Source: a virus. From it: 36,666 nucleotides of DNA. The stretch covers positions 1-36,666 of the IMG/VR virus record IMGVR_UViG_3300012348_000044; one strand, given 5' to 3'. This document shows positions 1 through 36,666 of this stretch, one piece after another. Position numbers and translations under genes: made by a program. The notes under the pieces were generated by a model. The model worked only from the letters and a program-made list of their open reading frames with translations, did no database searches and was not told where the DNA came from. How positions within the stretch are numbered: the first letter of the stretch is position 1; each line of letters opens with the position of its first letter.

Positions 1-55
1 GAGGTTGGCCCGGGTGAGGTCGGCCCCGGCGAGGTAGGCCCCGGCGAGGTTGGCC
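1..55. repeat. Terminal overlap: nt 1-55 are identical to nt 36612-36666 (circular-contig signature)
   Basis: Direct comparison of the two ends: gaggttggcccgggtgaggtcggccccggcgaggtaggccccggcgaggttggcc is present at both. Confidence 0.9.
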
Positions 56-174
56 CGGGCGCTTACGGCTTTTTCAAGCGCATGGCGCATTTGCAATCCT
101 GACGCAGTGTCGTCTGGAAACTCGCATTCAAACAATACAGCGTCAGTGAATCGGTGTTTGATTTGATGTTTCAT
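1..174 (-). CDS. Pentapeptide-repeat protein, N-terminal part (the gene runs off the window start and continues at the window end)
   Basis: ATG at 174-172 on the complement. Translation MKHQIKHRFTDAVLFECEFPDDTASGLQMRHALEKAVSARANLAGAYLAGADLTRANL stays open to nt 1. After removing the 55-nt terminal overlap, the frame is continuous with the minus-strand ORF that stops at 36147 (58 + 154 = 212 aa). Confidence 0.8.
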   Translation of the reverse strand, partial: MKHQIKHRFTDAVLFECEFPDDTASGLQMRHALEKAVSARANLAGAYLAGADLTRANL

Positions 175-182
175 GTTTGCTT

Positions 183-824
183 TCAAAAAGTATGCTCGTT
201 GGCGATGCGCTCAATGACCTGGCGATAGTATTCACGGCCAGCCTCGACCTTTTCGATAATCTTGGCCTCCATTGCCTTGTCGCGCTCTTGATGCAGCAGG
301 GTGACGCGCAACTCGGGCGTGATGTGGTCAATGACGTGGAGTTGGCGATCCTCGTACCCGATCAATTCCTCTGGCGTGGAGACAAGGCAATAAGCAATGG
401 CCGCGCTGTCAACATCCCAAAGCCACATATAGGCCGCAAGCTGCCATGTGTAGGTCTTGTTTTCGCCATCCTCTGCAAGCGCCGGGAACGTGGCAAGCGA
501 CCACGAGGACTTGATGTCAATTATTTTTGACCCGGTGAAGATGTCGCACTCGCCGGTGATCCATTCATTGGTCTTGCGCTCGGTGTTCTTGGTGTAGCTG
601 GTGAACAAAACCGAGTTGAGCAATTCGATGGACTGATCCTCGACCTGGATGCCCTTCTGCATGGGCTTGCTGGAGATACGCTCGTCGTACCCGTACACCG
701 CCTCTTTTGCCAGCTTGGTGATGGCGGTCTTTGCGCCGACTGACAGCGTTTCTGTTTTGGCTTTGGGCTCGGTCATCAGGTCGGCCAGCGACGATGCGCG
801 GAAAATGATTTTGTGATCAAGCAT
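183..824 (-). CDS. Recombination exonuclease, PD-(D/E)XK (YqaJ / lambda Exo-like)
   Basis: D..(D/E)xK-type motif GECDIFTGSKIIDIKSS. It lies directly downstream of the ERF gene, overlapping it by 8 nt. Start chosen at the internal ATG 824 (MLDHKIIF...) because GGAGG lies 9 nt upstream; the ORF-track start at 860 would overlap erf by 44 nt. Confidence 0.65.
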   Translation of the reverse strand: MLDHKIIFRASSLADLMTEPKAKTETLSVGAKTAITKLAKEAVYGYDERISSKPMQKGIQVEDQSIELLNSVLFTSYTKNTERKTNEWITGECDIFTGSKIIDIKSSWSLATFPALAEDGENKTYTWQLAAYMWLWDVDSAAIAYCLVSTPEELIGYEDRQLHVIDHITPELRVTLLHQERDKAMEAKIIEKVEAGREYYRQVIERIANEHTF

Positions 825-1341
825 TTGCGAGAGCCTCCACCAAAATGGACTCTTGCTCACTTGTCAGGGCAAATGTTTCGCGCAGTTTGTCGGTTGAGTA
901 TTGCCCAGACTTGATGCGCTCAATGGCTTGCGCAAATCGCGCATTTGTCAGCGTCTCCTTTTTGCGTGGCTTGCTGGCCGCATTGCCATCATCGTCTTCT
1001 GGCGCGATACCGCAGGCAGACATGAGCGAATAGCGGCGGGCATACGTCAATGCCGAGCCATAGCCTTGCGGGTCTTGCTTGGCTGCTGGAACGTGCAAAC
1101 GGCCCGCGCTGAATGTCTCGCCAGACTCATGAATGAACAGCGTTTCAACAGTTACGCCGTGCTCGCACTCATGGGTTGGCTGCATGAGCATCACGCCGTT
1201 TTCGTTGAGCGCATCAACGACAGCTTCAACGCAGGCGGCCAGGTCTGCATAGCGCGATTTGAAGTGAGGGTTGGTTGACGACTTGAGCGCAGGGCCAAAA
1301 GCCTTCTGAGCCTTGACCAAAGCTGATGCAATTTTCTGCAT
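817..1341 (-). CDS. erf: ERF-family single-strand annealing protein (recombinase)
   Basis: Motifs NPHFKSRYADL and GSALTYARRYSL are typical of the ERF family. It is the first gene of the leftward operon and is followed by an exonuclease. Confidence 0.8.
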   Translation of the reverse strand: MQKIASALVKAQKAFGPALKSSTNPHFKSRYADLAACVEAVVDALNENGVMLMQPTHECEHGVTVETLFIHESGETFSAGRLHVPAAKQDPQGYGSALTYARRYSLMSACGIAPEDDDGNAASKPRKKETLTNARFAQAIERIKSGQYSTDKLRETFALTSEQESILVEALANA

Positions 1342-1477
1342 GATCTACTTTCGGTTTGCATGGCGACTGTGCCACGGGTTTTATTGTAATCTGATTTCAA
1401 GCAATCCGCGCAAAATAATTTGCACGCCGCGCAAAAAAATCACGCTACAATGGCGCATCAAATCAACTGGGGAACAA
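1342..1477. promoter_or_regulatory. Divergent early control region (candidate leftward and rightward promoters plus operators)
   Basis: A 136-nt gap separates the divergently transcribed erf and HTH genes. Direct repeats CCGCGCAAAATAAT (1406-1419) and CCGCGCAAAAAAAT (1427-1440) are phased 21 bp apart. TACAAT occurs on the + strand at 1446-1451 and on the - strand at 1383-1388. No canonical -35 box at 17 bp could be found. Confidence 0.4.
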
Positions 1478-1825
1478 ATGACAGAGCAAGAAGTCACAAA
1501 CGAGTCAGTCAAAGCACTGCGCAAATCACTTGGCATGGGCCAGGCTGAATTTTGGGGGCCGATTGGTGTGAAGCAAGCCGCAGCCAGTGGCTACGAGAAT
1601 GAAACGGCCATCCCAAAGCCCGTGCGCATCCTGGTGGTGGCTCGCTACGTTTGCGGCATCCACATCGACGCAGACACGGCAGATGGCGTTGAAGCAACAA
1701 AGCAGCTTGGAAACGTCCAGCAAAAGAAGATCAAGGCCAAAGCCATTGCAGGCGAGGTCAAGCAAGACCTGGCAAAAGCCGCCAAATCAATTCAAACTGC
1801 GCACGACGCGCTGAGTTCATACTGA
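1478..1825 (+). CDS. Cro/XRE-like helix-turn-helix regulator
   Basis: LRKSLGMGQAEFWGPIGVKQAAASGYENE resembles an XRE-type HTH. It is the first rightward gene. ATG 1478 was chosen because the longer ORF-track version (from 1313) would cross the divergent promoter region and overlap the erf start. Confidence 0.65.
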   Translation: MTEQEVTNESVKALRKSLGMGQAEFWGPIGVKQAAASGYENETAIPKPVRILVVARYVCGIHIDADTADGVEATKQLGNVQQKKIKAKAIAGEVKQDLAKAAKSIQTAHDALSSY

Positions 1826-1835
1826 AAGGAAGATC

Positions 1836-2258
1836 ATGGCTCAAATCACTGGAGTTTTTCGCATTGGCCGGGACGCTGAAGTCCGTCACACACCGCGCGG
1901 CGATGCTGTGGCGCAATTGTCGCTGGCCTACAACTACGGCAAAAAAGGCGACGATGGCAAGCGCCCATCGCAATGGATTGACGCAGCCATCTGGGGCAAG
2001 CGTGCCGAATCGCTCGCACCTTACCTGCTTAAAGGCTCGCAGATTTACGCCGTCCTGAGTGACCCGCATATCCAGACCTATGAAGGCAAAAACGGCCAAG
2101 GCCACAAGCTGGCCGCGACCGTGCTGGAGATTGAATTGATCGCGGGCCAACGCGACCAAGCACAACCGGCACAACGCCAAGAGCGCCCAGCGGCACGACC
2201 AGCGCCAGCGCAAGAAGCCAGTGGATTTGATGACATGGACAGCGACGTGCCATTCTGA
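1836..2258 (+). CDS. ssb: Single-stranded DNA-binding protein
   Basis: OB-fold N-terminus (MAQITGVFRIGRDAEVRHTPRGDAVAQLSLA), a Pro/Gln/Ala-rich linker and an acidic tail DDMDSDVPF. AAGGAAG RBS upstream. Confidence 0.9.
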   Translation: MAQITGVFRIGRDAEVRHTPRGDAVAQLSLAYNYGKKGDDGKRPSQWIDAAIWGKRAESLAPYLLKGSQIYAVLSDPHIQTYEGKNGQGHKLAATVLEIELIAGQRDQAQPAQRQERPAARPAPAQEASGFDDMDSDVPF

Positions 2259-2372
2259 CGCTTACGGGCTGAAAGCGGATGCTGTGAGCGTGGCGTATTG
2301 CAATGCACGGGCACCGTGCCACCAACAGACGCAGCAAGTAGGCCCACCATTTTTTTAACCAAGGAGAAAAGC

Positions 2373-2714
2373 ATGAACCAAGAGCAAATCGCCCGTGTCT
2401 GCCACGAAGTTAACCGCGCTTATTGCGAATCGCTTGGAGACAACAGCCAGCCATCATGGGAAGGCGCTCCTCAGTGGCAAAAAGACAGCGCCATGCTTGG
2501 CGTGAAATTGCACACTGAGAATGATGTTGGCCCAGAGGCAAGTCATCAAAGCTGGATGGCGCAAAAAGTTGCTGAAGGTTGGATTTATGGCCCAACAAAA
2601 GACCCAGAGGCAAAGACACACCATTGCATCGTGCCATTTGATATGCTGCCACGCGAGCAACAGGCCAAGGATTTCATTTTCCGAGCCGTTGTCCATGCTT
2701 TGCGCTCTGCTTGA
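2373..2714 (+). CDS. RyR-domain (ryanodine-receptor repeat-like) protein
   Basis: SWMAQKVAEGWIYGPTKDPEAKTHHCIVPFDMLPREQQAKD matches the W..EK..GW.YG...D...K.HP.LVPY..L pattern of the RyR domain. AAGGAG lies upstream of ATG 2373. Confidence 0.65.
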   Translation: MNQEQIARVCHEVNRAYCESLGDNSQPSWEGAPQWQKDSAMLGVKLHTENDVGPEASHQSWMAQKVAEGWIYGPTKDPEAKTHHCIVPFDMLPREQQAKDFIFRAVVHALRSA

Positions 2715-3238
2715 TGGCTAAATTTACCATCCAGCGCACCGGTCAAGCCATCCCCGCAGAACTGGAGGGCGCACGCGCCCTTCTTTTCAAATGCTTTGAA
2801 GGCCGCACCGACGAAGACACATCCGCATGGAAAAAGCTGTGGTCACGGCTTATCAAGTCCGAGCCCGGCCAGATCGTCAACATGGAGGCATCGTTTCCGC
2901 GAAACGTTCGTTTTCATCGAAAGTTCTTTGCTCTGCTTAACCTCGGCTTTGAGGCATGGACACCGGCCACCAAATTCAAAGGCATGGACATTGCCAAAGA
3001 CTTTGATCAGTTTAGATCAGATGTGACCATCCTTGCGGGTTTCTACGACCAAGCCTTCACCCTTGATGGCACGATGACGCTGAAAGCCAAATCGATCAGC
3101 TTTGGCCGAATGGAAGAACCCGAGTTTGAGAAACTCTATTCCGCCGTGGTGAACGTCCTGCTTGCGCGAGTGCTGACCACGTACGAAAACCGCGAGCAAT
3201 TGGATGCCGTGGTTGACCAGATACTTGGCATGGCATGA
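2714..3238 (+). CDS. Hypothetical nin-region-like protein (DUF1367-like)
   Basis: RNVRFHRKFFALLNLGF resembles DUF1367 as I remember it. TGATG junction with the upstream gene. The family assignment is from memory only. Confidence 0.45.
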   Translation: MAKFTIQRTGQAIPAELEGARALLFKCFEGRTDEDTSAWKKLWSRLIKSEPGQIVNMEASFPRNVRFHRKFFALLNLGFEAWTPATKFKGMDIAKDFDQFRSDVTILAGFYDQAFTLDGTMTLKAKSISFGRMEEPEFEKLYSAVVNVLLARVLTTYENREQLDAVVDQILGMA

Positions 3239-3558
3239 GATTCCCAAAACACAACTACATCCGAAGCAAAACGCTGCTGCGCAACGCCCGCGAGATATCC
3301 TGCCAGCATTGCGGCGCTGACGATGGGACTGTGGTGGCCGCGCACACCAACCACGGCGGCGGCAAGGGTCGCGGCATCAAGGCATCAGACAACCTGATCG
3401 CATCGCTTTGCTTTCGATGCCATCATGCGCTTGACCAAGGCGCATCAATGACCAAAGACGAGCGCCAGACAATGTGGCAGGCGGCGCACGCCAAGACAGT
3501 GGAAAAGCTGACAAAGCTGGGATTGTGGCCCGATGATGTGCCACTGCCTGAAAATTAG
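3235..3558 (+). CDS. YbcO/DUF1364-like putative Zn-dependent nuclease
   Basis: CQHCG...TVVAAHTN..GGKGRGIKASD..IASLC..CHH..D resembles the Cys/His pattern of lambdoid YbcO. ATGA overlap with the upstream gene. Confidence 0.5.
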   Translation: MRFPKHNYIRSKTLLRNAREISCQHCGADDGTVVAAHTNHGGGKGRGIKASDNLIASLCFRCHHALDQGASMTKDERQTMWQAAHAKTVEKLTKLGLWPDDVPLPEN

Positions 3559-3593
3559 GATACAATAAAATTCCCTAAAACAATTCAGCGAAA

Positions 3594-4106
3594 GTGAAGA
3601 TGAGAGTTCAAAAAGTACACACGATAGAAAGCCTCATGGCGCGGACTATTGAGATCGGCGACTGCATGGAGTGGACTGGATACTGCCAAAACGAAACACC
3701 ATTCGTGGTGTCTGGTGGAGTCAAGTGGATGGTGCGCAGATTGGTTAAGCATTTGCAAGGCAGGCCGCTTTACCCTGGCGTCCACTTTGGCACGCATTGT
3801 GGAAATCCAAAGTGCGTAAATCCTGACCACATCGCAGAGCGCAGAAAAGCCGATCACATGAGGCTCATGGCAAAAAACGTCGATCACAATCACCCGATTC
3901 GCATTGCCAAGCTGCAAAAAGCAGCAGAGTCTCGCCGAGTGCTGTCTGATGAGAGCTTGGCAATGATTCGCAGCGATGACCGCAATGACCGCATTGTTGC
4001 CGCTGATTTTGGTGTCAGCAAAAGCCTCATCAATAAAATTAGGCAGAACAAATCACGAAAGATTGTCAACGCCTCAGTCAATCCATTTGCAGGTCTGATG
4101 CGATGA
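3594..4106 (+). CDS. HNH_3-like zinc-loop domain plus C-terminal HTH protein (homing-endonuclease-like or regulator)
   Basis: CMEWTGYC...CGNPKCVNPDHI motif, and C-terminal ADFGVSKSLINKIRQNK (HTH-like). GTG at 3594; an alternative ATG lies at 3600. Confidence 0.5.
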   Translation: MKMRVQKVHTIESLMARTIEIGDCMEWTGYCQNETPFVVSGGVKWMVRRLVKHLQGRPLYPGVHFGTHCGNPKCVNPDHIAERRKADHMRLMAKNVDHNHPIRIAKLQKAAESRRVLSDESLAMIRSDDRNDRIVAADFGVSKSLINKIRQNKSRKIVNASVNPFAGLMR

Positions 4107-4567
4107 GAAAGCGCAGTTCATACCGACCAAAAGGAATCCGGCCAGACGCTGTGTCTTATGTCCTTTCAAGCATCAAGCCGCTGTCCAAAGTTGATGACGC
4201 ATTGACCACGCTCAAGATCAAAAACCATGGCGCGATGGCCGCAGTCACGCAAGGCTACGCTTGCCGCGATGATATGGACTTGCTGATAGCGGCCATGAAC
4301 ATTGCAGAAGCGTTTTGCATCAAAGGCATCGGCTCTGACTACTACCCACAAATCCGGGCAGGCCAAGACGCATTGCAGGCACTTTGCAAGCGCGGCGTCG
4401 ATCGAGGTGATCGCTTTATTTTCAAATCCGAAGAAATGCAGGCATTGAACCTGGCGATGGAAGTTCACGATGCACAGCTTGAAGTTGCGACAGTTAAGCA
4501 GCTTGAGCAAGCCGTGGAGTTTGTCCGCGAAACCATCCGACTTGGCAAAGCCAGGAAAATCATATGA
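4103..4567 (+). CDS. Hypothetical protein
   Basis: 154-aa ORF with ATGA overlaps at both ends. No motif recognised. Confidence 0.55.
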   Translation: MRKRSSYRPKGIRPDAVSYVLSSIKPLSKVDDALTTLKIKNHGAMAAVTQGYACRDDMDLLIAAMNIAEAFCIKGIGSDYYPQIRAGQDALQALCKRGVDRGDRFIFKSEEMQALNLAMEVHDAQLEVATVKQLEQAVEFVRETIRLGKARKII

Positions 4568-4671
4568 CTTGGCCATTCCCGCCACCTACCGGCCCAACCC
4601 CGTGGACTGCCAAGCAAAAGGCAGAATACGAACGCGCCAAGCGAAACCAACAAGGCGAGGCTCCTTGGTGA
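4564..4671 (+). CDS. Hypothetical small protein (35 aa, Pro-rich)
   Basis: MTWPFPPPTGPTPWTAKQKAEYERAKRNQQGEAPW. ATGA overlap upstream and GTGA overlap downstream. It is too short for the ORF track and is supported only by its coupling geometry. Confidence 0.3.
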   Translation: MTWPFPPPTGPTPWTAKQKAEYERAKRNQQGEAPW

Positions 4672-4871
4672 AGCCGATATGCGCTCTTTGTGGCCGACCA
4701 ACCAGGCCATTTGTCATGATTGGCCGCGAGGCTATTGGCCCGAAGTGCGCAGCCAAATCTGGCCTGATGCCAAAGTCCTGGCGCAATAGTCGGCTGAAAT
4801 TTATCAAGCCGATCAAAGCTGAAAGCAATGGCCAAGGCGATTTATTCGCCGACCAAAAGGAAATCACATGA
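4668..4871 (+). CDS. Hypothetical small Cys-containing protein
   Basis: GTG start in a GTGA overlap. (M)KPICALCGRPTRPFVMIGREAIGPKCAAK. Ends in an ATGA overlap with the MTase-like gene. Confidence 0.35.
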   Translation: MKPICALCGRPTRPFVMIGREAIGPKCAAKSGLMPKSWRNSRLKFIKPIKAESNGQGDLFADQKEIT

Positions 4872-5443
4872 AAAAATTTAAAGTATTGATTGGTTGTGAA
4901 TATTCAGGCGCAGTGCGCGATGAATTCATCAAGCGAGGCCATGATGCAATGAGTTGCGATTTGTTGGATACAGACGCGCCGGGGCCTCATTACAAAGGCA
5001 GTGTTTTTGATGTCATTGACTATCCTTGGGATATTGCGATCTTTCACCCGCCATGCACACATCTGTCGGTGTCAGGCGCTCGTCACTTTGCGGCAAAGTG
5101 GACGGATGGAAGGCAAGCCGAAGCCGTGGCGTTTTTTATGAAATTGCAGCGGGCATCAGCACACATCCCAAAAACGGCCACCGAAAACCCAGTTTGCATT
5201 ATGTCAAGCCTTTGGCGCAAGCCAGACCAAGTAATCCAGCCGTGGCAATATGGGCACGGAGAAACCAAGGCAACTTGTCTGTGGTTAAAAGGCTTGCCAT
5301 TGCTGACACCGACCAACATCGTTGAAGGCCGAGAGCAGCGCATCCATTTGATGCCACCAAGCGAAGACCGCTGGAAGTTGCGCAGCACGACTTATGCTGG
5401 GATTGCAGCCGCAATGGCCGAGCAGTGGGGTAATCATGATTGA
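4868..5443 (+). CDS. Miniature DNA cytosine-C5 methyltransferase-like protein
   Basis: FHPPCTHLSVSG resembles motif IV (PC.. catalytic Cys). TENP resembles motif VI (ENV). N-terminal VLIGCEYSGAVRDEF sits at the motif I position. At only 191 aa it has no room for a TRD or motifs IX-X. Confidence 0.6.
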   Translation: MKKFKVLIGCEYSGAVRDEFIKRGHDAMSCDLLDTDAPGPHYKGSVFDVIDYPWDIAIFHPPCTHLSVSGARHFAAKWTDGRQAEAVAFFMKLQRASAHIPKTATENPVCIMSSLWRKPDQVIQPWQYGHGETKATCLWLKGLPLLTPTNIVEGREQRIHLMPPSEDRWKLRSTTYAGIAAAMAEQWGNHD

Positions 5444-5792
5444 ACTAACACTGCCTTGGCCATCGCCAGACCTAAGCCCAAACGTGCGCGGCCACTGGGC
5501 CATAAAAGCCCGAGCAGCCAAAGCCTACCGCCAGGCATGCTACATCACCGCAAAGCAGCAAGGCCTGACTCGCATTGACGCGCCACGCCTGCACGCCACG
5601 ATCACTTTCTACCCGCCATCAAAGCGCAGGATTGACCTTGACAACTGCATCGCCAGGATCAAGCAAGCCATCGACGCTGTGGCCGAGATCAGCGGCGTTG
5701 ACGACAGCAAGTGGACGATGAGTTTTTCCTTCGCTGGTGAGGTCGGCGGGATGGTGAAAATAAATCTTGAACCGATGTTTTTGGTCGGTTAA
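5436..5792 (+). CDS. rusA: RusA-family Holliday junction resolvase
   Basis: LPWPSPDLSPNVRGHWA...KAYR and IDLDNCIARIKQAIDAV...DD are typical RusA motifs. ATG 5436 overlaps the upstream gene by 8 nt. Confidence 0.8.
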   Translation: MIELTLPWPSPDLSPNVRGHWAIKARAAKAYRQACYITAKQQGLTRIDAPRLHATITFYPPSKRRIDLDNCIARIKQAIDAVAEISGVDDSKWTMSFSFAGEVGGMVKINLEPMFLVG

Positions 5793-5806
5793 GATATCAA
5801 CTTGAT

Positions 5807-5848
5807 GGCTTAGATGTTGCACGGACTAGGTGCAGATACATCTAAGCC
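5807..5848 (+). promoter_or_regulatory. Long stem-loop (16 bp stem with a 3-nt bulge, loop GGACTAG)
   Basis: GGCTTAGATGT (5807-5817) pairs with ACATCTAAGCC (5838-5848). TGCAC (5818-5822) pairs with GTGCA (5830-5834). No U-run follows. Confidence 0.6.
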
Positions 5849-5860
5849 TTCATTGGCTGA

Positions 5861-5911
5861 CCCATGAATGTCCGATGCTAGTCCCATCGGCTTTCATGGG
5901 TTTTCTTTTTT
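5861..5911 (+). terminator. Rho-independent terminator closing the early/nin block
   Basis: CCCATGAA (5861-5868) pairs with TTCATGGG (5893-5900). An inner stem pairs CCGATG with CATCGG, with loop CTAGTCC. The hairpin is followed by TTTTCTTTTTT (5901-5911). Confidence 0.75.
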
Positions 5912-5923
5912 GGAGAGTCAGAA

Positions 5924-8119
5924 GTGGAATATGAAGATTTTGTGGCGGCCAAGCGCCGAAAAGAAGTGGCGACAGGCCATCAACCTGGCGACCTGAACGA
6001 GCATTTGTTCGACTTTCAGCACGCCATTGTTAGCTGGGCCGTTCGTCGTGGCCGCGCAGCCATTTTTGCCGATACAGGACTTGGCAAGACGCTGATGCAG
6101 CTTTCATGGGCCGATGAGGTGGCAAGCCACACTGGCGGGTCTGTGCTGGTGCTGGCCCCGCTTGCCGTGTCTGAGCAGACAATTGAGCAAGGATCCACGT
6201 TTGGCATTGAGGTCAAGCGCGTGCCTCATTCTGGCGTGATTGATTCGCCCGGCGTCTGGATCACAAACTACGAGCGCATGGATGCCATCGACTTTACCGA
6301 GTTGCATGGCCTGGTGCTGGATGAATCATCCATCCTGAAGGCTCACGATGGCAAAACGCGCCAGCACATCATCACATCGGCTCAAGGCGTGCCTTATCGC
6401 TTGAGTTGCACGGCCACGCCATCACCCAATGATTTTGAGGAGCTTGGCAACCAGTGCGAGTTTTTGGGCGTCATGACTCGCACCGAGATGCTGGCGACTT
6501 ATTTTGTCAACGACACCGGAGACACTGGAACATGGCGACTCAAGGGATGGGGTGCGTCAAAGTTCTGGGAATGGATGGGATCATGGGCCGTGGTGCTGCG
6601 CAATCCATCTGATTTGGGATTTGATGGCGCAAGGTATGAGTTGCCGCCACTTGAGTATTTTGAGCACGTTATTCAGACTGAGGCCATTGAAGGCGATTTG
6701 TTCTCGCGCCCAGCCATGACCATGACCGAGCGAAGAAAGGCCCAGCGAGATAGCATTGAGGCGCGATGCCGCGCATTGGCGGATGTTGTCAATGCCGATA
6801 AATCAGAGCCTTGGATTATTTGGTGTCACTTGAATGATGAAGCTGAATTGCTCAAGCAGCTGATAGACGATTCTGTGAATGTTCAGGGGTCTGACTCGCC
6901 AGAATCAAAAGCAAAAAACTTGCTCTCATTTGCGCATGGTGACATTCGAGTCATGATTAGCAAGGCAAAAATAGCAGGGTATGGCCTCAATTGGCAGCAC
7001 TGCGCGCGCATGGCATTTGTCGGCCTAGACGACTCATTTGAAAAGTTCTACCAGGCCGTTCGCCGGTGCTACCGATTCGGACAAAAGCGCAATGTGCAGG
7101 TGCATATGTTCACCGCAGAAAACGAAGGCCAGATTCTGGCAAACCTTAAACGCAAAGAAGTGCAACATCACGAGATGAGCGCAAACATGATCGAACACAT
7201 GAAAGACATTATGAACAAAGAACTCGCAGGCCAAGAAAACATCGTGGACGAATACCGCGAAGACACATTCAACGGCGATGGCTTTACCGTCCACTTGGGT
7301 GACTGCGTGAAGTGGTCACGCCGCATGGCCGACAACAGCGTGGACTATTCTGTTTTCTCGCCGCCATTCGCCGATCTGTTTGTTTACTCAAACAGCGATC
7401 ACGACATGGGCAACTGCAAGAACGATCAAGAATTTGTCGAGCAGTTGAAGTTCCTGATCTCTGAGCTTTTCCGAGTTTTGAAGCCTGGCCGCAATGTCTC
7501 ATTCCACTGCATGAACTTGCCGACAACAAAGATGCGCCAAGGCTTTATCGGCCTGCGTGATTTCCGTGGAGATTTGATCCGCGCGTTCCAAGATGCTGGA
7601 TTCATCTATCACTCTGAGGTCTGCATCTGGAAAGATCCAGTTGTCGCCATGCAGCGCACAAAGGCACTTGGTCTGCTGCACAAGACAATCCGCGAAAACA
7701 GCACCATGAGCCGCATGGGCCTGCCTGATTACGTCGTGACCATGCGAAAGCCTGGAGAGATTGAGGAGCGCGTCACGCACGGCGATGATTTGCCCGTCCA
7801 TCTGTGGCAAAAGTACGCCAGCCCAATCTGGGATGACATCGACCAAGGCCGCACGCTGAACAAAATGCCAGCGCGTGACGAGAACGACGAGAAGCATATG
7901 TGCCCGCTTCAGCTTGATGTGATTGAGCGCTGCATCCACCTGTGGACAAACAAAGGCGATGTTGTTTTCAGCCCATTCACCGGCATTGGCTCTGAAGGCT
8001 ATACAGCCATCAAGATGGGCCGGAAGTTTGTTGGCACTGAACTCAAGCCGCAATACTTTGAGCTGGCCTGTCTCAACATCACTGACGCATCAAAAGAGCA
8101 GCAAGGATTGTTTGCTTGA
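5924..8119 (+). CDS. SNF2-family ATPase/helicase fused to a beta-class N6A/N4C DNA methyltransferase
   Basis: N-terminal half: ADTGLGKT (motif I), VLDESS (II), CTATPSPN (III), GYGLNWQ (V), QAVRRCYRFGQKRNV (VI). C-terminal half: SPPFADLFVY (motif IV, (D/N/S)PP(Y/F)), then CPLQLDVIERCIHLWTNKGDVVFSPFTGIGSEG (motif I, FxGxG). GTG start with a GGAGAG RBS. Confidence 0.85.
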   Translation: MEYEDFVAAKRRKEVATGHQPGDLNEHLFDFQHAIVSWAVRRGRAAIFADTGLGKTLMQLSWADEVASHTGGSVLVLAPLAVSEQTIEQGSTFGIEVKRVPHSGVIDSPGVWITNYERMDAIDFTELHGLVLDESSILKAHDGKTRQHIITSAQGVPYRLSCTATPSPNDFEELGNQCEFLGVMTRTEMLATYFVNDTGDTGTWRLKGWGASKFWEWMGSWAVVLRNPSDLGFDGARYELPPLEYFEHVIQTEAIEGDLFSRPAMTMTERRKAQRDSIEARCRALADVVNADKSEPWIIWCHLNDEAELLKQLIDDSVNVQGSDSPESKAKNLLSFAHGDIRVMISKAKIAGYGLNWQHCARMAFVGLDDSFEKFYQAVRRCYRFGQKRNVQVHMFTAENEGQILANLKRKEVQHHEMSANMIEHMKDIMNKELAGQENIVDEYREDTFNGDGFTVHLGDCVKWSRRMADNSVDYSVFSPPFADLFVYSNSDHDMGNCKNDQEFVEQLKFLISELFRVLKPGRNVSFHCMNLPTTKMRQGFIGLRDFRGDLIRAFQDAGFIYHSEVCIWKDPVVAMQRTKALGLLHKTIRENSTMSRMGLPDYVVTMRKPGEIEERVTHGDDLPVHLWQKYASPIWDDIDQGRTLNKMPARDENDEKHMCPLQLDVIERCIHLWTNKGDVVFSPFTGIGSEGYTAIKMGRKFVGTELKPQYFELACLNITDASKEQQGLFA

Positions 8120-8226
8120 TGTAAAATAATGCGAAACGAGGCTAGGTCGGGACTGATCCCCTGACCGAAAAGCGAACTCCCCGCCTGCCTTTGTTTCTTT
8201 TCTGGGAGATTTGCGGAGATGCCATC

Positions 8227-8898
8227 GTGCATTATTACAAGAGAAATCTTGGCGATTACGCCAAAAAATGTGGCCGCCTATCAATGCTTCAGCACGGAGC
8301 GTACACGCTTCTGATTGATTCGTGCTATGACCGTGAAAAATTCCCAACGCTTGATGAAGCCATTGAATGGACATGGGCCAGCACTGAAGCTGAGATTGAG
8401 GCTGTAAAGTTTGTCCTTGGCCGCTTTTTTACGCTGTCTCCAGACGGTGAGTATGTGCAAGATCGCATCCTTGCAGAGCTTCTTGAGTACCACTCAAAAG
8501 CCGACACAAACAAACGAATCGCACAAGAACGCGAGGCGAAGCGTAAAGAAAAAAGCACGAGTCGTTCACATACCGTAAACGAAGCGCCACCTAACCAAGA
8601 ACCAAGAACCATAAACCAAGAACCAGTTATTTGTGCCCCGCCTGTCGGCAAGGCCAAAGGAAAAAGGCTTTCGCCTGATTGGCAACTGCCAAAAGCATGG
8701 GGAGAGTGGACGCTGGAGACAATGGGCTGGGAGACGGCAACGGTCAGACTTGAGGCTGATAAGTTTCGAGACTACTGGGTGGCGACAAGTGGGCGAAACG
8801 CCGCCAAGCTGGATTGGGAAGCCACTTGGCGCAACTGGTGTCGAAATGCCAAGGTTCAGGCAACGCCTCAGCCATCCTTGCTGGCAGGTGGAATATGA
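8227..8898 (+). CDS. DUF1376 (YdaU-like) protein with a DnaT-like C-terminal domain; replication initiation / primosome protein
   Basis: HYYKRNLGDYAKKCGRLSMLQHGAYTLLID is the DUF1376 signature. The C-terminus has W..P..W..W....F.DYW......DWEATWRNWCRNA (DnaT-like). GTG 8227 is preceded by GGAG; the ORF-track start at 8191 is an alternative. Confidence 0.7.
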   Translation: MHYYKRNLGDYAKKCGRLSMLQHGAYTLLIDSCYDREKFPTLDEAIEWTWASTEAEIEAVKFVLGRFFTLSPDGEYVQDRILAELLEYHSKADTNKRIAQEREAKRKEKSTSRSHTVNEAPPNQEPRTINQEPVICAPPVGKAKGKRLSPDWQLPKAWGEWTLETMGWETATVRLEADKFRDYWVATSGRNAAKLDWEATWRNWCRNAKVQATPQPSLLAGGI

Positions 8899-9272
8899 AG
8901 GGACACATTGACCTCATCAAAATGAGGATGGCAAGCAAGAAGCCAGCAAGTGTGGCAATCTACGATTACCCGTTTGACACCGACTGGACAAAATACGGCG
9001 ACTTGCCAAGGGTATGCGTTCACGGTGAGGCGGTAGTTGACCTTGATTTGCGCTTTGTGATCGGCATGGTTGTTTTCATTGAAAGCAACAGCGAAGCGAG
9101 AGCCGATCAGTTGCTAGAAAAATGTATCGCCATGGGCGCGTCTATCGTGGCCGCGAGCAGCTACCCAGCGCCAAAGCAAGATCCGTATTCAAGAGCCGCA
9201 TCAAAAAGCCATTTGTTTTTTAAAGATTTTGGAGGTCAGATTGACAACAATCATCACGTCAGATTCGATTGA
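8895..9272 (+). CDS. Hypothetical protein in the replication module
   Basis: ATGA overlap with the upstream gene. 125 aa. No motif recognised. Confidence 0.5.
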   Translation: MKGHIDLIKMRMASKKPASVAIYDYPFDTDWTKYGDLPRVCVHGEAVVDLDLRFVIGMVVFIESNSEARADQLLEKCIAMGASIVAASSYPAPKQDPYSRAASKSHLFFKDFGGQIDNNHHVRFD

Positions 9273-10221
9273 TTTCAGGCAGTACCTGAAAGAGTCGGAT
9301 GCAAAGGCGAACGTGAAGAACGCCGCCGACTACACGCAAACGCTCAAAGACAGACTGCGCATCAAGCAAAACGAGAAGAAGGTTTTTTTGCCATGGCCGA
9401 AGACTCGAGACAATTTTGATTTCCGTCCAGGTGAGGTCACTGTTTGGGCTGGTCAGAACGGCCACGGCAAGAGCCTTGTCACCAGCATGGTGGCGCTTTC
9501 ACTGATCGGCCAAGAGCAAAAATTGTGCATTGCCAGTTTTGAGATGAAGCCGCACATGACAATTCAGCGCATGGCGCGAATGTATGCGGGCATGAATCCA
9601 TTTTCTCCAGAGTTCCAAGGCAGGGATGGTATCCAAGCAATTGACGAGCTATACGACGAATTCGGCGGGTGGGTTGACAAGCGCCTATGGATTTATGACC
9701 AGCAAGGCACAGCAGACCGTGAGCTTGTCACTGGCATGGTCAGGTATTGCGCCGTTGAGCTTGGCTTGAATCATGTATTCGTGGACAACTTGGCGAAGGT
9801 GGTAAGTGGTGAGGATGACTACAACGGGCAAAAAGCGTTTGTCGATGAAATGACCAGCATCGCCCGAGATCATCAAATCCACGTTCACATCGTCCACCAC
9901 CTGAAAAAACCAAGCAAAGAGACAGAGCTTCCCGACAAAAATGACCTCAAGGGGTCTGGTGCTATCGCCGACCAGGTTGACAACATTATCTTGGTTTTCC
10001 GCAACAAAGCCAAAGAGATCGCCATCCGGTCTGGCAAGAGTGGCGAAAAAGGCGCAGAACCCGATCAAGTTTTGTTTGTTCGCAAGCAGCGCAACTACGA
10101 AGGCTCAAGCGATGGTGAGCCGCAGATCAATTTGTGGTTTGACATGGACAGCCAGCAATACCGCGAATCGAGTGATGCGTATCCATTGTTTTTTCCCAAT
10201 TACCCTCACTACAAAACATGA
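9241..10221 (+). CDS. DnaB-like / T7 gp4-like replicative helicase (RecA-fold C-terminal domain)
   Basis: Walker A GQNGHGKS, Walker B-like HVFVDNL, HIVHHLKKPS, LKGSGAIADQVDNIILV. TTG 9241 has GGAGG 5 nt upstream; the ORF-track start is TTG 9229. Confidence 0.8.
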   Translation: MTTIITSDSIDFRQYLKESDAKANVKNAADYTQTLKDRLRIKQNEKKVFLPWPKTRDNFDFRPGEVTVWAGQNGHGKSLVTSMVALSLIGQEQKLCIASFEMKPHMTIQRMARMYAGMNPFSPEFQGRDGIQAIDELYDEFGGWVDKRLWIYDQQGTADRELVTGMVRYCAVELGLNHVFVDNLAKVVSGEDDYNGQKAFVDEMTSIARDHQIHVHIVHHLKKPSKETELPDKNDLKGSGAIADQVDNIILVFRNKAKEIAIRSGKSGEKGAEPDQVLFVRKQRNYEGSSDGEPQINLWFDMDSQQYRESSDAYPLFFPNYPHYKT

Positions 10222-10232
10222 AGGAGACATTG

Positions 10233-10550
10233 ATGAAAGCTGAAGCCAAACGCGACAAAGGAATCGCCAAAGCGGTCAATCACGCCGAGCGCATACATGG
10301 CGACTGGTTTGACAAGGCAAGCCTCATGATGCTTTTGTTCATGAAGCAAAACCCAGGCAAGATGTTCATGGCCGAGCAGGTAAGGCAATGGGCCGAACAA
10401 TGCGGGATGCCAAAGCCGCCAGATGGCCGCGCATGGGGTGGAGTGTTCATCGCCGCAGCCAAGGCTAACGTAATCCGCAGCGTTGGCTACAAGCGGCAGG
10501 AATCGCCGTCCTGCCATTGCTCGCCAAAGAACGTGTGGAGGAAAGCCTGA
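10233..10550 (+). CDS. Hypothetical protein
   Basis: AAGGAG lies 6 nt upstream of ATG 10233. Contains DGRAWGGVFIAAAKANVI. Function unknown. Confidence 0.55.
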   Translation: MKAEAKRDKGIAKAVNHAERIHGDWFDKASLMMLLFMKQNPGKMFMAEQVRQWAEQCGMPKPPDGRAWGGVFIAAAKANVIRSVGYKRQESPSCHCSPKNVWRKA

Positions 10551-10741
10551 TGGACTACCAACTGGCCTACAAGATGCAACTTGAAAAGTTGATGAAGCTG
10601 GCCGAAAAGCCGGAGTGGAAGGCTTACGCATGGCAGTACGCGCAAGACTTGGCCGCCGACAAGTCTGGCGTTTTCGCTGGAATTGATGTTGAGCTTGCCT
10701 CCAAGATGAACGAAAAAAAAATTATTTCAAAAAAAGATTGA
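10550..10741 (+). CDS. Hypothetical protein
   Basis: TGATG junction and a GGAGGA RBS. 63 aa, predicted helical. Confidence 0.5.
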   Translation: MDYQLAYKMQLEKLMKLAEKPEWKAYAWQYAQDLAADKSGVFAGIDVELASKMNEKKIISKKD

Positions 10742-10812
10742 ACCAATCAAATTATTGGTTTATGATTTCAGTCAGGCCGCAACATCTTGCAGCCACCAAC
10801 CGAAAGACAGAC

Positions 10813-10947
10813 ATGAAACATCAATGGCACTACGAGCGCCAAGAGCGCAACATGAACAAACGCGCAGAAGCTGCGATGGGCGTTTTGCTGGCCGTGGCCA
10901 TCGGCCTTGGCTTGGCGACTTTGCTTTTTGTTCACCTTTCCAAGTGA
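10813..10947 (+). CDS. Hypothetical small membrane protein
   Basis: MKHQWHYERQERNMNKRAEAAMGVLLAVAIGLGLATLLFVHLSK has one clear TM helix. The RBS is weak, and an alternative ATG lies at 10852. Confidence 0.35.
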   Translation: MKHQWHYERQERNMNKRAEAAMGVLLAVAIGLGLATLLFVHLSK

Positions 10948-10955
10948 GGCTAGCC

Positions 10956-11228
10956 ATGTTCACACCAGGAAAGTGGGAGGAGCGCAAATGCGCATACGGA
11001 TGGACAGACATCTACCCAAGCAAGTGCCTTACTGAGTTGCCAGTGGCATCCGTGCGAGGTCATCACCCATCAACAAACGAAGCCGATGCCCGCCTGATCG
11101 CCGCATCAAAAGACCTGCATCAAGCCGTGATCGACTTGCTGCCATTCGCTGAATCCGTGCTTGGCCTTAAAAATCCACGCATCGCAGAAATCCGCTCAAC
11201 ACTTGACGAAATCCGAGGCCAGAAATGA
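10956..11228 (+). CDS. Hypothetical protein (NEADARLIAASKDL-type phage family)
   Basis: The ADARLIAA..DL motif is common in small phage proteins of unknown function. The N-terminal part of the longer ORF-track version is Arg-rich nonsense. Confidence 0.55.
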   Translation: MFTPGKWEERKCAYGWTDIYPSKCLTELPVASVRGHHPSTNEADARLIAASKDLHQAVIDLLPFAESVLGLKNPRIAEIRSTLDEIRGQK

Positions 11229-11380
11229 ATCAACCAATCATGATTCCAATCGTTCCAAACGACCACTTTGAACCAGAGGCGTTTGATTTCAACATTCCAT
11301 GCTGCTGGTGCAAGCATCGCAGCGGTGCAGACGACGAAGGCCAGTGCCGTGATTGCGGACACAACGGGAGAAACCAATGA
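11225..11380 (+). CDS. Hypothetical zinc-ribbon-like micro-protein (51 aa)
   Basis: MNQPIMIPIVPNDHFEPEAFDFNIPCCWCKHRSGADDEGQCRDCGHNGRNQ contains CxxC...CxxC. ATGA overlaps at both ends. Absent from the ORF track because it is under 60 aa. Confidence 0.45.
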   Translation: MNQPIMIPIVPNDHFEPEAFDFNIPCCWCKHRSGADDEGQCRDCGHNGRNQ

Positions 11381-11715
11381 GCAGCATCAAACACATGGCA
11401 GTGCTGAACGCTCTGCACCTGAACGGCCCGCAAGACTACCTGGCACTTGAGCGCATTTTGGGAATGTCTGGCCTGACGTATGTTGTCGGCGTATTGCGCA
11501 ATCAAGGCTTGATTGATGCGCTGCAAAAAAAGTCAAAAGAACTGCGCAAATACAAGATCACAGACAAAGGCATGAGCCACATTGGCAAAAACGTCATCAA
11601 GACTGGATTTGTCTATGAGCCGCTTGTATTGGTTGACATGACACCAACGCACCCAGGCTCAATGGATGCCTTCAAGCTGAAAAGCCTATCCGGTCAACGG
11701 CCATCGCACGTATGA
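11377..11715 (+). CDS. Winged-helix DNA-binding protein (MarR-like fold)
   Basis: VLNALHLNGPQDYLALERILGMSGLTYVVGVLRNQGLIDA...KYKITDKG follows the wHTH pattern. Confidence 0.5.
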   Translation: MSSIKHMAVLNALHLNGPQDYLALERILGMSGLTYVVGVLRNQGLIDALQKKSKELRKYKITDKGMSHIGKNVIKTGFVYEPLVLVDMTPTHPGSMDAFKLKSLSGQRPSHV

Positions 11716-12038
11716 AAGCGCATCAAAACCGAGCAAGTGACCAGATGAAGAAAATCACTGAATTGCTTTGCGAAGAAGCAATGACGGCGATGGAGTTGTC
11801 AAAAAAAATTGACATCTCACCAACGCTTGTCAGTCACTACATCCGAAAGCTGACAGACATGGGGCACGTCAAATTATCGGGTGTGAAAATTGTTGGCAGT
11901 TGCAACGCTCAAGCCAAGGTCTGGGTTTGCGAAAAAATGTTTGCACCAGAGCCAAAAGCCGAAAATAAAAAACGAATCAACATCAACACGCTGACTCGCT
12001 GGGTCGGCGGGAATCCTTTTGAAAGACTTACGACATGA
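11712..12038 (+). CDS. Winged-helix DNA-binding protein
   Basis: ITELLCEEAMTAMELSKKIDISPTLVSHYIRKLTDMGHVKL follows the wHTH pattern. ATGA overlap with the preceding wHTH gene. Confidence 0.5.
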   Translation: MKAHQNRASDQMKKITELLCEEAMTAMELSKKIDISPTLVSHYIRKLTDMGHVKLSGVKIVGSCNAQAKVWVCEKMFAPEPKAENKKRININTLTRWVGGNPFERLTT

Positions 12039-12190
12039 CGCAAGCGCAAAAAGTATTTGAGGCCATTCAGAAAAGCAAGGGCCAGACCAACTTCGAGAAA
12101 ACATCGAGTGGAAAGTACGTCAACCAAGCCATCCAAACGCGCTGGAACTATTTTCAGTTGGGATGGGAAATGCGAGGGGCAACAGCATGA
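12035..12190 (+). CDS. Hypothetical micro-protein (51 aa)
   Basis: MTQAQKVFEAIQKSKGQTNFEKTSSGKYVNQAIQTRWNYFQLGWEMRGATA. ATGA overlaps at both ends. Not in the ORF track. Confidence 0.4.
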   Translation: MTQAQKVFEAIQKSKGQTNFEKTSSGKYVNQAIQTRWNYFQLGWEMRGATA

Positions 12191-12882
12191 GCAAAGTTGA
12201 GAAAGCAGCAAAGCGGGCGCTGAAGGTGTTGGAGTATTGGGATGTGCATGGAACGCTGCATCAACCGACAGAAGAAGCCATCATCGCCCTGCGAGAAGCA
12301 CTGGCAGAGCAGCCAGCACAGCAGGAGACTGCGACGTGTGAAGAAGAGCACCCAAACAGCCGTTATTTGTTTAAGCGACTTTGCGGAGTTGCGGGAATCG
12401 AGCTGGGCAAAGACACCGTCCCGCAGGCTTTGGACAAAATTGCAAAACTGCGAGAAGCACTTGCAGAGCAGCCAGCGCAGCATGAATTTGGTTGCCGTGC
12501 GAATGCTTTTGGGAATTGCACATGTGGCAAGGAGCAGCCAGCACAACAGGAGCCTGTGGCGCTCGACGTTACCCTTGAGGGCGACGAAGCTCGCGCTCTA
12601 TACGATTTATTCGGCGACGACCGCGAAGATTTGTCACCCGTTCGATTGCTTGTAGGTGATGGGCACAGCGGGTACGGTCTGTATGTGGCACTTGCTGAAT
12701 ACCAAGACGAGGGCGCGGAGTTAATTGCGTCAATCATCCCGCCAGCACAGCGCACATGGGTTGGGCTGACGCTTGAAGAGATAGACACCGAGTGGGGGCT
12801 GTTCATGTCTGGGCAAGGCTCGGGGTACATCCCAGACTTTGTTCGCGCCATCGAAGCCAAACTCAAAGAGCGCAACCAATGA
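12187..12882 (+). CDS. Hypothetical protein with internal LREALAEQPAQ repeats
   Basis: 231 aa. The repeated helical segment is followed by Gln/Pro linkers. The C-terminal FVRAIEAKLKERN-type ending is common in small lambdoid early proteins. Confidence 0.6.
   Translation: MSKVEKAAKRALKVLEYWDVHGTLHQPTEEAIIALREALAEQPAQQETATCEEEHPNSRYLFKRLCGVAGIELGKDTVPQALDKIAKLREALAEQPAQHEFGCRANAFGNCTCGKEQPAQQEPVALDVTLEGDEARALYDLFGDDREDLSPVRLLVGDGHSGYGLYVALAEYQDEGAELIASIIPPAQRTWVGLTLEEIDTEWGLFMSGQGSGYIPDFVRAIEAKLKERNQ
12289..12482 (+). repeat. 35-nt direct repeat inside the 12187-12882 gene (copies at 12289-12323 and 12448-12482, 33/35 identical); a partial third copy lies at 12532-12551
   Basis: ctgcgagaagcactggcagagcagccagcacagca versus ctgcgagaagcacttgcagagcagccagcgcagca. 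The spacing is 159 nt, which keeps the copies in frame. Confidence 0.8.
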
Positions 12883-13013
12883 ACTGGCTCGACAAACTCT
12901 TTGACTGGTTCACCCCAGCCAAACAAACAACCGACCCCAACTGCCCTCACTGCCGAGGCTTTGGATATGACGTATCAGGGTACGCGTGTACCTGCGTGAA
13001 GGAGAAGAAATGA
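12879..13013 (+). CDS. Hypothetical small Cys-rich protein (44 aa)
   Basis: MNWLDKLFDWFTPAKQTTDPNCPHCRGFGYDVSGYACTCVKEKK. ATGA overlaps at both ends. Confidence 0.4.
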   Translation: MNWLDKLFDWFTPAKQTTDPNCPHCRGFGYDVSGYACTCVKEKK

Positions 13014-13354
13014 AGACAAGCAAAATCCTCACACTGGCCAAGAAAGAGTTGGCCAAAACCGCAGCCGAAAGCGACTTTTATACGGGCACCAAAGAGAAGT
13101 ACGTCTGCCTAGCCATCCGACGTGCTGGTGATAAATGCGAATCCGCTAAAGACGCGGACGCGGCGAGGCGTGTCGTATGGATGGTTGAAAGCCGCCTGTC
13201 TCCGTACGCCACACTGGAGTCATGGCTGACGGCGAAGGGGTGCCTGACTTATGACCATGTAGGCCTGGACGAAGCCATGTATGCCCGTATCCAGCAACAC
13301 CGCCACGCATGGTTGGACGAAATGATTGCCGAGTTTAAGCGCAAAGGAGATTGA
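13010..13354 (+). CDS. Hypothetical protein
   Basis: AAGGAGAAG RBS and an ATGA overlap. 114 aa. Confidence 0.55.
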   Translation: MKTSKILTLAKKELAKTAAESDFYTGTKEKYVCLAIRRAGDKCESAKDADAARRVVWMVESRLSPYATLESWLTAKGCLTYDHVGLDEAMYARIQQHRHAWLDEMIAEFKRKGD

Positions 13355-13355
13355 A

Positions 13356-13631
13356 ATGAATGAAAAACCAAAAGCTCTGCGGCTGGCGGATGAATTGGAA
13401 GCGCCGGTGCCAGACTTTCCAGAGCCAACCACACTAGAAGCTGGGGCCGCCGCCGAACTGCGCCGATTGCACGCTGCAAACATCGACTGCGTGGACCATT
13501 TCAATGCCCTCAAGGCCGAGCGTGATGAGTTGCTGGAGGCGCTGAAAGCCTTGATGTATTGGGACAACGGTAAGTCTGAATGGGACGAAGCCCGCGCCGC
13601 CATCGCCAAAGCAACAGGAGAAACCAAATGA
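13356..13631 (+). CDS. Hypothetical protein
   Basis: AAAGGAG lies upstream of ATG 13356. 91 aa, helical and acidic. Confidence 0.5.
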   Translation: MNEKPKALRLADELEAPVPDFPEPTTLEAGAAAELRRLHAANIDCVDHFNALKAERDELLEALKALMYWDNGKSEWDEARAAIAKATGETK

Positions 13632-13897
13632 AAACAGTGATTGAGATGGCGCGTGAGGCTGGTATGAACCTAACACCAGCACAGTTTTCTGGTGTTCTTG
13701 AAGACGAGATAGACGAATTTCAAATTGAACGCTTTGCCGAGCTTGTCCGTGCTGACGAGCGTGAAAGCATTTGTAAGTTCATGGAGCATGATGTTGACTT
13801 GTCTGGAATTTCCGAAGCGCCGCAGCTGCAAAACTACACAACGACACTGCTTAAAACACTGTCGGACTGCATCCGAGCAAGAGGAGAAACCGCATGA
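13628..13897 (+). CDS. Hypothetical protein
   Basis: ATGA overlap. 89 aa. Confidence 0.5.
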   Translation: MKTVIEMAREAGMNLTPAQFSGVLEDEIDEFQIERFAELVRADERESICKFMEHDVDLSGISEAPQLQNYTTTLLKTLSDCIRARGETA

Positions 13898-14049
13898 CAA
13901 AACAAGAAGCACTGCAAGTAATCAAAACGCTATCTGCTCTGGAGTCTTGGGCGTTCAGCGTCAAGCAAATGCTGCCTGACTTTCTGCATGAAGACCTGCA
14001 CAGATCAATGGCTGTGCTGGAGAAAATTATTTTGGGGGAACAGCAATGA
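13894..14049 (+). CDS. Hypothetical micro-protein (51 aa)
   Basis: MTKQEALQVIKTLSALESWAFSVKQMLPDFLHEDLHRSMAVLEKIILGEQQ. ATGA overlaps at both ends. Not in the ORF track. Confidence 0.4.
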   Translation: MTKQEALQVIKTLSALESWAFSVKQMLPDFLHEDLHRSMAVLEKIILGEQQ

Positions 14050-14186
14050 ACGAATCTGGGTTTCTTTTTCTTGTGGCAATAACGCTACTCTCGCCACACA
14101 TGACGGAGCGGTTTTCCAAAATTAGCTCTGTTGTCTGTCTCGTGGTGGGGTGGGTACTTATGATTATTGAGGCACACAACACATGA
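14046..14186 (+). CDS. Hypothetical small membrane protein (46 aa)
   Basis: MNESGFLFLVAITLLSPHMTERFSKISSVVCLVVGWVLMIIEAHNT has two hydrophobic segments. ATGA overlaps at both ends. Confidence 0.35.
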   Translation: MNESGFLFLVAITLLSPHMTERFSKISSVVCLVVGWVLMIIEAHNT

Positions 14187-14419
14187 ACATCACCATCTAC
14201 ACCAAAAGCAACTGCCCCAACTGCATGACAGCCAAGCAACTACTGAAGTCTAAGGGGCTGGAGTGTGACGAATTTGATGTTGAATCTGATCCGTGGGCAC
14301 TGAAAGACCTTTTGGACGACCACCCCGACGCCCGTCAAATGCCACAAATCTTCATCAATGGCCAGCGCGTCGGCGGATTGGCTGGGTTACAGGCAGCACT
14401 GAAACAGTTGGGCTTATAA
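14183..14419 (+). CDS. Glutaredoxin / NrdH-like small redoxin
   Basis: ITIYTKSNCPNCMTAKQLL (CPxC active site in a beta-alpha-beta context), then QMPQIFINGQRVGG (the cis-Pro/GG region typical of glutaredoxins). Confidence 0.8.
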   Translation: MNITIYTKSNCPNCMTAKQLLKSKGLECDEFDVESDPWALKDLLDDHPDARQMPQIFINGQRVGGLAGLQAALKQLGL

Positions 14420-14442
14420 ATGCCAGACTGTAAAATCACATC

Positions 14443-14688
14443 ATGAGCAAATCCAGGATGCCAGAAATCAGAGCGCTTTTAAGGCGTGAAGATGATGGCA
14501 TGACAATCCGAAGCATCGCCGAATACCTTGGCGCAAGACCGGATAGCGTCAGAAACTCAATTGAGCAAATGCCGGACGCTTACATTGACAGGTGGGAGAT
14601 CAGCAAAGCCACAAGAGGGCAGTTTGAATCAGTCTGGTGCGTCATCGTGCCGCCTGAGCATTGCCCAAAACCAGACAGAAGCGCATAA
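14443..14688 (+). CDS. Hypothetical HTH/winged-helix protein
   Basis: MTIRSIAEYLGARPDSVRNSIEQM is HTH-like. It is the last gene before the packaging module. Confidence 0.45.
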   Translation: MSKSRMPEIRALLRREDDGMTIRSIAEYLGARPDSVRNSIEQMPDAYIDRWEISKATRGQFESVWCVIVPPEHCPKPDRSA

Positions 14689-14862
14689 AATGAAAAACAG
14701 GCGGGGCTTTCCAACTTTCAGCCGGGGATGACCACCCAGCAAAAAGCCCAAATGACCAACCAAGGCCGCCCGCATGAGAACTCATGGCCTTGCAAGGTAA
14801 AGCACCGGAAAGCCGCAAGTCGAAGGTGTCAATTTGGGAACGGTCTTTTTTAGGAAGCAATC

Positions 14863-15249
14863 ATGAGTCTTACAGCTAGACGAGAGAAATTTGCGCAGTG
14901 CATTGCAGATGGGATGACCCAGGCTAACGCATACCGGGCATCATTCAGCGCAGACAAAATGAAAGTTGAGACAATCTATTCCCGCGCATCAGAGCTTATG
15001 GCCGATGGTGAGATCAAGGGAAGGGTTGAAGAGCTGCGCGAAAAACTCACGCAAAAGGCCCTGTGGACGCGAGAAAAGAGCGTAGAGGCGCTATTGGAGG
15101 CGTACCAAGAGGGCAATGGCTCCGTCAAGGTTGCGGCTGTCAAAGAGCTGAATGCCATGCACGGATTCAACGCGCCGCAAAAGATTGACCTGATGAACAG
15201 TGATGGGACGCTCAAGCCCCAGGTTATCCAGATCGTCGCCAAGAAGTGA
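14863..15249 (+). CDS. Terminase small subunit
   Basis: N-terminal REKFAQCIADGMTQANAYRASF (Terminase_2-like HTH). GTGA overlap with the large terminase. Confidence 0.7.
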   Translation: MSLTARREKFAQCIADGMTQANAYRASFSADKMKVETIYSRASELMADGEIKGRVEELREKLTQKALWTREKSVEALLEAYQEGNGSVKVAAVKELNAMHGFNAPQKIDLMNSDGTLKPQVIQIVAKK

Positions 15250-16469
15250 AAGCCGCTACCGTTGAGCTGCCACCAAAGCTAATCCCGCTGTTTGAGCCTC
15301 AACGGGGGGAATTGCAGTACCGATGCGCCCACGGTGGGCGAGGGTCTGCTAAGTCGTTTTCGTTTGCCTTGATGGCGGCAATCTGGGGTTATGCCGAGCC
15401 AATCAGGGTTCTTTGCGCCCGTGACTTGCAAGCCAGCATCAAAGAGTCATTCCACGCCGAACTGAAAGCGGCCATTGCCACCTACCCGTGGCTTGAGGCG
15501 CATTACGATGTGGGCATTGATTACCTCAAGGGCAGCAACGGCACTGAGTTCATTTTCCGGGGATTGAGGCACAACACCGGATCGATTAAGTCGCTGGCGA
15601 AGATTGACCTGACGATCGTCGAAGAAGCCGAAGACGTGCCGGAGGCATCCTGGCTGGCGCTGGAGGCCACAGTTTTCCGTCAACTCAAATCCGAGATGTG
15701 GGTTATCTGGAATCCGCGCTTGGATGGCAGTCCGGTTGACTCGAGGTTCAGGAAGTCAAAGCCAGAAGGCGCGATGGTGGTTGAGATGAATCACGGGGAT
15801 AACCCTTGGTTTCCACCAGGTCTTGAAAAACTGCGCAAACACCAACAGACAACGCTTGACCCGGCGACATACGCGCACATTTGGGAAGGCGCGTACCTGC
15901 AAAACAGCGACTCGCAGGTGCTGGCCCGCAAAGTCCGAGTGGCCGAGTTTGCGCCTGGCGCTGACTGGGATGGACCATATCACGGTGCGGATTGGGGGTT
16001 TGCACAAGACCCGACAACTGCGGTCAAATGCTGGGTGAACGCTGGGAATCTGTACGTTGAGCACGAAGCCTATAAGGTTTCGCTTGAGATCGACGAGACT
16101 GCCGAATATCTCAAAAAATGCGTTCCAGGCATTGAAAACCACGTTATCCGGGCGGATTCAGCGCGACCAGAAACGATCAGCTACCTAAAGCGCAAAGGCC
16201 TGCCGCGCATTGAGGGCGTGAAGAAATGGCCGGGTTCGGTTGAGGACGGCGTATCTCATATGCGCAGCTATGGCGAGATCGTCATTCACCCTCGATGCGT
16301 TGAGACAATCAAGGAATCGCGGCTTTACAGCTACAAGATTGACCGGCTATCGGGTGACATCCTACCCGAGATTGTGGACGCAAATAACCACTGCATCGAC
16401 TCAATCCGCTATGCCCTTGCGCCGCTTATCAAATCGCCCAAGGCTGACATCGTTATGGAATTTTTGTGA
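15246..16469 (+). CDS. Terminase large subunit (PBSX/Terminase_3-like)
   Basis: Walker A HGGRGSAKSFSFA, Walker B-like DLTIVEEAED, and a C-terminal nuclease region with DWGF..DP and ADSARPE. GTG start. Confidence 0.9.
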   Translation: MKAATVELPPKLIPLFEPQRGELQYRCAHGGRGSAKSFSFALMAAIWGYAEPIRVLCARDLQASIKESFHAELKAAIATYPWLEAHYDVGIDYLKGSNGTEFIFRGLRHNTGSIKSLAKIDLTIVEEAEDVPEASWLALEATVFRQLKSEMWVIWNPRLDGSPVDSRFRKSKPEGAMVVEMNHGDNPWFPPGLEKLRKHQQTTLDPATYAHIWEGAYLQNSDSQVLARKVRVAEFAPGADWDGPYHGADWGFAQDPTTAVKCWVNAGNLYVEHEAYKVSLEIDETAEYLKKCVPGIENHVIRADSARPETISYLKRKGLPRIEGVKKWPGSVEDGVSHMRSYGEIVIHPRCVETIKESRLYSYKIDRLSGDILPEIVDANNHCIDSIRYALAPLIKSPKADIVMEFL

Positions 16470-16503
16470 TTCACCCTAAAATGCCGCAAACCGAGGGCCA
16501 TCC

Positions 16504-17364
16504 ATGACCGCACCAACGCTCAAACTATCCCAATTGCCTGAAGCCGCAGCGTTGACCGGCGCTGAACTGGTGCCAGTCGTTCAGGGTGGCGTGACAAAGC
16601 GCACAACAACCGCCAAGCTGATTCCGCTGCCAGCTGATGGCGTTCAATTCAACACGGCCATCACGCCTGTCGTTGGCGTTGGAAAAATGCAATGGGACAC
16701 CACATGGGGCGGCCCTCAAATAGGCATGATCGGTGGCAACGTCAATTTGCAAATTGGCCAAGAAACGCTGATCTATGTTTACAACGGAACCGGTGCAACA
16801 ATCACAGAGCGTCAAATGGTTTACGTTGATGGCTCACAAGGGCAGCGGCTGAAGGTTGCATTGGCAATTGCATCGTCTGATGAAACATCGGCGGCAATCC
16901 TTGGCATGGCGACAGAAAACATTGCGCACGGCCAATCAGGATTCGTGACTACCCAGGGCATGGTCAACAACATCAGCACGGTTGGTTTTTCTGATGGCGA
17001 TGTGATTTGGTTGTCTCCAACAACGCCAGGAGGCATCACAAACGTCAAACCAGTCGCACCCAATCACTTGGTCATGTGTGGCTATGTGGTCAAAGGCGGC
17101 AGCGGTGGAGGGTCAATCTACATCCACACGCAGAACGGCTACGAGATTGATGAACTGCATGATGTCAAGATCACATCAGTAGCCGCAAAGCAGTTGCTGA
17201 CGCGCAACGCAGCAAACACCTACTGGGAGAATTCCAGTGTTTTGCCATTGCCAAACACCACTGCGCCAGCAACACCAACGGATGGCGGCGTCCTTTACGT
17301 TGAGGATGGCGCTTTGAAATACAAAGGCTCAAGCGGTACGATCACAGTGATTGCACCGGCATAA
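16504..17364 (+). CDS. Fibre / spike-like virion protein
   Basis: N-terminal [28 protein letters not shown] and C-terminal [24 protein letters not shown] are motifs I associate with phage fibre proteins. Function inferred only. Confidence 0.5.
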
Positions 17365-17373
17365 GGGGAAGAA

Positions 17374-17717
17374 ATGACAGCAGAATACGATTTGACGATT
17401 CGCCAAGGGTCAACCTTCCTGCAAAACCTTGTTTGGAAAGACTCCGAAGGCGTGCCGGTTGACCTGACTGGCTACGTGGCCAGGATGCAGATTCGCCCGG
17501 CCATTTGCAGTGAGACAGTCATCATTGAATTGACCACTGCCAATGGCCGCATCACATTGGGCGGCAACACTGGCGCGATCACGCTTGAGATTGATGCGAC
17601 AGACACGGCAGCGATCACGCAAGGCGCGGGATTCTATGACCTTGAGCTTGAGTCGTCGTCGGGATTCGTCACGGCCATCATGGCGGGCGCGGTGACAATT
17701 GAGCGCGAGGTGACTCG

Positions 17718-17721
<4 letters not shown>
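17374..17721 (+). CDS. Hypothetical beta-sandwich-like structural protein
   Basis: [11 protein letters not shown]...W.D..G.PVDLTGY.ARMQIR pattern, which is often found next to fibre genes. AAGGGGAAG RBS. Confidence 0.4.
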
Positions 17722-18682
<961 letters not shown>

Positions 18683-18686
<4 letters not shown>

Positions 18687-18853
18687 AAATCGACTTTGAA
18701 TTTCAGACTGAACACGGCCTGTTCCGAGATGCCTTGCACCTGCCTGACGATCACGGACTGACAGAGGAGCAGATTGAGGCGATGAAGACTGAGCGCCGCG
18801 ACAACTGGATTGCCGTGGTGACTGCTCCTGTTGAGGAGCCAGATAATGGCTAA
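18683..18853 (+). CDS. Hypothetical small acidic protein (56 aa) between the two fibre genes
   Basis: [60 protein letters not shown] overlap upstream and an 8-nt overlap downstream. Not in the ORF track. The position suggests a fibre chaperone, but this is unproven. Confidence 0.4.
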
Positions 18854-20804
18854 CCGATATTGGGTAGGAGGCACAGGTACATGGAGTAACACAAACACCA
18901 CAAACTGGTCTGCGACATCTGGAGGTGCCGGAGGCGCTTCGGTCCCTACGGCTACCGATACCCCTTTTTTTGACACCAACTCTGGAAGCGGAACGGTTAC
19001 ACGCACCAGCTCATTTACGGTCGGTGAAATCGAGATCAATAACTCCGGGATTACTTTAAGTCTCGGTGCGGCACTCACGTTAAACGCTGCTGCTGACTCG
19101 ATCAGTGTTACCAACGGCACCTTCACCACCAACAACTACACCGTCACTGCTGGCAACATTGTTACAGGTGCAGGAGGCACGTCTAGGACCATCAACTTAG
19201 GGAGCAGTACTGTAACCCTTTCTAACACAGCAGCCGCTATTGGTTTCACCGATTCAAACGGGCTTACATTCAACGCAGGCACATCACAGATCAACTGCAC
19301 CGCAACTAGCAGTGCGTTTAACGGCGGAGGGAATACGTTCTACAACGTGGCCTTGACCAACGTGTCTAAGACTGCATGGACAGTAGCAGGGACTAACACC
19401 TTTAATAACTTCGCTGTTACAGGGCGAACAGCTGCTGGTATCTCGCTCATTAACTTTAGTGCTAACCAAGTTATCAACGGCACTCTGACGCTCTCCACAG
19501 GAACCAACGCCACAATGCGGACGTTTGTGCGCTCAGATGTCATCGGCACCACCCGCACACTGACCTGCGCTGCTGTTGCATCGCCGACTGACATTGACTT
19601 CCGTGACATTGAGATTGCTGGTGCTGCTGCTCCTGTCAGCGGTACCCGCTTGGGTGACTGCAAAGGCAACAGCGGGATTACGTTCCCTGCGGCTAAGACG
19701 GTTTATTGGCGGGCAACCGGCTCCGCAAACTGGGGCGCAACCACAAGCAGTTGGTCGTTGACTTCTGGCGGAACCGCTGACCACGCGGCATTTCCGCTGG
19801 CGCAAGATACTGCTGTTTTTCCAGCGGCCACATACCCGGCTTCTGGCTCAACCGTTACGGTCAACGCCACCTACAACATTGGCACTATTGACATGAGTGC
19901 CCGCACCAGCAACACAATGACGCTGGCAACAGGCGCTCCTCCAGTAATCTACGGAAACTGGGTTAATGGAACTGGTACGGCGCTAAGTGGATTGCAGAAC
20001 TTGAGGTTCTCAGGTCGTGGAAGTCAGACAATTACGAGTGCCGGTAAGACGTTTACTCATCCGATCATTGTCGATACGCCAAGCGGTTCAGTTACGTTGC
20101 AGGATGCGTTCACTAGCTCCAACAGCACATCGTCAGCGTTAAACCCTCAAGCGGGGACGTTTAGCGATGGCGGCTACGCAGTCACATTGTCTGGGGCGTC
20201 CAGTGGTGTCAACACATCAAACACAGGCGTAAGAACAATCAACGTAGGGGCAACCTGGACTCTGGGCGGTACTGCGGGATGGAACGCAGGAGTATCCACC
20301 AACCTCACCGTCACCGGCATAGGCACAATCAGCCTCACATCTCCCATTGCCAAGACCTTTGCAGGCGGCGGTATCCAGACCTACCCCACACTGAACCAAG
20401 GGGGCACTGGCACGCTGACGATCACTGGCTCCAACAAGTTCGCCAACATCACCAACACAGCCGTCGGCAGGGTTCAATTCACTGGCGGTACGACCAACGA
20501 GTTCACGGCGTTTAACTTAAACGGTGTATTGGGTAACTTGTTGCAAGTCGGCTCAACCGACACCACTCAGGCGATTCTGAAAAAGCCAACCGCATGGAAT
20601 GTCGGTCTGCTTTCGACTGATGCGGGTAACAACACTGGGTTGAGCTTCACAGGAACAGACCCGAACTATCTAAGCATCAGCTACATCAACGGTCAGTTGT
20701 CTCTGACATCGAGCGTCTATTATGGCGCTACAAACATCACGGCCATATACTACGGGTCAACGCCAGTCAGTGCCATTTACTATGGCGCAGATCAGGTATT
20801 TTGA
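18846..20804 (+). CDS. Thr/Gly/Asn/Ser-rich beta-helix-type fibre or adhesin-like protein
   Basis: N-terminus [43 protein letters not shown]. Long low-complexity T/G/S/N/A sequence with recurring short G-T/N-rich beta-strand-like segments. ATG 18846 has a GAGGAG RBS. Confidence 0.55.
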   Translation: MANRYWVGGTGTWSNTNTTNWSATSGGAGGASVPTATDTPFFDTNSGSGTVTRTSSFTVGEIEINNSGITLSLGAALTLNAAADSISVTNGTFTTNNYTVTAGNIVTGAGGTSRTINLGSSTVTLSNTAAAIGFTDSNGLTFNAGTSQINCTATSSAFNGGGNTFYNVALTNVSKTAWTVAGTNTFNNFAVTGRTAAGISLINFSANQVINGTLTLSTGTNATMRTFVRSDVIGTTRTLTCAAVASPTDIDFRDIEIAGAAAPVSGTRLGDCKGNSGITFPAAKTVYWRATGSANWGATTSSWSLTSGGTADHAAFPLAQDTAVFPAATYPASGSTVTVNATYNIGTIDMSARTSNTMTLATGAPPVIYGNWVNGTGTALSGLQNLRFSGRGSQTITSAGKTFTHPIIVDTPSGSVTLQDAFTSSNSTSSALNPQAGTFSDGGYAVTLSGASSGVNTSNTGVRTINVGATWTLGGTAGWNAGVSTNLTVTGIGTISLTSPIAKTFAGGGIQTYPTLNQGGTGTLTITGSNKFANITNTAVGRVQFTGGTTNEFTAFNLNGVLGNLLQVGSTDTTQAILKKPTAWNVGLLSTDAGNNTGLSFTGTDPNYLSISYINGQLSLTSSVYYGATNITAIYYGSTPVSAIYYGADQVF

Positions 20805-20813
20805 GGAAAAAGC

Positions 20814-22103
20814 ATGGATTTCAATTTTTTCAAACGGAAACAACCCGCGCCGACTGTTGAGTTGAAATCCGTCAGCCTGCCCGAATTGCTCATGACCATG
20901 AGCCGCACAGCGCCGCAATTCCAGAAGTGGGATACCGAGGTGGCGATTGAGCAGGGCTTGAAGGCCTCGGCCATTTTCTACGCTTGCGTCAACCGCCGCG
21001 CTCAATCGGTCGGTCAAATCCCTTGGGTGGCAAAGCGCAAGCAGCGGGACGGCACGATGGTTGATGCGCCTGAGTCGCCATTGCAGAAGCTGATCGACAA
21101 TCCAAACCCAGACTTTGCTTGGTCTGAAATGACTGAGTTGATGTCGCAGCACATTGACCTGGCTGGCAATGCCTACTGGTCAATCATCAAGGCGGGCAAC
21201 CAAAACGCGCCCGTTGAGCTTTGGCCTGTGCTGCCTCAAGGCATCAAAATCAAAGCCGGGGCGACTCGCCTGATCGACTATTACATCTATCAATACGGCG
21301 GTGTCTCGCGCAACATCCAATCGGATGACATGGTGCACGTTAAGACAGTCAACCCCAACGACTTTTTGTACGGGATGCCGACAATCCAAGCCGCTGGCCG
21401 TGCAGTTGACGTTGACCGCGAAGCCAGCCAATGGCAGCTCAACTCAATGCACAATCGTGGCATCAGCGATTACGCCATCGTCATTGACCCCGAGACAACG
21501 GCAGAGCAAATGTCTCGCCTGCGTGAGTTGCACAAAGAAAAGCAGGCCAGCGCAAACAACGCCCGCGCACCGTTTTTCACCACCCGCGACATCAAGACGC
21601 TGAACCAGTCCGCAGTTGAGTTGGACTTTGTGAACAGCCGCATGAAGGTCTGGGATGAGATTTGTTCGGCTATGGGCGTGCCGCCGGTCATGGTTGGCAT
21701 CATGGAAAACGCTACCTTGGCGAACATTGAGACAGCCCGCAAAATCTTCTGGTCTGACACCATCACGCCACTTTTGCGCATGATTCGTTCGCAGCTTAAC
21801 GCGCAGCTTGCTTCGCAGTTTGGCCCTGAGTGGTACATTGACTTTGACTTGTCAGGCGTTGATGCTTTGCGTGAAGACATGGGCAAGAAGTTGGACGAGG
21901 CCAAGAAACTGTTTGATATGGGCGTGCCGTTTAATGTCATCAGTGAGCTTTTGAATCTTGGAGTTGAGCCAATTGAAGGCGGCGACATTGGCTACCTGCA
22001 AGGCGGCTTACTGCCTGCTGGGTTTGCTGGTGCGCAGGACAATTTGCAGCTTTCCGGCCTGTCGCCTGAAATGCTTAAAGCCATGGCCTACGGCAAAGAA
22101 TGA
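20814..22103 (+). CDS. Portal protein (HK97-family)
   Basis: 429 aa. NPNPDFAWSEMTELMSQHIDLAGNAYWSI and downstream regions are typical of Phage_portal. Followed by MuF, protease and capsid genes. Confidence 0.9.
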   Translation: MDFNFFKRKQPAPTVELKSVSLPELLMTMSRTAPQFQKWDTEVAIEQGLKASAIFYACVNRRAQSVGQIPWVAKRKQRDGTMVDAPESPLQKLIDNPNPDFAWSEMTELMSQHIDLAGNAYWSIIKAGNQNAPVELWPVLPQGIKIKAGATRLIDYYIYQYGGVSRNIQSDDMVHVKTVNPNDFLYGMPTIQAAGRAVDVDREASQWQLNSMHNRGISDYAIVIDPETTAEQMSRLRELHKEKQASANNARAPFFTTRDIKTLNQSAVELDFVNSRMKVWDEICSAMGVPPVMVGIMENATLANIETARKIFWSDTITPLLRMIRSQLNAQLASQFGPEWYIDFDLSGVDALREDMGKKLDEAKKLFDMGVPFNVISELLNLGVEPIEGGDIGYLQGGLLPAGFAGAQDNLQLSGLSPEMLKAMAYGKE

Positions 22104-22885
22104 GCGCAATCAACCCATCAAACAAACAGCGCCAGCGTGCGATGGATGATGCCATCCAGGCACGCATGAGCGCCAAGTTTGAGAACCGCTTGCGCATTGA
22201 GCTTGCCAAGACCGTCAGGCAAGTGGCCGATGCCTACGAAAAGCGCGGAGAGATTGCCATCTCGCAGGCCATTGATGACCGCCGCGCTCAAATGGCGCAA
22301 GCGTTTGCGGCCAACTATCAGTCTGTCGCATCGTTTTTTGGCAAACGAATCTTGAAAGAGGCAAAGTCGCATCACGGCGCTGATGTGACCAAGGCTGGCA
22401 TCATGGACATTTTTAACAATGCCTTGCAGCTTTTCATCACGCAATGGGTGGCGCGTCGAGTCACGCAGATTGACCGGACAACTGAAAACCAAATCCGCAC
22501 GCTGATTCGCAACGCGATTGATGACGGATTGTCAGTTCCCGAGATTGGAAAGCAGATCAGGGACTATGCCGTGCCAATGTCGGCCACACGCGCAAACATC
22601 ATTGCCCGCACGGAAACGCACACAGCCGCAAACTTTGGGGCGCAGCAAGGCGCACAGTTGACCGGCCTGAAAATGCGCAAAGAGTGGGTGTCCGCCCAGG
22701 ATGAGCGCACCAGGACAACGCCGCCCGATGAGTTTGACCACGCCGATGTGGACGGGCAAGTAGTGGACATGAATGATTCATTCACCGTCAGTGGTGAGCA
22801 GTTGATGTTTCCTGGCGACCCGTCGGCAAGTGCTGGGAATCTCATTAACTGCCGCTGTGCCGTTGTTTATTTGACAGACGATTGA
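22100..22885 (+). CDS. Head morphogenesis protein (SPP1 gp7 / Mu F-like)
   Basis: ARTETHTAANFG...W....DERTR..H...DGQVV..D..F.....PGD......NCRC is the Mu F signature. Confidence 0.85.
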   Translation: MSAINPSNKQRQRAMDDAIQARMSAKFENRLRIELAKTVRQVADAYEKRGEIAISQAIDDRRAQMAQAFAANYQSVASFFGKRILKEAKSHHGADVTKAGIMDIFNNALQLFITQWVARRVTQIDRTTENQIRTLIRNAIDDGLSVPEIGKQIRDYAVPMSATRANIIARTETHTAANFGAQQGAQLTGLKMRKEWVSAQDERTRTTPPDEFDHADVDGQVVDMNDSFTVSGEQLMFPGDPSASAGNLINCRCAVVYLTDD

Positions 22886-22920
22886 CCAATGCGATAATTC
22901 TGCAACCCAAGGGGATGGAT

Positions 22921-23586
22921 ATGGAATTCAAAAGCCTCAAATTTGATGATTCTTCGCTGAACGCCGACGAGCGAACCTTTGAAGGTTATGCCGCCGCATA
23001 CGGCAACACAGACAGCGACAACGACATCATTGAGCAGAACGCATTTGCAAAATCGATCAAAGAGGGTTTTCCTTCCGGTCGCATCAAGGTTCTTTGGCAG
23101 CATCGCAGCGACTCGCCAATCGGTATGCCGATTGATATGCGCGAGGATGCAAAGGGCCTGTGGGTCAAGGGCAAGATCAGCAAGACCCGCCAAGGCGACG
23201 AGGCGCTGGAATTGATGCGCGATGGTGTAATTGACCGCATGAGCGTTGGCTTCTCAATTCCTGGCGGCAAGTCAAGTTTTGACCAGTCCGGCATCCGTCA
23301 CATCTACGAAGGCAAGCTGTTTGAATTTTCGCTGGTCACTTGGCCTGCGAACGATCAAGCAATCATCACTGGCGTGAAGACGCTCAAAGAATTGCGGCAA
23401 TTTGCAGAGGGTCACGACCTGAACGCAAAGGCCAAAAAAGAATTGCTGGACGAACTGTTCAGCATTACGGCACTGTTGAAGGGTGAGCCGCTGCAAGGCA
23501 CTCATTCCAAGGGACAGCCGCCATTGTCTGTTGATCAGGTTAAGAGCTTGATTGACTCTGCACTGGGCGATCTGGCCCGAATCTAA
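22921..23586 (+). CDS. Prohead protease (HK97 / S78 family)
   Basis: FEGYAAAYGNTDSDNDII, KVLWQH, MSVGF, LFEFSLVTWPAN. AAGGGG lies 6 nt upstream of ATG 22921; ATG 22915 is an alternative. Confidence 0.85.
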   Translation: MEFKSLKFDDSSLNADERTFEGYAAAYGNTDSDNDIIEQNAFAKSIKEGFPSGRIKVLWQHRSDSPIGMPIDMREDAKGLWVKGKISKTRQGDEALELMRDGVIDRMSVGFSIPGGKSSFDQSGIRHIYEGKLFEFSLVTWPANDQAIITGVKTLKELRQFAEGHDLNAKAKKELLDELFSITALLKGEPLQGTHSKGQPPLSVDQVKSLIDSALGDLARI

Positions 23587-23598
23587 ACTGGAGAAATC

Positions 23599-24831
23599 AT
23601 GGAACTGCAAGAACTGAAAGGTCACTTGGACACCGTTAAGTCCGAGATCACTTCTGCTGTCGCCAAGCGCGATGCCGAAATCAAGCAATACGGCGAAGCC
23701 ACCGAGGCCACTCGCAAGGCTTTGACCGCTGCCACCGAGCGCCTTGACACCATCAAAGGTGACATGGATCGCATCGACGCACGCGTCATCGAAATGGAAA
23801 AATCCGCACAACGCCAATTCGGCGGCGCTGCTGAAGCCAAGTCCCTGGGTGCTCAATTCGTCGAGTCGCAAGAGTACAAGAACGCCAATTCGCGTGGCAC
23901 AAACGCTGTGCGCGTGAACAAGGCATTGTCCAACTTGGCCGCTTCTGCTGGTGCTTTGGTGCAACCTCAGCGCCGCGCCGATGTGGTGATTCCTGCCCAG
24001 CGTACCGCCTTCATCCGCGATTTGCTGACCAGCATCCCAACATCGAGCAACGCAGTTGAAGTGATGCGTGAAAACGTGTTCACCAACAGCGCAGCGCCTC
24101 AGCAACCTGGCTCCGCATCCACCGCCATCGGTGCTGGTGAATTCCAAGCCAAAGCCGAATCCAACCTGACATACGAATTGGTCACTGTGCCCGTGCGTAC
24201 GATGGCTCACTGGATTGCCGCAAGCCGTCAAGTGCTGACCGATGCGCCAATGCTGCAACGCTTGGTGGACACAAAGCTGATGTACGGCTTGAACCTGTTG
24301 AGCGACACCCAGCTGCTGTACGGCGCTGGCACAAACCAGTCCCTGACCGGCCTGATGGTTGACTCTGGCGTGTCCACTGTTGGTGAAATCGCCACTGGCA
24401 CAAGCGCAGCCGACCTCCCAGGCGCGATGCTGAACCACATCCGTTCGGCCATCACCAAGTGCCAGACCTTTGAGTACTACAACATCAACGGCCTAGTGGT
24501 GAACCCAATCGACTGGGAAACCTTGGAAACAGCCAAGGGCAGCGACGGCCACTACATCTGGGTGACTGTGCCCAACGGTGGTGAGCAGCGTCTGTGGCGC
24601 GTTCCTGTCATCGTGTCTAACGCGATGGCTCAGGGCGACTTCTTGCTGGGCGATTGGACAATGGGCGCGACCATCTATGACCGCGAACAGATGGATATCC
24701 GCGTCAGCGAGTCGCACAGCGACTACTTCGTCAAGAACGGCGTTGCCATCTTGGCTGAGGAGCGCTACGGCTTTGGCATCGAACTGCCAAAAGCCTTCAC
24801 AAAAGGCTCGTTTGACGTGGCCGTTGCCTAA
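23599..24831 (+). CDS. Major capsid protein (HK97 fold) with N-terminal coiled-coil delta domain
   Basis: 410 aa, directly after the protease. The N-terminal ~100 aa are coiled-coil (scaffold-like). The body resembles the Phage_capsid family. Confidence 0.9.
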   Translation: MELQELKGHLDTVKSEITSAVAKRDAEIKQYGEATEATRKALTAATERLDTIKGDMDRIDARVIEMEKSAQRQFGGAAEAKSLGAQFVESQEYKNANSRGTNAVRVNKALSNLAASAGALVQPQRRADVVIPAQRTAFIRDLLTSIPTSSNAVEVMRENVFTNSAAPQQPGSASTAIGAGEFQAKAESNLTYELVTVPVRTMAHWIAASRQVLTDAPMLQRLVDTKLMYGLNLLSDTQLLYGAGTNQSLTGLMVDSGVSTVGEIATGTSAADLPGAMLNHIRSAITKCQTFEYYNINGLVVNPIDWETLETAKGSDGHYIWVTVPNGGEQRLWRVPVIVSNAMAQGDFLLGDWTMGATIYDREQMDIRVSESHSDYFVKNGVAILAEERYGFGIELPKAFTKGSFDVAVA

Positions 24832-24841
24832 TTAGGCAAAA

Positions 24842-24873
24842 GGGGTGGGCCATGTGGCTCACCCCATTTTTTG
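24842..24873 (+). terminator. Rho-independent terminator (attenuator) after the major capsid gene
   Basis: GGGGTGGGCCA-TG-TGGCTCACCCC stem (one G-U pair), followed by ATTTTTTG. Confidence 0.75.
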
Positions 24874-24884
24874 AAAGTTTCAGC

Positions 24885-25181
24885 ATGACGACTTACACTC
24901 TTTTGATGAATTGCCATCTTGGCCGTAAAGGCAGTGAGATTGATGTGCAGGACAACGAAGCCCGCCAGTTGGCAGTCAATCGCGTGATTGACTATCCAGC
25001 GCCAGTGACGGTTAAAAAAGTGGTTTCCAGCATGGCTGGTGACGCGCAAGAAGTGACCGAAGTCATTGCGCCGAAAGTGCAAAAGGTGAATGGCCCAGAG
25101 ATCGTAAAGGTCGATGGCCCTGAGGAAACAAAACGCCGTGGGCGACCACGCAAAGCCGATGCAAGCAACACCGCAGACTGA
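24885..25181 (+). CDS. Hypothetical protein with a C-terminal AT-hook-like RRGRPRK
   Basis: ATG 24885 is the first start outside the terminator hairpin. 98 aa. The RBS is weak. Confidence 0.45.
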   Translation: MTTYTLLMNCHLGRKGSEIDVQDNEARQLAVNRVIDYPAPVTVKKVVSSMAGDAQEVTEVIAPKVQKVNGPEIVKVDGPEETKRRGRPRKADASNTAD

Positions 25182-25701
25182 TACCGTATCGCCCGTCACG
25201 GCGGCTGAATTGGCCGCTTTCTTGGGCGTTGACGCGACTGATCCGCTACTGGATGGGATGCTTGTCGCTGCGACCGACACGGCCATCCGATGGATCAATC
25301 AGGACTTGCTTGCCCGTAAATGGGTTTTGAAGTGCGGCGACAATCTCGGCCAAGAGCAACAGCTTTCACCAGCAAGATTTCAGTCAAACATCATCGAGCT
25401 GCCTTACACGGCGCTGATTCGCGTGCTGTCTGTCACTGGTGGCTGCAATGAGATCTGCTGGGAAGTGGTCAGCACTGGTCGGCCTGCAAAGATTCGGATT
25501 GATGGCTGGGATGGCGTGTCCGAATTGACCATCACATACAACGCAGGCATGGCGACAATCCCCGCCTCAATCAAAACGGCCATCATGATGATGGCATCAT
25601 TCATGTACGAGCATCGAGGCCAATGCGATGGCGATGATGCCGTGAAGAAATCAGGCGCAGCCACGTTGCTGCGCCCCTACCGTGTTGAGGTGGTGATTTG
25701 A
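25159..25701 (+). CDS. Head-tail connector / gp6-like adaptor
   Basis: VTAAELAAFLGVDATDPLLDGMLVAATDTAIRWINQDL resembles the N-terminal helices of gp6-type connectors. The position after the capsid gene fits. Confidence 0.55.
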   Translation: MQATPQTDTVSPVTAAELAAFLGVDATDPLLDGMLVAATDTAIRWINQDLLARKWVLKCGDNLGQEQQLSPARFQSNIIELPYTALIRVLSVTGGCNEICWEVVSTGRPAKIRIDGWDGVSELTITYNAGMATIPASIKTAIMMMASFMYEHRGQCDGDDAVKKSGAATLLRPYRVEVVI

Positions 25702-26036
25702 AATGCTGCGACCTTTCTGCCGGTGCTTTGCGTGAGCCGTTGGTTTTCCAGCGCCGCCAGACGCAATCCGATGGCATGGGAGGCCAAGACCTTGATTGGG
25801 TTGACCTGTTTCATGCAAAAGGCGATGTTCGGCCATTGAGTGGCCGCGAAGCCTTGATGGGTATGCAGCGAGAGGCAAGCGTCAGCCATCGCATCTTCAT
25901 TCGCTACCGTGAAGACTTGCTGCCATCTGACCGCATCGTCATGCGCGGCAAGCCCTTGCAGATCATCGCCATCATCAACGTGGAAATGCGCAATCGCTGG
26001 CTTGAGTTGCAATGCCTAGAAGGGGTGGCAACATGA
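25698..26036 (+). CDS. Head closure / head-tail joining protein (SPP1 gp16-like)
   Basis: LREPLVFQRR......G......W.....AKGDVRPLSGRE....Q...SVSHRIFIRYRED...SDRI..RGK.LQI. TTG start in a TTGA overlap; no in-frame ATG lies near the N-terminus. Confidence 0.75.
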   Translation: MKCCDLSAGALREPLVFQRRQTQSDGMGGQDLDWVDLFHAKGDVRPLSGREALMGMQREASVSHRIFIRYREDLLPSDRIVMRGKPLQIIAIINVEMRNRWLELQCLEGVAT

Positions 26037-26473
26037 AGTCGGTTTTGGTTGGTGACAAGCAGTTGATCGCAAACATCCGCAAGTTCGGCGCACAAGCTGA
26101 TGCTGCGCTGGCGCAGATTGTCATGGCGACATCGCAGGACGTCCGAACGCACGCCATCCGAGCCATCCAAGGTGGCCCGAAGAATGGCCGCGAATACAAG
26201 CTGAACAATCCGCGCAGAACGCATCGAGCATCGGCCCCAGGTCAGGCGCCCGCAACCGACACCGGGCGACTGGTGCAGTCAATCACCGCAAACATTACCG
26301 GACTGACAGCCGAAGTCTCTGCCAATGTGCAGTATGCCGCACCGCTTGAGTTCGGCACTGTCAACATGGAGCCGCGCCCGTTCTTGCAGCCTGCACTTGA
26401 CGCGCAAAAGGCCCGGTTCAATCAGCGCCTGAAAACACTGGCAGACAACGCATCGAAAGGCCTGACACCATGA
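26033..26473 (+). CDS. HK97 gp10-family tail-completion / neck protein
   Basis: SAPGQAPATDTGRLVQSI...VQYAAPLEFGTVNMEPRPFLQPA is the family signature. ATGA overlap. Confidence 0.8.
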   Translation: MKSVLVGDKQLIANIRKFGAQADAALAQIVMATSQDVRTHAIRAIQGGPKNGREYKLNNPRRTHRASAPGQAPATDTGRLVQSITANITGLTAEVSANVQYAAPLEFGTVNMEPRPFLQPALDAQKARFNQRLKTLADNASKGLTP

Positions 26474-26934
26474 TGCAAGAAGAAATCCAGACGGCCATTT
26501 ATGAGGCAGTCGCGGCCATTGGATACCCAACATTTGATGATGTTCCGCAGGCCACGGCCTACCCGTACATCGTTGTTGGCGATGACCGCAGCACGCCATT
26601 TGACACCGATGAGTCGGTCGGGTCAGAGACTATTTGCACTATTCACGTGTGGTCGCAGTATCGCGGACGCAAAGAAGTCAAAGAGATCATGCGCTCGGTG
26701 TATCACACGCTGAACCGCGCAAACTTGACCATTACTGGTGGTCACTTGGTAGAATGTCACGCAGAGTTTGAGGAATCATTCTTAGACCCTGATGGCTTAA
26801 CGAGGCACGGAGTTATCCGGTTTCGTTTGATCGTCGAGGAAAACGGGTATCTTGAACAATACTTGGATTCTGAGGCTGGGGTTTATCTGCAATCTGAATC
26901 AGGCCATTATTTGGTCGCTGAACAAGGGGTTTAA
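26470..26934 (+). CDS. Tail terminator-like protein (DUF3168-like) with a C-terminal repeat extension
   Basis: YP.FDDVPQ...YPYIVVGD......D......E....IHVWS..RG..EVKEI pattern. The position between gp10-like and major tail genes fits. Confidence 0.6.
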   Translation: MMQEEIQTAIYEAVAAIGYPTFDDVPQATAYPYIVVGDDRSTPFDTDESVGSETICTIHVWSQYRGRKEVKEIMRSVYHTLNRANLTITGGHLVECHAEFEESFLDPDGLTRHGVIRFRLIVEENGYLEQYLDSEAGVYLQSESGHYLVAEQGV

Positions 26935-26936
26935 TC

Positions 26937-27326
26937 ATGGCTGCTTTTGTTGGTCGCTCTGTTGTTGTTGAAGTCAATGCCGCTACCGTGGCTGGCGCAC
27001 GCACAAAATCATTCACCATCGGCAATGAGCCTGTGGACATCACTTCTGACGATGACAGCGGTTTTCGCACCATGCTGTCGGTCGCTGGCACAAAAACGCT
27101 GGACATGACCATTGAAGGCGTGACCAAAGACGGCGCTCTGATCGCCCTGGCATCTGGCTCGTCTGGCCTGATTGAGGGCGTGGAAATCACATTCCCAGGC
27201 GTTGGCACAATCGCCGGTGACTTCTTTGTCGCATCGGTTGAAGTCGGCGCAACGTACAACGAAGCCACGACTTTCAGCGCATCGCTGCAATCGTCCGGCG
27301 CGTACACCTACACGCCTGTCGTCTGA
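26937..27326 (+). CDS. Major tail tube protein (TP901-1 / GTA-type)
   Basis: 129 aa. GARTKSFTIGNEPVDITSDDDSGFRTML..AGTKTLDMTIEG resembles Phage_tail_2. Lies directly upstream of the chaperone pair and tape measure. Confidence 0.75.
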   Translation: MAAFVGRSVVVEVNAATVAGARTKSFTIGNEPVDITSDDDSGFRTMLSVAGTKTLDMTIEGVTKDGALIALASGSSGLIEGVEITFPGVGTIAGDFFVASVEVGATYNEATTFSASLQSSGAYTYTPVV

Positions 27327-27655
27327 TGAGCGCAGTCTTTCGAGACGTTGAGTTGTCATGGGATGGCAAGGCCTATTCGGTCAAGCCGACCATGATGATT
27401 CTGAACAAAATCGAGCAGCGGGTAAGCCTGGCTGGATTGGTGCGAGGCCTGTCCACCGATGCGCCTCCACTGTCACACTTGGCTTTTGTCGTTGGCGAGT
27501 TCTTGCGTGCCGCTGGTGCGCGAGTTGAGGACGATGAAATCTATCGCGAGTTGATGACTGGCGATGTTCAGGCTTTGCTTGCGATGCGGGATTCAATCCT
27601 AATGGCGATTTTCCCTGAGCCGAAAAAAAAAGAAAGTCAGTCTCAATTGAGCTGA
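27326..27655 (+). CDS. Tail assembly chaperone (short, G-like form)
   Basis: Lies between the tube and tape measure genes. 109 aa. Ends 24 nt after an A9 slippery run. Confidence 0.7.
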   Translation: MSAVFRDVELSWDGKAYSVKPTMMILNKIEQRVSLAGLVRGLSTDAPPLSHLAFVVGEFLRAAGARVEDDEIYRELMTGDVQALLAMRDSILMAIFPEPKKKESQSQLS

Positions 27656-27849
27656 CGGACGTTGATTGGGGCGGCTTTTATCTTGCCGCCATCGGATGGG
27701 GTCTGTCGCCATCCGAGTTTTGGCAAATGTCGCCTGCTGAATGGTGGCTGGTGTACGAAGCCAAGCGCCCACGGGATAAGGAGCTTGACTACGCCGGGGG
27801 ACTGACAGATGCCGACTGTGCCGAGCTTTATGATTTGCTGGAGAAATAA
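27326..27849 (+). CDS. Tail assembly chaperone, -1 frameshift-extended (GT-like) form
   Basis: The -1 frame opens at 27619 (after the TGA at 27616-27618) and runs to the TAA at 27847-27849, one nt before the tape measure ATG. It encodes ...LTDVDWGGFYLAAIGWGLSPSEFWQMSPAEWWLVYEAK... with no usable start codon of its own near its 5' end. Confidence 0.6.
27623..27631 (+). promoter_or_regulatory. Slippery sequence A9 (A_AAA_AAA) for -1 ribosomal frameshifting
   Basis: The zero frame reads CCG AAA AAA AAA GAA. This fits the X_XXY_YYZ heptamer rule. Confidence 0.6.
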
Positions 27850-29751
27850 ATGGCAACGATAGGAAAGCTGGCGGTACAGATTACAGCCGACACGGCAGGC
27901 CTCAAGGCGGGCCTTAATGACGCAGAGCGCACGGTCACGGCCAAAGCTGATGCAATGGCCGCATCCATCAACAAGATCGGCGCTGCGTTTGCCGCGCTTG
28001 GCGTTGCATCCACGCTCAAGAACATGACGATGGAGGCCATCAACTCGGCTGATGCCTTTGATGAGATGGCCGAGAAAACAGGCGTGAGTGTTGAAAAGCT
28101 GTCATCGCTTGCCTATGCCGCAAAAATCAATGGCGCAAGCGTTGATGACCTTGGTACGGCCATCCGCGCATTGTCAAACAAGATGGCCGAATCCATCGAC
28201 CCGACAAGCCAGGCCGCAAAGATGTTTGATGGCCTTGGCGTGGCGACTCAGAACGCCGATGGCACGCTGCGCAATGTTGATGATGTCCTGACCGACTTGG
28301 CTGGCGTGTTTGCGTCAATGGAAGATGGCGCAGCAAAGTCAGCATTGGCTGTTGACATTTTTTCACGCGCTGGACTGAACATGATTCCAGTGCTGAACAA
28401 AGGTCAGCAAGGCCTTGCAGACTTGCGCATTGAGGCTGAGCGCCTGGGTGCAGTCATCAGCACTGATATGGCAAAGCAGGCCGCTGAGTTCAACGAGAAC
28501 ATCGACCGACTGAACACGCTTTCCGGTACGCTCGGCAAAACCATTGCAAACGCACTGGTGCCTGAGCTAAACAACCTGATCAATGAGTTTCTGATTGGCA
28601 TCAAGCACGCCAATGGCTTTTGGGATGCATTGGCGACATTCGGCACGATCAACCCATTTAAAGACCTGCAAGGCAACCTCAAAGGCACTCGGGATGAGCT
28701 TGACAATCTGAACGCCGCCCGTGAACGCTACATGAAGGCCGGGTCTGACACATCAGGCATTGACCAAGCCATCGCTACAGAAAAGCGCCGCCTTGAGTAC
28801 CTCAAAGAGATTGAGCGCCAGCAAGTGCTGAACGCGCAAGGCGCAGAAAACCAAGCCAATGCAGAGGCTCGCCGACTTGGATTGATGGCCGCATCAAGAC
28901 CAGTAAAAACGCCATCAAAAGTGGCCGAGACAAAGCAGGAAGCCGCAAAAGACGAAGACCCAATGGGCGACTTCATGAGCCGTCAACTCACCGCATTTGA
29001 ACAAGGCAAGCTCCGTGAAGAGGAAATGCGAAACGAGTTCTTGGCAAAAAATGCAGAGGCGTTGAAGCTATCAACATTGAGCGAGCTTGAGCAGGAACAG
29101 TTCAAGTACGAAGAAAAAATGCGACTGCTTGAAGAGTTCTTGATTGCAAACCCTGAGCGCATGGCTGAGTTCTATGGCGTGGCCGAAGCGATGGAGGCCG
29201 AGCATGGAAACCGCATGGTTCAGATCAGGGCAAAGACGCTGACAGACCTTGAGAAATTCAACTCAATGAGCTTTCAGCAGCAGGCCAAAACAGTTGCATC
29301 CAAGTTGGCAGAGATGACCGCATCGCTTTCAACTGAAAGTCGGGCGATGTTCAACATCAACAAGGCCGCATCATTGGCAAATGCCGCAATCAAAGGCTAC
29401 GAGTCTGCGGTCAACGCATACGCATTCGGAACCAAGATCGGCGGGCCACCAGTTGGCGCAGCAATGGCGGCTCTGTCGGTCGCCACTACCGCATCGCAAA
29501 TCAACGCCATCAGAAGCCAGTCTTTTGGTGGTGGTGGCAACAGTGGCGCGGCATACGCCCCAAGCGGCAGTTATGCGGCAACTGGCGCAACACCAACACA
29601 AGGAGCTGCGAATGGATCAACCGGCGTTGGCCAAGTCATTACAATTCAGGGCATCGGAGCCAGCGAGATGTTTTCTGGCGATAGCGTGCGCGGCTTGATT
29701 GACCAACTGATCGAAGCGCAGCGCAACGGCTCAAAGGTGGTTTTGTCATGA
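27850..29751 (+). CDS. Tail tape measure protein
   Basis: 633 aa, largely helical and rich in Ala/Gln/Glu/Lys. A TP901-type core region (FDEMAEKTGVSVEKLSSLAYAAKINGASVDDLGTAIRALSNKMAES). Gly-rich C-terminus. Canonical position. Confidence 0.9.
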   Translation: MATIGKLAVQITADTAGLKAGLNDAERTVTAKADAMAASINKIGAAFAALGVASTLKNMTMEAINSADAFDEMAEKTGVSVEKLSSLAYAAKINGASVDDLGTAIRALSNKMAESIDPTSQAAKMFDGLGVATQNADGTLRNVDDVLTDLAGVFASMEDGAAKSALAVDIFSRAGLNMIPVLNKGQQGLADLRIEAERLGAVISTDMAKQAAEFNENIDRLNTLSGTLGKTIANALVPELNNLINEFLIGIKHANGFWDALATFGTINPFKDLQGNLKGTRDELDNLNAARERYMKAGSDTSGIDQAIATEKRRLEYLKEIERQQVLNAQGAENQANAEARRLGLMAASRPVKTPSKVAETKQEAAKDEDPMGDFMSRQLTAFEQGKLREEEMRNEFLAKNAEALKLSTLSELEQEQFKYEEKMRLLEEFLIANPERMAEFYGVAEAMEAEHGNRMVQIRAKTLTDLEKFNSMSFQQQAKTVASKLAEMTASLSTESRAMFNINKAASLANAAIKGYESAVNAYAFGTKIGGPPVGAAMAALSVATTASQINAIRSQSFGGGGNSGAAYAPSGSYAATGATPTQGAANGSTGVGQVITIQGIGASEMFSGDSVRGLIDQLIEAQRNGSKVVLS

Positions 29752-30524
29752 TTTACATTCAAAGCGGCTATGAGCCAACGCCAGATCTGAACCACTCGCG
29801 CATTGGCTATCAGAACTATGCGGAAGGCAAGACGCCATCTGCATCATCGAGCGCAGCAGGATACCCGGCAGTTGCGGCCACATACCCGACAACCTACGAG
29901 TACTGGAAGCCATCAACAGTTCCTGCAACTTGGGCGATTGACCAAGGCGCGGCGGTGGCTTGCGATTACTTTGGGCTTGTCGGTGATTTCAATGGCGCGA
30001 CGATCAACGTCCAAAGCAGCACCGACAACAGCACCTGGACAACGCAAGTCGGCGGCGCACCAACTGGGCGCGTGGCTATGTTTCTGTTTGCATCGGTCAC
30101 GGCCAGATACTGGCGCATCCAAGTCACCGGCGCAGTGCCAAGCATTGCCGTGGTTTACATCGGCGCGGCCTTGGCTATGCAGCGCAAAATCTATCAAGGC
30201 CATTCGCCGCTAACGCTTTCCCGTGTGACCGACACAACTCAAAACGTGTCGGAGACTGGTCAGTATTTGGGCCGGTCAATCACGCGCAAAGGCCTAAGCA
30301 CAAGCTGCGAATATCAGCACCTTACCGCTGATTGGTATCGCGCAAACTTTGACCCATTTGTCGAGGCCGCAAGGACAGCGCCGTTCTTTTACGCTTGGAG
30401 GCCATTGGCATATCCTGAAGAAGTTGGCTTTGTCTGGACAAGTGGCGACATTCAGCCGAACAACTCAGGCCCGCGCAACTTCATGAGTGTTGGTTTCAAA
30501 GTCACGGGGATTGCAAATGCGTGA
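29748..30524 (+). CDS. Distal tail protein-position structural protein
   Basis: ATGA overlap with the tape measure gene. 258 aa. Assignment is by position only. Confidence 0.45.
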   Translation: MIYIQSGYEPTPDLNHSRIGYQNYAEGKTPSASSSAAGYPAVAATYPTTYEYWKPSTVPATWAIDQGAAVACDYFGLVGDFNGATINVQSSTDNSTWTTQVGGAPTGRVAMFLFASVTARYWRIQVTGAVPSIAVVYIGAALAMQRKIYQGHSPLTLSRVTDTTQNVSETGQYLGRSITRKGLSTSCEYQHLTADWYRANFDPFVEAARTAPFFYAWRPLAYPEEVGFVWTSGDIQPNNSGPRNFMSVGFKVTGIANA

Positions 30525-32232
30525 GCCGATCAGCCTGGTTGAGATCGACCGCGACATTTGCTCGCTGACTTATGGTGTTGGGCCTTGCACGGCCACCGGA
30601 ACACCCTGCTACAACACATGGCACACCTGCCAAGTGCGTCCAGTGTTTGCGGTCACGACTCAGGTTATCCGCTTTGCCAAGCCAAGCGCCAATATCCCAA
30701 TGTCGTTTGATGCCATTCCATCGGTGAGGTCAACAACTACAAGCCCAACCGAATTGAACGTGGGCGATGTTGACGCATCGTCAGGGCCATTGGGCAAGCG
30801 TGCGCAGGCGACTATCACACTGGAAGACCATCCGTATTCGGATGCGCTGACAGACCCCTATGTGTCTCAACGGTCATCCAATCCGTTTGCCGTTGGCACA
30901 TTTTGGACAAAGCTGAAAGCCCGTTGGCCGATTGCCAAAGGCCGCGCTCTGCGCATCCGTGATGGGTACATTGGGCAAAACCCCGAAGACATGGTGACGC
31001 GAGAGTATTTGATTGAGGCCATCGACGGCCCCAACTCAAACAACATCGTCACGATCAAAGCCGTTGACCCGCTGCGCTTGCTCGATGACAAGACCAGCCA
31101 AGCGCCGATTCAGTCCAAGGGTTCACTGAGCGCAGACATCACGGCCATCCAGACCACAATCACAGTCTCTGGCGCTGTCTTGGCCGATTATCCGGCCACT
31201 GGCACGCTGCGCATTGAGGCTGAGTTGATGACCTACACTGGCCGCACTGAATCGGCTGGCGTTATCACGTTCACCGGCATCGTGCGCGGCACGGATGGAA
31301 GCGCGGCCAAAGATCACAAGTCAGAAAGCCGAGTGCAGACCTGCATCCGGTACACAAACCAAAACGCATGGGAAGTCGCCAAAGGCTTAATTGAGACTTA
31401 CGCGCCATCGGCGGCAGGCTACATTGACGCGACTCAGTGGGCGGATGAAGCCTCGCAATGGCTTGATGGCTTTATCGTGTCCGCACTGATCAGCGAGCCT
31501 ACCGGCCTGAACACTTTGCTGGCCGAGCTTTGCCGCGATGCCCAGTTCTTTATCTGGTGGGATGAGCGCCAGCAGAAAATCCTCTTGCGTGCCGTTCGCC
31601 CTCCAACCGAAGTGCCGGTGCAGTTTTCCGATGATGCAAACATCCTAGCCGGTTCGCAGTCAATCAAGACAGCGCCCAATGAGCGAGTGTCGCAGCTTTG
31701 GTACTACTATGAGCCTGCCGACCTGTCCAAAAAGGTGGACGCAGAGGACAACTACCGCAAGGTTCGCATCAGGATTGACGCAGACTCAGAGAGCGAACGC
31801 GAATACGGCGAGAGCGCGGTCAAGAAAATCTATTCGCGATGGGTGCGCACAGATGCGATCGTGATCGCTATCACAACCCGCATCATTGCCCGTTACCGTG
31901 ACGACCCGCTGTACCTGACCATCAGCGTTGACGCCAAAGACCGCAACACCTGGACGGCTGACGTGGTGGACGTTAGCTCACGACTTCAGACCAACACTGA
32001 AGGCTTGCCGCTGACTCGCCGCTATCAGGTTATCAGCGCTCAAGAGGTGCAACCAGGAGCCGTGATTAAGTACGTTTTGCAGACTTACGATTTCACGGCA
32101 AAATACGCCTACTGGATGGCCGACGATGCGCCTATTTTCTCTTTGGCAACCGAAGAAGAAAAGGCATTGGGCGCATGGTGGTCAGACGCTGATGGCCTGA
32201 TCGACGGCGAAAGCGGCTACGAATGGCAATGA
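30517..32232 (+). CDS. Tail tip / hub-position structural protein
   Basis: 571 aa. N-terminal LVEIDRDICSLTYGVGPCTATGTPCYNTWHTCQ Cys cluster. It is the second gene after the tape measure. Assignment is mainly by position. Confidence 0.45.
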   Translation: MREPISLVEIDRDICSLTYGVGPCTATGTPCYNTWHTCQVRPVFAVTTQVIRFAKPSANIPMSFDAIPSVRSTTTSPTELNVGDVDASSGPLGKRAQATITLEDHPYSDALTDPYVSQRSSNPFAVGTFWTKLKARWPIAKGRALRIRDGYIGQNPEDMVTREYLIEAIDGPNSNNIVTIKAVDPLRLLDDKTSQAPIQSKGSLSADITAIQTTITVSGAVLADYPATGTLRIEAELMTYTGRTESAGVITFTGIVRGTDGSAAKDHKSESRVQTCIRYTNQNAWEVAKGLIETYAPSAAGYIDATQWADEASQWLDGFIVSALISEPTGLNTLLAELCRDAQFFIWWDERQQKILLRAVRPPTEVPVQFSDDANILAGSQSIKTAPNERVSQLWYYYEPADLSKKVDAEDNYRKVRIRIDADSESEREYGESAVKKIYSRWVRTDAIVIAITTRIIARYRDDPLYLTISVDAKDRNTWTADVVDVSSRLQTNTEGLPLTRRYQVISAQEVQPGAVIKYVLQTYDFTAKYAYWMADDAPIFSLATEEEKALGAWWSDADGLIDGESGYEWQ

Positions 32233-32239
32233 GGAACCA

Positions 32240-32809
32240 ATGACGACATTCACGACAATCCCAAACTCCAGCCTTGAGCCGGGTAAGCCGATTCGATCGA
32301 TCGATGGCCTCGCCCTGCGCGACAACCCGCTGGCGATGTTTGAGGGCGATTCTTCAGCCCCTCGATTGTTTGGCAAGGCAATAAAACGACTTGAGGAAAT
32401 GCCAGAATTGTCCGTGACTGCGGCAGACACTTATGATGCATCAATTGGAAGCGCCCCAGTCTCAATTCTGAACTCAACATCATCTGCATCAGATGTTGTC
32501 GCTTTCAGATATACGATAGAAAAATATACAGGAAGCATGAGATTCAAAGCATCTCATAAGGTTGATATCGACGGCAATAATGGATTTTTAAGTATTTATA
32601 AAAATAATATACTTGTTCAACAATTTAATCATATTTATTCTTATTTTTACCAGCGAATTGTCGATATTTCTGTTATTCACGGAGATGTTATTGAATGGAG
32701 AATTAGGACGAGTTCTGTTGAGTTTTTTCAAAATGATTCAATTAGCGCATCAAATGGCTACACAAACCGTCTTGCATACATTTCTCAGATTGACAACCTA
32801 AACGCATGA
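32240..32809 (+). CDS. Putative receptor-binding / tail accessory protein with an AT-rich C-terminal half
   Basis: The N-terminus MTTFTTIPNSSLEPGKPIRSIDGLALRDNPLAMFEGDSSAP has normal composition. The C-terminal ~115 aa are encoded by strongly AT-rich DNA. Confidence 0.4.
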   Translation: MTTFTTIPNSSLEPGKPIRSIDGLALRDNPLAMFEGDSSAPRLFGKAIKRLEEMPELSVTAADTYDASIGSAPVSILNSTSSASDVVAFRYTIEKYTGSMRFKASHKVDIDGNNGFLSIYKNNILVQQFNHIYSYFYQRIVDISVIHGDVIEWRIRTSSVEFFQNDSISASNGYTNRLAYISQIDNLNA

Positions 32810-33126
32810 ACAACATCCGCTGGGCAAACCCCGAACACATCGGAATCTGCTACGACACCGCAGAGGCTGTCGTTTACATTGATTCTGGCGACTTGTACCA
32901 GGCAATCATCGCCGGTCAATATGGCCCCATCGCGCCGCCATGCGAGATTGAAGGCGGCACGCCGGTGGTGTACACGCCAGAGCAGGCCGCAGAGCTTCGC
33001 CGGGCCGCATACGCCGCCGAATCAGACCCAATCTATTTCAAGTGGCAGCGAGGTGAGGCCACGCAGCAGGAATGGATCGACAAGATTAACGCCATCAAGG
33101 CACGCTATCCAATCGCAGGTGAGTAA
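32806..33126 (+). CDS. Hypothetical protein (possible fibre-assembly-type)
   Basis: The ESDPIYFKWQRGEATQQEWIDKINAIKARYP motif is common in small phage proteins next to fibre genes. ATGA overlap. Confidence 0.45.
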   Translation: MNNIRWANPEHIGICYDTAEAVVYIDSGDLYQAIIAGQYGPIAPPCEIEGGTPVVYTPEQAAELRRAAYAAESDPIYFKWQRGEATQQEWIDKINAIKARYPIAGE

Positions 33127-33359
33127 TGGAACCTCAGACAATCATCAACTTCGTTTTGGGCATTGCATCAACGGCCATCGGTTGGTTTGCCCGTGAGCTT
33201 TGGACTGCCGTCAAAGACCTCAAGTCAGACCTGGCAAAGCTGCGCGAAGAACTGCCGAAGACCTACGTCACCCGCGATGATTTCCGCGAGGATGTGCGAG
33301 AGTTGAAGGATATGCTTGCCAAGATATTCGACAAGCTGGATGGGAAGGCCGACAAATGA
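33126..33359 (+). CDS. Membrane-anchored coiled-coil protein (lysis-cassette component; holin, antiholin or spanin candidate)
   Basis: N-terminal TM helix IINFVLGIASTAIGWFARELW, followed by a charged coiled coil. Lies immediately upstream of the holin-like gene. Confidence 0.45.
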   Translation: MEPQTIINFVLGIASTAIGWFARELWTAVKDLKSDLAKLREELPKTYVTRDDFREDVRELKDMLAKIFDKLDGKADK

Positions 33360-33784
33360 TGATCGAATCGCTTTTGAGCATCGGCGGGAAGCTGATCGAC
33401 AAACTGATTCCCGACCCAGCGGCAAAGGCCCAGGCTCAGCTTGACCTTGCCAAGATGGCGCAAGATGGCGAGCTTGCCAAAATGGCAGACGAAACGCGCC
33501 GCCGTGAGCTTGAATTGGTGGACGGACAGCAAGCCCACAAAGAGCAGCAAGAGACAATCCGCTCAGGGGACAACGCCCAAGACGAATACGTGAGGCACAC
33601 GCGCCCAATGATGGCCCGCCAGTCTTGGTATGCAGGCGCGGCTTTCATCTTTGGCTTTGAAGTGGCCAAGGTCATGGGGCATGGTGAAGGCGCATCGTTT
33701 GAGATTGCCATGACCGTGCTGGCCCCGGCGCTGGCTTATATGGGTTTTCGCACCTTTGACAAGTTCGCCAAATGGAAAAAGTGA
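33356..33784 (+). CDS. Holin-like protein (GTA-type 3TM holin family resemblance)
   Basis: N-terminal LIDKLIPDPAAKAQAQLDL motif and C-terminal hydrophobic segments WYAGAAFIFGFEVAKVM and FEIAMTVLAPALAYMGF. Confidence 0.55.
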   Translation: MMIESLLSIGGKLIDKLIPDPAAKAQAQLDLAKMAQDGELAKMADETRRRELELVDGQQAHKEQQETIRSGDNAQDEYVRHTRPMMARQSWYAGAAFIFGFEVAKVMGHGEGASFEIAMTVLAPALAYMGFRTFDKFAKWKK

Positions 33785-34401
33785 CGCATATTACAAAGAT
33801 TAAGAGAGGAACCGTTCGCCAAGATGGAATGGTATTTTGGTCAATGGTAAAAGGTCGAGAGTATTGGACGACGCCATCACAATTTGCAAAAGGCGTGGCA
33901 GCCATAAAAGCCAATAGACAAGCAAGAGCGCATCTTAATGTTGAAAAAAACCGAGCAAAAACACGTGCTTGGTATGCAAGAAATTCTCAAAAAGCTTGCG
34001 ACTCAACAAAAAAATGGCGTGAAAATAATCCAGAAAAAGTTAAAGAGCAAAAAACAAATTGGATTAAAAAACCAGAAAACAGGATTCGCACACTTATTGG
34101 TGCGGCAAAACAAAGAGCAAAAAAAAGTGGAATTGAATTTTCAATTACCATGGATGATCTTTTGCCGCTTCCTATTGAGTGTCCAGTCCTTGGGATAAAA
34201 ATTAATTACAACGGCAACAGTGATCAACGCGGTTTTGTAGATGACTCTCCTTCAATTGACAGGATTGATTCATCTGCTGGATACGTAAAAGGAAATGTAA
34301 AAATAATTTGCTGGAGAGCAAATCGAATTAAAAGCGACTCAACAATTGAAGAAATGCAAGCAATTTTGAGTTTTATGAAAAGAGAGCTTAAATGCAAGTG
34401 A
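33772..34401 (+). CDS. HNH / His-Me-finger homing-endonuclease-like protein (AT-rich insertion)
   Basis: CPVLGIKINY....DDSPSIDRIDSSAGYVKGNVKIICWRANRIKSD matches the pattern of small phage HNH endonucleases. Lys-rich N-terminal half. One 60-nt line (34021-34080) has 15/60 G+C. Confidence 0.55.
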   Translation: MEKVTHITKIKRGTVRQDGMVFWSMVKGREYWTTPSQFAKGVAAIKANRQARAHLNVEKNRAKTRAWYARNSQKACDSTKKWRENNPEKVKEQKTNWIKKPENRIRTLIGAAKQRAKKSGIEFSITMDDLLPLPIECPVLGIKINYNGNSDQRGFVDDSPSIDRIDSSAGYVKGNVKIICWRANRIKSDSTIEEMQAILSFMKRELKCK

Positions 34402-34826
34402 CTCCACATTTTTCGCTTAATGAACTTACGGCCAGCGAGACAGCGGCAAGGCGTGGATGGGACAACACCCCAGGCCCGTCAGAGCTTGCAAACCTAACGC
34501 GCCTTGCAGACCTTTTGGAGCAAGTCCGCGCATTGCTTGGCAAGCCTGTTTTGGTGAACAGCGCATACCGATCAAAGCAGGTAAACGACGCAGTTGGCAG
34601 CAAGGACACCAGCCAGCACCGCATCGGGTGCGCGGCTGATATCCGAGTGCCTGGAATGACACCTGATCAGGTGGTGCGCAAAATCATTGCAAGCGGCATA
34701 GCCTTTGACCAGTGTATCCGAGAGTTTGACGCATGGACGCATATCAGTGTGCCCAACACAATCGACACGCCTGCCCGAAGGCAAGCGCTGATCATCGACA
34801 AGCAGGGCGCGCGCCCATTCGGTTAA
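34392..34826 (+). CDS. Endolysin, peptidase M15A (L-alanyl-D-glutamate / D-Ala-D-Ala peptidase-type)
   Basis: HFSLNELT, LVNSAYRSKQVNDAVGSKDTSQHRIGCAADI, FDQCIREFDAWTHISV (His/Asp/His zinc ligands of Peptidase_M15_3). Confidence 0.85.
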   Translation: MQVTPHFSLNELTASETAARRGWDNTPGPSELANLTRLADLLEQVRALLGKPVLVNSAYRSKQVNDAVGSKDTSQHRIGCAADIRVPGMTPDQVVRKIIASGIAFDQCIREFDAWTHISVPNTIDTPARRQALIIDKQGARPFG

Positions 34827-35269
34827 ACGAAGCCTCGCAAGTTTGGCGGCTTGTAATCCTTGCCCTTACCAATCTTGCCGCCTTCAAGAATCACAGCCAC
34901 GCCGTTTTCCAGCTTTGAATCGTTGGAATCAATGACCGCCTGATCGGCTGAGTCCTTGTCAAACCCGGCGAAGAACGCCACGCCGTTTCCAGTGACTTCA
35001 ATGTCGCACAAAGCATCGAGCGCATCGACGCGCAAGTGAATTGGGATATAGACCATCTGCTCGCCGAGCTTGAGCTTTGACGCGAACCATTCAAGGTCAA
35101 GGCGCGTCCGATCAAGCAGCTTTGCATAGCCCTCGCTATCAGTGCGCAGGCACGCCAGCAACTCGCAAAATTCCTCAATCTGACAGCCAATGGCCGTGTT
35201 CAGGTTTTCTGGTGTTTTGGTTTTTCCGCATGCCTCAAGCCATGCCGCTGTTCTTTGGTAATTCGTCAT
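34823..35269 (-). CDS. MazG-like all-alpha NTP pyrophosphohydrolase
   Basis: EExxE (QIEEFCEL) and DALxD (VDALDALCDIEV) metal-binding helices. C-terminal DSNDSKL....GKIGKGKDYKPPNL is typical of phage MazG-like proteins. Confidence 0.55.
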   Translation of the reverse strand: MTNYQRTAAWLEACGKTKTPENLNTAIGCQIEEFCELLACLRTDSEGYAKLLDRTRLDLEWFASKLKLGEQMVYIPIHLRVDALDALCDIEVTGNGVAFFAGFDKDSADQAVIDSNDSKLENGVAVILEGGKIGKGKDYKPPNLRGFV

Positions 35270-36138
35270 TTCATTTCCCCGCCAAGTGTTAATATAACCG
35301 CATTGATTGCATCCCCAAGTGTGGCCGTCATGATCGCCACATCGGCGTCAAAAGCATCGCAATCGTGCTCGCCTTGACTGACGGTCAGGATGTTGATTTT
35401 CTTGAGCCGCATCGTGTCAGTCAGCGTAAATTCAATCTGATCGCCATGAGCAAGTGCCAGCGATGTCGGCAGCTTGCCCTCTGAAACATGATTGCGAACA
35501 TCCTTGCAGTCCAGATTGTGATGCGTGAATTTGACCTTTGACACATCTTCTCCAACTGACTCAAGAACGCAATCGCGGCCAATGGACAAACCGCACGGCA
35601 TTTCGTCATGCTTGCCAAGCAACCATTGAGTCATTGCCACTTGTGGCGATGTGACCGTGTTCACCAAGTACAACTTCAGGCTTGGAATGGCTTGCATCAG
35701 CGCAGAAACAAAGTCATCTGCTTTGGACTGGCTGATTGTGTCAATCGCCAAAATACCATCATCACGGAGCCATCCGAGGACCGCTGTTTGTTTAGGGAAC
35801 GCTTGAGGCAGCAAAGCAGTCCGAGCATCATCCATGATTTCTCGGCGCTCTTTTTTGCCTGGCTTGCGCCCTTGCGATTGTTCAATCTCGTAAACCATAT
35901 CGTCAACAGCATCGCGCAAAACTTTGCTTGGGACTGACTTGGTTTCGATCATCAGCTTGACGATGCGCTCACCGTTGACGATTTCAACCATTGGCCCGTG
36001 ATTGATGCCGCGAGGCTCGACCCATCCGACTGACTTTTCTTGCAGATCGTTGCACGGAACAAACCGCGCAAAGTCGCCAAAGTTTGGCAAAAGGTATGAT
36101 TCGATTTCGTATCGGTAAATTGTGGCTGACTTAAACAT
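35266..36138 (-). CDS. rdgC: Recombination-associated protein RdgC
   Basis: MFKSATIYR...F.PC..LQEKSVGWVEP....G.....V.GERIVKLMIETK.VP..V........IE..QGRKPGKKERREI.D.....LLPQAFPK is the RdgC pattern. AAGGAG lies 4 nt upstream of ATG 36138. Confidence 0.8.
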   Translation of the reverse strand: MFKSATIYRYEIESYLLPNFGDFARFVPCNDLQEKSVGWVEPRGINHGPMVEIVNGERIVKLMIETKSVPSKVLRDAVDDMVYEIEQSQGRKPGKKERREIMDDARTALLPQAFPKQTAVLGWLRDDGILAIDTISQSKADDFVSALMQAIPSLKLYLVNTVTSPQVAMTQWLLGKHDEMPCGLSIGRDCVLESVGEDVSKVKFTHHNLDCKDVRNHVSEGKLPTSLALAHGDQIEFTLTDTMRLKKINILTVSQGEHDCDAFDADVAIMTATLGDAINAVILTLGGEMK

Positions 36139-36146
36139 GATGCTCC

Positions 36147-36666
36147 TTATTTCCAGATTGATGCATGGCACTTGATCAACTCAAGAGCCGCCAGATATTC
36201 TTTTGAGTGATCGTTGTCTTGATGCTCATTTGACAGCTTTTCTGTGAATTCATCAACAGTTCCAAAAAAGCATCCTGCGCGAAGCATGATGCCCTTGTCG
36301 GTGTTGTAGCTTGTGAAGTATGCGCAGCGCGATCCTATCGGCCCAATCATAAAAATTGGACGCTTGCCGATCAATTTGGCCCCGGCGAGGTCGGCCCCGG
36401 CGAGGTTGGCCCGGGTGATGTCGGCCCCGGCGAGGTAGGCCCCGGCGAGGTTGGCCCCGGTGAGGTCGGCCCCGGCGAGGTAGGCCCCGGCGAGGTTGGC
36501 CCCGTAGAGGTTGGCCCCGTAGAGGTTGGCCCCGTCGAGGTTGGCCCCGTCGAGGTTGGCCCCGGCGAGGTAGGCCCCGGCGAGGTTGGCCCCGGTGAGG
36601 TCGGCCCCGTAGAGGTTGGCCCGGGTGAGGTCGGCCCCGGCGAGGTAGGCCCCGGCGAGGTTGGCC
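36147..36666 (-). CDS. Pentapeptide-repeat protein, repeat array plus C-terminal domain (5' end continues at nt 174-1 through the circular junction)
   Basis: The minus-strand frame is open from the window end. It reads ...YGADLTGANLAGAYLAGANLDGANLDGANLYGANLYGANLAGAYLAGADLTGANLAGAYLAGADITRANLAGADLAGAKL, then IGKRPIFMIGPIGSRCAYFTSYNTDKGIMLRAGCFFGTVDEFTEKLSNEHQDNDHSKEYLAALELIKCHASIWK, then a stop (TAA, complement of 36147-36149). Confidence 0.85.
   Translation of the reverse strand, partial: ANLAGAYLAGADLTRANLYGADLTGANLAGAYLAGANLDGANLDGANLYGANLYGANLAGAYLAGADLTGANLAGAYLAGADITRANLAGADLAGAKLIGKRPIFMIGPIGSRCAYFTSYNTDKGIMLRAGCFFGTVDEFTEKLSNEHQDNDHSKEYLAALELIKCHASIWK
36376..36666. repeat. 15-nt tandem repeat array (consensus gaggtNggccccggc), about 19 units in this part of the window
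   Basis: Directly visible. The units differ at only 1-3 positions. The array is the DNA image of the pentapeptide repeats on the minus strand. Confidence 0.95.

Follow-up and report, generated by a model that had tools for sequence, protein, structure and literature searches.

A probable stand-alone, TRD-less DNA cytosine-C5 methyltransferase encoded in the early region of a 36.7-kb phage genome

Small phage proteins related to the cytosine-C5 methyltransferases (C5-MTases) have an experimentally tested representative in phage K42. The K42 mutants escaping retron Ec86 were all found to disrupt a 711-bp gene described as a 'Dcm-like C5 cytosine methyltransferase' (bioRxiv 10.1101/2023.08.16.553469, later published as Cell Rep 2024, 43:114857). 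In the same work, the K42 Dcm protein expressed alone was toxic only when retron Ec86 was present and raised the level of 5mC in msDNA as determined by LC-MS, and its C82A/E128A/K175A/K176A mutant produced neither toxicity nor an increase in 5mC. This evidence concerns a quadruple mutant, studied in vivo, and the stem-loop of the retron msDNA, not genome-wide specificity. The K42 phage is reported there to be 95% identical to KarlJaspers/Bas06, and in our study the 711-bp gene was located in KarlJaspers (MZ501090, 40087-40797), where it encodes a protein of 236 aa (Bas06_0055) that matches the family profile phrog_757 at E 5e-89. Within phrog_757, 5mC-forming activity has been reported only for this K42 type. 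T5-like virion DNA has been reported to be without 5mC (PMC10644984); phage T5 was found to have no phrog_757 gene, so the absence of 5mC in T5 is uninformative for the family. The phage TET-associated C5-MTs (PMC8256090) were also considered and set aside, being Pfam-positive enzymes for which no link to the present family was found.

The stretch of DNA analysed here (the window) is a complete virus record of 36,666 bp with direct terminal repeats, and all of its features described below lie on the + strand. The gene of interest (4868..5443) encodes a 191-aa protein and was identified through its family match and its structural model as a compact C5-cytosine methyltransferase gene of phrog_757, belonging to what we refer to as the C-E-x-S-G subfamily after its motif I. 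It starts with ATG and is preceded at about 6 nt by the Shine-Dalgarno-like sequence AAGGAA. Its start overlaps, through ATGA at 4868-4871, the stop of a 67-aa ORF with a GTG start and a CxxC...GPKC motif (4668..4871), which in turn overlaps a putative 35-aa micro-ORF (4564..4671) through GTGA; the latter shares an ATGA overlap with a 154-aa ORF (4103-4567). Neither the 67-aa nor the 35-aa ORF has a PHROG or Pfam match. Downstream, the ATG of a rusA-like Holliday junction resolvase gene (5436..5792; phrog_34, E 8e-22) lies at 5436, giving an overlap of 8 nt with the end of the methyltransferase gene, ATGATTGA. The start and stop overlaps on both sides, which the initial annotation had described as translational coupling, are thus present in the sequence. 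A hairpin (5883-5900) followed by a T run, found as a consensus match 3' of rusA (5883..5908), probably marks the end of the methyltransferase-rusA transcription unit.

Beyond this putative terminator lies a gene for an SNF2 helicase fused to an N6/N4 DNA methyltransferase (5924..8119; phrog_16/phrog_67; PF00176, PF00271 and PF01555), so that the phage does carry two modification-type genes, as had been noticed at the outset. The surrounding early recombination and replication block comprises NinB, two HNH proteins, RusA, the SNF2-N6/N4 methyltransferase fusion, a primosomal protein and a DnaB-like helicase. In the word usage of this phage, considered as a possible pointer to a target site, most 4-bp palindromes are mildly avoided (0.57-0.88 of expectation) and GCGC, GGCC and TTAA are not (1.02-1.22), a signal that is too weak, coming from a single 36.7-kb genome, to identify a site.

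The 191-aa protein matches phrog_757 ("DNA methyltransferase") at E 3.4e-69, its residues 1-190 being aligned with profile positions 12-221 of 247, and the same profile is matched by Bcep1 gp12, SH6 gp82, an RB49-like protein and Bas06_0055. At least 8000 homologues were found in a word-indexed search, and an exhaustive HMMER search (E up to 1e-3) gave 4735 clusters at 50% identity. The profile match and the number of homologues put the ORF far beyond chance. The best named-phage match is gp12 of Burkholderia phage Bcep1 with 68% identity; weaker matches are found in Acinetobacter, Flavobacterium and Vibrio phages and, by tblastn at 37-46% identity, in two Microviridae records. Relatives with 50-76% identity come from isolates of Stenotrophomonas, Acetobacter, Acinetobacter, Sphingomonas, Enterococcus and Neobacillus and from MAGs, which represent many phyla and also archaea, one of the archaeal ones being a chromosome-level Nitrosopumilus assembly. 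The window copy belongs to a divergent, shorter subfamily of a large and already annotated family, and in this respect it is largely ordinary. To the experimentally tested K42 type the window protein is only about 31% identical (direct BLASTP E 3e-11 over 80 residues), which weakens the transfer of function from it. The T1-like SH6 gp82 aligns to the profile of the window family with an hhalign probability of 99.3%.

The catalytic motifs that had been read from the sequence were located in the translation and placed by alignment. Motif IV, H60-P61-P62-C63-T64 (5045..5059), contains the predicted catalytic Cys63, which aligns with C82 of the K42/Bas06 Dcm and with the canonical PCQ. Motif VI, E106-N107-P108 (5183..5191), is the equivalent of ENV and aligns with E128 of K42 Dcm; it is followed by 83 residues up to the C-terminus, close to the figure of about 90 given initially. 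At the motif VIII position, K134-A-T-C-L-W139 (5267..5284) carries the invariant residues K134 and W139, with K134 aligned to K175 of K42 Dcm, whereas the second lysine of that protein, K176, is replaced by Ala135. At the position of motif I, C10-E11-Y12-S13-G14 (4895..4909) stands opposite F-D-G-S-G of the K42 type and FxGxG of the canonical enzymes in the translation, the sequence alignment and hhalign, bearing out the remark that this motif departs from FxGxG. D31 (4958..4960), an invariant acidic residue at the end of the second strand (residues 26-31 in the model), is a candidate for the ribose-binding residue of motif II.

Conservation of these positions is high throughout the family. 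In an alignment of 67 sequences D31, H41, P61, P125, K134 and W139 are invariant, and C10, E11, S13, G14, C63, T64, E106, N107 and P108 are conserved at 90% or more. Among 150 representatives, motif I reads C-E-x-S-G with a variable third residue wherever it could be located, and ENP was found in 106 of the 112 representatives in which motif VI was located. On the evidence of these alignments, C-E-x-S-G is a conserved variant of motif I and not a product of decay.

Decay was one of the explanations put forward initially, in the sense of a truncated remnant of a full-length C5-MTase gene, and the length of the protein, about 60% of that of the smallest canonical enzymes, would agree with it. 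The survey of homologue lengths that had been proposed as a check was carried out and points the other way, the best 120 of the at least 8000 homologues (75-97% identical) being conserved in length at 185-216 aa. The ORF is uninterrupted and preceded by a good ribosome-binding site, the structural model is confident, compact and complete, purifying selection on the family is obvious across the domains of life, and C63, E106, N107 and K134 vary little or not at all. The probability left for a decaying gene is negligible, and this explanation is regarded as excluded.

The fold was examined with an AlphaFold2 model built from the 67-sequence alignment, which reached a pLDDT of 96.4 and a pTM of 0.91. 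The top Foldseek matches in the PDB were DNMT1, DNMT3A/B and M.HaeIII (E 3e-6 to 1e-4, probability 1.00). With VIA-align, superposition on DNMT3A/B, M.HhaI and M.HaeIII gave Z scores of 13-14.5 over 181-184 residues at 3.0-3.2 A; the values for DNMT3B were Z 14.5 and an rmsd of 3.0 A over 182 residues, and those for M.HhaI were Z 13.9 with 183 aligned residues, residues 1-191 of the model spanning HhaI 7-322. The model likewise spans DNMT3A 631-909. Since the alignment reaches HhaI 322 and DNMT3A 909, the C-terminal helix of residues 177-188, AGIAAAMAEQWG (5396..5431), sits at the position of motif X in the model and in the structural alignment ranges. Between motif VIII and this helix, comparison of the model with M.HhaI places a connector of about 35 residues (142-176; 5291..5395), conserved in the 67-sequence alignment as LPxLxPT...DRxKxRS, where the TRD and the motif IX small domain would be. 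As judged from the model, the protein is the large catalytic domain of a C5-MTase, covering motif I to the helix of motif X, and the small domain with the TRD and motif IX is missing. The initial statement that there is no room for the TRD or for motifs IX-X thus stands for the TRD and motif IX and falls for motif X.

The connection with the canonical enzymes is much less visible in sequence. Searches of Pfam, NCBIfam and PDB sequences with the single protein gave nothing useful, PF00145 did not match it even at E 1 and reaches E ~1e-3 in only 4 of 67 family members, and no solved C5-MTase was found by sequence in a PDB search with the family profile. Comparison of profiles by hhalign was weak against E. 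coli Dcm alone (probability 0.5%), with motifs III-VI placed correctly, and rose to 87% against 25 canonical PF00145 enzymes and to 93% (E 3e-7, residues 2-109) when both subfamilies were included in the query. This alignment ends after motif VI, so that only the fold comparison serves to assign motifs VIII and X. To judge from these profiles, the sequence-level link of the family to the canonical PF00145 enzymes is weak but real. Family membership, fold, conservation and the alignment of the catalytic residues are established directly by these comparisons, and the remote homology and structure prediction suggested as a check have both led to a C5-MTase catalytic core without a TRD.

A retained fold may also serve a protein that only flips cytosine or binds DNA as a decoy or an anti-restriction factor without transferring a methyl group, and the departure of motifs I, VIII and X from the canonical consensus is consistent with such a non-catalytic role. 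Against it, the conservation of Cys63, Glu106-Asn107 and Lys134 reaches at least 90% over thousands of sequences, and the K42 relative makes 5mC in cells carrying retron Ec86, both this activity and the growth inhibition being lost in the quadruple mutant, in which the aligned Cys, Glu and Lys are changed. Furthermore, in all four of the intein-bearing homologues that were aligned, the intein lies exactly between P62 and the catalytic C63. Inteins are typically located in functionally essential sites, and an insertion directly before the catalytic Cys therefore fits an essential active site. The decoy explanation of the initial annotation is, in view of these facts, very improbable.

The same annotation had suggested a split enzyme. 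A catalytic subunit could obtain its recognition function from a partner, which may be another copy of itself, contacted at a homo-oligomer interface of the DNMT3A/3L kind, a protein supplied by the host, or a phage protein encoded elsewhere in the genome. The protein has no TRD of its own, its closest structural matches DNMT3A/B function as oligomers, and rare natural fusions exist, the longer forms of the family being either intein-bearing or joined to Dam, to N6_N4 MTases, to a PD-(D/E)xK nuclease, to a helicase or to a canonical C5-MTase. However, only 51 such longer forms were found in comparison to at least 8000 stand-alone homologues. Partners were also sought in two ways: the window neighbours were searched for by tblastn over 160 related loci, and every ORF from 80 viral loci was clustered de novo. 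The 154-aa, 35-aa and 67-aa upstream ORFs did not recur in any of the 160 loci, RusA recurred in 1 and the SNF2 domain in 7 of them. The clustering revealed no neighbour family in more than 8 of the 80 loci, its only widely shared 'families' being shadow frames of the methyltransferase gene itself. A linked partner is therefore unlikely, no neighbour being conserved in the 160 loci. A specific host partner is difficult to reconcile with the occurrence of the family at 50-76% identity in many bacterial phyla and in archaeal MAGs, and the plasmid-expressed K42 Dcm was sufficient by itself. Dependence on a partner is considered quite unlikely on the whole, and homo-oligomerisation is in any case compatible with a stand-alone methyltransferase.

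The remaining alternative is an active enzyme of the C5 type with another substrate or cofactor, such as single-stranded or replicating DNA, RNA or tRNA as in Dnmt2, or an AdoMet analogue as in CmoX, which uses carboxy-SAM. Motif I of the present protein is C-E-x-S-G and not FxGxG, its motif X is G-I-A and not G-N, and homologues of phage C5-MTases that use carboxy-SAM and have a P-P-C motif do exist (PMC12783734). The action of the K42-type relative on the msDNA stem-loop and the tblastn matches in Microviridae records, which are single-stranded-DNA phages, would also suit a substrate other than double-stranded DNA. Other findings speak against these possibilities. No CmoA (TIGR00740) was found in the complete 36.7-kb phage genome, and no TET-type or other hypermodification family was matched by the 20 scanned ORFs of the early region (1313-13354). 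CmoX, a far longer protein, has Arg 350 as its defining residue (PMC12783734), 5mC was obtained with the K42-type relative although its motif X is of the same G-(F/I)-A form, and the structures matched best belong to enzymes acting on DNA. Another substrate or cofactor is hence unlikely, though it deserves more weight than the explanations discussed above.

The reading that accounts best for these results, and which we consider probable, is that the ORF encodes a stand-alone, TRD-less DNA cytosine-C5 methyltransferase that serves anti-restriction. An ordinary compact methyltransferase, which the initial annotation had named as the outcome contrary to its own proposals, is accordingly the most likely one. 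With M.HhaI and DNMT3A taken as the guide, the enzyme would flip its target cytosine into the pocket, where the PPC cysteine, Cys63, would attack C6 and Glu106 of ENP would protonate N3. Lys134 would stand in, at the cytosine or at a phosphate, for the arginine found in motif VIII. The methyl group would come from AdoMet, held by the C-E-x-S-G loop, Asp31 and the motif X-like C-terminal helix; because C-E-Y-S-G takes the place of the canonical F-D-G-S-G, AdoMet binding by this variant is a step that we infer. The protein is supposed to act on double-stranded DNA, and with the TRD reduced to a connector of about 35 residues its DNA recognition is expected to be short or relaxed. The gene is taken to be expressed with the early recombination and replication genes (NinB, HNH, RusA). 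Its product most likely protects replicating phage DNA by marking it, so that host restriction is blunted, alongside the SNF2-N6/N4 methyltransferase.

A further possibility, put forward tentatively and rather doubtful as it stands, is that the C-E-x-S-G subfamily methylates C5 nearly independently of sequence or with a dinucleotide specificity only, as a cytosine counterpart of M.EcoGII. If true, a minimal DNA-reading surface would make a protein of 190 residues usable, at 50-76% identity, across phages of very different bacteria and in the archaeal MAGs. In a less likely variant, ranked below the low-specificity proposal, the pocket with its altered motifs I and X would accept some other cofactor in place of AdoMet and leave a different C5 adduct.

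The outcome of this study can be used directly in annotation. The gene may be named as a compact (TRD-less) DNA cytosine-C5 methyltransferase in place of 'hypothetical' or 'decayed', and the early region of the phage gains a second, independent modification enzyme. By analogy with K42, such an enzyme may also be a liability to the phage, as enzymes of this kind can set off defences that sense methylation, retron Ec86 being an example. A cytosine-5 methylase of truly low specificity would be a useful footprinting tool. The questions of specificity and cofactor concern the whole family with its thousands of members rather than the window locus in particular.

In comparison with the canonical C5-MTases (M.HhaI, M.HaeIII, E. 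coli Dcm and DNMT3A/B), the window protein has the same large-domain fold and retains both the Pro-Cys nucleophile of motif IV and Glu-Asn in motif VI. The canonical enzymes measure about 295 aa or more against 191 aa here, and their motifs VIII and X are separated by a variable TRD and motif IX, in whose place only the short connector is present; FxGxG is changed to CExSG, PCQ to PPCT, ENV to ENP, QxRxR to E-T-K-A-T and GN to G-I-A. K42 Dcm is likewise a single catalytic domain without a TRD and shares with the window protein PPCT, ENPV, WRKPD and K-x-T-C-L-W together with the C-terminal helix R-S-x-T/S-x-x-G-(I/F)-A. On the other hand, the K42 type has two insertions of about 19 residues that are absent here, the first following motif III and the second preceding K-x-TCLW, retains the canonical F-D-G-S-G in place of C-E-Y-S-G, and occurs mainly in enterobacterial phages, whereas the window subfamily extends across many bacterial phyla and archaeal MAGs. 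The non-specific adenine methyltransferases of the M.EcoGII type (PMC5778455) are orphan, phage- or prophage-borne enzymes with little or no sequence recognition; they differ from the window protein in fold class, target base and chemistry, so that the analogy is a functional one and low specificity is conjectural for the present protein. CmoX, the C5-carboxymethyltransferase of Synechococcus phage S-B43, has the Pro-Pro-Cys motif in common with the window protein, but it is a full-length, CmoA-linked enzyme in which Arg 350 binds the carboxylate (PMC12783734), whereas the protein described here combines its 191 residues with a G-I-A motif X in a genome without CmoA.

The 533 aa homologue P0300 was found to be a natural fusion of a compact methyltransferase lacking the target-recognition domain (TRD) with a complete canonical C5-MTase. 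Its N-terminal ~200 aa form the compact part, showing 44% identity to the 191 aa window protein (4868-5443, + strand) and covering 97% of it, and residues 239-528 form the canonical part (PF00145, E 1.5e-33). As the two types are joined in one polypeptide, they coexist and neither is a redundant copy of the other.

Intein domains were found in 9 of the 51 long homologues of the window protein. In alignment A2, the compact methyltransferase of P0281, P0284, P0297 and P0318 is split by an intein immediately ahead of the predicted catalytic cysteine, at the point that corresponds to the P62-C63 junction of the window protein (window 5051/5054), so that this cysteine forms the +1 extein residue of the interrupted proteins. 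The inteins of the compact homologues carry Hint and LAGLIDADG homing endonuclease domains. Some canonical PF00145 enzymes (P0347, P0364, P0369 and P0436) also contain intein domains.

On its upstream side the methyltransferase gene adjoins a 67 aa ORF (4668-4871, + strand) with overlapping start and stop codons. This small ORF has a zinc-ribbon-like CxxC...GPKC motif; PHROG and Pfam searches gave no match for it and no counterpart was present among the 160 related loci. Over the whole window sequence most of the 4-bp palindromes are mildly rarer than expected (CTAG 0.57, GATC 0.61 and CGCG 0.72), GCGC, GGCC and TTAA are not under-represented (1.02-1.22), and the TA dinucleotide has an odds ratio of 0.39.

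When window 3000-9000 was searched against the phage collection, the only near-identical DNA match was a 52-bp stretch within the primosomal-protein gene (window 8575-8626; query positions 5575-5626), having 96% identity to 13 Acinetobacter baumannii phages, which possibly hints at a host or a recombination partner. A tblastn search with the window protein gave matches of 37-46% identity in MG945386.1 (3790-4263) and MT838132.1 (608-1303), records of 5.6-6.4 kb of which one is labelled Microviridae and the other 'Bacteriophage sp.'. If these records are intact, a DNA methyltransferase would be unusual in such a small ssDNA-phage genome.

Members of the C-E-x-S-G subfamily, the shorter phrog_757 branch to which the window protein belongs, are spread over genomes from a great many bacterial phyla, from CPR lineages and from several MAGs labelled as archaeal, with identities of 50-76% (genome contigs, loci L090-L169). 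Examples are those in a Nitrosopumilus MAG chromosome (L113, as labelled), Enterococcus viikkiensis (L132) and Neobacillus (L143). With the MAG assignments taken as labelled, the cross-host conservation of this subfamily is unusually high for a phage accessory gene.

Follow-up and report, generated by a model that had tools for sequence, protein, structure and literature searches.

A fusion gene in an early operon

The window, that is, the whole 36,666-nucleotide stretch analysed (IMG/VR record IMGVR_UViG_3300012348_000044), carries a gene whose product joins an SNF2-type ATPase to a beta-class amino-methyltransferase in a single polypeptide (Table 1). The open reading frame starts with GTG. 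The region between this gene and that of the upstream RusA-like resolvase is highly structured, with an RNA fold of -54 kcal/mol for positions 5793-5923 (z = -6.2 relative to shuffles), and includes two hairpins, the second of which is followed by TTTTCTTTTTT and resembles an intrinsic terminator; a terminator scan also gave a match at 5883-5900 together with the T-run. An Rfam scan of the window returned 0 matches. The first-pass annotation had made this the first gene after an early terminator, which the T-run hairpin directly 5' renders plausible, but the element is not a conserved feature in relatives at ~85% protein identity and in some relatives is replaced by overlapping upstream ORFs.

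The fusion gene is located in an early recombination/replication operon. It had been described as heading the replication block, which is apt for the downstream DUF1376 and DnaB-like genes but not for the ERF, SSB and RusA genes that lie upstream. The DUF1376 neighbour is kept in six of the related loci (L002-L007), and at the loci examined the ATPase-methylase pair is always found among genes for SSB, RecT/ERF, RusA, primase, DnaB or replication initiators. The same operon encodes a second putative DNA methyltransferase, assigned through PHROG_757, for which Pfam, NCBIfam, PADLOC and PDB sequence searches gave no match.

Table 1. Coordinates of the fusion gene, its modules and motifs, and adjacent features
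Feature	Residues (aa)	Position (nt)	Strand	Basis
Second putative DNA methyltransferase, same operon	191 aa	4868..5443	+	PHROG_757 at 3.4e-69
RusA-like Holliday junction resolvase, upstream		5394..5792	+	PHROG_34 at 5.9e-22; weak Pfam RusA match
Hairpin 1, RusA/SNF2-MTase intergenic region		5803..5852	+	Strong; RNA fold
Hairpin 2 and T-run, intrinsic-terminator-like, 13 nt before start codon		5859..5911	+	Fold
Shine-Dalgarno GGAGAG, 6 nt before GTG		5912..5917	+	Sequence read
SNF2 ATPase/beta-class amino-MTase fusion gene	731 aa + stop	5924..8119	+	ORF list, Pfam, PHROG_16
ATPase lobe 1	29-170	6008..6433	+	Q motif Q32, Walker A, Walker B, motif III TATP 163-166
Walker A GLGKT	52-56	6077-6091	+	Motif positions
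Walker B DESS	133-136	6320-6331	+	Motif positions
Helical/beta insert, motifs III-IV	171-292	6434..6799	+	Model secondary structure; Foldseek
ATPase lobe 2	293-398	6800..7117	+	GLNWQ 354-358, motif VI 377-387; Pfam Helicase_C
Motif VI QAVRRCYRFGQ	377-387	7052-7084	+	Motif positions
Linker, long alpha-helix 399-434 and loop	399-445	7118..7258	+	Model
Beta-class amino-methyltransferase domain	446-731	7259..8116	+	Pfam PF01555, 2zie alignment, Foldseek
Motif IV SPPF	479-482	7358-7369	+	Motif positions
Middle/TRD region, conserved	531-650		+	In MTase domain
Motif X	~655-675		+	In MTase domain
Motif I FSPFTGIGSEG	682-692	7967-7999	+	Motif positions
DUF1376 primosomal/replication-initiation protein, downstream		8191..8898	+	Pfam, PHROG
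DnaB-like replicative helicase		9229..10221	+	Pfam DnaB_C/AAA_25, PHROG_239/19

Two intact modules joined by a variable linker

Motifs, Pfam domains and an AlphaFold2 model (pLDDT 88.2, pTM 0.78 for the fusion) agree on an intact and complete SNF2-type ATPase at residues ~29-398, as the first-pass annotation had claimed, and the five motifs on which that claim rested were all recovered (Table 1; TATPSPN at 163-169). The protein has conserved forms of helicase motifs Q, I (GxGKT), II (DExx), III, V and VI (QxxxRxxRxGQ), and Q32, G52, G54, K55, D133, E134, Q358, Q377, R381 and R384 are invariant across 43 diverse family members (35-52% identity). Pfam recognises SNF2-rel_dom marginally at residues 32-182 (26.5 bits against a cutoff of 24.9) and Helicase_C at 283-386 (30.5 bits against a gathering threshold of 23.5). 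In the model, motifs III and IV are separated by ~130 residues, an extended span typical of Snf2 ATPases, and the top Foldseek matches of this half are Snf2 remodelers without exception (E 9e-19 to 1e-15). Judged by motifs, Pfam and the modelled two-lobe fold, the ATPase half is a Snf2-family SF2 ATPase, for which ATP hydrolysis stimulated by double-stranded DNA, and translocation along it that leaves the strands paired, are predicted.

The methyltransferase fold spans residues 446-726, within which Pfam N6_N4_Mtase (PF01555) matches at 473-715 (63.8 bits, E 2.9e-17; cutoff 26.7). Its assignment as a beta-class amino-methyltransferase was borne out by this match, by the conserved catalytic tetrapeptide and by a match to the Thermus thermophilus protein TTHA0409 (2zie/2zif; Foldseek TM 0.83, profile E 1.7e-31). 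The beta-class motif order noted at first pass also holds, with SPPF preceding FxGxG (685-689) in a collinear, residue-level alignment to 2zie. A profile of the domain searched against the PDB matched TTHA0409 alone over its full length, characterised enzymes matching in the SAM-binding part only. Among the 43 diverse members, S479, P481, F482, H658, F685 and G687 are invariant, and motif IV reads SPPF in 38 and S[VTI]PF in the other five. In the mycobacteriophage and Pseudomonas clades, at ~32% identity, it reads SIPF. Motif IV is SPPY in N4CMT and DPPY in CcrM. Serine occupies its first position in every member examined here, and the family-wide S-x-P-F motif therefore leans towards a methylase that is probably N4-cytosine-specific, although the Ser versus Asp/Asn rule for N4C and N6A enzymes is a tendency. 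The first-pass annotation had not chosen between N6A and N4C. The DNA-contacting middle/TRD region is conserved to the same degree as the catalytic cores, and this across phyla. Homodimerisation by way of a "mortise and tenon" interface is characteristic of beta-class methyltransferases (PMC10406627; PMC7544214).

The linker between the modules is the least conserved segment of the protein, with a mean column conservation of 0.30 compared to 0.54-0.67 elsewhere, and is where, in Fancypants, EBPR podovirus 1 and locus L013, the two modules part into separate genes.

A widespread phage family

PHROG_16 spans residues 5-726 of the fusion, and metagenome searches returned thousands of relatives; the representatives number ~12,000, many of them full-length in a single stretch. 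Proteins 100% identical to the 731-residue fusion are present on other contigs, and a scan of genome contigs for a host returned only MAGs, whose labels were mixed (Proteobacteria, Pseudomonadales, Legionella, Rhodoferax). Among GenBank phages the protein is matched best at 52.5% identity; at the nucleotide level the gene has no relatives among GenBank phages, to which the first 25 kb of the window is similar in short fragments only. Family proteins are often labelled plain "DNA helicase" and in some cases "DNA helicase/methylase". Phage "DNA helicase/methylase" proteins within PHROG_16 include DosHalletts gp68 and Saal gp68 of Mycobacterium phages, Synechococcus phage S-CBS3 gp40, Pseudomonas phage phi297 gp10, proteins of Flavobacterium columnare phages FCV/FCOV, and EBPR podovirus 1 gp52/gp50. 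These named phage proteins share collinear full-length homology with the fusion at 30-52% identity, together with the order Snf2 then beta-class methyltransferase, the S-x-P-F motif IV and a site in the early/replication region. We found no qualitative difference between them and the fusion, this phage being a new lineage. The exact fusion is therefore a member of an already annotated, very large phage family, and the novelty implied at first pass finds no support, as PHROG_16, 307 GenBank phage genomes and thousands of proteins from metagenomes show the same architecture. Literature on the Snf2/beta-class methyltransferase phage fusion yielded comparative-genomic statements only, and experimental data on any member were not found in it.

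The two modules are rarely found apart. The ATPase half used alone as query matched 310 phage genomes at a coverage of at least 80%, while the full-length query, again at a coverage of at least 80% and with both halves fused or adjacent, matched 307 GenBank phage genomes. Hence this ATPase subfamily is accompanied by an adjoining methylase in ~99% (307/310) of the phage genomes that have it. In Fancypants the halves are two genes (gp69/gp70) separated by TAA and 7 nt, in some relatives an endonuclease gene is inserted between the ATPase and methylase genes, and in a Campylobacter MAG the module order is swapped (locus L014). Because the pair recurs as a fusion, as two genes parted by a stop codon or by an endonuclease gene, and in swapped order, the coupling of ATPase and methylase looks functional.

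Proposed role and comparison with known systems

On balance, the fusion most likely serves to methylate phage DNA under replication, with the assistance of ATP, as a counter to host restriction, a reading that we hold with moderate confidence and for which we infer the substrate, the modified base, the ATP dependence and the protection. The fusion gene would be transcribed together with the early recombination/replication genes, probably by read-through of the terminator-like hairpin. In the protein, a Snf2 motor tethered through the variable alpha-helical linker to the C-terminal methylase may load the methylase, move it along the duplex or remove proteins bound there, such that phage DNA could be methylated during replication, fast enough to evade host restriction. 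The first-pass annotation had likewise proposed self-protection; its two domains stand, and the role goes as far as fitting the context, namely conserved sites, linkage, position and site avoidance. With respect to the latter, the genome contains 218 6-bp palindromes against 524 expected, and among 4-bp palindromes only GCGC, GGCC and TTAA are not depleted. We rejected these three as a guide to the methylase target, the signal being too weak to give a specificity. Such strong palindrome avoidance indicates restriction-modification pressure and argues against blanket protection by the enzyme. As the phage avoids most 6-bp palindromes and has a second putative methyltransferase, protection by this enzyme would be partial.

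Stand-alone Snf2 helicases are frequent in phage replication modules, and the motor could therefore act in replication independently of the methylase. The Snf2 module would then be primarily a replication/recombination remodeler, acting on forks or junctions or removing proteins ahead of the replisome, as is presumed of stand-alone phage SNF2 helicases. The methylase would be a passenger that gains co-expression or localisation to the fork, and it would methylate without need for ATP hydrolysis. The position of the gene between those for RusA and DUF1376/DnaB is consistent with this, as are relatives adjoining RecT, a Rad50-like recombinase, SSB or primase, phage structural neighbours that are stand-alone SNF2 helicases, and phages in which the halves work as separate polypeptides. 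Nevertheless, we judge it unlikely, since an ATPase subfamily almost never found without its methyltransferase is hard to square with an independent core replication function and the phage already has a DnaB-like helicase. Still less probable is that the enzyme writes an epigenetic mark for the phage's own use rather than for escape from restriction, for instance to let a phage nuclease tell phage DNA from host DNA, to bring about superinfection exclusion, or to control packaging or gene expression. Nucleases are indeed nearby (YbcO and RusA here, HNH genes directly upstream in actinophages), and a TRD that equals the catalytic cores in its conservation across phyla is unusual for methyltransferases that track diverse restriction-modification specificities. 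However, the loci examined show no consistent linkage to a nuclease partner, the HNH and endonuclease genes resemble mobile homing elements, and PADLOC defence-system models matched generic methyltransferases only. The frequent plain name "DNA helicase" might suggest a methyltransferase domain that has lost catalysis or has a substrate other than DNA, in which case the protein would be a helicase carrying a degenerate appendage for DNA binding. This is highly improbable given the invariant residues of motif IV and the SAM-binding motif I, a fold matching a SAM-bound methylase (TM 0.83) and a Pfam score far above the cutoff; in either half the catalytic residues are intact and conserved.

A broader reading, which we put forward tentatively and regard as rather unlikely, is that the family could be a distinct enzymatic class with a Snf2 motor and an N4C beta-class methylase in obligatory coupling, ATP-dependent and processive on replicating DNA, and with a conserved, possibly very short or relaxed recognition across phages of Proteobacteria, Bacteroidota, Cyanobacteria and Actinobacteria. 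If so, it would be an ATP-driven "writer" without biochemically characterised precedent among stand-alone methyltransferases. Taken alone, the gene is one more member of an abundant, annotated phage family, the interest of which lies in its spread, with thousands of members among the phages of four or more bacterial phyla, and its near-complete motor-methylase linkage. If ATP hydrolysis drives, targets or speeds methylation, this would account for a counter-restriction device that is common in phages, and the family might yield a processive methylation tool. The idea of coupling is already published and we do not expect it to surprise specialists; translocation-coupled methylation by methyltransferase-SNF2 dyads was hypothesised earlier (Iyer et al., 2017; PMC5512222).

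Residues ~1-440 find their best structural matches in the Snf2 remodelers BRG1, CSB, Mot1, Chd1, ISWI, INO80 and SsoRad54 (E ~1e-18, per-target TM up to 0.69, identity 14-18%), with which the ATPase shares motifs and the extended motif III-IV span, but at ~400 residues it is shorter and lacks their accessory chromatin-binding domains. TTHA0409 (2zie/2zif/2zig), a putative beta-class methylase, is the sole structure that matches the whole methyltransferase domain and has motif IV SPPY, with serine first as in the fusion; in contrast to the fusion, it is a stand-alone protein of 297 residues without an ATPase. An SF2 ATPase motor is also paired with an amino-methyltransferase in restriction-modification enzymes of Type III (EcoP15I) and Type ISP (LlaGI-type), the Mod subunit of EcoP15I being beta-class (PMC7544214), but these enzymes include a nuclease, and their motor serves cleavage communication rather than methylation. 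Pfam, NCBIfam and PADLOC identified no nuclease domain or Res-like partner here. We rejected membership of Type III, Type ISP, DISARM or BREX systems, which are marked by an associated nuclease domain or by partners such as Res, Mrr, DrmA-C and PglZ, as there were only generic methyltransferase and weak helicase matches in a neighbourhood of replication genes.

The P1 DarB/polyvalent-protein dyad (PMC5512222) likewise places an amino-methyltransferase and a SWI2/SNF2-type ATPase in one phage polypeptide, and its role is anti-restriction, protecting against type I enzymes. DarB is a 2255-residue protein packaged in the virion, in which a gamma-class, EcoKI/TaqI-like N6A methyltransferase (PF02384, NPP[YF]) lies N-terminal to the ATPase and is accompanied by LPD36 (PF02384/PF07669 at 145-290, SNF2 from 849), whereas the 731-residue fusion is encoded in an early operon and has PF01555 C-terminal to its ATPase. 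In a BLASTP comparison of the fusion with DarB, the alignments were confined to the Walker A region and to chance segments (best E 0.008). Comparison with P1 darB thus ruled out a DarB-like dyad on methyltransferase class and domain order, and the differences in class, order and size without meaningful sequence similarity mark the fusion as independent of DarB and the two as convergent.

Architecture and family of the fusion protein

The fusion gene is one long open reading frame in the six-frame ORF list, beginning with GTG and preceded by a GGAGAG Shine-Dalgarno sequence; this start is credible since homologue alignments begin at residue 1-3. The first-pass annotation had read the product as a Snf2-type ATPase joined to a beta-class amino-methyltransferase (MTase), and the ORF, every quoted motif (all located where it had placed them), Pfam and a structure model all agree. 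Assignment to the beta class is correct, as motif IV lies ahead of motif I and the protein aligns collinearly with TTHA0409 (2zie), a putative beta-class methylase of Thermus thermophilus. An AlphaFold2 model using an alignment of 43 diverse relatives as input is confident (mean pLDDT 88.2, pTM 0.78). Its top Foldseek matches in the PDB are nearly all Snf2-family motors (BRG1/BAF, CSB, Mot1, Chd1, ISWI, INO80; E 1e-18 to 1e-15), and TTHA0409 matches the C-terminal third (TM 0.83 per target).

Features of the window, the fusion protein and separated ATPase-methylase pairs
Feature	Position	Strand	Remark
RyR-domain protein gene	2298-2714	+	
PHROG_757 protein gene	4868-5443	+	191 aa
Intergenic region	5793-5923	+	131 nt, -54 kcal/mol, z = -6.2
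Shine-Dalgarno	5912-5917		GGAGAG
Fusion gene	5924..8119	+	731 aa
RdgC homologue gene	35266-36171	-	PF04381, E 3e-72
Pentapeptide-repeat protein gene	~36205-36666 joined to 1-210	-	~200 aa, across junction
Pfam SNF2-rel_dom	aa 32-182		26.5 bits, barely over 24.9 cutoff
GLGKT	aa 52-56		
DESS	aa 133-136		
TATPSPN	aa 163-169		
Pfam Helicase_C	aa 283-386		30.5 bits
GLNWQ	aa 354-358		
QAVRRCYRFGQ	aa 377-387		
Linker helix	aa 399-434		column conservation 0.30
Pfam N6_N4_Mtase PF01555	aa 473-715		63.8 bits
SPPF	aa 479-482		motif IV
MTase middle region	aa 531-650		conservation 0.54
FSPFTGIGSEG	aa 682-692		motif I
Fancypants pair	L016 4270-4300		two genes, TAA + 7 nt between
hattifnatt9-1 pair	L021 2959-6024		endonuclease gene inserted
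Campylobacter MAG pair	L014 6001-8579		methylase gene first

PHROG_16 ('DNA helicase') spans aa 5-726 as one stretch. By tblastn against 50,697 GenBank phage records the protein matched 420, of which 307 at ≥80% coverage, including phages of Mycobacterium, Flavobacterium, Arthrobacter, Pseudomonas, Gordonia and Synechococcus, all at <60% identity. Several of these records (e.g. Saal, Cerasum, DosHalletts, Richie) already carry the annotation 'DNA helicase/methylase' or 'DNA helicase/methyltransferase', and others 'DNA methylase N-4'. A word-indexed search of metagenome proteins gave at least 8000 matches, the best 120 all full-length at ≥86% identity, and an exhaustive search of the 50%-identity representatives gave 12,168 at E≤1e-3 and 1,282 at E≤1e-30. 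Judged by sequence comparison, the fusion protein is a member of a known, abundant phage family and no isolated oddity. Some representatives (P0123, P0128, P0136 and others) are 1060-1130 aa long and carry inserts of ~320 aa, located behind residue ~54, ~126 or ~293, that are probably inteins, consistent with the actinophage PF01555 methylases among intein hosts on record.

Genomic setting and restriction pressure

The window has the appearance of a complete phage genome, with genes for large terminase, portal, HK97-type capsid, tape measure, ERF, SSB and RdgC (the last full-length) and a terminal overlap of 55 bp. No GenBank phage is related to it at the nucleotide level; near-identical 35-37 kb contigs exist in metagenomes. 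The RyR-domain gene is the sole stretch with a nucleotide match to another phage (81.6%, from Manatee Spring). The termini form an exact direct repeat inside a GC-rich repeat of 15-nt period, whose repeat number at the junction may be an assembly artefact. The pentapeptide-repeat protein encoded there (ANLxGAxLxGADL...), whose N- and C-terminal parts lie outside the repeat, may mimic DNA.

The early terminator proposed ahead of the fusion gene is plausible, because the predicted fold of the intergenic region has two strong hairpins, the second followed by UUUUCUUUUUU; the element ends 13 nt upstream of the start codon. It has no Rfam match, and relatives at ~85% protein identity do not share it. 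Such a terminator would imply read-through or antiterminated expression of the fusion gene. The gene had also been placed at the head of the replication block. A DUF1376 primosomal/initiator gene, also present in relatives, and a DnaB-like helicase gene do follow it, but SSB, DUF1367, YbcO, a PHROG_757 putative methyltransferase and RusA are encoded upstream in the same direction. With recombination/replication genes on both sides, the fusion gene therefore lies inside the early region without strictly heading it; ERF is on the opposite strand. In distant phages the pairs are flanked by SSB, RecT, Rad50-like recombinase, RepA/DnaC/primase and replication-initiator genes.

The PHROG_757 protein, which would be a second putative methylase in the same operon, matches the PHROG_757 'DNA methyltransferase' family (E 3e-69) and has no match in Pfam, NCBIfam, PADLOC or PDB sequences. 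It is far below canonical C5 methylase length, and C5-MTase-like motifs (LIGCEYSG, FHPPCTHLS, TENPV) were picked out by eye. Five close relatives' loci (L002-L006, 87% protein identity) have additional methylase genes (Dam-like PF05869, C5 PF00145) immediately behind the fusion gene. They also encode a homologue of Acb3 (PF25187), and ERF is replaced by a RecT/YqaJ module.

The palindrome content makes it evident that this genome is under restriction pressure. The 218 palindromes of 6 bp compare with an expectation of 524, and of the 33 with an adequate expected count, 22 fall short of half of it; no copy of CGGCCG, GCCGGC, CTGCAG, CCGCGG or GTCGAC is present, and AAGCTT and GGCGCC each have a single one. 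GATC is depleted (130 observed, 214 expected), as are CGCG and CATG, the only non-depleted 4-bp palindromes being GCGC, GGCC and TTAA. This avoidance argues against blanket protection by the fusion enzyme.

Target base, coupling and proposed role

Motif IV starts with serine in every family member examined, as SPPF in 38 and S[VTI]PF in 5 of 43, and as SIPF in the actinophage and Pseudomonas clades (~32% identical). The motif of M.PvuII is likewise SPPF. N4-cytosine enzymes such as N4CMT have a Ser-Pro-Pro-Tyr/Phe motif, and CcrM has DPPY (PMC10406627). A serine-first motif IV thus favours 4mC as the product, although only as a tendency. The MTase-domain profile has a full-length match only to TTHA0409 (E 1.7e-31), and for characterised N6A and N4C enzymes the match is confined to its SAM-binding part. 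DNA-recognition loops of beta-class enzymes sit in the middle region, and because conservation there is on a par with that of the catalytic cores, we infer a recognition mode common to the whole family that would not track individual host R-M systems.

Three lines of evidence suggest that the two halves are functionally coupled: catalytic conservation, near-obligate linkage and persistence through rearrangement. Across 43 members (35-52% identity), ATPase residues Q32, G52, G54, K55, D133, E134, Q358, Q377, R381 and R384 and methylase residues S479, P481, F482, H658, F685 and G687 are invariant, which places both catalytic centres under purifying selection. The ATPase half alone (aa 1-440) matches 310 phage genomes at ≥80% coverage and the whole protein finds both halves together in 307, so that linkage is nearly obligate. 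Mycobacterium phage Fancypants encodes the halves as two genes that have their own ribosome-binding site and a spacing of translational-coupling type. The Flavobacterium phage hattifnatt9-1 has an intervening gene, EBPR podovirus 1 and two MAG loci have the halves in different reading frames, and a Campylobacter MAG has the order swapped. Split points of separated pairs fall in the linker (aa ~410-454), a long helix and the least conserved segment (0.54-0.67 elsewhere).

On balance we lean towards a fusion, expressed early, of a Snf2 dsDNA translocase with a beta-class methylase that is probably N4C. The enzyme would modify phage DNA during replication, with the motor providing access, processivity or speed, and the outcome would be partial shielding from host restriction. 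That the motor is mainly a replication/recombination remodeler with the methylase as passenger seems unlikely, being weakened by the 307/310 linkage, and a role of the enzyme in setting a phage-internal epigenetic or self-marking signal is more doubtful still. A methylase that is inactive or acts on a non-DNA substrate is highly improbable, inactivity being contradicted by the conserved catalytic residues.

Comparison with known systems

The general concept that SWI2/SNF2 ATPases of phages and plasmids are coupled to DNA methylases, so that methylation would go along with translocation and counter restriction, has been put forward previously, with phage P1 DarB as the archetype of such dyads (Iyer et al., 2017; PMC5512222). 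The role suggested by the first-pass annotation is partly supported and plausible, and was proposed earlier for analogous proteins. A component of Type III, Type ISP, DISARM or BREX systems was ruled out, as no nuclease or system-specific partner was detected. We found no experimental studies on any SNF2/beta-MTase family member in the literature; the interest lies in a very common phage enzyme family, apparently without biochemical study, and in what service the motor renders the methylase. DarB is a 2255-aa virion protein with a gamma-class PF02384/Eco57I-type methylase (145-290) and, further along, SNF2 from 849 and Helicase_C from 1455. The fusion protein is alike in concept, but its domain order is opposite, its methylase is of a different class and it has no real sequence similarity to DarB; it therefore falls outside the DarB family, and is a fusion independent of DarB.

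Follow-up and report, generated by a model that had tools for sequence, protein, structure and literature searches.

A rod-shaped pentapeptide-repeat protein with a widespread phage head domain, encoded within an erf-exo-rdgC recombination operon

The window, by which we mean the whole stretch of viral DNA analysed, is a contig of 36,666 nt. Bases 1-55 are an exact match to bases 36612-36666, an assembly overlap with no strand assigned. This 55-mer is present at the two ends only, and is the sole suffix-prefix overlap in the window. The contig is therefore, given the 55-nt terminal overlap, of circular type, and trimming one copy leaves a circle of 36,611 bp. With the overlap counted once, an open reading frame of 639 nt runs in frame through the join on the minus strand (174..1 followed by 36611..36147). 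It encodes a pentapeptide-repeat protein (PRP) of 212 aa. The gene lies in a leftward operon, with all members on the minus strand. The first gene encodes an Erf-family single-strand annealing protein (817..1341; PF04404, E=7.7e-24; phrog_2324, E=4.9e-44). An exonuclease gene, exo, is directly upstream of the PRP gene (183..824; phrog_5715, E=1.8e-70), and rdgC is directly downstream (35266..36138; PF04381, E=3.4e-72). Last is a gene for a MazG-like nucleotide pyrophosphohydrolase (34823..35269; phrog_671, E=3.3e-19; phrog_2144, E=2e-7), which overlaps rdgC by 4 nt and whose product has no match in Pfam or NCBIfam. The exo stop codon occupies 185-183 and the PRP start codon is at 174, leaving a gap of 8 nt. 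Similarly, the PRP stop codon (36149-36147) is separated from the rdgC ATG at 36138 by 8 nt, here containing GGAG. Hence, both the gene order (erf, exo, PRP, rdgC, mazG-like) and the 8-nt spacings given in a preliminary description of this DNA are correct. Scans for promoters and terminators around the operon returned nothing informative.

The contig break falls within the repeat array of the PRP gene, so the number of repeats (20) is only as good as the short-read assembly. Note that the array also holds an internal repeat that is exact over 52 nt, and copies of the 55-mer with one mismatch. Such breaks recur, with 27 of 82 related loci beginning within the array of the same gene; PRP arrays are a frequent breakpoint in short-read phage assemblies. 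It had been recognised that the joined gene might be an assembly chimera. At the level of architecture it is not. Two related loci (L008 and L011) carry intact, internal orthologues, with the same N-terminal domain, repeats and C-terminal domain, between exo and rdgC. In a third (L007), this gene is found between erf and rdgC, with no exo match and with an in-frame stop in the C-terminal domain. We conclude that the PRP gene is genuine, and that its product is a rod-shaped pentapeptide-repeat protein encoded within a phage recombination operon.

The protein has three parts, much as first described. Codons 1-58 are at positions 1..174, where bases 174..67 encode an N-terminal cap (aa 1-36) and bases 66..1 the first repeat units. 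The remainder of the array is at 36363..36611 and, with bases 1-66, makes approximately 20-21 units of 15 nt (aa 37-141). The C-terminal non-repeat domain of about 72 aa, with the stop codon, is at 36147..36362 (aa 142-212), and is the conserved, family-defining module. The array comprises some 20 A(N/D/Y)LXX units without interruption. Tandem Repeats Finder (TRF) reports a period of 15, with 19.4 copies and 87% matches. GC3 is 0.98 in the array, and Ala, Leu and Gly are each encoded by one codon. The Pfam pentapeptide profile PF00805 matches with E=2.3e-32 and 110.6 bits, against a cut-off of 20.2. The protein thus has what Pfam asks of the PF00805 superfamily, namely at least eight contiguous A(D/N)LXX units and a score above the gathering threshold. 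An AlphaFold model of the full protein (pLDDT 91.5) has one short strand every five residues, and Foldseek aligns it to the solved PRPs 2j8k, 2o6w and 3n90 with a probability of 1.0. The beta-helix expected in the preliminary description is therefore recovered in the model; the array is predicted to be a right-handed quadrilateral pentapeptide-repeat beta-helix of five coils. In the same model, the cap is a beta-hairpin (residues 2-7 and 13-18) with a helix (residues 28-38).

The C-terminal domain, or head, is modelled with a pLDDT of 88.6 as four strands and two helices. It has no match in Pfam or NCBIfam, no neighbour in the PDB by Foldseek (best E of about 1), and no match among PDB sequences at E<=10 in an HMM search. 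Conversely, it matches phrog_20532 (E=1.4e-13) and phrog_7964 (E=3.2e-10). Searching with the domain gives 2,363 clusters, at 50% identity, with E<=1e-3, and tblastn finds Pd_22F with E=7e-8. Structural matches in BFVD (TMq 0.75-0.82) are to phage proteins whose descriptions read pentapeptide, hexapeptide, YdcK or 'polymer-forming'. An alignment of the head from the pentapeptide branch (A2, 75 aa) has nineteen invariant and ten nearly invariant columns. Aligned by hhalign with the C-terminal domain of the YdcK-type family (A3), it scores 99.1% with E=1.7e-18, and PHROGs 7964 and 20532 are common to both branches. In the YdcK-type branch, the homologues from phages Sfi19, Boilgate and phiXacJX1 pass the 30-bit cut-off of PF18836, the YdcK solenoid; the Mannheimia homologue scores 25.8 bits and is under it. 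The window protein has pentapeptide repeats, in place of the PF18836 solenoid, N-terminal to the head. Hence, we file it as a sister architecture rather than as phrog_7964 proper. Occurrences of the YdcK-type architecture comprise 97 records of cultured phages and at least 589 loci in IMG/VR, and the head family spans phages of Proteobacteria, Firmicutes, Bacteroidetes and Actinobacteria. These data show that what defines this very large, uncharacterised family of phage proteins, and stays constant across it, is the head, which is joined either to a pentapeptide solenoid or to one of YdcK/hexapeptide type. A very common family thus has no solved structure for its defining domain. Residues R153, H188 and C172 are invariant in the pentapeptide branch but not all are retained in the YdcK branch. 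As far as such conservation can tell, this partial loss fits binding better than catalysis, and it also weakens any idea of a single target.

In contrast to the head, which is constant, the rod varies. Counted by two methods, the rods of the family have between about 2 and 39 units; the best protein matches have 4-30, loci have up to 39, and some cluster representatives have no more than 2-3. Contigs with flanks that are 99.9-100% identical differ in unit number (20/19, 29/20/31/30/32, 19/20 and 12/13), differences that, in near-identical metagenomic contigs, could partly be assembly artefacts. The unit vocabulary is lineage-specific. Each array uses a single Ala codon and a single Leu codon, and the choice differs among lineages (GCC/CTC, GCG/CTG, GCG/CTT, GCA/CTG and GCC/TTG). 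Across 1,386 units, differences between the units of an array total 1129 at codon position 1, 544 at position 2 and 228 at position 3, and change at the third position is absent from 44 of 73 arrays. The cultured phages Sfi19, phiRM10 and Javan64 have the same pattern. The rod is thus shown to be a near-perfect tandem repeat at the DNA level, with units that differ almost only non-synonymously, at outward-facing residues. The arrays have evolved in concert. Identity of codons within an array, together with amino acid diversity at exposed sites, is an unusually clear mark of concerted evolution combined with pressure to diversify. Diversity at the exposed sites could also stem from selection for folding or solubility, or from selection against excessive slippage, with no arms race.

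Two other sources of the repeat pattern were rejected. An AAC/TAC/GAC pattern suggested a diversity-generating retroelement. This was rejected on the pattern of the changes, which are not adenine-specific from one template and occur in every unit rather than in one variable repeat. Likewise, GGGG recurs every 15 nt, as might a Chi-like or G-quadruplex DNA motif, but this was dismissed because codon sets differ by lineage.

The preliminary description suggested that the protein may be a DNA mimic in the position of lambda Gam. In the form considered here, the pentapeptide beta-helix would copy B-DNA, as for MfpA and Qnr, or be functionally like lambda Gam, T7 gp5.9, P22 Abc2 or Ocr. The rod would then plug the site at which RecBCD, gyrase or a DNA-sensing defence binds DNA, so shielding recombination intermediates. 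The predicted fold has a DNA-like diameter, and the gene is right after erf and exo. In P22, abc1 and abc2 are at the place after erf/exo-type genes, and lambda gam is close to that place. Linkage to annealase and exonuclease genes recurs in distant phages, and we found no Gam homologue among the 15 early ORFs scanned in the window. Acidic family members also exist, with net charges of -13 (Javan64) and -12 (phiXacJX1). Against this, the array of the window protein has a net charge of only -3 over 20 units (7 Asp versus 3 Arg and 1 Lys), and the whole protein is 10.4% acidic with a pI of 5.8. Across the family, charge per unit has a mean of -0.08 and ranges from -0.49 to +0.43, and so is not conserved. 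Nor is the rod of fixed length, and on the same head it can be replaced by a YdcK/hexapeptide-type solenoid, assigned as such by PF18836. Models of the Qnr and MfpA families give the window protein just 36-40 bits against NCBIfam cut-offs of 240-500 (Qnr, 36.7 versus 240; MfpA, 36.4 versus 360; QnrA, 40.3 versus 450). AhQnr, MfpA and EfsQnr are described as negatively charged dimers of the nine-coil class (PMC3089455), and Qnr function requires loops (PMC8145042); the window protein has five coils, no loops and another C-terminus. Finally, in Sfi19 and phiRM10, a Gam-like gene lies downstream of the homologue, one or two genes away. Since the two coexist, the locus is not simply the Gam slot. 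Hence, of the Gam-like position first proposed, the placement beside erf and exo stands, while homologues elsewhere adjoin Gam-like genes. The proposed mechanism fares worse, as the surface, judged from the charges in the sequence, seems not to be DNA-like. DNA mimicry is therefore disfavoured on these sequences, and we consider it quite unlikely. Annotation of such genes as Qnr-like resistance determinants is unjustified.

Linkage to recombination genes, which had been put forward as a check, does hold, and it reaches as far as very distant relatives. The window and its nearest relatives have the order erf-exo-PRP-rdgC-mazG. A Mannheimia phage has RecT and exo, then the homologue and, further on, MazG. 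Sfi19 has the homologue followed by Gp157 and Sak4, and in Ruminococcus phage phiRM10 the homologue and one further gene precede Mu Gam-like, Rad52 and NinB genes. In some loci the homologue is in an early operon adjoining repressors. A recombination-type gene is within 6 kb on either side in at least 45 of 80 and at least 38 of 80 loci, counts with no matched control; note that early regions of temperate phages often carry such genes anyway. We conclude that the gene is recurrently in, or beside, the early recombination/replication module, including in very distant phages. Its recurrent place beside annealase and exonuclease genes makes it a candidate for a missing component, or a protector, of phage recombination.

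One way to read this linkage is that the protein assists the phage's own recombination or replication machinery, as an accessory or scaffold factor. The head or cap would bind a phage protein (annealase, exonuclease, SSB, RdgC or primase) or DNA ends, and the rod would be a spacer fixing a distance, perhaps within a dimer joined tail to tail. Conservation of cap and head alongside a rod of variable length is in keeping with such a role, as are the occurrence in recombination/replication modules of unrelated phages and the spacing to exo and rdgC, which resembles that of translationally coupled genes. Conversely, the recombination proteins encoded nearby come from families that are not homologous (Erf, RecT, Sak4 and Rad52; YqaJ, phrog_5715 and DUF2800). 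Hence, there is no constant phage partner, and clustering the neighbours of related loci found no fixed partner gene. About half of loci have no recombination gene within 6 kb. Furthermore, a functional ruler should not differ by one unit among otherwise identical phages, and diversification of exposed residues suits conflict better than housekeeping. We regard this role as rather unlikely.

A fast-evolving surface might also indicate a prophage-borne superinfection-exclusion, decoy or defence protein, acting against other phages rather than serving the phage's own lytic growth. Homologues do occur in contigs resembling prophages, from Comamonas, Variovorax, Azoarcus and other Betaproteobacteria, near repressor or immunity regions in some loci. 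Elsewhere, pentapeptide repeats are the sensor domains of some bacterial NLR-like defence proteins (bioRxiv 10.1101/2022.07.19.500537). Yet the gene in the window is apparently co-transcribed with lytic early recombination genes, and virulent phages carry homologues as well (Sfi19, SPO1-like Bacillus phages and a Xanthomonas phage that encodes an RNAP). PADLOC gave no match, on which ground membership of a defence system was rejected. Overall, exclusion of other phages is very unlikely to be the function.

The explanation that we prefer, tentatively and with somewhat less than even confidence, is that the protein is expressed early, is probably not an enzyme, and acts by binding to the host's machinery for DNA metabolism or defence. 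It would be built from a cap (the small N-terminal beta-hairpin and helix), a rigid rod (the five-coil pentapeptide beta-helix) and a head, an alpha/beta domain with a fold absent among solved structures. The head may anchor the protein to a partner, or oligomerise it. The rod would offer a long surface for interaction that evolves rapidly. By blocking or occupying a DNA repair, recombination or anti-phage defence protein of the host, this surface would favour the phage's own Erf/exonuclease pathway. The rod would act sterically or by binding, through a surface able to evolve, rather than by copying DNA charge for charge. A broader proposition is that pentapeptide and YdcK solenoid-head proteins are widespread early inhibitors made by phages, with a binding surface diversified by repeat slippage. 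DNA tandem repeats would keep reshuffling and resizing the beta-solenoid, with selection retaining differences only at exposed residues. We hold this generalisation to be doubtful. If true, it would give phages a built-in means to track changing host repair or defence targets, and a virus-side, repeat-based counterpart of variable LRR-type receptors. Sfi19-type phages of S. thermophilus and Pseudomonas phage Amjad_SA are cultured and so open to direct tests. In agreement with the preliminary description, which knew of no phage PRP characterised in such a role, full-text searches of the literature gave no study on the function of a phage PRP or of the solenoid-head family. A Listeria P100-like phage has a PRP gene in its early long-terminal-repeat region (PMC12282133). 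Neither the word 'pentapeptide' nor 'solenoid' occurs in the main text of EVADES, a catalogue of 268 anti-defence proteins.

How does the protein compare with known systems? Like MfpA, Qnr, AlbG and McbG, it is predicted to form a quadrilateral, right-handed beta-helix of A(D/N)LXX units, and Foldseek matches the model to MfpA, QnrB1 and AlbG with E-values of 1e-4 to 1e-2. These topoisomerase-protecting proteins have 8-9 coils, and the Gram-negative Qnr proteins have surface loops that the window protein lacks. Where Qnr, MfpA and AlbG end in a short helix or beta-alpha-beta motif, forming a tail-to-tail dimer, the window protein has its four-strand, two-helix domain. Unlike MfpA and Qnr, for which charge is taken from published descriptions (PMC3089455, PMC8145042), its array is near-neutral. 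Its units are also DNA-level tandem repeats with turnover, unlike those of the topoisomerase-protecting proteins. As with lambda Gam, P22 Abc1/Abc2, T7 gp5.9 and Ocr, it is a small early protein, encoded beside annealase and exonuclease genes, that plausibly serves the phage recombination pathway. It has no similarity to Gam, gp5.9, Ocr or Abc2 in Pfam, PHROG or NCBIfam, nor in Foldseek searches of the PDB with the full model and the C-terminal domain. In contrast to those proteins, it is not strongly acidic, and its homologues adjoin Gam-like and Gp157 genes rather than replacing them. Among phage PRPs, those of Ralstonia phage RSK1, Bordetella phage vB_BaM-IFTN6 and MW202557 share this N-terminal cap motif, which precedes a regular pentapeptide array. 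Only the cap is common, since their C-terminal domains differ; the MW202557 C-terminus ('KRP...GC...W') was rejected as a head homologue, with an hhalign probability of 0.35%. Proteins of PHROGs 7964, 5070 and 20532 (for example, Sfi19 orf229, Mannheimia 587AP2 gp43 and the Bacillus phiAGATE 'hexapeptide repeat transferase-like' protein) differ in having a YdcK/hexapeptide-type solenoid (PF18836) and another N-terminal domain. With the window protein they share a homologous C-terminal domain, the plan of N-terminal domain, regular tandem-repeat solenoid and head, an early recombination/replication context, and the codon-position signature of the array.

The gene for the pentapeptide-repeat protein (PRP) is split between the two ends of the window. 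Bases 1-55 match bases 36612-36666 exactly; this 55-nt match is the sole suffix-prefix overlap of the window, and the exact 55-mer is absent elsewhere. Hence, the window is an assembly of circular type (36,611 bp), opened within the PRP gene. Joining minus-strand positions 174..1 and 36611..36147 gives an in-frame ORF of 639 nt. The 212-aa translation has the three parts described from the sequence at the outset, now delimited as an N-terminal segment (36 aa), about 20 uninterrupted A(N/D/Y)LXX pentapeptides, and a non-repeat C-terminal segment (72 aa). TRF finds a period of 15, with 19.4 copies, in the array. The protein matches Pfam family PF00805 (E=2.3e-32, 110.6 bits against a cut-off of 20.2).

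A joined gene of this kind might be an assembly chimera, as the preliminary description had cautioned. This is not so at the level of architecture. In each of two IMG/VR contigs, L008 and L011, an intact orthologue, internal to the contig and with all three parts, lies between exo and rdgC; the exo genes of these contigs are 92% identical to that of the window. The exception is unit number. This is insecure because the break falls in the array, the array repeats a 52-nt stretch exactly and contains copies of the terminal 55-mer with one mismatch, and 27 of 82 related loci likewise begin inside the array of the PRP gene (e.g. L005, L006, L014-L016, L021, L026, and L029). PRP arrays are a systematic breakpoint of short-read phage assemblies. 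In a further close relative, L007 (IMGVR_UViG_3300020044_003831), the PRP gene lies between erf and rdgC, and an exo match is absent. Here, the C-terminal domain has an in-frame stop (LIK*HGEN, around 6001-6225), and the protein, P0024, was called at 151 aa. Either a pseudogene or a sequencing error would account for the stop.

An AlphaFold model of the PRP, from 77 homologues, has a pLDDT of 91.5. It comprises a beta-hairpin and helix (aa 1-38), a regular solenoid (aa 39-140), and a domain with four strands and two helices (aa 141-212). Foldseek, run with the full model against the PDB, returned pentapeptide-repeat proteins only. Synthetic and cyanobacterial examples ranked first, then MfpA, QnrB1, and AlbG, at E 1e-4 to 1e-2. 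The pentapeptide solenoid fold expected from the repeats is thus predicted. Modelled alone, the C-terminal domain (hereafter, the head) has a pLDDT of 88.6. No PDB structure resembles it (best E about 1), no PDB sequence is related to it even at E<=10, and it matches no Pfam or NCBIfam family.

A protein search with the PRP gave 5,370 matches at E<=1e-5; generic PRPs may account for many of them. Among the best 120 (131-314 aa), nearly all span the full query, a few covering only 36-87%; the N- and C-terminal domains are kept and repeat number varies. An exhaustive profile search, with the head only and a threshold of E<=1e-3, identified 2,363 clusters (50% identity). At least four pentapeptide units are present in 120 of 147 newly listed representatives, the rest having none to three or being fragments. 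The related loci are mostly from Betaproteobacteria (Comamonas, Variovorax, Polynucleobacter, Ideonella, and Azoarcus). The full architecture also occurs in cultured phages, among them EBPR siphovirus 1 (gp3) and Pseudomonas phage Amjad_SA. Some other phage PRPs have the N-terminal cap alone in common with the window protein; their C-termini differ.

The head is also borne on a different, non-pentapeptide solenoid. It matches PHROGs 20532 and 7964 and, in Paenibacillus phage Pd_22F, follows a non-pentapeptide repeat region. Structure matches in BFVD (TMq 0.75-0.82) are phage proteins whose descriptions read pentapeptide, hexapeptide-transferase-like, YdcK-like, or 'polymer-forming cytoskeletal'. 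Relatives of the Pd_22F type number 97 cultured-phage records and at least 589 IMG/VR loci, with hosts including Streptococcus, Bacteroides, Liberibacter, Bacillus, Vibrio, Xanthomonas, Mannheimia, Mycobacterium, and Achromobacter. Those examined have the YdcK beta-solenoid repeat (PF18836) and the same PHROGs as the window head. Profile-profile comparison of the heads from the two architectures gave a probability of 99.1% (E=1.7e-18). The common plan is a family-specific N-terminal domain, a very regular tandem-repeat solenoid, and a shared head. In large Bacillus phages, of about 150-160 kb, the homologue is near a genome end (Bp8p-C/T, about 149.2 of 151.4 kb; phiAGATE, 12.9 kb; Bobb, 14.8 kb). 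We take these phages to be possibly SPO1-like; in SPO1-like phages, the genome-end region holds terminal-repeat host-takeover genes.

The array evolves unusually. In the window, all Ala codons are GCC, all Leu codons are CTC, except for one ATC, and all Gly codons are GGG. GC3 is 0.98 in the array; in the two domains on either side of it, the values are 0.44 and 0.49. Note that overall GC of the array (positions 1-66 and 36363-36611) is 0.76, in a 53% GC genome. Units differ only at positions 1, 7, 8, and 10, which are first or second codon positions of three outward-facing residues; all changes are non-synonymous, and no third-position differences occur among the window units. Across 73 arrays, with 1,386 internal units, we counted 1129, 544, and 228 within-array differences at codon positions 1, 2, and 3, respectively. 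Third-position variation is absent from 44 of the 73 arrays and, at four-fold-degenerate sites, Ala varies in 13 units and Leu in 23. A common DNA motif was ruled out as the cause: lineages differ in the Ala/Leu codon pair used, so identity within arrays reflects homogenisation of each array. Contigs with 99.9-100% identical 900-nt flanks have unequal unit numbers (groups of 20/19, 29/20/31/30/32, 19/20, and 12/13), and close relatives of the window have differing unit vocabularies. The same codon-position signature recurs in hexapeptide arrays of Sfi19, phiRM10, and Javan64, which are cultured phages, and is hence not a short-read artefact. We infer that frequent slippage or unequal recombination homogenises units, and that selection keeps diversity at exposed residues.

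The PRP gene was originally placed in an erf-exo-PRP-rdgC-mazG operon, and this arrangement was confirmed. The neighbours match Erf (PF04404), an exonuclease (phrog_5715), RdgC (PF04381, E=3.4e-72), and a MazG-like pyrophosphohydrolase (phrog_671 and phrog_2144); the gaps to exo and rdgC are 8 nt each. At the 3' side of this leftward operon, convergent with mazG, are an endonuclease VII/HNH-like ORF (phrog_3322, E=3.8e-34) and a 144-aa ORF (33772-34826, plus strand). A rightward early operon (1475-5443, plus strand) adds recombination and DNA functions: an HTH regulator, an acidic-tailed SSB, a RyR-domain-like protein (DNA 81.6% identical in MW202867), a recombination mediator of the NinB/Orf type, two HNH endonucleases, and a DNA methyltransferase. 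With both early operons read, the phage combines Erf, exonuclease, RdgC, SSB, and NinB. The PRP might be a scaffold or spacer of such machinery, belonging to the phage itself, although we consider this unlikely.

Conservation of gene order was expected from the preliminary description, and is partial. The identical operon is restricted to the closest relatives of the window, and no constant neighbour gene was found among 82 PRP-type loci. Nevertheless, family-wide, the gene is still in the early region, and recombination genes recur nearby. Erf, RecT, YqaJ, RdgC, or DUF2800 lie within four ORFs in 29 of the 82 loci; others adjoin ParB, primase-polymerase, DNA polymerase, or terminase genes. 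In Pfam-annotated contigs, repressor regions immediately precede the PRP gene, and RecT-YqaJ or a Sak4-like AAA_24 gene follows it. When loci were searched by tblastn for annealases, exonucleases, Gam-like proteins, RdgC, and NinB, at least one such gene lay within 6 kb either side of the homologue in at least 45 of 80 PRP-type and at least 38 of 80 YdcK-type loci, as raw counts without a matched control. Among annotated phages, Mannheimia phage 587AP2 has RecT, exonuclease, and the homologue, with MazG-like a few genes on; in this distant phage (locus L113, vB_MhS_587AP2, 2373-6286) the gene order of the window is rebuilt from non-homologous parts. Streptococcus thermophilus phage Sfi19 has cro, orf229 (the homologue), Gp157 (annotated Mu Gam-like), Sak4, helicase, and SSB. 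Ruminococcus phage phiRM10 has gp34 (the homologue), gp35, Mu Gam-like, Rad52, NinB, and NinG, and in spring-water podovirus MW202674 the homologue is divergent from erf-SSB-nuclease. In Sfi19 (locus L112, 2075-4642), the early region includes a known counter-defence gene: the annotated anti-CRISPR AcrIIA6 (orf183) lies about 1.3 kb upstream of orf229. Note that orf129, annotated as overlapping inside orf229, is probably spurious, being an alternative frame of the repeats.

Tentatively, and at less than even confidence, we favour an early, non-enzymatic binding protein. The conserved head would anchor or oligomerise the PRP, and the rigid solenoid would interact, through a surface that evolves fast, with host machinery for DNA repair/recombination or defence. 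We consider it very improbable that the PRP serves prophage exclusion or acts as a decoy. Literature searches turned up no work on the function of any phage PRP, or of the solenoid-head family, in keeping with the initial claim that none is characterised in such a role. Viruses account for 1.4% of PRP sequences in a PRP review, where the word 'phage' is absent (PMC8145042). Neither 'pentapeptide' nor 'solenoid' occurs in the main text of EVADES, which catalogues 268 anti-defence proteins. In a Listeria phage, a PRP gene is in the early terminal-repeat region, without a function given (PMC12282133). Only the PRP fold was already known, as opposed to the head domain, the overall architecture, and the way in which the arrays evolve. 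The solenoid-head family is large, uncharacterised, oddly evolving, and testable.

The mechanism first suggested was DNA mimicry, in a Gam-like place. This is now disfavoured, and we regard it as doubtful, although the pentapeptide fold, the recurrent linkage to recombination genes, and the operon position would suit it. The anti-RecBCD abc genes of P22 come after erf, and the gam gene of lambda is next to bet and exo. However, judged from composition, the window array should be near-balanced in charge (7 Asp against 3 Arg and 1 Lys); the PRP is 10.4% acidic, with a calculated pI of 5.8, and predicted charge per unit ranges from -0.49 to +0.43 across the family. Furthermore, rod length in the family spans about 2 to 39 units, and the rod is replaceable by a different solenoid type. 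In Sfi19 and phiRM10, homologues are one or two genes from Gam-like genes, rather than in their stead. Qnr and MfpA HMMs give the PRP 36-40 bits, against cut-offs of 240-500. Qnr and MfpA proteins differ in form. AhQnr, MfpA, and EfsQnr are all reported to carry negative charge, AhQnr forms a dimer with nine coils, and Qnr proteins need surface loops to function (PMC3089455, PMC8145042). Conversely, the window PRP has five coils in the model, compared with nine in AhQnr, is without the loops needed by Qnr, and has another C-terminus.
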